A stretch of DNA of 41,127 nt, from contig JBOHFU010000001.1 of assembly GCA_050699675.1 (NCBI GenBank), positions 1 through 41,127 on the forward strand. Reading direction: 5' to 3'. The DNA is from Pseudonocardiaceae bacterium (GTDB lineage Bacteria; Actinomycetota; Actinomycetes; Mycobacteriales; Pseudonocardiaceae). The notes under the pieces are model-generated. The model was not told the DNA's origin, did not search any database, and saw only the letters and a list, made by a program, of their open reading frames with translations. A program made the position numbers and the translations under genes. Positions 1 to 41,127 of this stretch are shown here, one piece after another; the first letter of the stretch is position 1, and every line of letters starts with the position of its first letter.

Positions 1-234
1 GAATGGCCCAGGGACGTGTGTGCTGATAGCATGTCCTGCATTCTGCTGTAAACATGAGATAACTATTCCTCCTGGTCAGAGCTGTGCGGCGGTAACTCTA
101 TGCTAGTATGTGATAACCGTCTGCTGAGGGAGAGCCCAATGAATCTTTCTTCCATTCTGTCGGTTCTGGACGATCTGCATTCCGTGAAAGGAGGTTATAA
201 AGCACTGTGCCCCGCACATGAGGATAATGTGCCA
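1..234. repeat. Terminal direct repeat, copy A (matches 40894-41127)
   Basis: Bases 1-234 recur at 40894-41127 (offset 40893). The single difference is T107 versus C41000. Confidence 0.9.
54..117 (-). promoter_or_regulatory. Two inverted copies of the GTTATC(A/T)C iteron in the primase-helicase leader
   Basis: ATGAGATAACT at 54-64 is the exact reverse complement of AGTTATCTCAT at 1881-1891. GTGATAAC at 110-117 is the reverse complement of GTTATCAC. Confidence 0.5.
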
Positions 235-1851
235 TCGCTTTCGGTGAGTAAAGGCAATAATCAGGAGGTATTACTGCATTGCCATGCCGGCTGCGAGTAC
301 GACGAAATCCGACGCGCGTTGGTGCGAAGAATGCAGACAGATCTCGCCTGCTCCTATTTGTACCGCAATGCCGAAGGCGATGTTATTGGGGAAGTAGTGC
401 GTTCTTATGACGGAGACGGGCGGAAGCGATTCTTTCAAAAGGTCCGAGTAGGAGAGAAGTGGCGCAACGGTTCTTCGGATGAATTGAAGGGTATCCCGTA
501 CAATTTGCCCGCTGTTCTCGACGCGGTGACGCGGGGAAAGAAAGTATTCATTGTCGAGGGTGAGAAAGACGCCGACCGATTAGCGGAAGAGGGACATATT
601 GCGACGTGCAATGTCGGCGGTGTTGCAATGGGGTGGAAAGACGAGCACAGCGGATGGCTTAATGGATGTCGTCGAGTTTATGTCATAGCGGACGATGACG
701 ATCCGGGAAGAAAGCACGCTTGGCGCACTTATGATTCCATTGTGAGAATAGGCGGAGTGGGGAAAGTTTCAGTTCACTACTCAGCTCTCGGAAAGGATAT
801 CTCGGATCACCTCGATCAGGACGGACAACTGCGAGAATTGCGCGAGTTGGAGCGCGATGTGGTTGAGGAGATTGGTGTTTCGACATTTGTCTCGGGAGCT
901 TCGTTCGTATTCGATACTCCAGCGGAGGTGCCGGCAATCTGGGGACTCAACGGTAAAGAGATTCTGTGGGCTGAGGGACAGGGATTGACTATTGTCGCGC
1001 CACAGGGAGTGGGAAAGACTTCTCTTGCGTCTCTGTTAGTTGAAGGGCTATTGGGGCTGTCTGAGAGCGTCCTGGGCTTCCCGATTCGTCAATGTGAGGG
1101 ACTTGCCTATCTAGCAATGGACAGGCCCTATCAAATCGCTTCAGCAATGCGTCGAGTATTCGAGCCTCATGGCAGAGAGATTCTGGAGACAAAACGATTC
1201 CAAGTATGGGCTGGTCCGCCAGAAGACGATTTCGGAAGATACCCCGAAGCTCTTCCAGAGATGATTGAGGAGGCCGGTTGCAATTTCGTAATCGTCGATA
1301 CATTAAAGGACGCGGTTCTGCGACTGACCGACGAAGCAGCCGCACAGGGATGGAATTCAGCAGTGCAGCATTGCTTGAAGAAAGGCATTCAGGTATGCGT
1401 ATTGCATCACCCGACGAAACACACTGGCCGTGACGCTGACAAGCCGATTGATTTGTCCGACGTTTATGGTTCCAACTGGATAACTGCAGGAATGGGCAGC
1501 GTCCTTTCAATGTGGGGAACAGTCGGCAGTCGATTTTTCGAGCTAACCCAATTGAAGTCCCCGGCAATGGTATTAGATCCGCTCATCATTAGCCGTAACG
1601 ATCGCACTGGGGAAATGCAGGTAGTAGGCGGTGGGCTCGATTGGACATGGTATTTCACCGAACCGCACAGCATTGCCGACCTGTGCAAATACATGTTCGG
1701 ACCTGAGGCCGGAAAGAGCAATATGGAGAAAGCGCGGCGTCAAGTGCAAGACTTATTGGACAGAGCCATCATCATCAAACACGCCGAATCGAAATCGCCT
1801 GCCGGCGGAAGACCCACGACGCTTTACATTCTCCGTTCTCCAGAAGCGTGA
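136..1851 (+). CDS. Primase-helicase fusion (Zn-finger + Toprim + RecA-like/AAA_25 ATPase)
   Basis: CPAHEDNVPSLSV...HCHAGC zinc motif. Toprim motifs IVEGEKDA and IADDDDPGR. Walker A APQGVGKTS and Walker B FVIVDTLKD. The ORF opens at 100, but the ATG at 136 follows a GAGGGAGAG Shine-Dalgarno-like block. Confidence 0.8.
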   Translation, partial: PMNLSSILSVLDDLHSVKGGYKALCPAHEDNVPSLSVSKGNNQEVLLHCHAGCEYDEIRRALVRRMQTDLACSYLYRNAEGDVIGEVVRSYDGDGRKRFFQKVRVGEKWRNGSSDELKGIPYNLPAVLDAVTRGKKVFIVEGEKDADRLAEEGHIATCNVGGVAMGWKDEHSGWLNGCRRVYVIADDDDPGRKHAWRTYDSIVRIGGVGKVSVHYSALGKDISDHLDQDGQLRELRELERDVVEEIGVSTFVSGASFVFDTPAEVPAIWGLNGKEILWAEGQGLTIVAPQGVGKTSLASLLVEGLLGLSESVLGFPIRQCEGLAYLAMDRPYQIASAMRRVFEPHGREILETKRFQVWAGPPEDDFGRYPEALPEMIEEAGCNFVIVDTLKDAVLRLTDEAAAQGWNSAVQHCLKKGIQVCVLHHPTKHTGRDADKPIDLSDVYGSNWITAGMGSVLSMWGTVGSRFFELTQLKSPAMVLDPLIISRNDRTGEMQVVGGGLDWTWYFTEPHSIADLCKYMFGPEAGKSNMEKARRQVQDLLDRAIIIKHAESKSPAGGRPTTLYILRSPEA

Positions 1852-1870
1852 AATGGTCCTAACCGATCTT

Positions 1871-2027
1871 AGTTATCACGAGTTATCTCATAGCCTCAAA
1901 ATGGGGGTGTTTTCCAAGCTGCCAAATGGAGATCGCCAAGTTATCATCCCCGGGTCCTTTCTGCTGTTCAGAGTTATCACGAGTTATCACAACAGGTTAG
2001 GAATCACCTACTGCGCAGAGTTATCAC
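1871..2027 (+). repeat. Six direct AGTTATCA(C/T)-type iterons (candidate origin or operator array)
   Basis: Copies at 1871-1879, 1881-1889 (AGTTATCTC), 1939-1947 (AGTTATCAT), 1972-1980, 1982-1990 and 2019-2027. Two pairs are spaced exactly 10 bp apart. Confidence 0.6.
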
Positions 2028-2040
2028 AGAGCACAATGCA

Positions 2041-2068
2041 CACAAAGACACTCTTAAGTGTCTGTGTG
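2041..2068. repeat. Inverted repeat / hairpin (CACAAAGACACT-CTTA-AGTGTCTGTGTG)
   Basis: Perfect 7-bp core stem AGACACT/AGTGTCT with a 4-nt loop. It extends to 12 bp with one mismatch. No T-tract follows. Confidence 0.6.
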
Positions 2069-2083
2069 CAGTGCATGTGCCTC

Positions 2084-2103
2084 TGTGTGTGCGTACACGC
2101 GCG
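2084..2103. other. 20-nt perfect alternating pyrimidine-purine tract (Z-DNA-prone)
   Basis: TGTGTGTGCGTACACGCGCG alternates Y-R at every position. Confidence 0.6.
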
Positions 2104-2124
2104 AGAGGGAATAGGAGAATAGAA

Positions 2125-2307
2125 ATGGCAAACAGTGAGCTGCCAATTTACATGCAGATTGGGAATGGAGAAAGGAGAGAGGTTGCAAGGCTTACGCTTA
2201 AGCCGGGAACACAGACAACGGAAGTATCCGGTGATGAAGTTGCTAAACTTGTGGTGAATTCACTTCGAGAAGTAGCCGATGAAATGGAGAAGAACTGTGG
2301 TGAATGA
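2125..2307 (+). CDS. Hypothetical protein (60 aa)
   Basis: ATG at 2125 preceded by AGGAGA. It lies inside ORF 2071-2307. Confidence 0.55.
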   Translation: MANSELPIYMQIGNGERREVARLTLKPGTQTTEVSGDEVAKLVVNSLREVADEMEKNCGE

Positions 2308-2557
2308 GATCGATTTCCTACTCGGACAGTTGGATCTGCTGAAGCGTCGAGTTACTGAGAACTGGCAGCAAATCACCAATCTCGAAATAACCACAGATAG
2401 GAGTCCTATCCTCACAGATATGCCGGCAATACTCGATCCATCACGAACGACATATACCATTTCCGTTACGTTCGGACAATTGTTGCCGACGCCTGAAGCA
2501 CGAGTCAAGTTGGAGACCCTACTTGAGGTTAAGGAGAAATGGAATGCCACACGATGA
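2279..2557 (+). CDS. Hypothetical protein (start uncertain; GTG at 2297 or 2300 also possible)
   Basis: ORF track. It overlaps both neighbours by a few codons in the coupled gene chain. Confidence 0.45.
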   Translation: MKWRRTVVNEIDFLLGQLDLLKRRVTENWQQITNLEITTDRSPILTDMPAILDPSRTTYTISVTFGQLLPTPEARVKLETLLEVKEKWNATR

Positions 2558-2756
2558 TAAGACTTATACGCTGGATACTGAGCCGGTTAACGCGGTCATC
2601 CATATGGAGGACGAGAATGTCCCCGAAGAAATGCAGGACTCAACAGTCTGCGGAGAAGAGGGAAATCAGACAAATCGAATCACCGGGCTCTGGGAGTACG
2701 TTACGTGTGGAGAATGTCTGCGATTCAAGTCGAGCAAGGAGACGGTTCAGAAATGA
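2544..2756 (+). CDS. Hypothetical small Cys-containing protein (70 aa)
   Basis: ATG at 2544 after AAGGAG. C-terminal CGE...CGEC pairs. The stop overlaps the next start (ATGA). Confidence 0.55.
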   Translation: MPHDDKTYTLDTEPVNAVIHMEDENVPEEMQDSTVCGEEGNQTNRITGLWEYVTCGECLRFKSSKETVQK

Positions 2757-3253
2757 AAGATGGCAAGAATTGTCCGGGGCTGCATTGCCGTTGCATGTAT
2801 CCCGATCGATGTCCTCATTTCCACCATTCGGATCACGATTGTCCTCATCGGATGAATCACAATCCGGAACACATCTGCACCACGGAATGCGTCTGCCCGG
2901 TGCACAATACCCAACTGCTCTTTAATCCTGACAGTGGGGATCATGCCTGCAGGGATATCATGTGCATTTATGCTCACGGATTCCAGAAGTTGAACCGAGT
3001 AATCCGGACGGAAGTAAAGAAGCGGATTGACCTCGATCCTCGAGGACCATTCGAGAGAGCCGGCTCGGTATTCAATCTGGCGGGGCTCTATCAGTTGCTT
3101 GCCGGCTGGAAAGATATGGATGGGCGTCCGTCGAATAGCAGCGATGAATTGGTCGTGTACCTTTCCCGAGCATTCGAGGCAGTGGAGAAAGAGATTCTCG
3201 CCAAGCTCGGTCCAGAAGGACTGGAACACATGAAAGAAATGATGAGCCCATGA
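2753..3253 (+). CDS. Cys/His-rich hypothetical protein (166 aa)
   Basis: ATGA overlap at both ends. The N-terminal 80 aa carry many Cys and His (CPGLHCRC, CPHFHHSDHDCPH, CTTECVCPVH). Confidence 0.6.
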   Translation: MKDGKNCPGLHCRCMYPDRCPHFHHSDHDCPHRMNHNPEHICTTECVCPVHNTQLLFNPDSGDHACRDIMCIYAHGFQKLNRVIRTEVKKRIDLDPRGPFERAGSVFNLAGLYQLLAGWKDMDGRPSNSSDELVVYLSRAFEAVEKEILAKLGPEGLEHMKEMMSP

Positions 3254-3348
3254 CATACTGGATTCAGTTGGCGATTCTTGTGATAGGGCTGCCTATTGCG
3301 CAGGAAGTGGCATTTGTCCTCGAGGCAAAGAGAAAGAGAGAACAGTGA
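3250..3348 (+). CDS. 32-aa single-pass membrane peptide (below the ORF-track cutoff)
   Basis: MTYWIQLAILVIGLPIAQEVAFVLEAKRKREQ. ATGA overlap upstream and GTGA overlap downstream. Confidence 0.4.
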   Translation: MTYWIQLAILVIGLPIAQEVAFVLEAKRKREQ

Positions 3349-3647
3349 TAACCACCATTCTGATTGGATCCACTGTCTTCGGACTATTGGCATTGATATA
3401 TCTCATTTATGTATGGTGGTATAAGCGACCGCAGTGGGATCCAACTGCCCTCGTCCATTGGAGAGATCACGAGGGAATCATTCGAGAGGGTTACGTGCTA
3501 CAGGAATCTACCGGTGGTTTACATTTCCTCGTCCAGCAAAGGAATGGATTCAAGCAGTGGATTAGTCTTGATATGCTCGAAGCAGCGCCGATGAATCGAG
3601 GGGAAGATGGGAATTCGCAGGGAGAAAGCAAAAGTCCGGAAAGCTAG
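3345..3647 (+). CDS. Membrane-anchored hypothetical protein (100 aa)
   Basis: GTG start overlapping the preceding stop. N-terminal TM helix ILIGSTVFGLLALIYLIYVWW. Confidence 0.55.
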   Translation: MITTILIGSTVFGLLALIYLIYVWWYKRPQWDPTALVHWRDHEGIIREGYVLQESTGGLHFLVQQRNGFKQWISLDMLEAAPMNRGEDGNSQGESKSPES

Positions 3648-3717
3648 CGCTAGAATTGCCAGAATGATGGCGAAGCCTGTTACTCCACCGAAATCGGGAA
3701 AGAAAGGGAAGCCATGA
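3607..3717 (+). CDS. 36-aa highly basic peptide (tentative)
   Basis: ATG at 3607 lies 3 nt after a GAATCGAGGGGA leader motif (3593-3604). The stop overlaps the ATG at 3714. Confidence 0.3.
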   Translation: MGIRREKAKVRKASARIARMMAKPVTPPKSGKKGKP

Positions 3718-3872
3718 GCTGGATAACCCGTCTCTGGAATGGGAATGAGAAATGTCGCTATTGCTCGGAGGACGGGCCTTTCTACGTGAGCGGTATTCCT
3801 GTGTGCAGTAAGCACAAGCGATCCCTCGGAATCATTGCTGGCGGAGGTAAGAAGAATCGGGGGAAGCGATAA
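3714..3872 (+). CDS. 52-aa zinc-ribbon-like peptide
   Basis: MSWITRLWNGNEKCRYCSEDGPFYVSGIPVCSKHK... has a CxxC...CxxH pattern. Coupled by ATGA upstream and TAATG downstream. Confidence 0.45.
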   Translation: MSWITRLWNGNEKCRYCSEDGPFYVSGIPVCSKHKRSLGIIAGGGKKNRGKR

Positions 3873-4099
3873 TGAATCGAGCCATTCGAGTAACATTTTC
3901 TCGACGAGACCGTCAGGAAATTGACTCCACCCAAAGGATTCGACCCAAACACGGGGTGGTGTGGTGGTGTTTTGTTGAGGCGATTCCAGCGATTGGTGAG
4001 GCGATTCTTTGTATGGATCATTCTCGCAAGGTTTTGAATAAAGTGTGGCTTTCCCCCGATGAATGTGAGTTGGTTCTACAAATCGGAGAGGCGGAATAG
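3872..4099 (+). CDS. Hypothetical protein (75 aa)
   Basis: ORF track; the start overlaps the previous stop. It ends at a TAG that is followed by 55 more open in-frame codons (see findings). Confidence 0.5.
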   Translation: MNRAIRVTFSRRDRQEIDSTQRIRPKHGVVWWCFVEAIPAIGEAILCMDHSRKVLNKVWLSPDECELVLQIGEAE

Positions 4100-4270
4100 T
4101 GGAATGCGATCCTTGCGCGGATTGCTCTTGGCCCGGCTCGTCCGTGCTTTCCCAGTGCCCATCTTTCCCAGAAGGAAGCAGACGAAATCCTTCGAGCATA
4201 TGACGAACTGTTTACCGTGTTGAAGGGATTGCTCGGTCCCGAATACAATCTGGAGAGGACGGAATAGGAA

Positions 4271-4441
4271 ATGTTACGGAGTAGAAAGTTCTGGGGTGCG
4301 ATTGGGATTCTCGTGGTTCTGTGGGGATTGAACAATCCCGTCTCCGCGGCTAATGCGCTCAGCGGATTAGTGGATGGGGCTGATGGCGCGGGAGATAGCG
4401 CCACCACATTTGTTGAGAATGTGGAATTGGAGACCGACTGA
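4271..4441 (+). CDS. 56-aa secreted or membrane peptide
   Basis: MLRSRKFWGAIGILVVLWGLNNPVSAANA... is signal-peptide-like. GGAGAGG lies upstream. Confidence 0.45.
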   Translation: MLRSRKFWGAIGILVVLWGLNNPVSAANALSGLVDGADGAGDSATTFVENVELETD

Positions 4442-4454
4442 TCGGAGAGATTCA

Positions 4455-4952
4455 ATGAGGGTAATCGACCTGAGAGGGCGTGGATGGGAAATATCTCGGG
4501 TCGGTGAGAAGGAGATATTCAAAGTAGATTTGACGAACGGGAGCATCTTCATGGGTGGGATGCTCCTGTTCTTCTGGCTTCTTCTTATCGTCGTAATGCC
4601 CGAGGATGGTATTCCCATTATCCACATTCTTCCGTGGTGGGTAAAGGCGGCGTTGGTGATTTTGATGATTCAGCAGAAGCGATGGGGGTGGTTGGGGATT
4701 ACTATTCTCCTGTCAATTCCGTGGACCATTCTGAAGGTTCTTCTGTTCTCCGCTCCGTTGTGGTTTATTCTGCTAGGATTTGGATCTCGGAGTTGGTCTA
4801 TTACTGCGAAATGCGACGACGGAGAGGAGTGGGAAGGTCACGTCAAAGGATACCGCAATTCATGGCGGATTCTTCGATCCATTGAGGATAACCTAAAGGA
4901 ATGGGGGATGCCAGAGAAGAGTCCCAAGGTTCTTGTGCGAGTAGACTCATAA
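4455..4952 (+). CDS. Multi-pass membrane protein (165 aa)
   Basis: ATG at 4455 after GGAGAG. Three or four hydrophobic helices (MLLFFWLLLIVV, AALVILMI, ITILLSIPWTILKVLLFSAPLWFILLGF). Confidence 0.6.
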   Translation: MRVIDLRGRGWEISRVGEKEIFKVDLTNGSIFMGGMLLFFWLLLIVVMPEDGIPIIHILPWWVKAALVILMIQQKRWGWLGITILLSIPWTILKVLLFSAPLWFILLGFGSRSWSITAKCDDGEEWEGHVKGYRNSWRILRSIEDNLKEWGMPEKSPKVLVRVDS

Positions 4953-4985
4953 GCGCAGCACTATCCGCAATCGAAGGGAATCACC

Positions 4986-5249
4986 ATGACAAACCAGAAA
5001 GATCGGCTCGAATCCTATGCCGATGCTGTTCGACTTGTCCATGAATTGCGTCAACGTGGTGCAGAGCCCGGTGATATTCAGGACGCACAACATGCGGCCG
5101 ATTCGATCAAAGAGCATGTGAGGGCCAATCGGACTACTCCCGTCCGAAGGACTCCGATGGCCGAAAAGCTTTTCGGTATCTCGGCGAAGCCCACTCACAA
5201 GGAGAAGAAGTTCCACAAGGAGAACGGTTTCTGGAAGAAGATCTTCTGA
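4986..5249 (+). CDS. Hypothetical protein (87 aa)
   Basis: ORF track. The reading is helical and charged. Confidence 0.55.
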   Translation: MTNQKDRLESYADAVRLVHELRQRGAEPGDIQDAQHAADSIKEHVRANRTTPVRRTPMAEKLFGISAKPTHKEKKFHKENGFWKKIF

Positions 5250-5264
5250 ATCGAGGGGAATGAC

Positions 5265-5381
5265 ATGGCAGCGAAATTCACGGCTCATTGTCCGCACTGT
5301 TCGTGGACTGACACATTTCGTTACGGATGGAAAGCTCGCGCAATGCGGAGGGCTCATATCCGCGACATGCACGGAAGATAA
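5265..5381 (+). CDS. 38-aa CxxC peptide
   Basis: ATG at 5265 preceded by GAATCGAGGGGA (5248-5259). Sequence MAAKFTAHCPHCSW... Confidence 0.4.
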   Translation: MAAKFTAHCPHCSWTDTFRYGWKARAMRRAHIRDMHGR

Positions 5382-5387
5382 TCGAGT

Positions 5388-5684
5388 ATGAGAAAGTTAC
5401 GGAGCGCCGGCAGTAGCTATCGAGAGCGCATTCAATTATCCGAGCAATGGGAATGCGCGGGCCCTTCTCTTCGAGAGAAGATGGAGGCTCGACTCTTGAA
5501 AGCCTGCCGGCGTTACGTATGGATGCAGACAGATCGTAAGTCCTCTCGGGATATCGAGATGCAACGGGGAATCATTCGAGGGATGGCTACTCAGCTCATT
5601 CTCTTTTGTGGGCCGTGGAATAAATCTGAACGTGATATGATCGTTGCCTTGGAGAAAGAATTCATGGCTAAAGCGAGGGGTTAG
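5388..5684 (+). CDS. Hypothetical protein (98 aa)
   Basis: ORF track. A partial leader, AATCGAG, precedes the ATG. Confidence 0.5.
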   Translation: MRKLRSAGSSYRERIQLSEQWECAGPSLREKMEARLLKACRRYVWMQTDRKSSRDIEMQRGIIRGMATQLILFCGPWNKSERDMIVALEKEFMAKARG

Positions 5685-5793
5685 TCCGAATGAATGCGGT
5701 GTGCCGGTAGTTGAAGCCCAGACTCCGATTGGCAAAGAGACGGTGCACACTGGCACATGGCGAAATGAGTGCACTCCAGAGAAGAGGTGAGCG

Positions 5794-5958
5794 ATGCCCG
5801 ACCACCAGCATGGCCCATCGATCAAGAATGCCAAAGTTTATGAGGCATTGAAGCGGAAAGGGTATAGTAAATCGAAAGCAGCGGCGATCAGTAATTCCAA
5901 GAGGAAAGCCAAAAAGGGGGGCAAGAAAGGTCGAAGGGGAGGGAAAGGTAGGAAATGA
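5794..5958 (+). CDS. 54-aa basic protein with Lys/Gly-rich tail
   Basis: MPDHQHGPSIKNAKVYEALKRKGYSKSKAAAISNS... then a KKGGKKGRRGGKGRK tail. The stop overlaps the next ATG (ATGA). Confidence 0.5.
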   Translation: MPDHQHGPSIKNAKVYEALKRKGYSKSKAAAISNSKRKAKKGGKKGRRGGKGRK

Positions 5959-6323
5959 GAGTTCAGGCTCTTATCCCAGGTGCGGTGATTCAGTTAATGG
6001 AGTCGAAGAAAGCCACTTGCATCGGAGTAATCGAGCAGCATCCAGTATGGCCTCAGCTCTGTCTGGTGATCTGGATTCTTGACGACGGCTCGGTGAGTCT
6101 GGATGCACTTCACCCGAAGCAGGACGTGGGGAAGGAAGTCGGCATTCTGAATCGGGATTCCCTGAAAGAGTTAATGGTTGGGAGGCATGATGGAAGACGA
6201 TTGCATTTCTGGGACGACAGTGGTGAAGAATCGAGCGGACAAGAGGAGGATGAATCGAGACGCGAAGACATTCTTCCGGGAAGTGGTGAATCCGCCAAAG
6301 AAGAGAAAGCCTCGACGGAATAG
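5955..6323 (+). CDS. Hypothetical protein with acidic C-terminus (122 aa)
   Basis: ORF track; ATGA coupling upstream. Confidence 0.55.
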   Translation: MRVQALIPGAVIQLMESKKATCIGVIEQHPVWPQLCLVIWILDDGSVSLDALHPKQDVGKEVGILNRDSLKELMVGRHDGRRLHFWDDSGEESSGQEEDESRREDILPGSGESAKEEKASTE

Positions 6324-6332
6324 GAAGAAGCG

Positions 6333-6764
6333 ATGATTTATCTAGCGTCGGATTACAATCATCAGTGGGAAATGAAAAAGAAGCGAGCGGATATCGAGGG
6401 TCGTGGGTATACGGTAATCAGCTGTTGGATTGATTCTCCGCAGAGGGCTGCAGGGATTGGGGGAGTTGGCATTTCCGACGACAATCTGGCGGAATACGAA
6501 TTGTGCGCTATCCGTGACTTAGCGGATCTGGACCAGTGTTCAGAGTTCGTGATGTTTTCCACAGGAGAATTGTCACGAGGCGGAAGGCATACAGAGTACG
6601 GCTATGCTCTGGGAAAGAAGATGCTGATTCATTTAGTAGGCCCGAGAGAGCATACGTTCCATTGTCTTCCTTCTCCGTTCATGACTCACTACCCGACGTG
6701 GGAATTGTTCCTCTATATGTTGGATCAGAGGAATACAATTCCATTTCCGATGAGCTTCCGTTGA
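6333..6764 (+). CDS. Nucleoside 2-deoxyribosyltransferase-like (Rossmannoid) protein
   Basis: An N-terminal MIYLASDY strand and a late ...GGRHTEYGYALGKKMLIHLVGP segment resemble the NDT-family pattern (iYlAG ... Gt.fE.GyA.a.gK.vi). Confidence 0.45.
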   Translation: MIYLASDYNHQWEMKKKRADIEGRGYTVISCWIDSPQRAAGIGGVGISDDNLAEYELCAIRDLADLDQCSEFVMFSTGELSRGGRHTEYGYALGKKMLIHLVGPREHTFHCLPSPFMTHYPTWELFLYMLDQRNTIPFPMSFR

Positions 6765-6808
6765 TCAGCAGGATCTTCGGTCTCGATATCAATCAGAAAG
6801 GCACAATC

Positions 6809-7138
6809 ATGAAATTCCGCACTATGATCGCTGCCGTTACATTGTCAGTCGGAAGTCTGCTCTTTTCTGCAATGCCAGCAGGGGCTGTTCCGGATTCTAC
6901 CTGGGATCGACTGGCAATGTGTGAGTCCTCGGGAGACTGGCACATCAACACCGGCAACGGCTACTACGGAGGACTTCAGTTCAGCGATCGGACCTGGGAT
7001 GCATTCCGCGACGGACAGTTTGCTCATAGGGCGGATCTCGCATCACGTCGAGCTCAGATCATCGTAGCGGAACGTACTCTCGCCGTTCAGGGATGGGGCG
7101 CATGGCCGAGTTGCTCCCGTCAAATCGGCGTCCGTTGA
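6809..7138 (+). CDS. rpf: Secreted Rpf-like (resuscitation-promoting-factor type) transglycosylase
   Basis: Signal peptide MKFRTMIAAVTLSVGSLLFSAMPAGA. The rest, WDRLAMCESSGDWHINTGNGYYGGLQFSDRTWDAF...GWGAWPSC, matches the Rpf domain hallmarks. Confidence 0.8.
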   Translation: MKFRTMIAAVTLSVGSLLFSAMPAGAVPDSTWDRLAMCESSGDWHINTGNGYYGGLQFSDRTWDAFRDGQFAHRADLASRRAQIIVAERTLAVQGWGAWPSCSRQIGVR

Positions 7139-7160
7139 CAGATCACGTAAGCTGATCTCC

Positions 7161-7397
7161 ATGTTTACTATCTCGCGTGCTTTCCCAGTGGGTCCGGATA
7201 CGAATGCCGACCACTATGCAGCGTGTCGTCCCGAGACATATGGCAAATGGATCGAGGCTGTGCACAAGAACAAAACCCCGGTAGCCGTCGGGGATAAGTA
7301 TCTTTGGGTGGAATTCTCTTTGATTCCGCCGAGGATTTACAATTGTCTGATTATGGTAAAGGAGGGAGACGAGTATCCGCCGGCTGTCGTCGTTTGA
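7161..7397 (+). CDS. Hypothetical protein (78 aa)
   Basis: ORF track. Confidence 0.45.
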   Translation: MFTISRAFPVGPDTNADHYAACRPETYGKWIEAVHKNKTPVAVGDKYLWVEFSLIPPRIYNCLIMVKEGDEYPPAVVV

Positions 7398-7422
7398 CAA
7401 AGAGAACCCGACAGATTACTCT
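7394..7422 (+). promoter_or_regulatory. Candidate sigma-A-type promoter ahead of the membrane-protein/lysis genes
   Basis: TTGACA (7394-7399), a 17-nt spacer, then TACTCT (7417-7422). The -10 element is weak. Confidence 0.3.
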
Positions 7423-7450
7423 GCGCAGTTGTGAATCGCAGGGATCTTCA

Positions 7451-7687
7451 GTGAACCCCCTCGAAATTTTCGACTTTATCAGTCGCGGGGGGGTTGCTGG
7501 TGTTTTGGGGTATGTATTCTGGCAACTTATGAAAGGCAGTCTCCGTCTCGGTCGAGAAGTCACCGACAAAGAAGAGCAGTTGGTGAGGATGAGAGCCGAT
7601 CGTGATCGATGGCAGAGCATGACTTTTGAGACCCTCAAATTAGGGGAGAGGGTTACTTCGATTGCGGAGAATGGTCGGGATAAATGA
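7451..7687 (+). CDS. Small membrane protein, holin candidate (78 aa)
   Basis: GTG at 7451 after the variant leader GAATCGCAGGGA (7433-7444). TM helix GGVAGVLGYVFWQLM followed by a charged coiled region. Confidence 0.45.
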   Translation: MNPLEIFDFISRGGVAGVLGYVFWQLMKGSLRLGREVTDKEEQLVRMRADRDRWQSMTFETLKLGERVTSIAENGRDK

Positions 7688-7842
7688 GAATCCGCTTCTG
7701 GAAGAAGAGGAAAGAACCCGATAAAGAGCCGCCTGTTTCCGAGGGACTAATCGAGGCGGAAATGCTTCTGCGAAATCTACGGGGGAGAGTAATTCGTTTG
7801 GAGGGTGAGTTGCAAGATAGGGAAAAACATGCTCCCAGCTAG
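7684..7842 (+). CDS. 52-aa charged peptide
   Basis: ATGA overlap with the preceding stop. Sequence MRIRFWKKRKEPDKEPP... It is below the ORF-track cutoff. Confidence 0.35.
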   Translation: MRIRFWKKRKEPDKEPPVSEGLIEAEMLLRNLRGRVIRLEGELQDREKHAPS

Positions 7843-8215
7843 TGTGCAGATCACGGAATTGATCTGGGTACTGAGTGGGATTCCTGGATGGATAGTTTGG
7901 CTATTCAATGGTATTTATGCCATGAAGGTGTATGGGGCAGCACGGAAGAGTGGGGATAGTTATGATCGAATGTGGACGGGAACTACTCTCTATCTCACCA
8001 TTGCCTCTCTGGTCGTTTCGAGTTCGGGAATCTCTCTTGGCTTATTCGGAATGAGCGAGAAGCCTGTAGTGCAGACAATCACCCGAGTAGGTTGGGCTGT
8101 TACGGCTCATCTGTTGATTGTCTCCATTGCCGTTCTTTCAGTTGGGCTTGCTTGGAACAAAATGGTAAACATGCTTAGGGAAAGCATGAGGCAGCAACGT
8201 GCAAATCCGACATAA
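7829..8215 (+). CDS. Four-helix membrane protein, holin candidate (128 aa)
   Basis: ATG at 7829 inside ORF 7805-8215. Four hydrophobic segments. Confidence 0.55.
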   Translation: MLPASVQITELIWVLSGIPGWIVWLFNGIYAMKVYGAARKSGDSYDRMWTGTTLYLTIASLVVSSSGISLGLFGMSEKPVVQTITRVGWAVTAHLLIVSIAVLSVGLAWNKMVNMLRESMRQQRANPT

Positions 8216-8216
8216 G

Positions 8217-8369
8217 TTGATTCAGGCTACAGACAGAGCCATTACTATTACCTTGGGGGTGATGCTCATTGGGTACTGTGGAACTGTCATTTTCGCTGGA
8301 TGGATAAGAGAGAAGATTCGAGGTTTCGATGGCGAATCTACCAGAGGCTCTTCTCGGCAGAATGGATAG
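8217..8369 (+). CDS. 50-aa single-pass membrane peptide (tentative, TTG start)
   Basis: TM helix AITITLGVMLIGYCGTVIFAGWI followed by a basic REKIR. It overlaps the next ORF by 41 nt. Confidence 0.3.
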   Translation: MIQATDRAITITLGVMLIGYCGTVIFAGWIREKIRGFDGESTRGSSRQNG

Positions 8370-8517
8370 TGCATTACCGGAAGAGCCTGAAGACTATACC
8401 GACTGGGAAGTGGATGAAAGGACGGATGCCAGGATTCATCAGCATGAATTGAATGACCAGAACACCGACGAGGATTGGAGTCTGTATTCAACGACCTCCT
8501 GGGAGGATGACGATTAA
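8329..8517 (+). CDS. Acidic 62-aa protein
   Basis: ORF track. The stop overlaps the amidase ATG (TAATG). Confidence 0.45.
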   Translation: MANLPEALLGRMDSALPEEPEDYTDWEVDERTDARIHQHELNDQNTDEDWSLYSTTSWEDDD

Positions 8518-9404
8518 TGCCTGCTCGACGTCCCCCTCGGGAAATTGTTCGTTGGACCAGCCAGAGAGGCGGAGCAAATCCACCGACCATTTTGGTCGCC
8601 ATTCATGAGAGCGTAGGAATTACCAACGCGTGGGATCTCGCGCTGTTCTGTGAGCGACGCGGAGTTTCCTATCACGACCTGGCAGATCTCACTCAGATGG
8701 TTCACACTGTCCCATTCGATGGAATTGGCTGGCATCTGAGAAAGGCTAACCCTCGTGCTGTGGGATTGTGTCTTGGTACTCCCGTGCGAGGTTATTCCCG
8801 AGAAGAATGGCTTGGGCCTCAAGTAGCCAAAGTGGAATACGCTGCTTGGTGGGTTGCGCGTACCTGTCACATTCTCGGAGTTCCCATTCGCCACATCAAT
8901 CATGCACAGATTCGAGCAGCGGTAAGAGGTGACAGATCTGCCGCGGGGGTGTGCACCCATAACGATTACACATTGGCTACTGGAGATGGAACTCATGAAG
9001 ATCCTCGAGGCTGGCCGATGGACAGATGTATTCAATGGGCATTGGAAGCAGCGGGACAACCGGAATTGCCTGTGCCTGCAGCAGAGGAGAAACAAATGGG
9101 CTACATGCCAATTCGAGTGCAAGGGAATAGCTGGATGAATTTGCCCATTCCCATGGGGAAGTCTTCGAGCGTTCTTAAAGCTGGCTGGCTTTCCGCTATT
9201 GTTGACGGCCCTGATCCTGGGGAATACGAAATCTGGTTTCAGGATGATGACAGTGGAATTTCCTATGCGAAACTTCAGATCGGATTCAAGGACGGACTTT
9301 CTCAGCGAAAATGGGTATCTGTTCCCGATGGTACCACTCAGGTCCGCATTCTTCACAAATTGAAGCAAGGGGGTGGACTTTGCTTCGAGATCGTGGATAA
9401 GTGA
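8517..9404 (+). CDS. Endolysin, N-acetylmuramoyl-L-alanine amidase (Amidase_2/PGRP fold) with an unassigned C-terminal domain
   Basis: IHESVG...SYHDL...GWHL...NPRAVGLCL and CTHNDY...GTHEDPRGWP match the Zn-amidase motifs. Confidence 0.8.
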   Translation: MPARRPPREIVRWTSQRGGANPPTILVAIHESVGITNAWDLALFCERRGVSYHDLADLTQMVHTVPFDGIGWHLRKANPRAVGLCLGTPVRGYSREEWLGPQVAKVEYAAWWVARTCHILGVPIRHINHAQIRAAVRGDRSAAGVCTHNDYTLATGDGTHEDPRGWPMDRCIQWALEAAGQPELPVPAAEEKQMGYMPIRVQGNSWMNLPIPMGKSSSVLKAGWLSAIVDGPDPGEYEIWFQDDDSGISYAKLQIGFKDGLSQRKWVSVPDGTTQVRILHKLKQGGGLCFEIVDK

Positions 9405-9425
9405 CAGATTACGCATAAGGGAGAA

Positions 9426-9917
9426 ATGGGAATGACTGCTCCATCATCAACGAAAGAATTTGACGAGGCAGCGGACGCCGCTTTCGATCTCGTCAAGAGA
9501 GTCATGGACTCGCTGAAAGAAGAAAGCCCCGGCGGAAAGAAGATCACCCTCGAGGAAATACTGCACACCGTTACGGACGGACAAGTGCGGCAATCCCTCA
9601 TGGATCTTTGGAATTCGGTTCAGTCACTTCTCCGGGGCGGGAAGTTCGATCTGTTTGATTTGCTCGCACAGGCCGGCGAAGCCGTCATGGATTTCGTCGG
9701 GGTATTGGCGTCGGCCTTTGCTGATGGACGACTTACCCCAGACGAAATTGTGAATGGCGTTACGGACGGGCATATTCGTGACGGACTCTTGAAAGCCATC
9801 GAAGGTGCAGAGAAGATTCCGGGAGAACTGACGGGACTGAATCCGCTGGCGATGGTCCGGGTATTCTCCCGGGTTCTTCAAAGGCTCCGGGAATTGAGAG
9901 AGGCGGTGCCGGCATGA
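9426..9917 (+). CDS. Hypothetical helical protein with an internal duplication (163 aa)
   Basis: ORF track. ITLEEILHTVTDGQVRQSL and LTPDEIVNGVTDGHIRDGL are repeats. Confidence 0.55.
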   Translation: MGMTAPSSTKEFDEAADAAFDLVKRVMDSLKEESPGGKKITLEEILHTVTDGQVRQSLMDLWNSVQSLLRGGKFDLFDLLAQAGEAVMDFVGVLASAFADGRLTPDEIVNGVTDGHIRDGLLKAIEGAEKIPGELTGLNPLAMVRVFSRVLQRLRELREAVPA

Positions 9918-10066
9918 TCCGTCGAGTAGCGGCGATTCTGGGTGTTGCTGCATTGACGATGGTCTTAACGACTGGAGTCGCCAATGCAGAGCCCAATTGC
10001 TATACCCCGCTGAGCTGTTTTCTCATCATCGGTCCATTCCAATTCGACGATATCATTGGGAGCTGA
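9914..10066 (+). CDS. 50-aa secreted peptide
   Basis: ATGA overlap upstream. Signal peptide MIRRVAAILGVAALTMVLTTGVANA followed by EPNCYTPLSC. Confidence 0.4.
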   Translation: MIRRVAAILGVAALTMVLTTGVANAEPNCYTPLSCFLIIGPFQFDDIIGS

Positions 10067-10112
10067 TTAATCAGAACCCAGTGAGTAGAAATCATGTGCT
10101 ATACTTCCACCC

Positions 10113-10571
10113 GTGAGACGGAAAGGCAATTTCGGGAGTGAGACCCGACAGACTATTCTCGCCAATCGCCGGGAGAAGTTACTCCGGCTAAGGCGTGCTG
10201 GGTATTCTATTCGAGAGATTGCCCCGAAAATCCCAGAGTACGGCGGAGATACGCTGGAAGCCCGAGAAAAAGCTATCCGAGCAGATCTCCGTCGTATTCT
10301 GCGGAGGATGATCGATGAACCGGCGAGAGAGCTTCTGGCTCTCCAGTACGCTCGATATGAGAGATTGCTTCGAGCACTCTATGTCGAGGCGCTGAAAGGC
10401 GATCTACAGGCGACAGATAGAGTCCTAACGCTATTGCGCAATCAGTCGAAGCTCATTCAGTCTATGGGAAGCTCTGGGAGCACAGAGGGCTCCGATGTGG
10501 ATAAGTGGTTGAACTCGCTAATGGACGATGTGAGTGAGGCAGAATCAGAGGACATTTCCGATGACTACTAA
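10113..10571 (+). CDS. terS: Terminase small subunit (putative)
   Basis: HTH-like RRAGYSIREIA, an acidic C-terminus, and a position immediately before and overlapping TerL. GTG start. Confidence 0.55.
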   Translation: MRRKGNFGSETRQTILANRREKLLRLRRAGYSIREIAPKIPEYGGDTLEAREKAIRADLRRILRRMIDEPARELLALQYARYERLLRALYVEALKGDLQATDRVLTLLRNQSKLIQSMGSSGSTEGSDVDKWLNSLMDDVSEAESEDISDDY

Positions 10572-11847
10572 GCCACTCACTGAATACCAGACAATGGTTC
10601 GCCGTCGATCTCGCCGCAGACTGAACATCTACGAAGGGGCCATTAGATCGAGTAAGACAGTGGTCTCCACTTTGCAGTGGGTAGGCTTCGTCAATTCTCT
10701 CCGAGACAATGACGATTATCCATTGCTGATGATTGGAAAGACGGAGAGAACCCTCAAACGTAACGTGATCGATCCCATGACCAAAATGTTGGGACAATCG
10801 CGTTGCCGGCTTCTTAGCGGTTCTGGGGAATTGAGGCTTCTTGGCAGACAGGTTTATATAGCTGGGGCTAATGACGAGAGGTCGACAGGAAGAATTGCCG
10901 GACTTACTCTGCAGGGTGCTTATGGGGATGAGCTTTCTTTATATCCCGAAGCTGTTTGGAAGATGCTTACCTCTCGACTATCCCTCGAGGATTCTCAATT
11001 CTTCGGCACAACTAACCCGGACACTCCACAGCATTTCCTCAAGTTGGGCTATCTCGACAGAGCGACAGAATGGATTAATAGCGACGGAGAACTGGAGTCT
11101 CCCAAAGTTGCGCCATCTTCAACGGATGATGATGAGAATGAAGATCTGGATATCTTTCGCGCGACTTTCCGTCTGCGAGATAATCCGCATCTTCCCGAGA
11201 ATTATTTGAGGAATCTTCGTCGAGAGTATAGGGGACTTTGGAAACAGCGATATATCGACGGTTTGTGGGTTATCGCTGACGGTGCCATTTATGAAATGTT
11301 CGATGACGGAATTCACGTCGGCGAGCGTAAACGCGGCAATGGGCCAGTATTAGTAGGGATCGATTACGGAACTACTAATCCGTTTGGTGCACTGGCGATA
11401 GAGGTAACGCCTCAAGGATTGTATGTATTCTCCGAATACTATGAGACGCGGAATCTTACGGATGCGGAACTCTCGGACAATCTGAGAAAATGGATGAGGA
11501 GCAATGATATAAACCCGCGCTGGGTGTGTATTGATCCCTCGGCCGCTTCATTCATCCAGCAATTGTACCGAGACAAGGTGCACAATCTTACTCAGGCTGA
11601 TAATGCCGTTCTCGACGGATTGAGAGTGGTGGCGTCTCTCTTTTCTCTGGGACAGATTGTCATTCACCCCTCTTGTGTCATGCTTCTGATGGAGATTCCC
11701 GGCTATTGCTGGGATGCAGATGCTTCCAAAAAGGGGAAAGATAAACCAATCAAAAAGGCGGATCACTTATGCGATGCGCTAAGATATGCAATAGCCACAA
11801 CCGAAGTTATCTGGGGATCCATTCTGTTCGATGCCTACGCGGCTTAG
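10561..11847 (+). CDS. terL: Terminase large subunit
   Basis: Walker-A-like EGAIRSSKT, an ATPase and nuclease layout, and C-terminal DHLCDALRY. The ATG at 10561 overlaps the TerS stop. Confidence 0.85.
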   Translation: MTTKPLTEYQTMVRRRSRRRLNIYEGAIRSSKTVVSTLQWVGFVNSLRDNDDYPLLMIGKTERTLKRNVIDPMTKMLGQSRCRLLSGSGELRLLGRQVYIAGANDERSTGRIAGLTLQGAYGDELSLYPEAVWKMLTSRLSLEDSQFFGTTNPDTPQHFLKLGYLDRATEWINSDGELESPKVAPSSTDDDENEDLDIFRATFRLRDNPHLPENYLRNLRREYRGLWKQRYIDGLWVIADGAIYEMFDDGIHVGERKRGNGPVLVGIDYGTTNPFGALAIEVTPQGLYVFSEYYETRNLTDAELSDNLRKWMRSNDINPRWVCIDPSAASFIQQLYRDKVHNLTQADNAVLDGLRVVASLFSLGQIVIHPSCVMLLMEIPGYCWDADASKKGKDKPIKKADHLCDALRYAIATTEVIWGSILFDAYAA

Positions 11848-11858
11848 GAGAATAAAAG

Positions 11859-12236
11859 GTGGCAACGACATGGGAAACTCTTGCGGATGAATTGGATAAG
11901 CTGCAAGGAGTTCCGAATCGAGTGGTACGTGCGGCGAGACGTGGGCATTTCTCCGAATTCCGCTCTGGCAGTCCTACCCCTAAGCAGGATCTTATTCTGA
12001 TTCTGCAGGATATCGGAGGATTCGACGCATTCATCGCTCGAATTGTAGCGGGGGAATTCGATGACACCGATCAGGAAGCCAAAGAATGGATGACCAGCAG
12101 AGACGGGATGGAGGTATTACGTCAGATGTTTCCCGGAATAACTCAGGAGAGGTGGAAAAGAATTCTTGGATTATCCGAACCAGTAGCGACGCCTATTCCG
12201 GGAGGAGTTCCTCATGCCCCTGCCAGTAGCGGATAG
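11859..12236 (+). CDS. Hypothetical protein (125 aa)
   Basis: ORF track; GTG start after GGAG. Confidence 0.5.
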   Translation: MATTWETLADELDKLQGVPNRVVRAARRGHFSEFRSGSPTPKQDLILILQDIGGFDAFIARIVAGEFDDTDQEAKEWMTSRDGMEVLRQMFPGITQERWKRILGLSEPVATPIPGGVPHAPASSG

Positions 12237-13722
12237 TCAATGGCCCCCCGCTGTGTGGCGTGATGTGTATGGAAAGTATCGAGAATGGGGGGCGTGGTAT
12301 AGCGGTGACTATGGACAGCTCAGTTCTGTGTATGGGGGAGCGGCTTATCAGACTCAGGGATACGTGGATCAATCTGGGGTGGTGAGCAGATATCAATTCA
12401 CCGGCGGGGTAATGGGAAGTATCGCTCGATTCTTCTGGGGAACTCCTCCCTCTAAGAATACCTACAATTCGGCGAAGCTTCACATTCCCACAGCGGAAGA
12501 GATTGCCTCAGAGGGAGCCTATCAGCTATTCAACAATCCCCCCAAGATTTACACTCCTTCGAAAATTCACCAGGCTCGAATAGATTACTACGTGGAACAG
12601 GGCCTGTTCATTCAGTTGATGCATGCGGCCGAGTTGAGTTGTGCTCTCTCGGGCGTGTTCATTCGGGGAACTTACGATTTCTCTGTGAGCGACATTCCCA
12701 TTCTTTCTGTGGTGAGCCCGGATTGTGCTCTTCCCACTTTCTACTTCGATCGACTGCGGGGGGCTATTCTTTGGCGAGTTATTTCCGAGGAGAAGAGCAA
12801 GGTAGTCCGTCATCTGGAAAGCCATGATCCTGGGATTATCGAGCACGGTGTTTATGTCGGGGATTATCAGCACTTGGGAAAGAGGGTGCCTCTATCGCAA
12901 TACCCAGAAACGGCTAATCTGGACAATGAGGCTCCCTCTATGGTCGGGTCACTAGATGTGATTTATGTTCCGAATCTGTGGACTCGAATCTGGCGAGACA
13001 AGGGAATGGCGTCAAGTCTAGGTCGATCAGATTACGGATCTGTTACGTCGGTAATGGATGCACTCGACGAGGCATATACCAGTTGGATGCGGGATATTCG
13101 ACTTGGTAAGGCTCGCATTCTAGTGCCTCAGCAATATCTGGATTCGGGGGGCAGGGGTAAAGGCGCCACATTCGATCTCGATCGTGACGTGTTTGTTTCG
13201 TTGAATGTCATGGCTGCCAAAGATAAATTGGAGATTACCCCGAGTCAATTCGACATTCGATATGAGGAACATGCCAATACCTGCTCTGCTCTCTTGGAGA
13301 GAATTCTCTCTGGCTCTGGATATTCAGAGCAGACGTTCGGATTGACGGGCGAGGTGGCAATGACAGCCACTGAGGCGAATGCCCGAGAGCGGAGAACATT
13401 CGTCACGAGAGCGGCAAAGATTGAGATCTGGAGAAGAAAGGTTGCGGATCTCATTCGAATCATGCTGGGAATAGATACTACTTTGGGAATTGTTCCTCCG
13501 CTTACTGAGGAGATCAATGTGCAATTTCCGCCCCCTGTTCAGGAAGGCAGAAAGGTATTGGCGGAGATCTCTCAATTGCTCAGTAATGCGAAGGCAGCTA
13601 GCAGAAAGACACTGGTTGCACTGAACAATCCCACGTGGGATACTGAGCAAGTAATGGCAGAAGTAGCTGAAATCGAAAGGATGGTGCCTCTCGACGATAT
13701 TCCCGAATTACCCGCAGCATAA
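12214..13722 (+). CDS. Portal protein
   Basis: 502 aa. Position follows TerL. The reading resembles SPP1 gp6-type portals. Confidence 0.8.
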   Translation: MPLPVADSQWPPAVWRDVYGKYREWGAWYSGDYGQLSSVYGGAAYQTQGYVDQSGVVSRYQFTGGVMGSIARFFWGTPPSKNTYNSAKLHIPTAEEIASEGAYQLFNNPPKIYTPSKIHQARIDYYVEQGLFIQLMHAAELSCALSGVFIRGTYDFSVSDIPILSVVSPDCALPTFYFDRLRGAILWRVISEEKSKVVRHLESHDPGIIEHGVYVGDYQHLGKRVPLSQYPETANLDNEAPSMVGSLDVIYVPNLWTRIWRDKGMASSLGRSDYGSVTSVMDALDEAYTSWMRDIRLGKARILVPQQYLDSGGRGKGATFDLDRDVFVSLNVMAAKDKLEITPSQFDIRYEEHANTCSALLERILSGSGYSEQTFGLTGEVAMTATEANARERRTFVTRAAKIEIWRRKVADLIRIMLGIDTTLGIVPPLTEEINVQFPPPVQEGRKVLAEISQLLSNAKAASRKTLVALNNPTWDTEQVMAEVAEIERMVPLDDIPELPAA

Positions 13723-13767
13723 ACCCGACGTAAAGAGCACTGTGCTATCATATGAGCCACCTTTGGA

Positions 13768-14469
13768 ATGGAGAATAGAATGACTCAGCCCACGGGAAAT
13801 CCCACTCCTCCCACGAATGGCCCTGATCCGGGAACTCAGAATTCACCGCCTACTCCTCCGACAAACAATCCGGCGCCCACAAATGATCCGCCGACTCCTC
13901 CGCAGAATCAGCCCCCCATTAATCAACCGCCGCCGGCAAATGATCCCGCTGTGGGCCGCGATGATTCTGCCGCCCGAATCGCTGAGCTGGAAGCTCAATT
14001 GAACCAGACAAAGGAAGAGGGGGAAAAGTGGAAGATCATTCTGGATAAGCTCGGCGCAGTTCTGAATCCAGACCAGCAGCAAACTCCCGAGCAATTGGCG
14101 GAAGCTCTGAAGCAGAGAGACGAGGAGCTGAAAGAAAGGAACCTGGAACTGGCTGTTTATTCAGTGGCTGGGGCGCAAGCGGGATCTACTCTTCTCGACT
14201 CCCGTCGATTCCGCGATTCCATCAAAGGGATGGAGCCTGGAACTGACGCATTCACGGCGAAGATTACTGAGGCTGTGGGAAAGCTTTCCCCCACACAAAC
14301 TGCGCCCCCCGGAACTCCTTCGAAAGGTGCTGGCGCAGATCTGGGGGGTGGAAAAGGGGGGGATGGAAATGCTCAGCTCACCAAGGAACAAATGGAGGGA
14401 ATGACGCACAAGGAGATCATGGCAGCATACAGAGCGGGTCAATTCAATGACCTAATCAAGGCGAAGTGA
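13768..14469 (+). CDS. Scaffolding protein
   Basis: Pro-rich N-terminus (PTPPTN repeats) followed by a long charged coiled coil. It lies between the portal and capsid genes. Confidence 0.65.
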   Translation: MENRMTQPTGNPTPPTNGPDPGTQNSPPTPPTNNPAPTNDPPTPPQNQPPINQPPPANDPAVGRDDSAARIAELEAQLNQTKEEGEKWKIILDKLGAVLNPDQQQTPEQLAEALKQRDEELKERNLELAVYSVAGAQAGSTLLDSRRFRDSIKGMEPGTDAFTAKITEAVGKLSPTQTAPPGTPSKGAGADLGGGKGGDGNAQLTKEQMEGMTHKEIMAAYRAGQFNDLIKAK

Positions 14470-14476
14470 GGCGGAC

Positions 14477-15328
14477 ATGGCAATTGTTAATTCCAACTTC
14501 ATTCCGGAGTTATGGGCAGCGGCTCTCCTCGAAGAGCTGGAAACTTCATTGGTGTATGCAGGACCGGAGATTGTGAACTCGGATTACGAGGGAGATATCC
14601 GAGAGAAGGGAAGCAAGGTTCACATTGTTTCCCCAGGTGCACCGAATGAGCGAGAATATGTTCCCGGTACTCCGCTCGTTTACGAACAGCCGTCGGATAC
14701 TGAGCAGGTTCTGGAGATTACTGAAGCTCGGTATTCTGCCTGGAAGATGAATGACATTCTGAGGAAGCAGCAGAACCCGGGAATGCTTCAGGCATGGGCC
14801 TCTTCGGCAAAGACAGCGCTTGCCAAGAGGGCGGACTCATTCATTTCCAGTAAGTATGTGGAAGTGGCGCCGGGAAATCACCTTGGTACCGTTGCGATTC
14901 TTACTCCTGAGATTGCCGATTTCAAACTGGTGGACATGGGAGTTGTACTCGACAATAACGATGTTCCCGATGACGGTCGCTGGGTTGTGATTCCCCCGTG
15001 GTATCACGGATTACTGGAAAAGAATCCGACATTCGTTGATGCCTCGAAGTCGAATGATCCGGGTATTCTTCGTAACGGATTCATTGGCACCGCGCGTCGA
15101 TTCAAGATCTTCAAAAGCAATACTACTCCATTTCCGGGTGGGGATGACAATATCATCATTGCCGGATACAAAGGAGCAATTACCTTTGCTCAGCAGATCC
15201 CCGTGGGTGAAGTGGAAACTCTTCGCTCGGAATCTGATTTCGCGGATCTTATGCGTATTCTTCATCTTTACGGTGGAGAGGTGATTCGTCCGGACAAACT
15301 CGCTGTCATGCAGGCAAGCATTACCTGA
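14477..15328 (+). CDS. Major capsid protein (P22-coat-like family)
   Basis: MAIVNSNFIPELWAAALLEELETSLVYAG...DYEGDIREKGSKVHIV is a typical N-terminus for this coat family. Position follows the scaffold gene. Confidence 0.8.
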   Translation: MAIVNSNFIPELWAAALLEELETSLVYAGPEIVNSDYEGDIREKGSKVHIVSPGAPNEREYVPGTPLVYEQPSDTEQVLEITEARYSAWKMNDILRKQQNPGMLQAWASSAKTALAKRADSFISSKYVEVAPGNHLGTVAILTPEIADFKLVDMGVVLDNNDVPDDGRWVVIPPWYHGLLEKNPTFVDASKSNDPGILRNGFIGTARRFKIFKSNTTPFPGGDDNIIIAGYKGAITFAQQIPVGEVETLRSESDFADLMRILHLYGGEVIRPDKLAVMQASIT

Positions 15329-15344
15329 TCGGAGGAAATTAATA

Positions 15345-15716
15345 ATGGCACGAACTGACGTAACTTCGACGAAGCGTGTTCCGAATTCGTCGATTGTCGA
15401 ACCAACCGGAACAACGATCGATGCCACTCTTGTGACGAATGGAGTTCGAATCGTTTCGCCCGACTGGCGTTCGATGGAAATCATCGTGGCAAATACTGCC
15501 GGAGCAGACAAGGTTGTTACGATTCAATCCGGCGATTCATTAGGAGGTGCTATCAAAGAGAGCCAAGGGGATCTTACCGTTACCGTTGTGGCTACCACAG
15601 GAATTCGTCGAATCGGCCCTCTGGAAAGTTCTCGATTCTCTCAGGCGGATGGCTCATGCTGGGTTGATTTCGGGGCAGGAACTACGGGGACAATCAAGGT
15701 GGTGCAGCTTCCATGA
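15345..15716 (+). CDS. Head-associated hypothetical protein (123 aa)
   Basis: ORF track. Weak paralogy to 15979-16326. Confidence 0.55.
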   Translation: MARTDVTSTKRVPNSSIVEPTGTTIDATLVTNGVRIVSPDWRSMEIIVANTAGADKVVTIQSGDSLGGAIKESQGDLTVTVVATTGIRRIGPLESSRFSQADGSCWVDFGAGTTGTIKVVQLP

Positions 15717-15982
15717 TTGTTTGCAGAAGTGTCAGCGGGATCGAACAGGAATTCCCCGACGCCAATTCCGTTGAGACAATGCCGGAATGGGCTCAGATTC
15801 TGGTGAAGCGTGGGAAGCTTATTCCGATTGAGACTATGGAAGAAGAGATTCCTCCGCCGCCTGATGAGAATGCGTCGAAAGAAGTCTGGGCTCAGTACAT
15901 CGAAGACAATTTCGAACCTGTGCCGGATCTCTCTCGAATGAGTAAGCCACAGATGATTGATTGGGTAAGGAAGCAGACATGA
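15713..15982 (+). CDS. Hypothetical protein (89 aa)
   Basis: ATGA overlaps at both ends. Confidence 0.55.
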   Translation: MIVCRSVSGIEQEFPDANSVETMPEWAQILVKRGKLIPIETMEEEIPPPPDENASKEVWAQYIEDNFEPVPDLSRMSKPQMIDWVRKQT

Positions 15983-16326
15983 GTCTCAGAACTCCCGAAC
16001 AACTGGCAAGGTCTGGCACTACGCCGACATTCTCCGCGGCAGATGTTGCGGGAGATCGATTCGCCAACGACGGCAGAACAATGGTGAGATTCAAGAATAC
16101 CAACGCCTCAGCACGTACGGTGACATTCGCCATTCCCATTACGGTGGATGGTCAAGCGGTGGCGGGAAAGCAGCTCACCGTTCCGGCCACTACTGGTGAT
16201 GTAACAACTGACGTATTTCCGCCCGAGTATAATAATACTCTGGGGGAAGTGTCGTGGACATACAGCACGATCACTGATGTGACTGTGGCTGTTTACAGAG
16301 CGAGCAAGGTTCCAGGAGGGCAGTAA
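15979..16326 (+). CDS. Head-associated hypothetical protein (115 aa)
   Basis: The ATG at 15979 overlaps the preceding stop. Confidence 0.55.
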   Translation: MSLRTPEQLARSGTTPTFSAADVAGDRFANDGRTMVRFKNTNASARTVTFAIPITVDGQAVAGKQLTVPATTGDVTTDVFPPEYNNTLGEVSWTYSTITDVTVAVYRASKVPGGQ

Positions 16327-16328
16327 AT

Positions 16329-16733
16329 GTGGCGTTGCCGGTGTATGCGACTGTGGCGCAATTGAAGACGTATTTGGGCGCTCTCGAAGAGACCGACGGC
16401 GAGTTGACTCTGAAGCTCAGCAGAGCGAGCAGAGCTATCGACTCGGTCTTAATCGGGGCTGTTTACTCAACGGACGAAGAGACTGAGCTACCCACGGATT
16501 CTTCAATTCTTGAGGCTCTTCAATATGCCACAATGGAACAGGTCGATGGATATCTTTCCGGAGCCGTTGATGAGCAAGGAACACCGGCATATGCCAATGT
16601 CGCAATTGGCTCTGTTCATTTGGGGGGAAGATCTGGAAGTGATTCTGATCGACGTCCGCACATTTCTCCCTCAGCTCTGAACTATTTGGTACAGGCAAAT
16701 CTGCTCCCAATCTCTGCGAGGAGCTATGGGTAG
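16329..16733 (+). CDS. Head-tail connector (gp6-like)
   Basis: ATVAQLKTYLG...DGELTLKLSRASRAID resembles the connector family N-terminus. Gene order supports the call. Confidence 0.5.
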   Translation: MALPVYATVAQLKTYLGALEETDGELTLKLSRASRAIDSVLIGAVYSTDEETELPTDSSILEALQYATMEQVDGYLSGAVDEQGTPAYANVAIGSVHLGGRSGSDSDRRPHISPSALNYLVQANLLPISARSYG

Positions 16734-17040
16734 AATTCCACGATGGCTTCTCCGTCATACGATTATGGTGGAACCTTTTGAGGGAAACTTCTCTCATGGT
16801 CCCAAGTACGGAGAGGCATTTACTTATCGTTGTTTTGTGGATGACGGTCGAACTCTGCAATTGGATAAGGACGGCGCGGAAGTGGTCTCTTCTGCTCGTG
16901 CATTCGGAAATCTAATCGATGGCATTCTGGTGGAGAGTCGAGTAACAGTGAATGGCAAAACTACCTATGTGATCGACGTCAAGCGCAGAGAAGGAAAAGG
17001 ACTTCCTACTCCCGACCATCTGGAGATAATTCTTCGATGA
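16726..17040 (+). CDS. Head-closure / head-tail adaptor protein
   Basis: Size and gene order. Confidence 0.4.
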   Translation: MGRIPRWLLRHTIMVEPFEGNFSHGPKYGEAFTYRCFVDDGRTLQLDKDGAEVVSSARAFGNLIDGILVESRVTVNGKTTYVIDVKRREGKGLPTPDHLEIILR

Positions 17041-17363
17041 TTACCACTCGATTGAATTGGCGAGGTCATGAGGTAATAGCAAGATTGGAAGTAGCGTCGA
17101 ATGCGGGCATAGAAGAAGGGTTGGGATTGCTGCTTCGAGTGGCTCAATCGAAGGCTCCGAAGAAGAGTGGAGATCTAATTCGATCAGGTCACATCAGAGG
17201 TGATGCGGTAGTATTCGACATTGTTTATGCAGTGATTCAGCATGAGAGATTGGATTTTGAGCATCCTCGAGAAGGTGGTGCTAAATACCTAGAAAGAGCA
17301 ATGCTACAATGTGCACGTTTGGTTTTAAACATTCTGGCTGATTGGGCTCGGAAAGCAATATGA
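17037..17363 (+). CDS. HK97 gp10-like tail-completion protein
   Basis: VAQSKAPKKSGDLIRSGHI matches the gp10-family A.aP..tG.L..s motif. Confidence 0.55.
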   Translation: MITTRLNWRGHEVIARLEVASNAGIEEGLGLLLRVAQSKAPKKSGDLIRSGHIRGDAVVFDIVYAVIQHERLDFEHPREGGAKYLERAMLQCARLVLNILADWARKAI

Positions 17364-17788
17364 ATATCCTGGAGGCATTGGCATTATATTTGCATTCCCG
17401 AAGTATTGGGGTGTATCGAGATTCAGGCTCACCCATTCGAGAGAGTGAGGTGGGCATCTTTCTGGAAAGAATGCCTCCTGAGCCCTCTCGTGTGATCGTT
17501 ATTGCTGCATATGAAGGAATTTCCTCTGACAGTAAATTACCCTACGATCTTCCACGAATTCAATTTATGGTGAGGGGGAGTCGTAATCCAGCAGATTCTC
17601 GGGAGATTGCTCAATCTATTTATGATCTATTCCACGGATTCGGTCCCAGCAATGTATTTGGGATTGGAGTACAATTGATACTCGGGCTGTTTTCTGGCCC
17701 AGTGTACGCGGGAATAGATCGTAACGAACTGAATGTCCATACGGTGAACATTGAAGTGGAATTTAAGAATCCGAATAGGAGAATGTGA
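17360..17788 (+). CDS. Tail terminator (putative)
   Basis: Gene order; ATGA coupling upstream. Confidence 0.4.
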   Translation: MNILEALALYLHSRSIGVYRDSGSPIRESEVGIFLERMPPEPSRVIVIAAYEGISSDSKLPYDLPRIQFMVRGSRNPADSREIAQSIYDLFHGFGPSNVFGIGVQLILGLFSGPVYAGIDRNELNVHTVNIEVEFKNPNRRM

Positions 17789-18243
17789 TGGCTATCACGG
17801 ATCAGATCAATGCACGAGACTGGATTTTTGAGGTACTGGCTGCTGATGGTACCACCTGGATTACAATCGAGGGGATTAACAAATTCTCCTCTAAGCCCGG
17901 TGAGCACGAAGAAGTAGCTGAAATGACGGTATTCAAGAGCAAGGGAAAGCACGCATCCCAGCCTATGCAGCGTGGTGCCACTCTGGAGATTGAGGGAAGA
18001 ATTTATCTTTCTTCCCCCGCGGCAGTTCGTGATCCCGGTCAATTGCGCATCGAAGCTCTCGGCGCATTAATGGCAAACGACTCTCTCGGAGAAATTCGTT
18101 GGCGTCACGAGATCCAAACTACGTGGGTGGTATGGGATTGCTGGATCTCACTCGGTGAGTCCGGCGGGGAAAACAATGATAAAGCAAGCTGGGCTTTTGT
18201 AGCCACTCGATTCGAAGCAGCGACGACGATGGCGGTGGCATGA
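17785..18243 (+). CDS. Major tail (tube) protein
   Basis: 152 aa, directly upstream of the chaperone pair and the tape measure gene. Confidence 0.55.
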   Translation: MMAITDQINARDWIFEVLAADGTTWITIEGINKFSSKPGEHEEVAEMTVFKSKGKHASQPMQRGATLEIEGRIYLSSPAAVRDPGQLRIEALGALMANDSLGEIRWRHEIQTTWVVWDCWISLGESGGENNDKASWAFVATRFEAATTMAVA

Positions 18244-18647
18244 TGGGAAATACAGATTTCGATGCATTTTGGGCGGAATACTCAGAAGAGGCGGAGCCCG
18301 AGACTGCGACGGTTTTGGGTGAGCAGATTACTTTGCCGTTTGATCTTTCGCTGGATCTCACTGAAAGAATGAATTCCGCAAACATCAATGACAAAGAATC
18401 CCTTGGGGCATTGCTCAAAGAGGTGTATGGAGAAGATGTTCTCAGTCGCTGGCTGGAGAAGAGAATCGGCGTCAAACAAATGGCTATTCTTATCTCATGG
18501 ACAGTGATGGGTGTTCAGGGCGGTGGAATGTCTCTTCAGGAGGTTGCGGATACGATGAGTGAGGCGATGAAGTCGGGAAAACTACGAATCTTGTTAGGGA
18601 ATACTGGGCAGCAATCGAGCGAGACTTTACCGTCTACTACTACATGA
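18240..18647 (+). CDS. Tail assembly chaperone (G-like, zero-frame product)
   Basis: Acidic 135-aa protein immediately before the tape measure gene. Confidence 0.7.
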   Translation: MMGNTDFDAFWAEYSEEAEPETATVLGEQITLPFDLSLDLTERMNSANINDKESLGALLKEVYGEDVLSRWLEKRIGVKQMAILISWTVMGVQGGGMSLQEVADTMSEAMKSGKLRILLGNTGQQSSETLPSTTT

Positions 18648-18805
18648 CCGGAAAGGAGTTAGCTCGAATCAGCGCCCGTAGATTCTACGTCTTATTACGG
18701 GGACTTCCAGCCGAATCCCTCTTTGTCTATCACGTCAGAAATACTCCACGAGAAGTAACCAGTCGTGAGGAAATCGAGGCAATTACTGCAAAGGCTCTTC
18801 TATGA
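18240..18805 (+). CDS. Tail assembly chaperone G-T fusion (-1 frameshift at 18575-18581)
   Basis: The -1 extension reads ...EYWAAIERDFTVYYYMTGKELARISARRFYVLLRGLPAESLF..., typical of T-domains. Its stop overlaps the tape measure ATG. Confidence 0.6.
18575..18581 (+). promoter_or_regulatory. -1 programmed ribosomal frameshift slippery heptamer G GGA AAA
   Basis: The zero frame reads TCG GGA AAA CTA. The -1 frame stays open for 76 codons, to the TGA at 18803-18805. Confidence 0.65.
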
Positions 18806-20916
18806 ATATCGGTGAGCTAATTGCTCATATAAAAGTGGAGCATAGGGATGCCCTAAAAAATATTGCCACAACACATCAGGCTTTCAAAGGCCTTGAGAGT
18901 GCTGGAAAAGTAGCTTTATTCCCGGCAGGGATAGCAGCAGCCATTCCTCTCTTACTTAGTAGCGTAGATGCAGCTTGGCAACTATCGGGAGCTTTAGGAG
19001 CTATCCCCGCTGTGGCTGGAACAGCAGGGTTGGTCATGGGAACTTTAGCAGTCGCCACTATGGGTTTCGGCAACGCTATGAAAGACATAGGAGATCCCAA
19101 GAAGTTTGCCGAGAGAATTAAATTTATGGCTCCTGCCATGCAAGATGCAATGATCTCTATTCAAAAATTAGTTCCTGTTTGGGATACTCTGAAAAAGAGG
19201 GTTCAGGAAACCTTCTGGACTAGTCTGAATACTCACATTGATTTATTGGGAAGTAAGTATCTTCCTATTCTTAATACGGGAATGTTTAAGACTGCTCTGG
19301 GAATGAATCGAGGAACTGCTGCTGCAGCGCAATTCTTGGAGACTTCCAGTGCTACTGATGATGTTGCTCATTCCTTCGATAATATGAGCGTATTTGTCGA
19401 GAAGGTAGCCAGAACTTTCCCCAGTTTGATTGCATTGCTTTTGGACTTCGTTTCAGTGGGCTCGGACAAATTGCCGGCAATGGGAGACGGTATTGAGTCT
19501 CTGGTGGAGAAATTTACTAAGTTCATCGATAAAGCGAGGGAGAGTGGACAACTCTCGAATTGGATTCAACGGGGCCTTGATTCAGTCAAGATGTTGGGTC
19601 AAATCTTTTTCAATACAGGGCTGATAATCAATGAGGTGTTGAATACTACACAAGAGGGTGGAGGAGGCTTACTTTCCACGCTGCTTCGCTTGACAGATCA
19701 AACCCTAGCATGGTTGAAATCTGCTGAGGGAAAAGAACGTATGCAAGAGGTGTTCGTCACTGTGTCTGCTTTTGCGAGTGCTCTCTTGGACGTTCTTCCT
19801 ATGGTTACTGGGGTATTAACCACTCTTATGAGCGTATTTGAGGCTTTACCGGGACCCATTCAATCTGTAGTTGCTAGCTCAATTGTCTGGGGGGGTATCA
19901 TTGGTCTCCTCACTGCCAAGTTAGCTCCATTAATTTCTCTCCTTCTTAATTTCAAGTTTTCCATGATAAGTACCTCCGCCACTTTCATCGCTTCTTGGGT
20001 TTCGATGGCTGCTGCGACAATTGCTCAGGGCGCGGTTATGATTGCTTCTCTCACTGCTACCGCAGCCAAATATGTTGCTCAATGGACAATAATGGCAGCA
20101 GGTGCAATGTCAAGGGCAGTTATAATGGCGGCTGCATGGTTTGTAGCACTCGGACCCATCGGCTGGGTAATTGGAGCTATAGTTGCTCTCGTTGCGTTGG
20201 TAATTTGGAAATGGGATGAGATTGTCGCGTTCACCAAGAAAGCCTGGGAGTGGTGTGGCAATATCATCGGCAATGTTGTAGATTGGATAAAGAGAAAGGT
20301 AGCTGAGGGGGTTGCCTGGGTTATGCAGAAATGGGAAGAGCTGAAAGCCCTCCCGGGTAAAGCTCTTTCCTGGTTTGGCGCGATGAAAGATGCAGCTATC
20401 GGCAAAGTTCAGGAGCTCATTAATTGGTTCACAGGACTTCCCGGCAGATTGTGGGATGCGCTCGGGGATCTCTGGAATAAAATGTTTGAGGCTGGTAGAA
20501 GAATCATTCAAAGAATCGTGGATGGAATCAAATCAATGTTCAGCGCGGTAGGGGACGCAATTGGCGGAGTAGCCAGCAGAATTCGAGGAGCTCTGCCATT
20601 CTCTCCTGCTAAGTGGGGTCCATTAAGCGGGTCGGGCAATCCTGAAATCGCCGGAGCTCGAATCGGTCAGATGATTGCCGCCGGTATTCGATCGAGTAAC
20701 GGAGGAATTGAAAGGGCAATGGCTGAGATCACGTCACGTATTATGCCACAGATTTCGGCTCAAATCCCGGCTGGAGCTCTTGAGGGAATAAACATTCGAG
20801 AGGGAGTTTTCGAGGGAATCACCGAAGCATTGAGAGGAATTCGTCTGGAGATTCTTGGAGACGGAACTGCTCGACTCGTGAATACCACCAATCTAGCTCA
20901 GCAGAGGAGGCTATAA
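18802..20916 (+). CDS. Tape measure protein
   Basis: 704 aa, helical, with hydrophobic central segments. Canonical position. Confidence 0.85.
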   Translation: MNIGELIAHIKVEHRDALKNIATTHQAFKGLESAGKVALFPAGIAAAIPLLLSSVDAAWQLSGALGAIPAVAGTAGLVMGTLAVATMGFGNAMKDIGDPKKFAERIKFMAPAMQDAMISIQKLVPVWDTLKKRVQETFWTSLNTHIDLLGSKYLPILNTGMFKTALGMNRGTAAAAQFLETSSATDDVAHSFDNMSVFVEKVARTFPSLIALLLDFVSVGSDKLPAMGDGIESLVEKFTKFIDKARESGQLSNWIQRGLDSVKMLGQIFFNTGLIINEVLNTTQEGGGGLLSTLLRLTDQTLAWLKSAEGKERMQEVFVTVSAFASALLDVLPMVTGVLTTLMSVFEALPGPIQSVVASSIVWGGIIGLLTAKLAPLISLLLNFKFSMISTSATFIASWVSMAAATIAQGAVMIASLTATAAKYVAQWTIMAAGAMSRAVIMAAAWFVALGPIGWVIGAIVALVALVIWKWDEIVAFTKKAWEWCGNIIGNVVDWIKRKVAEGVAWVMQKWEELKALPGKALSWFGAMKDAAIGKVQELINWFTGLPGRLWDALGDLWNKMFEAGRRIIQRIVDGIKSMFSAVGDAIGGVASRIRGALPFSPAKWGPLSGSGNPEIAGARIGQMIAAGIRSSNGGIERAMAEITSRIMPQISAQIPAGALEGINIREGVFEGITEALRGIRLEILGDGTARLVNTTNLAQQRRL

Positions 20917-21780
20917 ATGGCTTGGCATGAACCATTTCTGCTCGGCCCATTGGGATATATGAGAGAGATTCCCTCGCCGTCTCATTCTTCCGGAGTGGAT
21001 TCCAACATCATACGTAGCGGGGGGGAGTTTGAAACTGCCTCGGGTAATATGTCGATTGATACCTTTGGTCATAAAAAAGAGTGGAAATTTACTTGGCCCT
21101 GGATCGACTCTCGACAGGCAGATGAATTAATGGCATTTTTCCGCACTGCTCGAAGAAGGGGTCTCAGAATGTTGGATCCCTTTGTTTTGAATCTGCTCTC
21201 TGCCGATGTATCAATGGGAGGTGGAGAAAGTAGGACAGCCAGACTGTTTCAGCCGGCAGTGGGTACTGTGGCATGTTTCGACGTATCTCCCACACTTCCC
21301 AGCTATCTTGTGCCATTCATTGACACAATGATTCAATGGGTAGTTCCTACCAGCACAACTGGGGTTGTTCTCGCTGACAGTGGGATTCTCCAGAGAACAC
21401 CGTTACGTGACGCTCGTCCACTGAAATTCAATCTCCAGGTTACGGGGCAGGGAACAGTTCAGGCATTAGTAAGACCATTTGATTTAGCGGGTTCAGCTCT
21501 TTCCGATGTATTGGGAACTGCGGTCGTTCTCGACAGTACGTGGAAAACAGTCTCCGTCAGTTATTCTCCCGCTATCACTCATATCAGTACCGCAGTAGGA
21601 CTCTCCATTGCCACTGCTGTGGGAATTAGGACTTTGGGATTCACCGCGCTGAAGTTCGGGGAGCAGTCGGATCAATGGCAGATCGGAGAAATGACAGGCC
21701 CAGTGCTGCTCAGATCCATCATGAGAAAGCTAAGACCCCATCACATGTTCGAAGTGCAGGCAGTCATTCGGGAGAAATAG
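20917..21780 (+). CDS. Distal tail protein (Dit-like)
   Basis: Gene order after the tape measure gene; 287 aa. Confidence 0.55.
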   Translation: MAWHEPFLLGPLGYMREIPSPSHSSGVDSNIIRSGGEFETASGNMSIDTFGHKKEWKFTWPWIDSRQADELMAFFRTARRRGLRMLDPFVLNLLSADVSMGGGESRTARLFQPAVGTVACFDVSPTLPSYLVPFIDTMIQWVVPTSTTGVVLADSGILQRTPLRDARPLKFNLQVTGQGTVQALVRPFDLAGSALSDVLGTAVVLDSTWKTVSVSYSPAITHISTAVGLSIATAVGIRTLGFTALKFGEQSDQWQIGEMTGPVLLRSIMRKLRPHHMFEVQAVIREK

Positions 21781-24099
21781 ATGCAATTTCCCTCAGATGT
21801 GGTGTTGGCAGAATACATTGCCGAAGACAGGAGGCTTGCCGTACAGCTTTTGATTGACTGGGACAGTGACGGATTCCAGAGTCCCTACTCCGATGTTTCG
21901 GAATTGTATCAATTCATCAATGTGGAAAGAGATCTCACGGGAGACATTCCAGACGAGGTCAATCTGATCGAGGGGTATTCAGTAGCCAAAATGACTCTTC
22001 GTCTGTCGGGAATTCGTGATGAGGACGATCTGTCGATTGGCGATCTGATGAATCCCTGGAACAAAGAAAGTCCGTTTTACGGACGGAATCTTTTTGGGCT
22101 CGGTGTTATTTACAGAATCTTGGTTCCTCTTTCTGGAGAAGAGCGAGAGATCGATCAATTCATCGGAATCATTCGAGAAATCGATACTTCCATGGAGGAT
22201 CAGGTGGATATCACTGTTCTCGATCTCATGGATTACATTAATCGTTCGGTGACATTACGTCCCATAGCTATCGACTTTGCCCCGCTCATTTTCGATCAGA
22301 TTCCCGCCGTTCGCCAGCAATTCAATATGAGCTGGGTTATCGACCAGATTCTTCGGCAATGCGGACTTTACCAATCTCCTGCCGCAGTACCCACATCGGG
22401 AACTACTGAGGGATATCTCTGCGCGACAATGAGTGGAGCGTGGTTTACTGAAGCAGCGCACTATGCCAATTTCGTCACCGTGCTCGATACAGTTACGCCG
22501 CCAGATCCGCCATTCATCCCGGGTAAATACGGCTATGCTGCTAACGGCACTCAGAATGGCAGAGGCAAATATACCTATACTGTGGATCCTCATCCTTCAT
22601 GGGTAAAGGGAGAAAGCCATTGCACAGGTGGATGGGTTTACGGCCCTCGAGAATGTTTGAATAATGAATCCATTCTCTCGGATATTGCGCTATCGGGAAC
22701 TCACGGTGTCGCCGGTAACTGTCGAATGCAGCTCATTTTGGCGTCCACAGGCGTTGTACGGGTTCGCATTCAGCAGTTCACCGGGCAAGCGTACGATATC
22801 ACTTTCACGGGCCCTACAATCGCTGTGGAAGATTGGCATTACGTAGCCTGTGCAATGCTGTGGAGAGTTAGCGACAGTGCGATTACGGTGACATTTAATG
22901 TGGATGGGGTTCTCACCGTTGTGTCGTCGAGCGTTACTGCATTCTTGGGGCCCACTTATATTCAAGCTTACTCTTCCATAAACATCGAATCCAATATGCC
23001 GGTTCAGCACATACAATGGTGGAAAGAGAAATCAGCCCCAGTAGTCTGGCCCATCGATCCCCCAAGCACTTCTTTCGGTGTAACACCGCAGACAGACCTC
23101 TCTCTCGCTAAAACTTGGTTGAGCTATGTTCCGGATACTTATTTGGAGAAAGGACTCGACGTTCTCAAACTGGCATTAGCTGCCGAGCTGGGAGTGATGT
23201 TTTCCACTGAATCTGGGCTGATTAAATTCATGAGTCGAGACGGAGTAAATGCCTCTCGAATTGAGGAGAATACCTTCACGCTCACACCAGAAGAAGCTAA
23301 GTCGGTGCAGATCCATACCCGGGTGGATTCTTATCGTAACCTGATAAATACAGAGAGTGTGCAGAAAGTCCTCCTAGACCAGACATTCTTCAAATCCGAT
23401 GACGCGGAAAGATTTGACACTCCCGCCAGCACAGTTGCTCGATTCTATATCCCCATGAGAGACGTATATCGAATCACAACCACAGCCCCTCCCTTCATTA
23501 ATCCGTGGAACCCCGAAATAGGTGTAGGATTTCACGTTATCAAAATTAGTGACGGCACAATTCCCCCGGGGGTTAGCGTAGTTGTTACAGTGATTAATCA
23601 GAGACTTCTGGCTGTGGACGTTGTAAATCCCAACGCCTTCGAAGTAAGGCTATCCGATTCATCGGGAAGTCCTGCACTGAACATTGCTGGCTATTCTCAC
23701 TATGAATGGGGGAATACTTCGACCACTTATGTCCATCAGGGATCGATGGATGAATTCGGATCACAGCAATTGGATATGAAGAGTAGTCCTTGGAGAAGTC
23801 GAGCCAGCTCACAAGAGGCAGTAGCCAATTCCATTCTCCATGACATTGCTGTTCCCATTCCCACCATCGACCCAGTAGAAGTTCGGGGAGATCCTCGTCG
23901 GCAATTGAATGACACGTGCATTATCGACACCAAGAGAACCGGAAGAATCATTGCCGCGGTGATTGGGTATAAGAGATCTATCACCAGGGGAAATCCGATG
24001 GTGGATTTGTACACGCTGCGAGCACTTCATCCCCCCGGATTCTGGCTTATCGGTGAAGCTGGATTTTCAGAACTCGGCGAAACAACTCAACTTTCTTAG
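21781..24099 (+). CDS. Tal-like minor tail / baseplate hub protein
   Basis: 772 aa, following the Dit-like gene. Confidence 0.6.
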   Translation: MQFPSDVVLAEYIAEDRRLAVQLLIDWDSDGFQSPYSDVSELYQFINVERDLTGDIPDEVNLIEGYSVAKMTLRLSGIRDEDDLSIGDLMNPWNKESPFYGRNLFGLGVIYRILVPLSGEEREIDQFIGIIREIDTSMEDQVDITVLDLMDYINRSVTLRPIAIDFAPLIFDQIPAVRQQFNMSWVIDQILRQCGLYQSPAAVPTSGTTEGYLCATMSGAWFTEAAHYANFVTVLDTVTPPDPPFIPGKYGYAANGTQNGRGKYTYTVDPHPSWVKGESHCTGGWVYGPRECLNNESILSDIALSGTHGVAGNCRMQLILASTGVVRVRIQQFTGQAYDITFTGPTIAVEDWHYVACAMLWRVSDSAITVTFNVDGVLTVVSSSVTAFLGPTYIQAYSSINIESNMPVQHIQWWKEKSAPVVWPIDPPSTSFGVTPQTDLSLAKTWLSYVPDTYLEKGLDVLKLALAAELGVMFSTESGLIKFMSRDGVNASRIEENTFTLTPEEAKSVQIHTRVDSYRNLINTESVQKVLLDQTFFKSDDAERFDTPASTVARFYIPMRDVYRITTTAPPFINPWNPEIGVGFHVIKISDGTIPPGVSVVVTVINQRLLAVDVVNPNAFEVRLSDSSGSPALNIAGYSHYEWGNTSTTYVHQGSMDEFGSQQLDMKSSPWRSRASSQEAVANSILHDIAVPIPTIDPVEVRGDPRRQLNDTCIIDTKRTGRIIAAVIGYKRSITRGNPMVDLYTLRALHPPGFWLIGEAGFSELGETTQLS

Positions 24100-24108
24100 G
24101 AGAATCAA

Positions 24109-24645
24109 ATGGCTCCCGTAATTCCATTGCAGCGATTCGATTTTAGAGAGCTAATGGGGGAGGGGGATATCAATGAGTTCTCGGATCTCATCAATCAGCC
24201 CCCCGCCTGTCGAGTCAAGCGGAATGCCGCTAGCGCAAACGTCGCTGTAAGCACGGCATTTACCAATGTCACATGGGAAGCAGATCCGTACGACCCATTC
24301 AATATGTGGGCATCGGGTAATCCGACTGCTGTCACAATCGGTTATACCGCACATTACGATATCCTCTTCGGAATAAAGTGGCCGTCAATGGGAGTGGTTG
24401 TTGTTCGCGGTCAGATAGTCAAAATGCCTGGCCCAGTTATCATTGCGGAAGCCTCGACATTTGCACAAACCATTGCTGCTGGAACTTCTTTGCAAGTGAA
24501 ATGCGATCAATACCCATTAACTGTGGGGGATTATCTTATCTTTCAAGTGCAGCACGATGACGTAACTCCGCGTGCTCTGCAAGTAACTGGAGCTGGTACA
24601 TATGCCAGCGTCAAATTCTATGCATCCGGCGTGCTGGGAACCTGA
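24109..24645 (+). CDS. Minor tail protein, possible receptor-binding protein
   Basis: Last gene of the tail block; beta-rich 178 aa. Confidence 0.35.
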   Translation: MAPVIPLQRFDFRELMGEGDINEFSDLINQPPACRVKRNAASANVAVSTAFTNVTWEADPYDPFNMWASGNPTAVTIGYTAHYDILFGIKWPSMGVVVVRGQIVKMPGPVIIAEASTFAQTIAAGTSLQVKCDQYPLTVGDYLIFQVQHDDVTPRALQVTGAGTYASVKFYASGVLGT

Positions 24646-24647
24646 CC

Positions 24648-24676
24648 TTGACACATCTGCCGGTCGATACTAATGT
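24648..24676 (+). promoter_or_regulatory. Consensus sigma-70/sigma-A promoter (TTGACA-N17-TAATGT)
   Basis: TTGACA at 24648-24653, a 17-nt spacer, TAATGT at 24671-24676. It lies 45 nt upstream of the ATG at 24721. Confidence 0.65.
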
Positions 24677-24720
24677 GGGAGGTAATCAACTAATCGCCGC
24701 ACAGAAAGAGAGTCACGGAA

Positions 24721-25287
24721 ATGCCCCCACGCAAACGTCGCGCAGTCAACACCGAGCCCGAGGAAATCGAAGAGATCGAAGAGATTGAGGAAGAGGCGCC
24801 GGCACCACGTCGTCGCGGTCGGCCGCGTAAGACTGAGGCTGTCGCCGAGAAGCCCGCAGCGACACGCAAGACAGCGACGCGCACCCGTGCATCGACGAAG
24901 ACTGAAGAGTCCGCAGCGTCGAATGGCTACGGCACGTCATGGCTCGTCGAGCACGTCAACGAAGAGCTAGGAACCGATCTCGACGGGAAAGCGTTGCGCG
25001 TCATTCTGCGAGAGCTTACCGATCAGGGGGTCATTCAGCGAGACGACCGCTCACGCTACACTTTCAAAGGCCCGCGTGATCGCGCAGTGCTCGCCGTGTT
25101 GAAGCACGTCAAGAGCGGGGCATTGAAGAGTGACGAAGAGAAGCCGACGCGCGGCCGTCCGAAGAAAGCAGCGCCGGCAGCGAAGACTCCCACTCGGCGT
25201 GGGCGTCCACGTAAGACTGAGCCCAACCCGGATCCCGATCTTCCCGACTTCGACGACGAGACGGACGACGAGATCGAAGATCTGTGA
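24721..25287 (+). CDS. AT-hook DNA-binding protein with acidic termini
   Basis: Three GRP-core AT-hooks (RRRGRPRKT, TRGRPKKA, RRGRPRKT). An EEIEEIEEIEEE tract and a DFDDETDDEIEDL tail. Confidence 0.7.
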   Translation: MPPRKRRAVNTEPEEIEEIEEIEEEAPAPRRRGRPRKTEAVAEKPAATRKTATRTRASTKTEESAASNGYGTSWLVEHVNEELGTDLDGKALRVILRELTDQGVIQRDDRSRYTFKGPRDRAVLAVLKHVKSGALKSDEEKPTRGRPKKAAPAAKTPTRRGRPRKTEPNPDPDLPDFDDETDDEIEDL

Positions 25288-25368
25288 TCCACCCACTCAG
25301 CCCTGTGGTTCTGAGATTTCCACACTCAGTGTCACGGGGCTGCTTGGTGGGTTCCACTCTTCTGGGTG

Positions 25369-25398
25369 TAACACTTCCCCGTGCGGCTGCGATAGACT
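25369..25398 (+). promoter_or_regulatory. Phage promoter cassette P1 (TAACACT-N15-GATAGACT)
   Basis: One of four copies with identical 15-nt spacing, each in an intergenic gap ahead of a plus-strand gene. Confidence 0.55.
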
Positions 25399-25437
25399 AA
25401 GTGAGAGCAAGACAGAGAGACCGAATCGAGGGAGATC

Positions 25438-25992
25438 GTGAACACTGAAGAGCAGCAGAAGAGAGCCCGTCGAGCGACTGCGCTACGCAATAAAGCAGCC
25501 GCCACCAGCTTCCCCGTAGAGGCAGTTACTTTTATTGCCAAGGCAGAAGAGCTGGAACGGATCAATGCAAACTCGGGCTATCGTCCCGAGAATAATCCAT
25601 TCAGTGTTGATAATCTCCTGAGCACTTATCGTAAGCAAGCATCGGACGAGAAAGTTCGTCAATACCAGAAATGGGTTGCTCAGCACGGAGAACGTTCCGA
25701 GACTTGCATATGTGGGACTGTCGAGCAGAAATACATGGGATTCCAGTGCCCCGATCATCCTAAAAAGAAGTGTGTTTGCGACGACTACAAAACCCATCTT
25801 TATTCGTGGAATTGCCCGACTCACGGCACCCAGCGCTCTACTTTTGCTGACAGCACCGATTACTCGGGGCGAGCCCGTCAGCAGTCTGCCGGCACTCGTC
25901 GCAAGAGCAGCAGTCATGCGCAGTGTTACGCCGAGGGGCTTCATGACAACACAAAAGCCGGTCGCGCAGCGTGCCGACGCGGGCGAGTGTAG
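25438..25992 (+). CDS. Cys-rich hypothetical protein (184 aa)
   Basis: GTG start 3 nt after GAATCGAGGGAG (25423-25434). Sequence CICG...CPDH...CVCDD...CPTHG. The C-terminal HAQCYAEGLHDNTKAGRAACRRG motif is shared with 26547-26885. Confidence 0.6.
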   Translation: MNTEEQQKRARRATALRNKAAATSFPVEAVTFIAKAEELERINANSGYRPENNPFSVDNLLSTYRKQASDEKVRQYQKWVAQHGERSETCICGTVEQKYMGFQCPDHPKKKCVCDDYKTHLYSWNCPTHGTQRSTFADSTDYSGRARQQSAGTRRKSSSHAQCYAEGLHDNTKAGRAACRRGRV

Positions 25993-26020
25993 TCCAGCCT
26001 AATGGGCTAGGGGGTTGAGC

Positions 26021-26050
26021 TAACACTCTGCTCTCAGCTCACGATATACT
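26021..26050 (+). promoter_or_regulatory. Phage promoter cassette P2 (TAACACT-N15-GATATACT)
   Basis: Same motif and spacing as P1, P3 and P4. Confidence 0.55.
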
Positions 26051-26096
26051 GAGTAAGAAGCAAGCAAGTCCAAGATCCGCAGAGAGAGAGAAAATC

Positions 26097-26258
26097 ATGA
26101 GCCACTCCATCACCGCGAACTACGACTCAACCCGCAGCCAGTACCGCGTCCGGATCGTCAAAGAGTCGGGCCAAGAGCGTATCGTCTACGTCCCCGCAAA
26201 GAATGCCACTGTTGCCCGTCAGATCGCCGCCAGAGTCGCCGCGAATTTCATCCACTGA
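26097..26258 (+). CDS. 53-aa hypothetical protein
   Basis: First ATG downstream of P2. Sequence MSHSITANYDSTRSQYRVRIVKESGQERIVYVP... The stop overlaps the next ATG (TGATG). Confidence 0.45.
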   Translation: MSHSITANYDSTRSQYRVRIVKESGQERIVYVPAKNATVARQIAARVAANFIH

Positions 26259-26434
26259 TGACAAAGATCGTTCAGTCCGCCGAAATGGTCCAGAACTTCG
26301 TGAATACTCTCCAGCGTCCCGAGCACTTCGGCAACGATGACAACGTGATCATGCAGCACGCGATTGATCATCCCCCGTTCTGGGTTACCGACTGTGATCA
26401 ATTCATCACCGACGTTGCCGACACTCTGTCCTGA
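26258..26434 (+). CDS. 58-aa acidic hypothetical protein
   Basis: Coupled to the preceding ORF. Preferred over the antisense ORF 26219-26443 because of promoter orientation. Confidence 0.4.
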   Translation: MTKIVQSAEMVQNFVNTLQRPEHFGNDDNVIMQHAIDHPPFWVTDCDQFITDVADTLS

Positions 26435-26468
26435 GTTGTTCACCCAAATGGACTAGGGTGAAGTGTGC

Positions 26469-26498
26469 TAACACTTCCCGCCCGCAGAGTGATATGCT
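26469..26498 (+). promoter_or_regulatory. Phage promoter cassette P3 (TAACACT-N15-GATATGCT)
   Basis: Same motif and spacing. The flanks resemble P2 (AATGGnCTAGGG upstream, GAGTAAGAAG downstream). Confidence 0.55.
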
Positions 26499-26546
26499 GA
26501 GTAAGAAGTAAGTCCGAAACAGAAGTTCACAGAATCGAGGGAGATC

Positions 26547-26885
26547 ATGACCACTGCCACTATGACCCGCACCCGCCTCGGCGACAGCCAGCCGTTCTTT
26601 AGCACCCACGCCGCATGCTACGCGCTGGGACTGCATGACAAGAGCGCAGCGGGACGCGAGAGCTGTCGCAGCGGCTCCGCAATCGGGAAGTCGTGCGAAG
26701 CTCAGATGCCACTCTGTGCACACTCGCCCGAGTCAAAGACCATGCACATCGTCAGTGGCGAGACTGGCGAGGGAGTGCAATTCATTCTCTGCAATTCTCT
26801 GAAAGGCAATGCCGTTCCCGAGAAGTGGGAGAATGTTCGCACCGAGCCCACTTGCAAGAACTGCATCAAAAAGTCTCAGAGCTGA
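26547..26885 (+). CDS. Cys-rich hypothetical protein (112 aa)
   Basis: ATG 3 nt after GAATCGAGGGAG (26532-26543). N-terminal HAACYALGLHDKSAAGRESCRSG motif and C-terminal CKNC. Confidence 0.6.
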   Translation: MTTATMTRTRLGDSQPFFSTHAACYALGLHDKSAAGRESCRSGSAIGKSCEAQMPLCAHSPESKTMHIVSGETGEGVQFILCNSLKGNAVPEKWENVRTEPTCKNCIKKSQS

Positions 26886-26897
26886 TTCTCCAGTTTC

Positions 26898-26922
26898 GGG
26901 AGCGGGTTTGCCCGCCCGCTTC
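26898..26922 (+). terminator. Possible intrinsic terminator hairpin
   Basis: GGGAGCGGG-TTTGCCCG-CCCGCTTCC, a 9-bp stem with one mismatch, lies just after the stop at 26885. The T-tract is weak. Confidence 0.35.
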
Positions 26923-26967
26923 CGTTGCTGTTCAATCAGAACTGTCAGAATCGAGGGAGCAGATCTA

Positions 26968-27183
26968 ATGCCGACTTACTTGGATGATCCAGATCATCGA
27001 TGGGAAATTGAGCCCGGCGCGAGTGGTGATGCTTACAATGTGCTGGACGAATTTCTTTCCCGAGTGACGGAAAGACCCGAAGACGCGGACATTATTATCA
27101 AGGGTGCTATGGGATTGATTCGACGTAATGCCGGCGATGCTGTTAAGTGTCTCGACACTTCCATGACCTGGTTTTACGGATAG
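26968..27183 (+). CDS. Hypothetical protein (71 aa)
   Basis: ATG at 26968 downstream of GAATCGAGGGAG (26948-26959). Confidence 0.5.
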   Translation: MPTYLDDPDHRWEIEPGASGDAYNVLDEFLSRVTERPEDADIIIKGAMGLIRRNAGDAVKCLDTSMTWFYG

Positions 27184-27208
27184 TTCGATCTCGAATCGAG
27201 GGGAGATC

Positions 27209-27628
27209 ATGACACCCAAAGAAGTCGCAGATAAATTGGGAGTAAGTGCGAAGACTCTCCGATCGTTCTTGCGTAGAGACCCCAAATACAAGAGCCCGGG
27301 ATCGGGCGGAGCCTACGATCTCACGGGATTCAAGTTTTCCGATATCGAGCGGGAATTCAATGGGTGGCGTAATGCCATCACGCCGAGAGCCAAGCGCAGT
27401 GCAGCTAGCGCAGAAGAATTAATCTCTCCCCTTCTGGGGGAAGATGACAAACCGATTTCTGTACGAAGATTGAAGCGCGGCACTGTTCCCGATGACGTGA
27501 AAGCGGATGCACGAAAGATTAATCGGGACAGAATCGCTCGACTCGAAGCGGCTCTCTTATCCCGCGGACTTCACATATCCCAGATGCGCGATCGAGACGG
27601 ATGGAAAAAGCCATCCAAGAAGAATTGA
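27209..27628 (+). CDS. Helix-turn-helix DNA-binding protein (MerR/excisionase-like HTH)
   Basis: MTPKEVADKLGVSAKTLRSFLRR at the N-terminus. The ATG follows GAATCGAGGGGAG (27193-27205). Confidence 0.6.
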   Translation: MTPKEVADKLGVSAKTLRSFLRRDPKYKSPGSGGAYDLTGFKFSDIEREFNGWRNAITPRAKRSAASAEELISPLLGEDDKPISVRRLKRGTVPDDVKADARKINRDRIARLEAALLSRGLHISQMRDRDGWKKPSKKN

Positions 27629-27635
27629 GGGGATA

Positions 27636-27794
27636 ATGCATAAGCGTAAAGCGGACGACGTTCCGCATAAAGTGCGTCGGGCAAAGAGAGTCCGACGGAA
27701 GAGAAGTGCCAAGCGCAATCTGAGCCAGGCAGATATAACTGCCATGATCCGGGACACATACATTCGGCACAATACAGAGGGGACGTGGAAATGA
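27636..27794 (+). CDS. 52-aa basic protein
   Basis: ATG at 27636 after GAGGGG. Sequence MHKRKADDVPHKVRRAKRVRRKRSAKR... Confidence 0.4.
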   Translation: MHKRKADDVPHKVRRAKRVRRKRSAKRNLSQADITAMIRDTYIRHNTEGTWK

Positions 27795-28204
27795 TGGAGA
27801 ATGGATTTCGAGAGAATGAGTTCGTCTGCACTGATTGCGGGGAGATCTTCATTCCCGAGAAAGTGACAGATCCACACTTTGAGAAGTCCGACGGAACTGA
27901 GTGTGGCGGAAGCGCACTGACAGCACAATTCCTAGTGCAATTCCCGAATCAGCCCGTAGTTTTGTACGACGTTTCCACCGTGATGTATCTTATCCAAACC
28001 CACGGGATGAATGTCGGGCACGGTGGAGAAGGCGAAGAATTCCAGATTTATCACTGGGATGGAGATCACGCTACTCGCGCAGAATTGAGACTTTCCCATA
28101 TAGTCCCATCCCAATTCGGTGATTGGATTACAGACGTGTGGGAATTAAGTGTCGAGGGGAATCGACTATTCAATGTTTGGGTGAAGATCGACGCCAGAGC
28201 GTAG
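27791..28204 (+). CDS. Hypothetical protein with an N-terminal CxxC (137 aa)
   Basis: The ATG at 27791 overlaps the preceding stop (ATGA). The ORF track opens at GTG 27785. Confidence 0.55.
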   Translation: MMENGFRENEFVCTDCGEIFIPEKVTDPHFEKSDGTECGGSALTAQFLVQFPNQPVVLYDVSTVMYLIQTHGMNVGHGGEGEEFQIYHWDGDHATRAELRLSHIVPSQFGDWITDVWELSVEGNRLFNVWVKIDARA

Positions 28205-28239
28205 TCGCGGACTCCACTCGATCGGACGAGGGCTCGACG

Positions 28240-28269
28240 TAACACTTGGGCCCCGTTCGGCGATATACT
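28240..28269 (+). promoter_or_regulatory. Phage promoter cassette P4 (TAACACT-N15-GATATACT)
   Basis: Same motif and spacing. The upstream TCCACTC block is shared with P1. Confidence 0.55.
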
Positions 28270-28316
28270 CAGTGTAAGACGTTCGCAGCAAGAGCCCCGC
28301 AGAGAGAAAAAAGATC

Positions 28317-28439
28317 GTGACCTCAGAACAGATCATCCGTCGAGCCCGTGAGCTAGCTCGCCAGAAGAATCATAAACTCAACGTCGAGCGCAGTAAGCAG
28401 CGCGGACTTGCCGCTATTCGGAAGGCTGAGAAGAAATGA
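28317..28439 (+). CDS. 40-aa basic helical peptide (GTG start)
   Basis: ...AGATCGTG has the same start context as 25438. ATGA overlap with the next gene. Confidence 0.35.
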   Translation: MTSEQIIRRARELARQKNHKLNVERSKQRGLAAIRKAEKK

Positions 28440-28618
28440 ACTACTATTGCACCAATTGCGGCCAAGAAATGGAAGCGGAAGTCATTCGTCCGCCCATTGA
28501 TAAAGACCCGCTCTGTGCCAATTGCCGTTTGCTGTTCGCAATCCGAGGAGGAATGCTATGCCGAATCCTGTCGAAACTGCGCGAGTGGGCTCGGAATTCG
28601 TTGATGTTGATGGTCTGA
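28436..28618 (+). CDS. Zinc-ribbon peptide (60 aa)
   Basis: CTNC-x17-CANC. The 3' end overlaps the next gene by 61 nt, so the true extent is uncertain. Confidence 0.4.
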   Translation: MNYYCTNCGQEMEAEVIRPPIDKDPLCANCRLLFAIRGGMLCRILSKLREWARNSLMLMV

Positions 28619-28782
28619 GAATCCGTCGAGTCCCCGTACAGAGCGAATCCGACGAACGGATAAAGTACACCGTCGTATTCGTGAATGAGATCCCACGCTC
28701 GTGCACTTGCAAGAGATTCCACTTCAAGTCTCAGAATGACCCGAACTTCCGCAATTGCAAGCACATGGATAAGGCAGTCTGA
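28558..28782 (+). CDS. SWIM zinc-finger protein (74 aa)
   Basis: CTC-x15-CKH fits the CxCxnCxH SWIM signature. ATG at 28558 after GAGGAGG. Confidence 0.6.
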   Translation: MPNPVETARVGSEFVDVDGLRIRRVPVQSESDERIKYTVVFVNEIPRSCTCKRFHFKSQNDPNFRNCKHMDKAV

Positions 28783-28785
28783 GCA

Positions 28786-28820
28786 GAGCAGACTTCCCGG
28801 GCTAGTCCCGGGTTTTCTGC
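28786..28820 (+). terminator. Intrinsic terminator at the convergence point of the two transcription arms
   Basis: GCAGA-CTT-CCCGGG-CTAGT-CCCGGG-TTT-TCTGC. A GC stem at 28796-28812 is followed by TTTT. Confidence 0.7.
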
Positions 28821-28845
28821 TGGACGCTCTGAGAGCTCCTGTGCG

Positions 28846-29145
28846 CTATGCGTACTCATCTGCCCTAGCGTCTAGCTCGTCGAGCACTGCGAGAGCTTCT
28901 CGGACGCTCTGAGCAACCACTACGATGCCTCCCGCCTCGCGTATCTTTCTGTGCACGTACTTCTGACGTACGTCCCTCTTTTTATTTGCGGGATCTTTGG
29001 CTTCAATGCCGGCATAATAGCCGCGATAGCAGACAATGAGATCTGGCAATCCCGCCGGCATGTACTCGCTGCCGTGGACTTTGAACACGTATGCCCCTCG
29101 ATTGCGTAACGCTTTCTGCATGGCTCTCTGCAATGGAGTTTCCAT
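28846..29145 (-). CDS. VRR-NUC domain nuclease
   Basis: GLPDLIV...GIEAKD forms a PD-(D/E)xK core of the VRR-NUC type; 99 aa. Confidence 0.7.
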   Translation of the reverse strand: METPLQRAMQKALRNRGAYVFKVHGSEYMPAGLPDLIVCYRGYYAGIEAKDPANKKRDVRQKYVHRKIREAGGIVVVAQSVREALAVLDELDARADEYA

Positions 29146-29168
29146 AATGCCTCATTCCAGAAAGCGGC

Positions 29169-29210
29169 CGTCTGCTCACGGAATCGAGGGGGTTGAAACG
29201 TGAACAGACG
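29169..29210. repeat. 12-bp inverted repeat (one mismatch) around an 18-nt loop
   Basis: CGTCTGCTCACG ... CGTGAACAGACG. The loop contains GAATCGAGGGGG on the plus strand. It lies between the SSB and VRR-NUC genes. Confidence 0.5.
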
Positions 29211-29244
29211 ACCGACATTCATCGTATCACAGACGATTACGGGA

Positions 29245-29895
29245 TCACAATTCTTCCAAATCCTCGTCTTCGTCATCCACGTCCAGCTCTTCCATTTCAT
29301 CGTCGGTCACATCATCGTCTACGGCAGCGCGTTTATTTCCGCGACGGCGCGTAGTAGTCGTCTTACTCGCGGATCTTTTGGACGCGGCAGTACGGGAGCG
29401 AGTCTTTTGAGCCGGCAGTGCCTCTTCCTCTTCGTCGATTTCTTCGTCGTCCAGCGAGGAATTCTCGTCGTCGAGATCTTCCGCCGGGAATACTGCATCG
29501 ATTGTGCTTTTCTCTCGTCCTTCGTATTCGTCGTCGACCAGAGTGATCCCGATGAGTTCCCCGAGAATACTTTCTCGATCGACGTTCACTCGCTTCTTGG
29601 GAACTTTCTTTCCCGCAGCGACGAAGAGATTGTAAAGCTTCCAGAGGGATTCTTTCGTCAGAGTGCAGTGATACGGGTAGCGACATCCGCGACGCTTCAC
29701 CAACTCCAGAACATAAACCCACATTTCGTTATCGTTCTGGGAAACTTCTTCCGTCACTTTCAGAATCTTTGCGAGATAATCCCCCTCGGGAACTCGCTTC
29801 GGGGTAATGCCGCCGCCTTCTTTCACATCGGAGAAATCAAGAGCCCGTTTCGTTGACCCTGGGGCAGCTCTCCGACGACGAGTGGTAGTTGCCAT
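29245..29895 (-). CDS. Single-stranded DNA-binding protein (DUF669 / gp2.5-like) with an acidic tail
   Basis: ITPKRVPEGDYLAKILKV... core and a long D/E-rich C-terminus. Adjacent to the Sak4-like ATPase and Cas4-like nuclease, as is usual for this module. Confidence 0.6.
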   Translation of the reverse strand: MATTTRRRRAAPGSTKRALDFSDVKEGGGITPKRVPEGDYLAKILKVTEEVSQNDNEMWVYVLELVKRRGCRYPYHCTLTKESLWKLYNLFVAAGKKVPKKRVNVDRESILGELIGITLVDDEYEGREKSTIDAVFPAEDLDDENSSLDDEEIDEEEEALPAQKTRSRTAASKRSASKTTTTRRRGNKRAAVDDDVTDDEMEELDVDDEDEDLEEL

Positions 29896-29896
29896 T

Positions 29897-30655
29897 TCAG
29901 CGTGAGACCTTTCCCTCTTCGACAGCCCGAATCAATTTCGGGATAGTCGGGTTGGACAGATATTCTGGAAGTACAAAACTCGATCGATACCCAGTGTCGA
30001 ATCGGATATCGGGTGCTACCCACAATCTTCTCTCGGTATCTCCTTCGTCATTTACTGTAATATAAAGACGACCGATAACGTCCGCTAGCGAGTTGACTGC
30101 ACTTCTCACCCCTGCCGGCAGATCGGCCACTTTCTGCGGAATGACTTCGACGTCCGACTCATCATCTGATTCGTCGTCATCATCCACTGTGATGACTCTT
30201 TCCTGAGCGGTGAAGATAACTCCCATATCCAGAGAATGGAAATTGTGGATGAGGGATTTCATCTGTTCGCCCGACTGATAATAGGTTTTCTTGATTACCA
30301 ATCGTGGTCGAGCCTTCAGATCTTTCTCCATGCTCTGTCGTAAAACGTAACGAATGGACATGGTGTTGATTCGAGTAAGTCCGTCAACATATACCCAATC
30401 GTAATCGTGATTGCTTCCTTTCAGGAATCGATATGCCTCGTCGAGATCCTCCCATTTCTCGATATCCCACACATCAGGGTCTAGTTTGGTCATCCAGTCG
30501 GTTCCGTGCTCAGGATCCAGAAAGAGCCCCTTTCCCAGAAGATTAGCAGTCGAGCACAGTTTGCTTTTCCCCTTTTTGTGGCGTGCGTAAATCATTAATC
30601 TGGGGGGTCGATCGGAATCAGTGGCTCGTCGGATTTTCTTGTGGGTAACAGTCAC
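29897..30655 (-). CDS. RecA-like ATPase (AAA_24 / Sak4-like)
   Basis: Walker A ARHKKGKSKL and Walker-B-like WVYVDG. GTG start preceded by GAATCGAGGGAG (reverse complement of 30661-30672). Confidence 0.6.
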   Translation of the reverse strand: MTVTHKKIRRATDSDRPPRLMIYARHKKGKSKLCSTANLLGKGLFLDPEHGTDWMTKLDPDVWDIEKWEDLDEAYRFLKGSNHDYDWVYVDGLTRINTMSIRYVLRQSMEKDLKARPRLVIKKTYYQSGEQMKSLIHNFHSLDMGVIFTAQERVITVDDDDESDDESDVEVIPQKVADLPAGVRSAVNSLADVIGRLYITVNDEGDTERRLWVAPDIRFDTGYRSSFVLPEYLSNPTIPKLIRAVEEGKVSR

Positions 30656-30677
30656 GGTGGCTCCCTCGATTCTTCTC

Positions 30678-31682
30678 TCACGAGTGTAGTTTATAGTGAT
30701 CCAAAGGGTCCACCTCTCGGTAATTCAGTCGTCGGACGTTATCGGCATTCCCCCCGATCAATTCTGTGGAACATAGCAGGGTGTAATCACAATGAGTTTC
30801 ACACGTTCTATCCACCACTCGCTCGACTGCATCCCGATCCTCGAAATTGTATCGAGCCATTCTTTTCCGAGTCTTATACATTTCCTTGATTTTACGACGA
30901 ATTATTTCCGGATCAGCATCAAGTGCGTGACGAAAGAAAAACGGTGATTCCTGAGTTTTGTCTGGACGCCAGTAAACGGCTTTCAATCGTCGCAAGTCAT
31001 CGGCGTAATCTCGAGGATCCATCTCATTGTCGCGAATTACTTTTGCCAGAGTGGGATAGTCCGTCATAATCTTCCGTTTGCTGAGGGTGTTGTTCTTCAG
31101 AACTCTCGGAATTACGGGGGGCTTCATTCTGACAACATTCCAAATGAATCCCTTAACCTTTATCTTGTTTTTCCATGCTGCCCAGATATACGCCAGGTTC
31201 TGGCTTTCCAGAAGATACATATAAACACCAGGCATTCTGGTTCTGAGTTTGTGGTCGACAATCCAGATATCCCCGTTAGCATCTTCCACCAATAGATCGA
31301 ATCGACACCAGTATTCGGATCCGTCTGGCCAGACTGCGACTAGTTTTACCTCTACGTCCAGAATCTTCCAGCCGTATTTCTTTTCCAATTGATAATGCCA
31401 CAGATAGGATCTCATCAATCGTTCGCAGGAATTCGGAATATCTCCCACTTCTTCGTCGAAAAAGGAGTCCTCGTGCTGGAGAGTCAATTTCTCGTGCACT
31501 GCTCTCCAGTCATTTCCCGAGTAATGAGCCTCCAGAAGATAGTGAAACCACACTCCCATTCTTAATGGACGTCGAATGGAGCGCGGTCTCAGCTTATCAT
31601 AATAGGCATACATTGCCGCACGAGGACAACGACCGAATCGAGAGAGCATGGAGTGGGTAGTAACATCAGGCAGCATAGTCAT
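30678..31682 (-). CDS. PD-(D/E)xK exonuclease, Cas4/RecB-like with four Cys
   Basis: RFDLLVED...IWIVDHK nuclease core. An N-terminal Cys (GRCPR) plus C-terminal CETHCDYTLLC suggest an Fe-S cluster. Confidence 0.7.
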   Translation of the reverse strand: MTMLPDVTTHSMLSRFGRCPRAAMYAYYDKLRPRSIRRPLRMGVWFHYLLEAHYSGNDWRAVHEKLTLQHEDSFFDEEVGDIPNSCERLMRSYLWHYQLEKKYGWKILDVEVKLVAVWPDGSEYWCRFDLLVEDANGDIWIVDHKLRTRMPGVYMYLLESQNLAYIWAAWKNKIKVKGFIWNVVRMKPPVIPRVLKNNTLSKRKIMTDYPTLAKVIRDNEMDPRDYADDLRRLKAVYWRPDKTQESPFFFRHALDADPEIIRRKIKEMYKTRKRMARYNFEDRDAVERVVDRTCETHCDYTLLCSTELIGGNADNVRRLNYREVDPLDHYKLHS

Positions 31683-34110
31683 AGATTCTCTCCTCTGACA
31701 ATTCTTTCAGCTCTTCCCCATTTTCATCGGTGTCCCAGTGCTTCGAGCACTTGATATTGGCAATCAGGGGAACTGTTATGTTGATACCGAAGATCTTATC
31801 AATCGGCAATTCCTGCATGGTCGAGTGAATCAGCGGCAATGCCTCGGGCAGATCTGCTTCCGCTATCTCATAAAGAGCTTCATCGTGCACTGTCCCAAGG
31901 ACTCTCATATCGAGCCCACAGCGTTTCGCTTGCTCGTCGATACGTATGACACTCAGCAGAGTCAAATCGGATGCTAACGACTGCACAGGACTGTTAATCG
32001 CCTGCCGCTCGGCTTCATTACGCACACTTGCACTGTTCGATCGAATGTTGGGCAAATGACGAATCCGACCAATCAGGCTGGACACATAGCCATTCTCTCG
32101 GGCAAACTTCTTTTGCTCTTCGTGCCATCTGGCGAATTCGGGGAATGTCTGGAAGAATGTACGCCGAGCTTTCTTGGCTTCTTCTTCCGTGATCTTAATC
32201 TGATAGCCTCGCCACACTGTGTCAATGAATGTCCTCCAGCTCATTCCATAGATGAACCCGAAGTTAACCCATTTGGCTCTCTTGCGTTCTTCCTTAGTGA
32301 TCTGCTCTTTCGGCTTTCCTGTAAGCTGCATTGCCATAATCATGTGCACGTCTTCTCCACGTGCATAGATCTGGAATACAGATTCGGCATTAGCCATCAT
32401 TGCGGCAATGCGGAATTCCACTTGACTGTAATCTGCCGAAACAAAGACATAGCCGGGAGCAGCGCCAAACAATCTGCGCACGAACAGATTACGTGGAACC
32501 TGCTGGAGATTAACTCCTCGCTGCGGCTTAGCTTGCACTTTCTCCTCGTCGGCCTTACCCGAGGAAAGTCTTCCCGTTACTGTGCCGGTGAGCTTGTAAG
32601 TGGTATGTATTCTGTCGAGATCGTCCATCAACTCGTCGTAAGCCGAGAAGAATGAGGAAACGTACTTATACCACATTCCCCTTTCGAGCAGCAGATCGAT
32701 AACGGGATGATAGGGCCGGAGTTTGAATTTGACTTTCTCGGCCAAAGACGGCAATCCCGTTTTGGGGCTTATCTCCAGAACAGGCAATCCCAGATATTCG
32801 AAGAGCCACCACAGCAGGAACTTACTGGGATTGAAATTGACCAGATAGGGAGTTTCGTCAGGAACCCATTCCATTAACTGCGCTTCAATGTTCTCCAGCT
32901 TCTCTTCGGCAATCTTCCAATTCTCGTGCAACTTGGGTCGGTCTATCCAGATTCCACTTCTCTCGACTTCAGTTATCACACGAGAGGCTGGCATCATTAT
33001 CTTTTGAAAGATCCGATTGAGATTGGGCTGAGCTTCGATCTCTTTGCGCAGAGCGAAATACAGTCGAGCAGTGACCAGCGTATCCTGACCGTTATACTTC
33101 AGAACAGTGGGTAAGGGCTGATTAATCAAGTCATGATTGGGAATCTTCCAAGTGGGAATTCCCAGCTCTTCTCTTCCCAGACTCTCCAGAGCTTTCGATC
33201 GATTCTCGTCGACCAAATGAGCTGCCAACATCGTGTCGAATGTGGCGCTAATGAGAGCACCGAACTCGATAAGCCATCGGCAGTCGAATTTGGCATTGTG
33301 CGCTACGCGGACAGGGATCTTTCTAAGATACCTTCCGATGACTCGAAGAATCTGTCGCCATAGCCGGATGAATGGAGACTCGGGATGATACAGAGGCAAT
33401 ACCCATACGATCTCGGGATCCGTTGAATTCTTATCCCACAAGGTAAAGGCGATACTAATCATTCGGGAGTCGGGTCGCCATTCGTCGAATCCATTTCCCT
33501 CGATATCGAAGGCAACTCCGTGAGCATTCTTCAGTGCCTGAACCAATTCCCTCAGATCGGCTTTATTGTGCACTCGACGATAAGGAACTTTGCGCCATTT
33601 CTCATCGGCTTTTCCCGTGACGAGTGAAGCGAACAGACGGAGATCCCCGTAAAACCCTTTCTCATATCCCGGACTAATCTTCACCGCGCTGGGACTGAGA
33701 GTTCCCATTACTTTGGCTCTGCCGTCTTTGCGCGGATAGACTTTCCCGCGATGCTTCATTATCCCCGAATGGCCGGTGGTTGCTGTCAGTGCCTCATTAC
33801 CAAAAGACAGAATCCATTCAGGATTGACTCGCTCGATCTCTGCATCCAGATATCGCTTGCACGTCTTGACGTCGGATTTGTCGGGGTCCATTGACCACGT
33901 GCGACATTTGATTGCCGACGTCAGATAAAAGTCCTCTTCCAATCCAACATCGGATAAAAGTTTGGCAATTGTCTCATACTTGGCGGGGAATTTAGTAACG
34001 ACCATAATCTTCGAGTAGGCCGGTCCTATCCCCATTACACATCGGTCATCGCCCTCCGCCTCTTGATGCATTGGACAAAGAGTGCAGAATGGATCTCGAA
34101 TGTCTTCCAT
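31666..34110 (-). CDS. polA: Family A DNA polymerase with 3'-5' exonuclease and an N-terminal UDG-family-4-like domain
   Basis: Exo I FDIEGNGF. Pol motif A DYSQVEFRIAA, motif B RKRAKWVNFGFIYGMS, motif C TVHDE. The N-terminus has CTLCP...GIGPAYSKIMVV...AIKCR...CKRYL...FGNEA. Confidence 0.9.
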   Translation of the reverse strand: MEDIRDPFCTLCPMHQEAEGDDRCVMGIGPAYSKIMVVTKFPAKYETIAKLLSDVGLEEDFYLTSAIKCRTWSMDPDKSDVKTCKRYLDAEIERVNPEWILSFGNEALTATTGHSGIMKHRGKVYPRKDGRAKVMGTLSPSAVKISPGYEKGFYGDLRLFASLVTGKADEKWRKVPYRRVHNKADLRELVQALKNAHGVAFDIEGNGFDEWRPDSRMISIAFTLWDKNSTDPEIVWVLPLYHPESPFIRLWRQILRVIGRYLRKIPVRVAHNAKFDCRWLIEFGALISATFDTMLAAHLVDENRSKALESLGREELGIPTWKIPNHDLINQPLPTVLKYNGQDTLVTARLYFALRKEIEAQPNLNRIFQKIMMPASRVITEVERSGIWIDRPKLHENWKIAEEKLENIEAQLMEWVPDETPYLVNFNPSKFLLWWLFEYLGLPVLEISPKTGLPSLAEKVKFKLRPYHPVIDLLLERGMWYKYVSSFFSAYDELMDDLDRIHTTYKLTGTVTGRLSSGKADEEKVQAKPQRGVNLQQVPRNLFVRRLFGAAPGYVFVSADYSQVEFRIAAMMANAESVFQIYARGEDVHMIMAMQLTGKPKEQITKEERKRAKWVNFGFIYGMSWRTFIDTVWRGYQIKITEEEAKKARRTFFQTFPEFARWHEEQKKFARENGYVSSLIGRIRHLPNIRSNSASVRNEAERQAINSPVQSLASDLTLLSVIRIDEQAKRCGLDMRVLGTVHDEALYEIAEADLPEALPLIHSTMQELPIDKIFGINITVPLIANIKCSKHWDTDENGEELKELSEERIYDYAA

Positions 34111-34113
34111 TCG

Positions 34114-34857
34114 TCATTTCCTGTCGCCTCGCATAAGATGGAGATTCATGATGTGCATCACGAGATCACCGGCATTTACTCCCAGATTGTCACCCACCCA
34201 GAGAAGCAGTCGAGACGCCAGATAAACGTCGTTACGGAAATGGCGCACGAAATCGCAGGACCGAATCATGTATGTCACATTCAGCATTTCCCGAACAGGA
34301 TCGTACTGGAAATGATAGCCCAATGTGCAGGGAACTCGTCGATCCAGTGCGCCGGTATCTTCGGGGAACCAGATGGGAAGATATGCCTGTCGAGTGAGGA
34401 GATTGTTTTTCAGCAGAACCAGCACATCATCCATATCTCCGTAGGAATAACGAATTCCTCGCCTCACATCATCCGCCTGATCGTACACTGGCCAGAATCG
34501 TTCGGGATATGTGTGACTGAATCTCCCCGATTCGTCGAGGTGAATTCCATTATTTCCCTTATGCCCAGACCACTTCTCATGCGAGGGGGGCGGATTGTAT
34601 GGAATGCCCGACACTCTTTCAACGAAATGTTCATCCGCCCATGGAAGTTGTGGCTGCACTTCTTTTCGAAGAACTGTCAGATGCGGGACTGAATACACAG
34701 CGGTGACATTCAGGAGCTCGAATACATCATGATGACGGGAATCTGAAACGTCGAGTGATTGCCATGATCCCCGAGTGACTGGCTGCTTCCGCAGAATATC
34801 CTTTTCCAGATTTCTCCACAAGGACTGAAAAGATCCACTAATCCGGTACTCCGTCAT
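34114..34857 (-). CDS. Thymidylate-synthase-fold enzyme (ThyA-like; methylase versus hydroxymethylase unresolved)
   Basis: VPCTLGYHFQY (nucleophile loop), IRSCDFVRHFRNDVYLASRLL (compare [20 protein letters not shown]) and MNLHLM (compare GDTHLY). Confidence 0.7.
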   Translation of the reverse strand: MTEYRISGSFQSLWRNLEKDILRKQPVTRGSWQSLDVSDSRHHDVFELLNVTAVYSVPHLTVLRKEVQPQLPWADEHFVERVSGIPYNPPPSHEKWSGHKGNNGIHLDESGRFSHTYPERFWPVYDQADDVRRGIRYSYGDMDDVLVLLKNNLLTRQAYLPIWFPEDTGALDRRVPCTLGYHFQYDPVREMLNVTYMIRSCDFVRHFRNDVYLASRLLLWVGDNLGVNAGDLVMHIMNLHLMRGDRK

Positions 34858-35782
34858 AATTCAATTCCACCTTATCTGGATCGGGCTCTTTTGCTTTCTT
34901 CGCAAATTTTATCGTAAGGTCTTCCACGGACAAAGACGGCAATGGAGCAAACCTTTTGTTCGATTCCGTTTCGTAATCCTCTCCATATGGATAGCCATAG
35001 ACCTCAGTATGCAACCTCTTTCGGATTCGACAGAATGTAGCATAGGTCATTTCTTCGTACAGTTTGCCGCTGTTATCCATTGCGTCGATTTGATCAAACC
35101 ACTTTTTGGTGTGAAAGAATCCCGGACATTCCTCTCTCCCCAAATCCATTGCCCAGAATTCTTCTCTTCTGTCTTCGTCACCGAGTATCCAAGCCATTGA
35201 TCTCATTGGGTGATACTGAGCCGCTTCGAGTTGCCAGACGAATTGCATATCCGACACTGCTATCCCAGTGATTTCGGAGACAAGCTGAGCGGCTTTATAG
35301 GCGAGTGTCAGATCGAGCGCAGCAATGTATCCCAGATATGACGTTCGGCTGTGTAGTGTGATCTGAGGGCGCGGAATCTGTCGATATGAGAGAGCGAGCA
35401 TACAGCTCCCCCATCGTCGTGTAACGCCTCTTCCCGACTGACGCGGCTTCACCTCGTTCATTCTCATGGTGGCAATGCCACGTGCATTCTTCTTAGGAGC
35501 TATTCCCGCAGCGATTGAGTCCAACCAGTAATCAAGTGCGCCGGCGTTCAGATACTGATTCACCATCATGGACCATCGATGACGGGTAAGCCACAATGTC
35601 TTCAGATCGAAATCCCATTGAAACGACTTGGCAGAAGCAATGACATTGTGCATGGATACGGAAATAGAAATGTCATCGTCTACCTTGCTTCTTTTACTGT
35701 ACACCAACTCCTCGAGAATTCCTTCATGCAATTCCGTAACTGTGGGGTATCGAAAGGTGTGGATCACCGTAGATCCTCCCAT
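34838..35782 (-). CDS. Second, highly divergent TS-fold-like protein (tentative)
   Basis: Only a skeletal match: WGSCMLALSY, LHSRTSYLGYIAALDLTLAY, FVWQLEAAQYH. It overlaps both neighbours by about 20 nt. Confidence 0.4.
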   Translation of the reverse strand: MGGSTVIHTFRYPTVTELHEGILEELVYSKRSKVDDDISISVSMHNVIASAKSFQWDFDLKTLWLTRHRWSMMVNQYLNAGALDYWLDSIAAGIAPKKNARGIATMRMNEVKPRQSGRGVTRRWGSCMLALSYRQIPRPQITLHSRTSYLGYIAALDLTLAYKAAQLVSEITGIAVSDMQFVWQLEAAQYHPMRSMAWILGDEDRREEFWAMDLGREECPGFFHTKKWFDQIDAMDNSGKLYEEMTYATFCRIRKRLHTEVYGYPYGEDYETESNKRFAPLPSLSVEDLTIKFAKKAKEPDPDKVELNYDGVPD

Positions 35783-36318
35783 TCTCTCACTTGCTCGATT
35801 CGACGCTCCACTCTCTCTACCACCCGAGACTGAGATTGCGGATTACTGTAATCATGTTCCATTACCAAAAAATTGCTGAGCGGGAATCTGAACAGAAGAT
35901 CCCAGAATGGAAGAGATTCATCCTCGATCATATTGTCGGGCGGTCGACAGTATACAATCAATGCCATTGTACGGAGACGATTTACTAGGGGACTAATACC
36001 CGGGTCCATGAAATGAGGAGAAACTCCCTGTCTGTGCAACGGGCCATAGATGTACTCCCGGAAAATAGGATGTCCTTCATAAACTCCCATCGGCTTTTCC
36101 GGCCACAGTCGAAGATCTTCCAGAATCTTCTGAATAGGAACGTCTCCTAATGTCCCGAATTCATGGAATGAATGATGAACAGGCAATGCAAGCTGAAGAG
36201 AGAATTCGTTAACCAGAGTCGTTTTCCCCGACTTATCCGGCCCTTCGACAACCACCTGTGTCCATCCGGGAGGGAATGGGGGAGGAGTGCCTCTTTCGTT
36301 ACCGATTCTCCATTTCAT
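35764..36318 (-). CDS. P-loop dNMP-kinase-like protein, paralog B
   Basis: VVVEGPDKSGKTT Walker A, VYEGHPIFREYIYGP and IVYCRP. It aligns block by block with 36299-36820. Confidence 0.6.
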   Translation of the reverse strand: MKWRIGNERGTPPPFPPGWTQVVVEGPDKSGKTTLVNEFSLQLALPVHHSFHEFGTLGDVPIQKILEDLRLWPEKPMGVYEGHPIFREYIYGPLHRQGVSPHFMDPGISPLVNRLRTMALIVYCRPPDNMIEDESLPFWDLLFRFPLSNFLVMEHDYSNPQSQSRVVERVERRIEQVREWEDLR

Positions 36319-36820
36319 TGGCTTTCCACCTGCTCAGATGAGTTCGGATAGGTTCGTCGAGAATTCCCAGCGAATGAATGTGGTAACTGAATTTGACGTG
36401 TGGGATTCTTCTGAACAGTCGGTCGTAGGCATGGACGATCCGACGAAGATTGGCTACGATCTGCGGCGATTCATCCACAGTATTAGCGAGGATATGGCCC
36501 AGAGTGGGACGACAATAAATGATAAGCCCGTCGAGCACCACTCTCATCAGGAGAAGCTTCATTGCCTCACGGTCGTAGAATGCCAGTTCCATCTGCTGTC
36601 TGAGAATAGGACCGTGAATTCTTTCGCCTATCAACGGAAATCGATCGTAAATCTTGATCGGGGAATTGATCTGCCAGGTCTGAAGCTCGTCAATCATCCA
36701 TTGATAAGCCGATACTTCGGATTCCATATCACGCTTCACAGGAATCAGTTTATACATTTCCGACAATTGTTTCACCAGTGTTGTTTTGCCCGATCCGTCA
36801 GGGCCTTCCACGACGAGCAC
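36299..36820 (-). CDS. P-loop dNMP-kinase-like protein (thymidylate-kinase-like), paralog A
   Basis: LVVEGPDGSGKTT, IYDRFPLIGERIHGP (compare the TMK DRY..S..AYQ block) and IIYCRP. Confidence 0.6.
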   Translation of the reverse strand: MLVVEGPDGSGKTTLVKQLSEMYKLIPVKRDMESEVSAYQWMIDELQTWQINSPIKIYDRFPLIGERIHGPILRQQMELAFYDREAMKLLLMRVVLDGLIIYCRPTLGHILANTVDESPQIVANLRRIVHAYDRLFRRIPHVKFSYHIHSLGILDEPIRTHLSRWKANEMENR

Positions 36821-37097
36821 GTAATCTCACCTCCACTGCGGACAATGCCACATTGGCAACTTGAATCCATTCCGCGATGATTCGATCTTCCCCCTCATTT
36901 TCCACCATCGCTCGTGCAACTTCTCCCAGCTCTTCCATTCCGCAGGCGAGAACGTATTCCGGAGTTTTCTCTCCGTTCAGAATAGATCCCTTGCCGTGTT
37001 TGCGATGTGCTGCGAACGCTTCAGTCTGGAGTAACTCGATTACGTCTTCCCCGATCTCAGAGGTAAATGTCGAATCAACAACCCTTATAAAACGCAT
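36798..37097 (-). CDS. MazG-like nucleotide pyrophosphohydrolase
   Basis: 99 aa, all-alpha, with the acidic pair motif GMEELGEVARA...NEGEDRIIAEWIQVA. Confidence 0.5.
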   Translation of the reverse strand: MRFIRVVDSTFTSEIGEDVIELLQTEAFAAHRKHGKGSILNGEKTPEYVLACGMEELGEVARAMVENEGEDRIIAEWIQVANVALSAVEVRLRARRGRP

Positions 37098-37633
37098 TGC
37101 ATGGCTCCTAACGCGCAGACGGTGGCAATAGAGAATGCCTCAGATCGAGTAATCATTCCCTGGCTGACAATGCCGGTTAATCCCATTCCCTGCTTGGTAT
37201 TGGTATTTCCCCAGTATTCGTCTTCCGCATCACCGAGTTCCTTTCCTTCTCGGAGAATCATATCCATGATCCCGCGAGGCACCATTACTCCCGGACATTG
37301 TCCGATCCAGCTTCTTTCGTGAGCGACACTGTGAACAGACACCCAGCCATTGCAGATCCAGTGCTCGCCGACGAGAAAGATCCCTCCCTCAACTCCTACT
37401 CCGAAATCAGCTTCCCTCAATTTGGCCGCATTCTCTGATCGAGAGATCGCACCGCGCAATGCCTCTCCCTCATTCATCGGCTGTGCGGGAGTTCCACCAT
37501 TCGACACCTGCTCACTGATGAATTTCAGAGGGTATGGGAGAGTTTCCGAATGCTGACATTGAAAGGCAAGAAAGCCCCTCTCCACTGCCTGCAATTTAAT
37601 GGGATTCTTTGTGCCTGTCACTACAATGGTCAT
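37085..37633 (-). CDS. YjjX/DUF84-type non-canonical NTP phosphatase (ITPase/XTPase family)
   Basis: TKNPIKLQA, GTPAQPMNEGEALRGAISRSENA, EADFGVGVEGGI and GMGLTGIVSQGMITRSEAF align with E. coli YjjX blocks [44 protein letters not shown] and GAIGVFTAGKLTRASVY. Confidence 0.7.
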   Translation of the reverse strand: MTIVVTGTKNPIKLQAVERGFLAFQCQHSETLPYPLKFISEQVSNGGTPAQPMNEGEALRGAISRSENAAKLREADFGVGVEGGIFLVGEHWICNGWVSVHSVAHERSWIGQCPGVMVPRGIMDMILREGKELGDAEDEYWGNTNTKQGMGLTGIVSQGMITRSEAFSIATVCALGAMQCVL

Positions 37634-39096
37634 ACCCTCAGCAACCTTTCCGGAGCTCTCTTTACGGCACGAACGATTCTGCCATCTGTCTGCAATACAT
37701 CATAAAGCACTTCATCCACAGTATCCTGTGCCAACAGATAGGTAAATGTGGTCGATTCTCGTGACAGAGCGATACGATCACAGGTCTGTGAATAATGCAC
37801 GAAATTGGGAGTAAGGGAGTACCAAATCATTCGAGCAGAGAATGACAAATCAATTCCGTGAGCTGCCGAGTGCGGCTGAACCACATAGATCAATGGCCCT
37901 TTGTATCTGCGCGACTTACGCATTTCCTCACCTACCTGCTGACGCGGAATTCCCCCTCGAATCTGATAGACTGGCACTCGATGGCTCTTAGCCAGTTTGT
38001 AAAGTGCATCCAACTCGGGTTTGAATCGAGCGACGATGATTACCTTTTCCTGATTGTCCATGCAATTGTCCAGAATGGGATCTAATGTCAGCAGTTTCTC
38101 CGATCCCACTCGAATGATCTTTCCCTCGTCCGACGTGACGAATCCGCCGGTGATCTGACACAGCCTCAGAATCTTAACGATTGGGTAGCTAGCTTCGGCT
38201 GTCTGAGAGGCAATCTCAGCGACCATATGCTCTGCCATGTCGTCATACACTCGTGCACTCTGCATAAGTCCCACAGGGACTCTCTGGACGTCACTGGGAG
38301 GCAGATCGAAGCACTCATCACGCGCGACGCTGAATGAATCACGCGACAAGAGCTCCTGGAATTCTTTCATGTGGCGCGGGCGTTTCCAGACTTTAACTGG
38401 CACATCGGGAATTTCGATCCATCTGCCGAAGTATTCCTTGAAATCGGTGTAGTCTTCCCATTCCTCGAGTTGCCACGGACACAGGAATTTCCACTGCATC
38501 CAGATTCCATGCGCTTTATTGGCTTTAGTGATTGGGGTACCCGTCATCAATAGCCGATGTGGGAAGTCTCTGTGCAGAGTAACAATGGTGCGCGCTGCAT
38601 GACCCGACACTCTTTGAATGTGGTGTGACTCGTCGAGCGCCGCTACTGCTTTTCCTCGATTGGCCCAACGTCGAATGTCATCACGTACTCGAATACGCCC
38701 GTTCTTTCGAGATCTGCGACCCGAGGGCAATCGTGAGCCCGGCGTGCTGAATGCCTCATAATTCACCAACACAAACAGCAGGCAATTCTTTCTAGGCTCA
38801 GGTAATGCCTGCTTCTTTCGAGCCCATCTATCCCACATAATTACGTCGTACTCATAGGGGCAATGTTCTTTGAGTTGCTGCTCCCACACATCGATGACGT
38901 GATTGGGGCAAATGATGAGCCCGCGATCGATCTTTCCTTTCAGGAAGAGAATGCAGAACCAATCAATTGCCGTTTTGGTCTTGCCAGTTCTCGGATCCAT
39001 AAGAAGAGCGCCGCCGTATTCCTGACGAATGAGCCTCTTCAATGCCCGCACTTGATGAACGTACGGTCGAGTAAGAAACCGGTATTTAAGAGCCAC
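37630..39096 (-). CDS. SNF2-family helicase/translocase
   Basis: Motif I DPRTGKTKT, motif II ALDESHH, motif III LMTGTP, and a C-terminal helicase lobe. Confidence 0.8.
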   Translation of the reverse strand: MALKYRFLTRPYVHQVRALKRLIRQEYGGALLMDPRTGKTKTAIDWFCILFLKGKIDRGLIICPNHVIDVWEQQLKEHCPYEYDVIMWDRWARKKQALPEPRKNCLLFVLVNYEAFSTPGSRLPSGRRSRKNGRIRVRDDIRRWANRGKAVAALDESHHIQRVSGHAARTIVTLHRDFPHRLLMTGTPITKANKAHGIWMQWKFLCPWQLEEWEDYTDFKEYFGRWIEIPDVPVKVWKRPRHMKEFQELLSRDSFSVARDECFDLPPSDVQRVPVGLMQSARVYDDMAEHMVAEIASQTAEASYPIVKILRLCQITGGFVTSDEGKIIRVGSEKLLTLDPILDNCMDNQEKVIIVARFKPELDALYKLAKSHRVPVYQIRGGIPRQQVGEEMRKSRRYKGPLIYVVQPHSAAHGIDLSFSARMIWYSLTPNFVHYSQTCDRIALSRESTTFTYLLAQDTVDEVLYDVLQTDGRIVRAVKRAPERLLRV

Positions 39097-39166
39097 GTCT
39101 CTTCCACCGAATCACGAGTGTGGGAAGCGGACAAATGAAATGGTAATTACTCCCTCGAAATCCTCA

Positions 39167-39562
39167 TCACTTCCTCTTCGGACAGGGGCAATACTGAATG
39201 ACTCTCTTGCCGAGCTTCTCTGCTTTCTCTGCTGTCCAACCAGAACCATATGTCTTGGACAATCGACAATGCACTCGCGCCATGTGAGTACAGGCTTTGG
39301 CGATGATGAGATCTCTTTCCTGATATCCACCCTTCCCGTGAAACTCGAATAGCGTAGCTCGAAAGATTACTAGACCATCGCCCTCCGAATAGCCGAACTT
39401 GATTGCTTCTTCCTCGACGAGAGTATCCACTCCCGGAGCTCCACCCGAGATCACCTCATCCGGCTGGTGCTTTCTGAGTAATCGACGAATGAATCGGCGC
39501 GTTGCCCTCTCGTCCGATAGATGATTGAGCACACGAGTTCCCACAATGGCGAGTCTCATCAT
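39167..39562 (-). CDS. SLOG-superfamily protein (DUF2493-like)
   Basis: LAIVGTR...VISGGAPGVDTLVEEEA is the Rossmannoid GGAxGxD signature of the DUF2493/YspA-type SLOG domain. Confidence 0.55.
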   Translation of the reverse strand: MMRLAIVGTRVLNHLSDERATRRFIRRLLRKHQPDEVISGGAPGVDTLVEEEAIKFGYSEGDGLVIFRATLFEFHGKGGYQERDLIIAKACTHMARVHCRLSKTYGSGWTAEKAEKLGKRVIQYCPCPKRK

Positions 39563-40041
39563 TACACTCCCGCTAGTGCTCGACGTGCGCCGCAGTAATA
39601 GCAGCGATAGGGTTCATCTTGGGTTAGCACAGAAACGTTACGAAGAGCACGATGCCCCTCGGGACAGTAACGAAATCGAGTTGGACGGCGGCAACGACCG
39701 CACCATTCGAATTGCGGCCCCCAGAAAGTAAAAAGAGGTATGAACACACGATGCACATCTTTTCCAAATCCTTCGACCACCCATTTGCCGGGTTCTGGAA
39801 AGATACGTGAGCGGGACGTAATGCAAATATCACGGCATTCTCCCTCTTTGTAAAGCCCGAGCGTGAATCGATAGGCATCAGGATACGATTCACACAGACG
39901 AGATCCCCATCTGCCGCTGTTCTTGAAAGCCCACACCTGCCACGGAAATCCCGATGTGCACGGAGTAGGCGAGGGGATCTGCTTCAGGTATTTCTTGTAT
40001 CTGGGCTCAGAGAGCAGTTCCGAGAGTGTGGGAGGAATCAT
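39562..40041 (-). CDS. Hypothetical Cys-rich protein (159 aa)
   Basis: ORF track. Zinc-ribbon-like CGRCRRPTRFRYCPEGH...CYYCG. ATGA-type coupling at both ends. Confidence 0.55.
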   Translation of the reverse strand: MIPPTLSELLSEPRYKKYLKQIPSPTPCTSGFPWQVWAFKNSGRWGSRLCESYPDAYRFTLGLYKEGECRDICITSRSRIFPEPGKWVVEGFGKDVHRVFIPLFTFWGPQFEWCGRCRRPTRFRYCPEGHRALRNVSVLTQDEPYRCYYCGARRALAGV

Positions 40042-40349
40042 TTGTCTCTCCAGTTAACTCCCACATTCCACGTAATGTCCAATCCCTCTGCGGGACTGGG
40101 AATGGGTCGCGGCAATGAACAGATTCTCAGCAGGGTCATTCCCGTGCTCTCGTCGTGGAAATAAATGACTCCGCGACTCGGGTCGATCTCCAGAGTGCCG
40201 GTGAAAGAATACGTCTGTGCTGTCACAGGATCTGCCTTCAAATCCACGTATGAATGCTCGATCCAGCATGCAACATCGTTGGCGAGATCTGTCGGATTGA
40301 CCGACTCGTTCTCGTCGTCGAGTGCGGTGACTTCGACCACAATCCTCAT
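40038..40349 (-). CDS. Hypothetical protein (103 aa)
   Basis: The ATG at 40349 overlaps the upstream stop (ATGA). The ORF track opens at 40370. Confidence 0.5.
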   Translation of the reverse strand: MRIVVEVTALDDENESVNPTDLANDVACWIEHSYVDLKADPVTAQTYSFTGTLEIDPSRGVIYFHDESTGMTLLRICSLPRPIPSPAEGLDITWNVGVNWRDK

Positions 40350-40564
40350 TTCATTTCCCGTTCTTTCCACTCGTCGAATCCGAATCCGAGACGGAATCTA
40401 CGTCCGCGATGTGCATTCTTCAGAGGCTTATTCTCGATTGATCTGTGGCGACAGCGAATTCCTTCTCCTGCTCCACAGCCACAAGCCTCATATCCGTGCG
40501 GATAGATCTCACGGCGATGGCGGGCGCGTAATTCTCTGTCTTCGATGAATGCGTGTCCTGGCAT
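40346..40564 (-). CDS. Hypothetical basic protein (72 aa)
   Basis: Coupled at both ends (TAATG upstream, ATGA downstream). Confidence 0.45.
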   Translation of the reverse strand: MPGHAFIEDRELRARHRREIYPHGYEACGCGAGEGIRCRHRSIENKPLKNAHRGRRFRLGFGFDEWKEREMK

Positions 40565-40734
40565 TAATTCCCCTCCTCGTCTTCCGCCTCATTCGACGGA
40601 AAGAAGTTGATTCTCTCCGTTGTGTGCTTAGCCAGAATTTCGATGGCAAATAGCCGAGCGGTCGTCTCGTCTGGAACAATCTGTGAGACTGGGTGTTGAA
40701 ATCCCTTGGCAAGCCACTTCACTGTGTAATGCAT
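40564..40734 (-). CDS. First gene of the minus-strand operon, hypothetical (56 aa)
   Basis: The ATG at 40734 is preceded by AATCGAGGGAG (reverse complement of 40742-40752). The ORF track opens at TTG 40827. Confidence 0.45.
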   Translation of the reverse strand: MHYTVKWLAKGFQHPVSQIVPDETTARLFAIEILAKHTTERINFFPSNEAEDEEGN

Positions 40735-40765
40735 GGATGCGCTCCCTCGATTGTCTGACGTGCTC

Positions 40766-40773
40766 AGTCTATC
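40766..40773 (-). promoter_or_regulatory. Candidate -10 element (GATAGACT) for the minus-strand operon
   Basis: The reverse complement of 40766-40773 equals the P1 -10 block. The TAACACT partner is not present at the 15-nt spacing. Confidence 0.3.
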
Positions 40774-40893
40774 AGTTTTGGGCCACGAGTTGGGGGTCGA
40801 GGGCTGCGGGAATTCTGTCTCCCACAATTGATTCCCAGACTAGCGGATGCTCTTGGAATACATGCCACATGACCTCGTTTTCCGCGTCCTGTT

Positions 40894-41127
40894 GAATGGC
40901 CCAGGGACGTGTGTGCTGATAGCATGTCCTGCATTCTGCTGTAAACATGAGATAACTATTCCTCCTGGTCAGAGCTGTGCGGCGGTAACTCTATGCTAGC
41001 ATGTGATAACCGTCTGCTGAGGGAGAGCCCAATGAATCTTTCTTCCATTCTGTCGGTTCTGGACGATCTGCATTCCGTGAAAGGAGGTTATAAAGCACTG
41101 TGCCCCGCACATGAGGATAATGTGCCA
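40894..41127. repeat. Terminal direct repeat, copy B (matches 1-234)
   Basis: Same 234-bp block as the window start. It carries the leader and first codons of the primase-helicase gene. Confidence 0.9.

Follow-up and report, generated by a model that had tools for sequence, protein, structure and literature searches.

The dC-replacement pathway of phage T4 consists of the gp56 dCTPase/dUTPase, the gp42 dCMP hydroxymethylase, the gp1 dNMP kinase and the cd dCMP deaminase. The 5mC module of phages Xp12 and PaMx74 combines a HAD hydrolase, a full-length thymidylate synthase (TS)-N177D dCMP methyltransferase, a 5mC-selective deaminase and a DHFR. Other TS-fold enzymes specific for cytosine nucleotides are MilA, the CMP 5-hydroxymethylase of the mildiomycin pathway, which has Asp at the 143 position and uses a ribonucleotide substrate for antibiotic synthesis, and the 5hodCMP synthases RB69 gp48 and AfhB, which carry D169N and bind flavin. 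Published mutagenesis links an Asp at the N177 position to cytosine, not uracil, substrates, and N177D is associated in the literature with a preference for dCMP and with contigs that contain modified cytosine (PMC13326640, PMC8670742, bioRxiv 10.1101/2024.12.05.627091). The domain set of TS-N177D, PRA-PH, deaminase and PolA has been described as a hallmark of modified-C contigs (10.1101/2024.12.05.627091), and the rule for a hydroxymethylase is an acidic residue at the L143 position (PMC13326640).

The gene block and the cassette to which it belongs

The window, a stretch of 41,127 nt, is a complete phage genome of 41 kb. A preliminary description of this DNA had noted six overlapping minus-strand ORFs upstream of a UDG-like/PolA gene, and all six were found at the coordinates it gave, directly flanked by that gene and an SNF2 helicase gene (Table 1). 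Measured on the longest ORFs, the overlaps from p1 through the helicase gene are, in order, 20, 19, 20, 23, 13 and 4 nt; some of these shrink with alternative starts. In the database, for instance, p2 is given as 309 aa, which leaves a p2/p3 overlap of 4 nt. Each of the six has homologs in the same order on other phage contigs, so that p1 to p6 are genes and not chance ORFs. The polymerase carries PF00476 (3e-81), PF01612 (9e-17) and PF03167 (6e-11), and the helicase matches PF00176 (2.7e-14) and phrog_62 (6e-81).

Table 1. Positions of the six-gene block and its two flanking genes in the window
Feature	Position	Strand	Length	Assignment
PolA	31666-34110	(-)		family-A DNA polymerase, 3'-5' exonuclease, N-terminal UDG-like domain; downstream end of the cassette
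p1	34114-34857	(-)	247 aa	truncated, divergent thymidylate-synthase homolog with cytosine-type active site
p2	34838-35782	(-)	314 aa	uncharacterized TS-fold protein, phrog_13667
p3	35764-36318	(-)	184 aa	degenerate paralog of dNMP-kinase-like p4
p4	36299-36820	(-)	173 aa	Tmk/dNK-fold P-loop nucleotide kinase
p5	36798-37097	(-)	99 aa	candidate small MazG-like all-alpha NTP pyrophosphohydrolase
p6	37085-37633	(-)	182 aa	NTPase_I-T (YjjX/Mj0226-type non-canonical NTP phosphatase)
SNF2-family helicase	37630-39096	(-)		upstream boundary of the conserved cassette

As the preliminary description had reported, neither a dCMP deaminase nor a glycosyltransferase was found: there is no deaminase in any window ORF of at least 40 aa, and a Pfam scan of 36 window ORFs gave no transferase domain, aGPT-Pplase and glycosyltransferase included. 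No DHFR was detected on the complete genome either. Because the genome has neither a deaminase nor a DHFR, the TS-like products could not be converted to dTMP here, and in the absence of an encoded deaminase dTTP must come from the host. The suggestion that the phage is an actinophage is plausible, with an Rpf-type transglycosylase and actinophages as the closest cultured relatives of p2 as pointers, and is unproven at ~50% GC.

The block in the window represents one variant of a cassette that is widespread and has the order SNF2 helicase, kinase, NTP-PPase, p2, p1, (deaminase), UDG-like PolA. This order is kept in all fetched loci of the p2 family that are long enough to show it, and the cassette is conserved in 4 of the 4 loci sampled independently via p1. 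The p2-p1 pair, with p2 always directly upstream of the p1-type TS, was seen in every locus reaching past p2, and it recurs in about 70 phage loci besides the window, including those of the therapeutic mycobacteriophage Muddy, Gordonia phages, Zuko and PMBT14; in PMBT14, Serbin and Strzyga, a remote p2 homolog lies upstream of a p1-type TS. The same families in the same order (SNF2 or recombinase, kinase, NTP-PPase, p2-type protein, p1-type TS, deaminase, UDG-like PolA) make up Muddy gp49-gp44 and the cassettes of Gordonia, Streptomyces, Microbacterium, Pseudomonas (PMBT14), Serratia (Serbin) and Brevundimonas phages. There the kinase is single, the NTPase is of the dUTPase_2 or PRA-PH type, and a deaminase is usually encoded; in the window clade, by contrast, two kinases go with a minimal MazG-like protein, the deaminase is missing, and two genomes add a YjjX-type NTPase. 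A dCMP-family deaminase lies between p1 and PolA in 52 fetched loci and is absent from the cassettes of the relatives L004-L008. As in T4, most related loci carry a dCMP-family deaminase, together with a dimeric-dUTPase-family NTPase. The p2 homologs in Muddy-type cassettes are annotated 'hypothetical protein', and we found no publication that describes the p1 and p2 pair or the DNA composition of phages that carry it. Work with Muddy and the Gordonia phages goes back years, and we know of no reports of unusual DNA from them, which counts against a modified base.

Two TS-fold proteins with a cytosine-type active site

The two TS-fold proteins proposed in the preliminary description were recovered, p1 by sequence and p2 by structure only. 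p1 is assigned to the TS family by PF00303 (9e-8) and phrog_160 (9e-25); its PF00303 match, at 32 bits, passes the gathering cutoff of 24.3 and is confined to the C-terminal half. The ThyA equivalogs of NCBIfam, with cutoffs spanning 175-327 bits, are far from reached (31.8 bits vs 174.55 for TIGR03283, 17.7 vs 327 for NF002495). The best PDB match of the p1 family profile is the MilA CMP hydroxymethylase, and T4 gp42 matches that profile at E 1e-3. Residues were assigned by alignment with ThyA, T4 gp42 and the Xp12 TS, which gives C177 (ThyA C146), R174 (at L143), T178 (at H147), R199-S200-x-D202 (R166/S167/D169), D210 (at N177), H240 (H207) and R156-Q157 (at R126-R127). All 69 p1 homologs have the catalytic Cys, Asp at the N177 position, Thr or Ser at the H147 position and Gln at the R127 position, so that the ThyA Arg126-Arg127 pair is not kept. 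One L. casei TS chain differs from the other L. casei chains in having Asp instead of Asn, and this Asp aligns to the invariant D210. Also absent from p1 are the R21 loop and the C-terminal folate-closing tail of ThyA, the protein stopping 7 residues past the H207 equivalent, and the position aligned with E58 has no conserved residue. With R127 missing as well, several folate-site elements are gone, and the folate chemistry of p1 is therefore not assured. According to C-terminal deletion work on the L. casei enzyme, the TS tail is reportedly needed for the hydride-transfer step.

p2 matches phrog_13667 (1e-90), with no match in Pfam and no sequence match to any PDB structure. Its AF2 model (pLDDT 91, pTM 0.90) predicts a TS fold: all 46 Foldseek matches in the PDB with E<=1e-3 are TS-family structures, led by the cytosine-specific members dCMP hydroxylase AfhB, MilA and T4 dCH, and a BFVD structural search matched PMBT14 gp48. 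C127, R146 and D157 of p2 are spaced as C146, R166 and N177 of ThyA, and each is conserved in 71 of 72 p2 homologs. As a conserved partner that keeps its own Cys/Arg/Asp set, p2 appears to be under selection for a function, which argues against decay. The preliminary description had read p1 and p2 as a doubled TS-fold enzyme. They are instead an old, fixed pair, present in more than 70 loci, and the two families have no significant similarity by hhalign. From these active-site residues, the substrate of p1 and p2 would be a cytosine nucleotide.

The T4 pathway and the block have in common a TS-fold enzyme with Cys, Asp at N177 and Thr at 147, a dNMP kinase and, with p5 as the candidate, an NTP pyrophosphatase; the gp42-type Cys and Asp are found in both p1 (C177, D210) and p2 (C127, D157). 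The complete signature of a T4-type dCMP hydroxymethylase is absent, the L143 position being Arg in 69/69 p1 and Trp in 67/72 p2 homologs. p1 is distant kin of gp42, with Arg in place of Asp/Glu at this position and Gln at R127. The block also differs from T4 in its obligatory second TS-fold protein and its Tmk/dNK-like kinase, in encoding no glucosyltransferase and, in the window genome, in having no deaminase. With Xp12 and PaMx74 it shares a TS homolog with Asp at N177 and a location in the replication region of a siphovirus. Unlike p1, the Xp12 TS is full length, with the R21 loop, E58, the Arg-Arg pair, the C-terminal tail and Asn at the 143 position. The two have 23% identity over the core, and the neighbours of the Xp12 gene are a DHFR and a HAD hydrolase, with no p2-like partner. 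Of the features of an Xp12-type dCMP methyltransferase, p1 shares only Asp177, and the genome has no DHFR or deaminase. The D169N signature of 5-hydroxy-dCMP synthases was not found either: p1 keeps D169, this position being Asp in 65 and Glu in 4 of its homologs, and p2 has Tyr149 there.

Kinase-like proteins and candidate NTP-cleaning enzymes

That p3 and p4 are paralogous P-loop kinases, as first described, is borne out by 35% identity (BLASTP, E 6e-16). phrog_761 is matched by p4 at 1.6e-13 and weakly by p3 (4e-4), and PF01712 or PF02223 is present in some p4 homologs. The invariant motifs of p4 are Walker A (a GPDGSGKT P-loop), D59-R60 and C103-x-P105. Its AF2 model (pLDDT 95.5) has B. 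subtilis BSU20280 and YorR as top Foldseek matches, followed by thymidylate and deoxynucleoside kinases. p4 thus has the Walker A, the DR(Y/F/H) motif and the Tmk/dNK fold of a dNMP (thymidylate-type) kinase, and in other phages its ortholog is the one kinase of the cassette. It scores 18 bits against the Tmk equivalog cutoff of 83. In agreement with the preliminary description, the TS-fold proteins and the kinases are not standard ThyA or Tmk orthologs. p3 has an intact Walker A, with the Arg of the 'DR' motif changed to Gly and ~16 residues missing after the CRP strand. In an alignment that included L004-L006, p3 and its orthologs have E/D-G instead of D-R. This second copy therefore lacks catalytic motifs of a dNMP kinase, and p3 may be inactive. 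The kinase is the sole doubled gene in the window clade, and the doubling is seen in that clade only.

p5 is moderately supported as MazG-like. It matches phrog_1247 (MazG-like) at 1e-3 and has no Pfam match of its own; 6 of the 26 members of its family match Pfam MazG, and the 26-member profile finds MazG-like PDB entries best (1vmg at 0.004, then 2gta, 2p06 and 5ie9). Its motif, EELGE...E76xxQ79, has ExxQ where the MazG-type metal-binding motif EExxE...ExxD has ExxD. The p5 slot in other loci is filled by dUTPase_2, PRA-PH or MazG genes. p6 is solidly a member of NTPase_I-T, the YjjX-type family proposed for it (PF01931, 5.4e-36, 124 bits against a cutoff of 25, 160/162 profile positions), and falls below the cutoffs of the YjjX equivalogs of NCBIfam. 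Its gene is present only in the window and its closest relative, L004. Of the two NTP-cleaning enzymes that had been assigned to the pathway, p6 is hence accessory to the cassette. That p5 and p6 act on dCTP is a guess.

Possible roles of the block

The preliminary description had proposed a non-canonical pyrimidine pathway, with ordinary pool boosting as its alternative. The first remains the best reading, with an active site of the cytosine type instead of one for dUMP and thymidine hypermodification via 5-hmdU. On balance, and with modest confidence, we favor a T4-like pre-replicative pathway that replaces dC with a C5-substituted dC. Pool boosting would mean a ThyA and a dTMP kinase with degenerate duplicates, house-cleaning NTPases and canonical DNA. 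Homologs are publicly annotated 'thymidylate synthase' and 'thymidylate kinase', the two NTPases come from families with house-cleaning roles, and p3 does come close to a degenerate duplicate, as the only gene that does. This reading is very unlikely, given that the uracil-selecting Asn is Asp in 69/69 p1 and 71/72 p2 homologs, that p1 is far under the ThyA cutoffs and tailless, and that p2 is conserved with catalytic-type residues of its own. The same Asp in both TS-fold proteins makes thymidine hypermodification of the SPO1/SP10/M6 type, in which a dUMP hydroxymethylase makes 5-hmdUMP and a P-loop protein is a 5-hmdU DNA kinase that serves to decorate the DNA after replication, extremely improbable, even though two P-loop kinases and two NTPases lie beside the TS-fold enzymes and UDG-fused PolA enzymes are known in T-modified phages. 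The 36 Pfam-scanned ORFs have no aGPT-Pplase, glycosyltransferase or other transferase domain, the fold of p4 is that of a Tmk/dNK small-molecule kinase, with YorR among its best matches, and p3 has lost catalytic residues.

Another possibility is a cassette that serves mainly for dTTP supply, in which p1 and p2 make 5-methyl-dCMP and a deaminase converts it toward dTMP/dTTP with no lasting DNA modification, as has been proposed for part of the Xp12 pool. The 52 loci with a dCMP-family deaminase between p1 and PolA fit this route, a deaminase that is linked to an N177D TS homolog can be selective for 5mC, and 5 of 7 deaminase-linked TS homologs made 5mdCMP (10.1101/2024.12.05.627091). We consider it quite improbable here, because the complete genome and the L004-L008 cassettes have no deaminase; moreover, the same logic in Xp12 and PaMx74 still ends with 5mC fully replacing C, and those phages use a full-length TS and a DHFR, not the p1 and p2 pair. 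A different reaction on a cytosine nucleotide, which need not end in DNA, is unlikely but carries more weight. This could be a flavin-dependent 5-hydroxylation, as by AfhB and RB69 gp48, the use of a ribonucleotide, as by MilA, or the making of a small-molecule or anti-defence product. The flavin-dependent AfhB is the top structural match of p2, the CMP-specific MilA is the top sequence match of p1, and p1 is short of several folate-site elements. However, neither protein has the D169N of the 5hodCMP synthases, and the location of the genes between helicase and DNA polymerase, with a dNMP-kinase-like gene in all loci, fits a DNA-precursor role.

In the favored replacement of dC, p5 and p6 would hydrolyse dCTP, and perhaps dCDP, to dCMP, which would both remove the canonical nucleotide and feed the next step. 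p1 and p2, as a hetero-oligomer or as consecutive enzymes, would transfer a one-carbon unit to C5 of dCMP; the product is slightly more probably hydroxymethyl than methyl, and new chemistry is possible. p4, possibly with p3, would then phosphorylate the modified dNMP, and the host NDP kinase would complete the triphosphate. The adjacent PolA would incorporate the modified dNTP, so that C5-substituted cytosine would stand for some or all C in virion DNA. As the nucleotide-precursor arm of the phage replication module, the block most likely acts in the manner of the T4 pathway, with an enzyme set unlike that of T4.

Genome and six-gene block

The two ends of the window, positions 1-234 and 40894-41127, form a repeat of 99.6% identity, which is either a terminal repeat or the result of a circular assembly; the phage genome, of ~40.9 kb, is therefore complete. 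The plus strand carries genes for a primase/helicase, an endolysin, the large terminase, the portal, the major head protein and the tape measure, and the minus strand carries a replication module. A plus-strand ORF other than the endolysin gene encodes a transglycosylase domain of the Rpf type (PF06737, 5e-31), a domain that Actinobacteria and their phages typically carry. An actinobacterial host would fit, despite the GC content of ~50%.

The six minus-strand genes of interest, p1 to p6, were found at exactly the coordinates of the preliminary description and overlap by 4-23 nt as noted there, flanked by genes for an SNF2 helicase and a PolA with a UDG-like N-terminus. The overlap lengths vary with the start codon chosen; for example, p2 in its database version has its start 15 nt further downstream, and its overlap with p3 is then 4 nt. 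All six are genuine genes, because homologs in the same order, with identities down to 49%, are present in the metagenomic relatives L004-L008. The earlier remark that a dCMP deaminase and a glycosyltransferase are missing is also borne out: in this complete genome, the window ORFs of at least 40 aa include no deaminase and no DHFR either, and a Pfam scan of 36 of the window's ORFs detected no transferase domain.

The N-terminal ~150 aa of PolA form a UDG-like domain (PF03167, 6e-11), in which inspection by eye finds TKFPA in place of GEAPG and LSPS in place of HPSP. Since the catalytic motifs of family-4 UDGs are missing, this domain may be base-sensing or DNA-binding, and not an active glycosylase. 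Immediately upstream of the helicase gene, a 131-aa protein gives a weak, below-cutoff DprA/SLOG-like match (PF02481, 1.2e-6; YAcAr, 0.03); judging from gene sizes, it appears to be missing in L004-L006. SLOG-type domains are frequently nucleotide binders. A 159-aa Cys-rich protein matches phrog_13148 (7e-32, function unknown), and a gene of this type, encoding 153-161 aa, is kept upstream of the helicase in the relatives.

Locations of the genes discussed, and p1 residues with their E. coli ThyA positions
Feature	Location	Strand	Assignment or ThyA position
p1	34114-34857	-	divergent TS (thymidylate synthase) homolog
p2	34838-35782	-	second TS-fold protein
p3	35764-36318	-	kinase-like
p4	36299-36820	-	kinase-like
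p5	36798-37097	-	putative MazG-like protein
p6	37085-37633	-	YjjX-type NTPase
PolA	31666-34110		UDG-like N-terminal domain
Rpf-domain ORF	6536-7138	+	transglycosylase domain
Endolysin	8517-9404	+	
131-aa protein	39167-39562	-	weakly DprA/SLOG-like
159-aa protein	39562-40041	-	phrog_13148
Muddy gp45	L001 (Muddy locus) 6673-7215		dCMP-family deaminase
Muddy gp47	L001 5007-5900		p2-type TS-fold protein
Tandem p2-family genes	L010 (IMG/VR phage contig) 5974-7904		upstream of p1-type TS gene
p1 residue	C177		equals C146
p1 residue	R174		at L143
p1 residue	T178		at H147
p1 residues	R199, S200, D202		equal R166, S167, D169
p1 residue	D210		at N177
p1 residue	H240		equals H207
p1 residues	R156-Q157		at R126-R127

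Two TS-fold proteins and their partners

By its sequence matches, p1 belongs only just to the thymidylate synthase family, with 32 bits against Pfam PF00303 over the C-terminal half alone and 9e-25 against phrog_160. A profile of 32 homologs gave the CMP 5-hydroxymethylase MilA as its best match (5e-7), followed by an L. casei TS chain with an Asp where other L. casei chains have Asn; the T4 dCMP hydroxymethylase was matched at 1e-3 and E. coli ThyA at 0.013. Residues were mapped by aligning p1 with L. casei TS and MilA in HMMER and, by MAFFT, with E. coli ThyA, T4 gp42 and the Xp12 TS; the ThyA and gp42 sequences used agree with the PDB alignments. The fetched loci supply 69 p1 homologs, none of which departs from the Cys, the Asp at N177, the Arg at L143 or the Gln at R127. 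In the MAFFT alignment other ThyA features have no counterpart in p1: the R21 loop is missing, as is the entire C-terminal folate-closing segment, and no conserved residue aligns with E58.

The second protein, p2, matches phrog_13667 (1e-90, function unknown) and nothing in Pfam, NCBIfam or PDB sequences, including single-sequence and profile searches of PDB, so that its link to PDB comes only through structure comparison. A confident AlphaFold2 model built with 32 homologs (pLDDT 91, pTM 0.90) gave 46 Foldseek matches in PDB at E<=1e-3, every one of the TS family, led by the phage HY126 dCMP hydroxylase AfhB, MilA and the T4 dCMP hydroxymethylase. The TM-scores are modest (0.33-0.46), making p2 a remote member of the fold. 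Its C127, R146 and D157, each kept in 71 of 72 homologs, have the spacing of ThyA C146, R166 and N177, with consistent secondary structure. We do not call p1 and p2 paralogs by sequence, since hhalign of the two families was not significant (probability 0.3).

Published residue rules link N177D to a switch of the preferred substrate from dUMP to dCMP, acidic residues at L143 to hydroxymethyl products, and D169N to 5-hydroxy-dCMP synthases, of which it is the mark (PMC13326640); Asp177 is also enriched among TS homologs of metagenomic contigs carrying modified cytosine (PMC8670742). By these rules both p1 and p2 are predicted to be cytosine-type, having Asp at N177. Neither qualifies as a 5hodCMP synthase under the D169N rule, and p1, with Arg at L143, fails the hydroxymethylase rule.

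Of the two kinase-like proteins, p3 is a paralog of p4 at 35% identity (E 6e-16). Walker A and an invariant Asp-Arg motif are both retained in p4, and the structures that its model (pLDDT 95.5) resembles are B. subtilis BSU20280 and YorR, together with thymidylate and deoxynucleoside kinases. In p3 and its orthologs Walker A is kept, Gly replaces the Arg of the Asp-Arg motif, and ~16 residues following the CRP strand are absent. For p5, a MazG-like assignment is moderately supported: the PHROG match is weak, the best PDB matches of a 26-member family profile are MazG-like (top E 0.004), and 6 of these members match Pfam MazG. A 4-sequence p5 profile had no match in PDB, and hhalign against the positional equivalents dUTPase_2, PRA-PH and MazG was not significant. 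p6 clearly matches the NTPase_I-T (YjjX/Mj0226) family.

Distribution of the cassette

With p2 as the tblastn query, 85 phage records were found, every one of them from an actinophage (Gordonia, Mycobacterium phages Muddy, FF47 and Maco, Streptomyces phage Zuko, and Microbacterium). In these phages the annotated genes run from the helicase through "thymidylate kinase", dUTPase or MazG, the p2 homolog (annotated as hypothetical), "thymidylate synthase" and sometimes a deaminase to PolA. Among 63 IMG/VR loci retrieved through p2, a p1-type gene lies downstream in every locus reaching past p2, and helicase and PolA genes, in the same order, in every locus that reaches the flanks; a kinase was undetected in one. 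Extra genes are common: 52 loci encode a dCMP-family deaminase, and 44 an NTPase of the dimeric-dUTPase family, to which a PRA-PH/MazG protein is the alternative. Conversely, each of four p1 homologs picked independently of p2 lies downstream of a p2-family gene (E 3e-28 to 7e-130). The UDG-like PolA type accompanies the pair in all loci, and one contig, L010, has two tandem p2-family genes. In Muddy, gp45 and gp47, both annotated as hypothetical, are a deaminase (PF00383, 2.5e-18) and a p2-type protein, respectively, and the annotated "dUTPase" gp48 belongs to the dimeric dUTPase_2 family.

Genes of the p1 type also occur in phages of Pseudomonas (PMBT14, Almagne), Serratia (Serbin) and Brevundimonas. 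The layout recurs in the three examined, PMBT14, Serbin and Strzyga, where the place of p2 is taken by an unannotated protein of 262-279 aa. This Gram-negative family is a remote p2 homolog with the Cys/Arg/Asp core (hhalign 87.6% probability, E 3.5e-6), significant only with profiles on both sides and not against single partner proteins. Foldseek bore the relation out: in a viral structure library, PMBT14 gp48 ranks third among the structural matches of p2 (E 5e-8, TM 0.55/0.64). The TS-fold doubling is therefore not peculiar to the window: the p2-p1 pairing recurs across these loci as an old, fixed two-gene unit. Particular to the clade of the window are the second, degenerate kinase, the minimal MazG-like protein replacing dUTPase_2 and the lack of a deaminase; the YjjX-type NTPase is added in the window and its closest relative.

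A probable cytosine pathway and its rivals

The non-canonical pyrimidine pathway proposed in the preliminary description is partly supported: its probable target is cytosine, as indicated by the Asp at N177 in both proteins, and it belongs to a cassette that is widespread among phages and so far uncharacterized. An ordinary ThyA/Tmk pair is rejected by that Asp and by p1 scoring far under the ThyA equivalog cutoffs, and 5-hmdU hypermodification is unlikely in view of that Asp and of a Pfam scan of 36 window ORFs that detected neither an aGPT-Pplase nor another transferase domain. In the reference 5-methylcytosine phages Xp12 and PaMx74, a full-length TS with Asp177 is encoded alongside a HAD hydrolase, a DHFR and a deaminase, and there is no p2-like gene; the Xp12 TS shares only 23% identity with p1 over the core, and both phages were rejected as carriers of the pair, having a different module. 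According to a preprint, TS-N177D, deaminase, PRA-PH and PolA co-localise on modified-cytosine contigs, and 5 of 7 TS homologs from such contigs made 5mdCMP when expressed with T4 gp1; the preprint makes no mention of a second TS-fold protein (10.1101/2024.12.05.627091). We found no description of paired TS-like proteins, and no literature on DNA composition for Muddy, GTE2, PMBT14, Serbin, Tlacuache, Almagne, Strzyga or any carrier of the p1+p2 pair. A wheat-phyllosphere phage paper and one on SP15-like UDG-PolA do not concern this module.

The block probably serves pre-replicative dC replacement of the kind known from T4 and Xp12, in a variant form whose novelty lies in the pair of TS-fold proteins. 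In this pathway p5 and p6 would clear dCTP to dCMP, p1 and p2 would put a one-carbon group on C5 of dCMP, p4, possibly with p3, would phosphorylate the modified dNMP, and PolA would build it into DNA. Weak hints favor hydroxymethyl over methyl as the product: gp42 and MilA likewise have T/S at 147, the residue at 143 is polar, and both a C-terminal tail and a DHFR are lacking. A different chemistry would also be compatible with the invariant Arg at 143 and with the loss of folate-site elements. Each TS subunit normally gives two phosphate-binding Arg across the dimer interface, and one of the pair is lost in each protein (R-Q in p1, R-G in p2). This loss, the strict pairing and the truncation of p1 suggest a hetero-oligomer. 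The most far-reaching reading, which we think rather unlikely, is that p1 and p2 work as a heteromeric TS-fold enzyme, or as two obligate successive steps, and modify cytosine C5 by a chemistry undescribed for this superfamily.

Under that far-reaching reading, a modified or new DNA base would be present in a large unrecognized siphovirus group, to which Muddy would belong along with many phages of Gordonia, Streptomyces and Microbacterium and PMBT14/Serbin-type phages of Pseudomonas and Serratia. If the cytosine pathway is true, hundreds of sequenced phages annotated as "thymidylate synthase + hypothetical protein" would make modified cytosine, and one of them would be Muddy, which is used in compassionate-use therapy against Mycobacterium abscessus. 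The pathway would bear on restriction/defence evasion, host range, sequencing and engineering of the carrier phages, and carriers of the pair are already in culture collections, so the question is directly testable. The pathway would also define a new two-component branch of the TS superfamily, members of which are already a source of enzymes for epigenetic sequencing.
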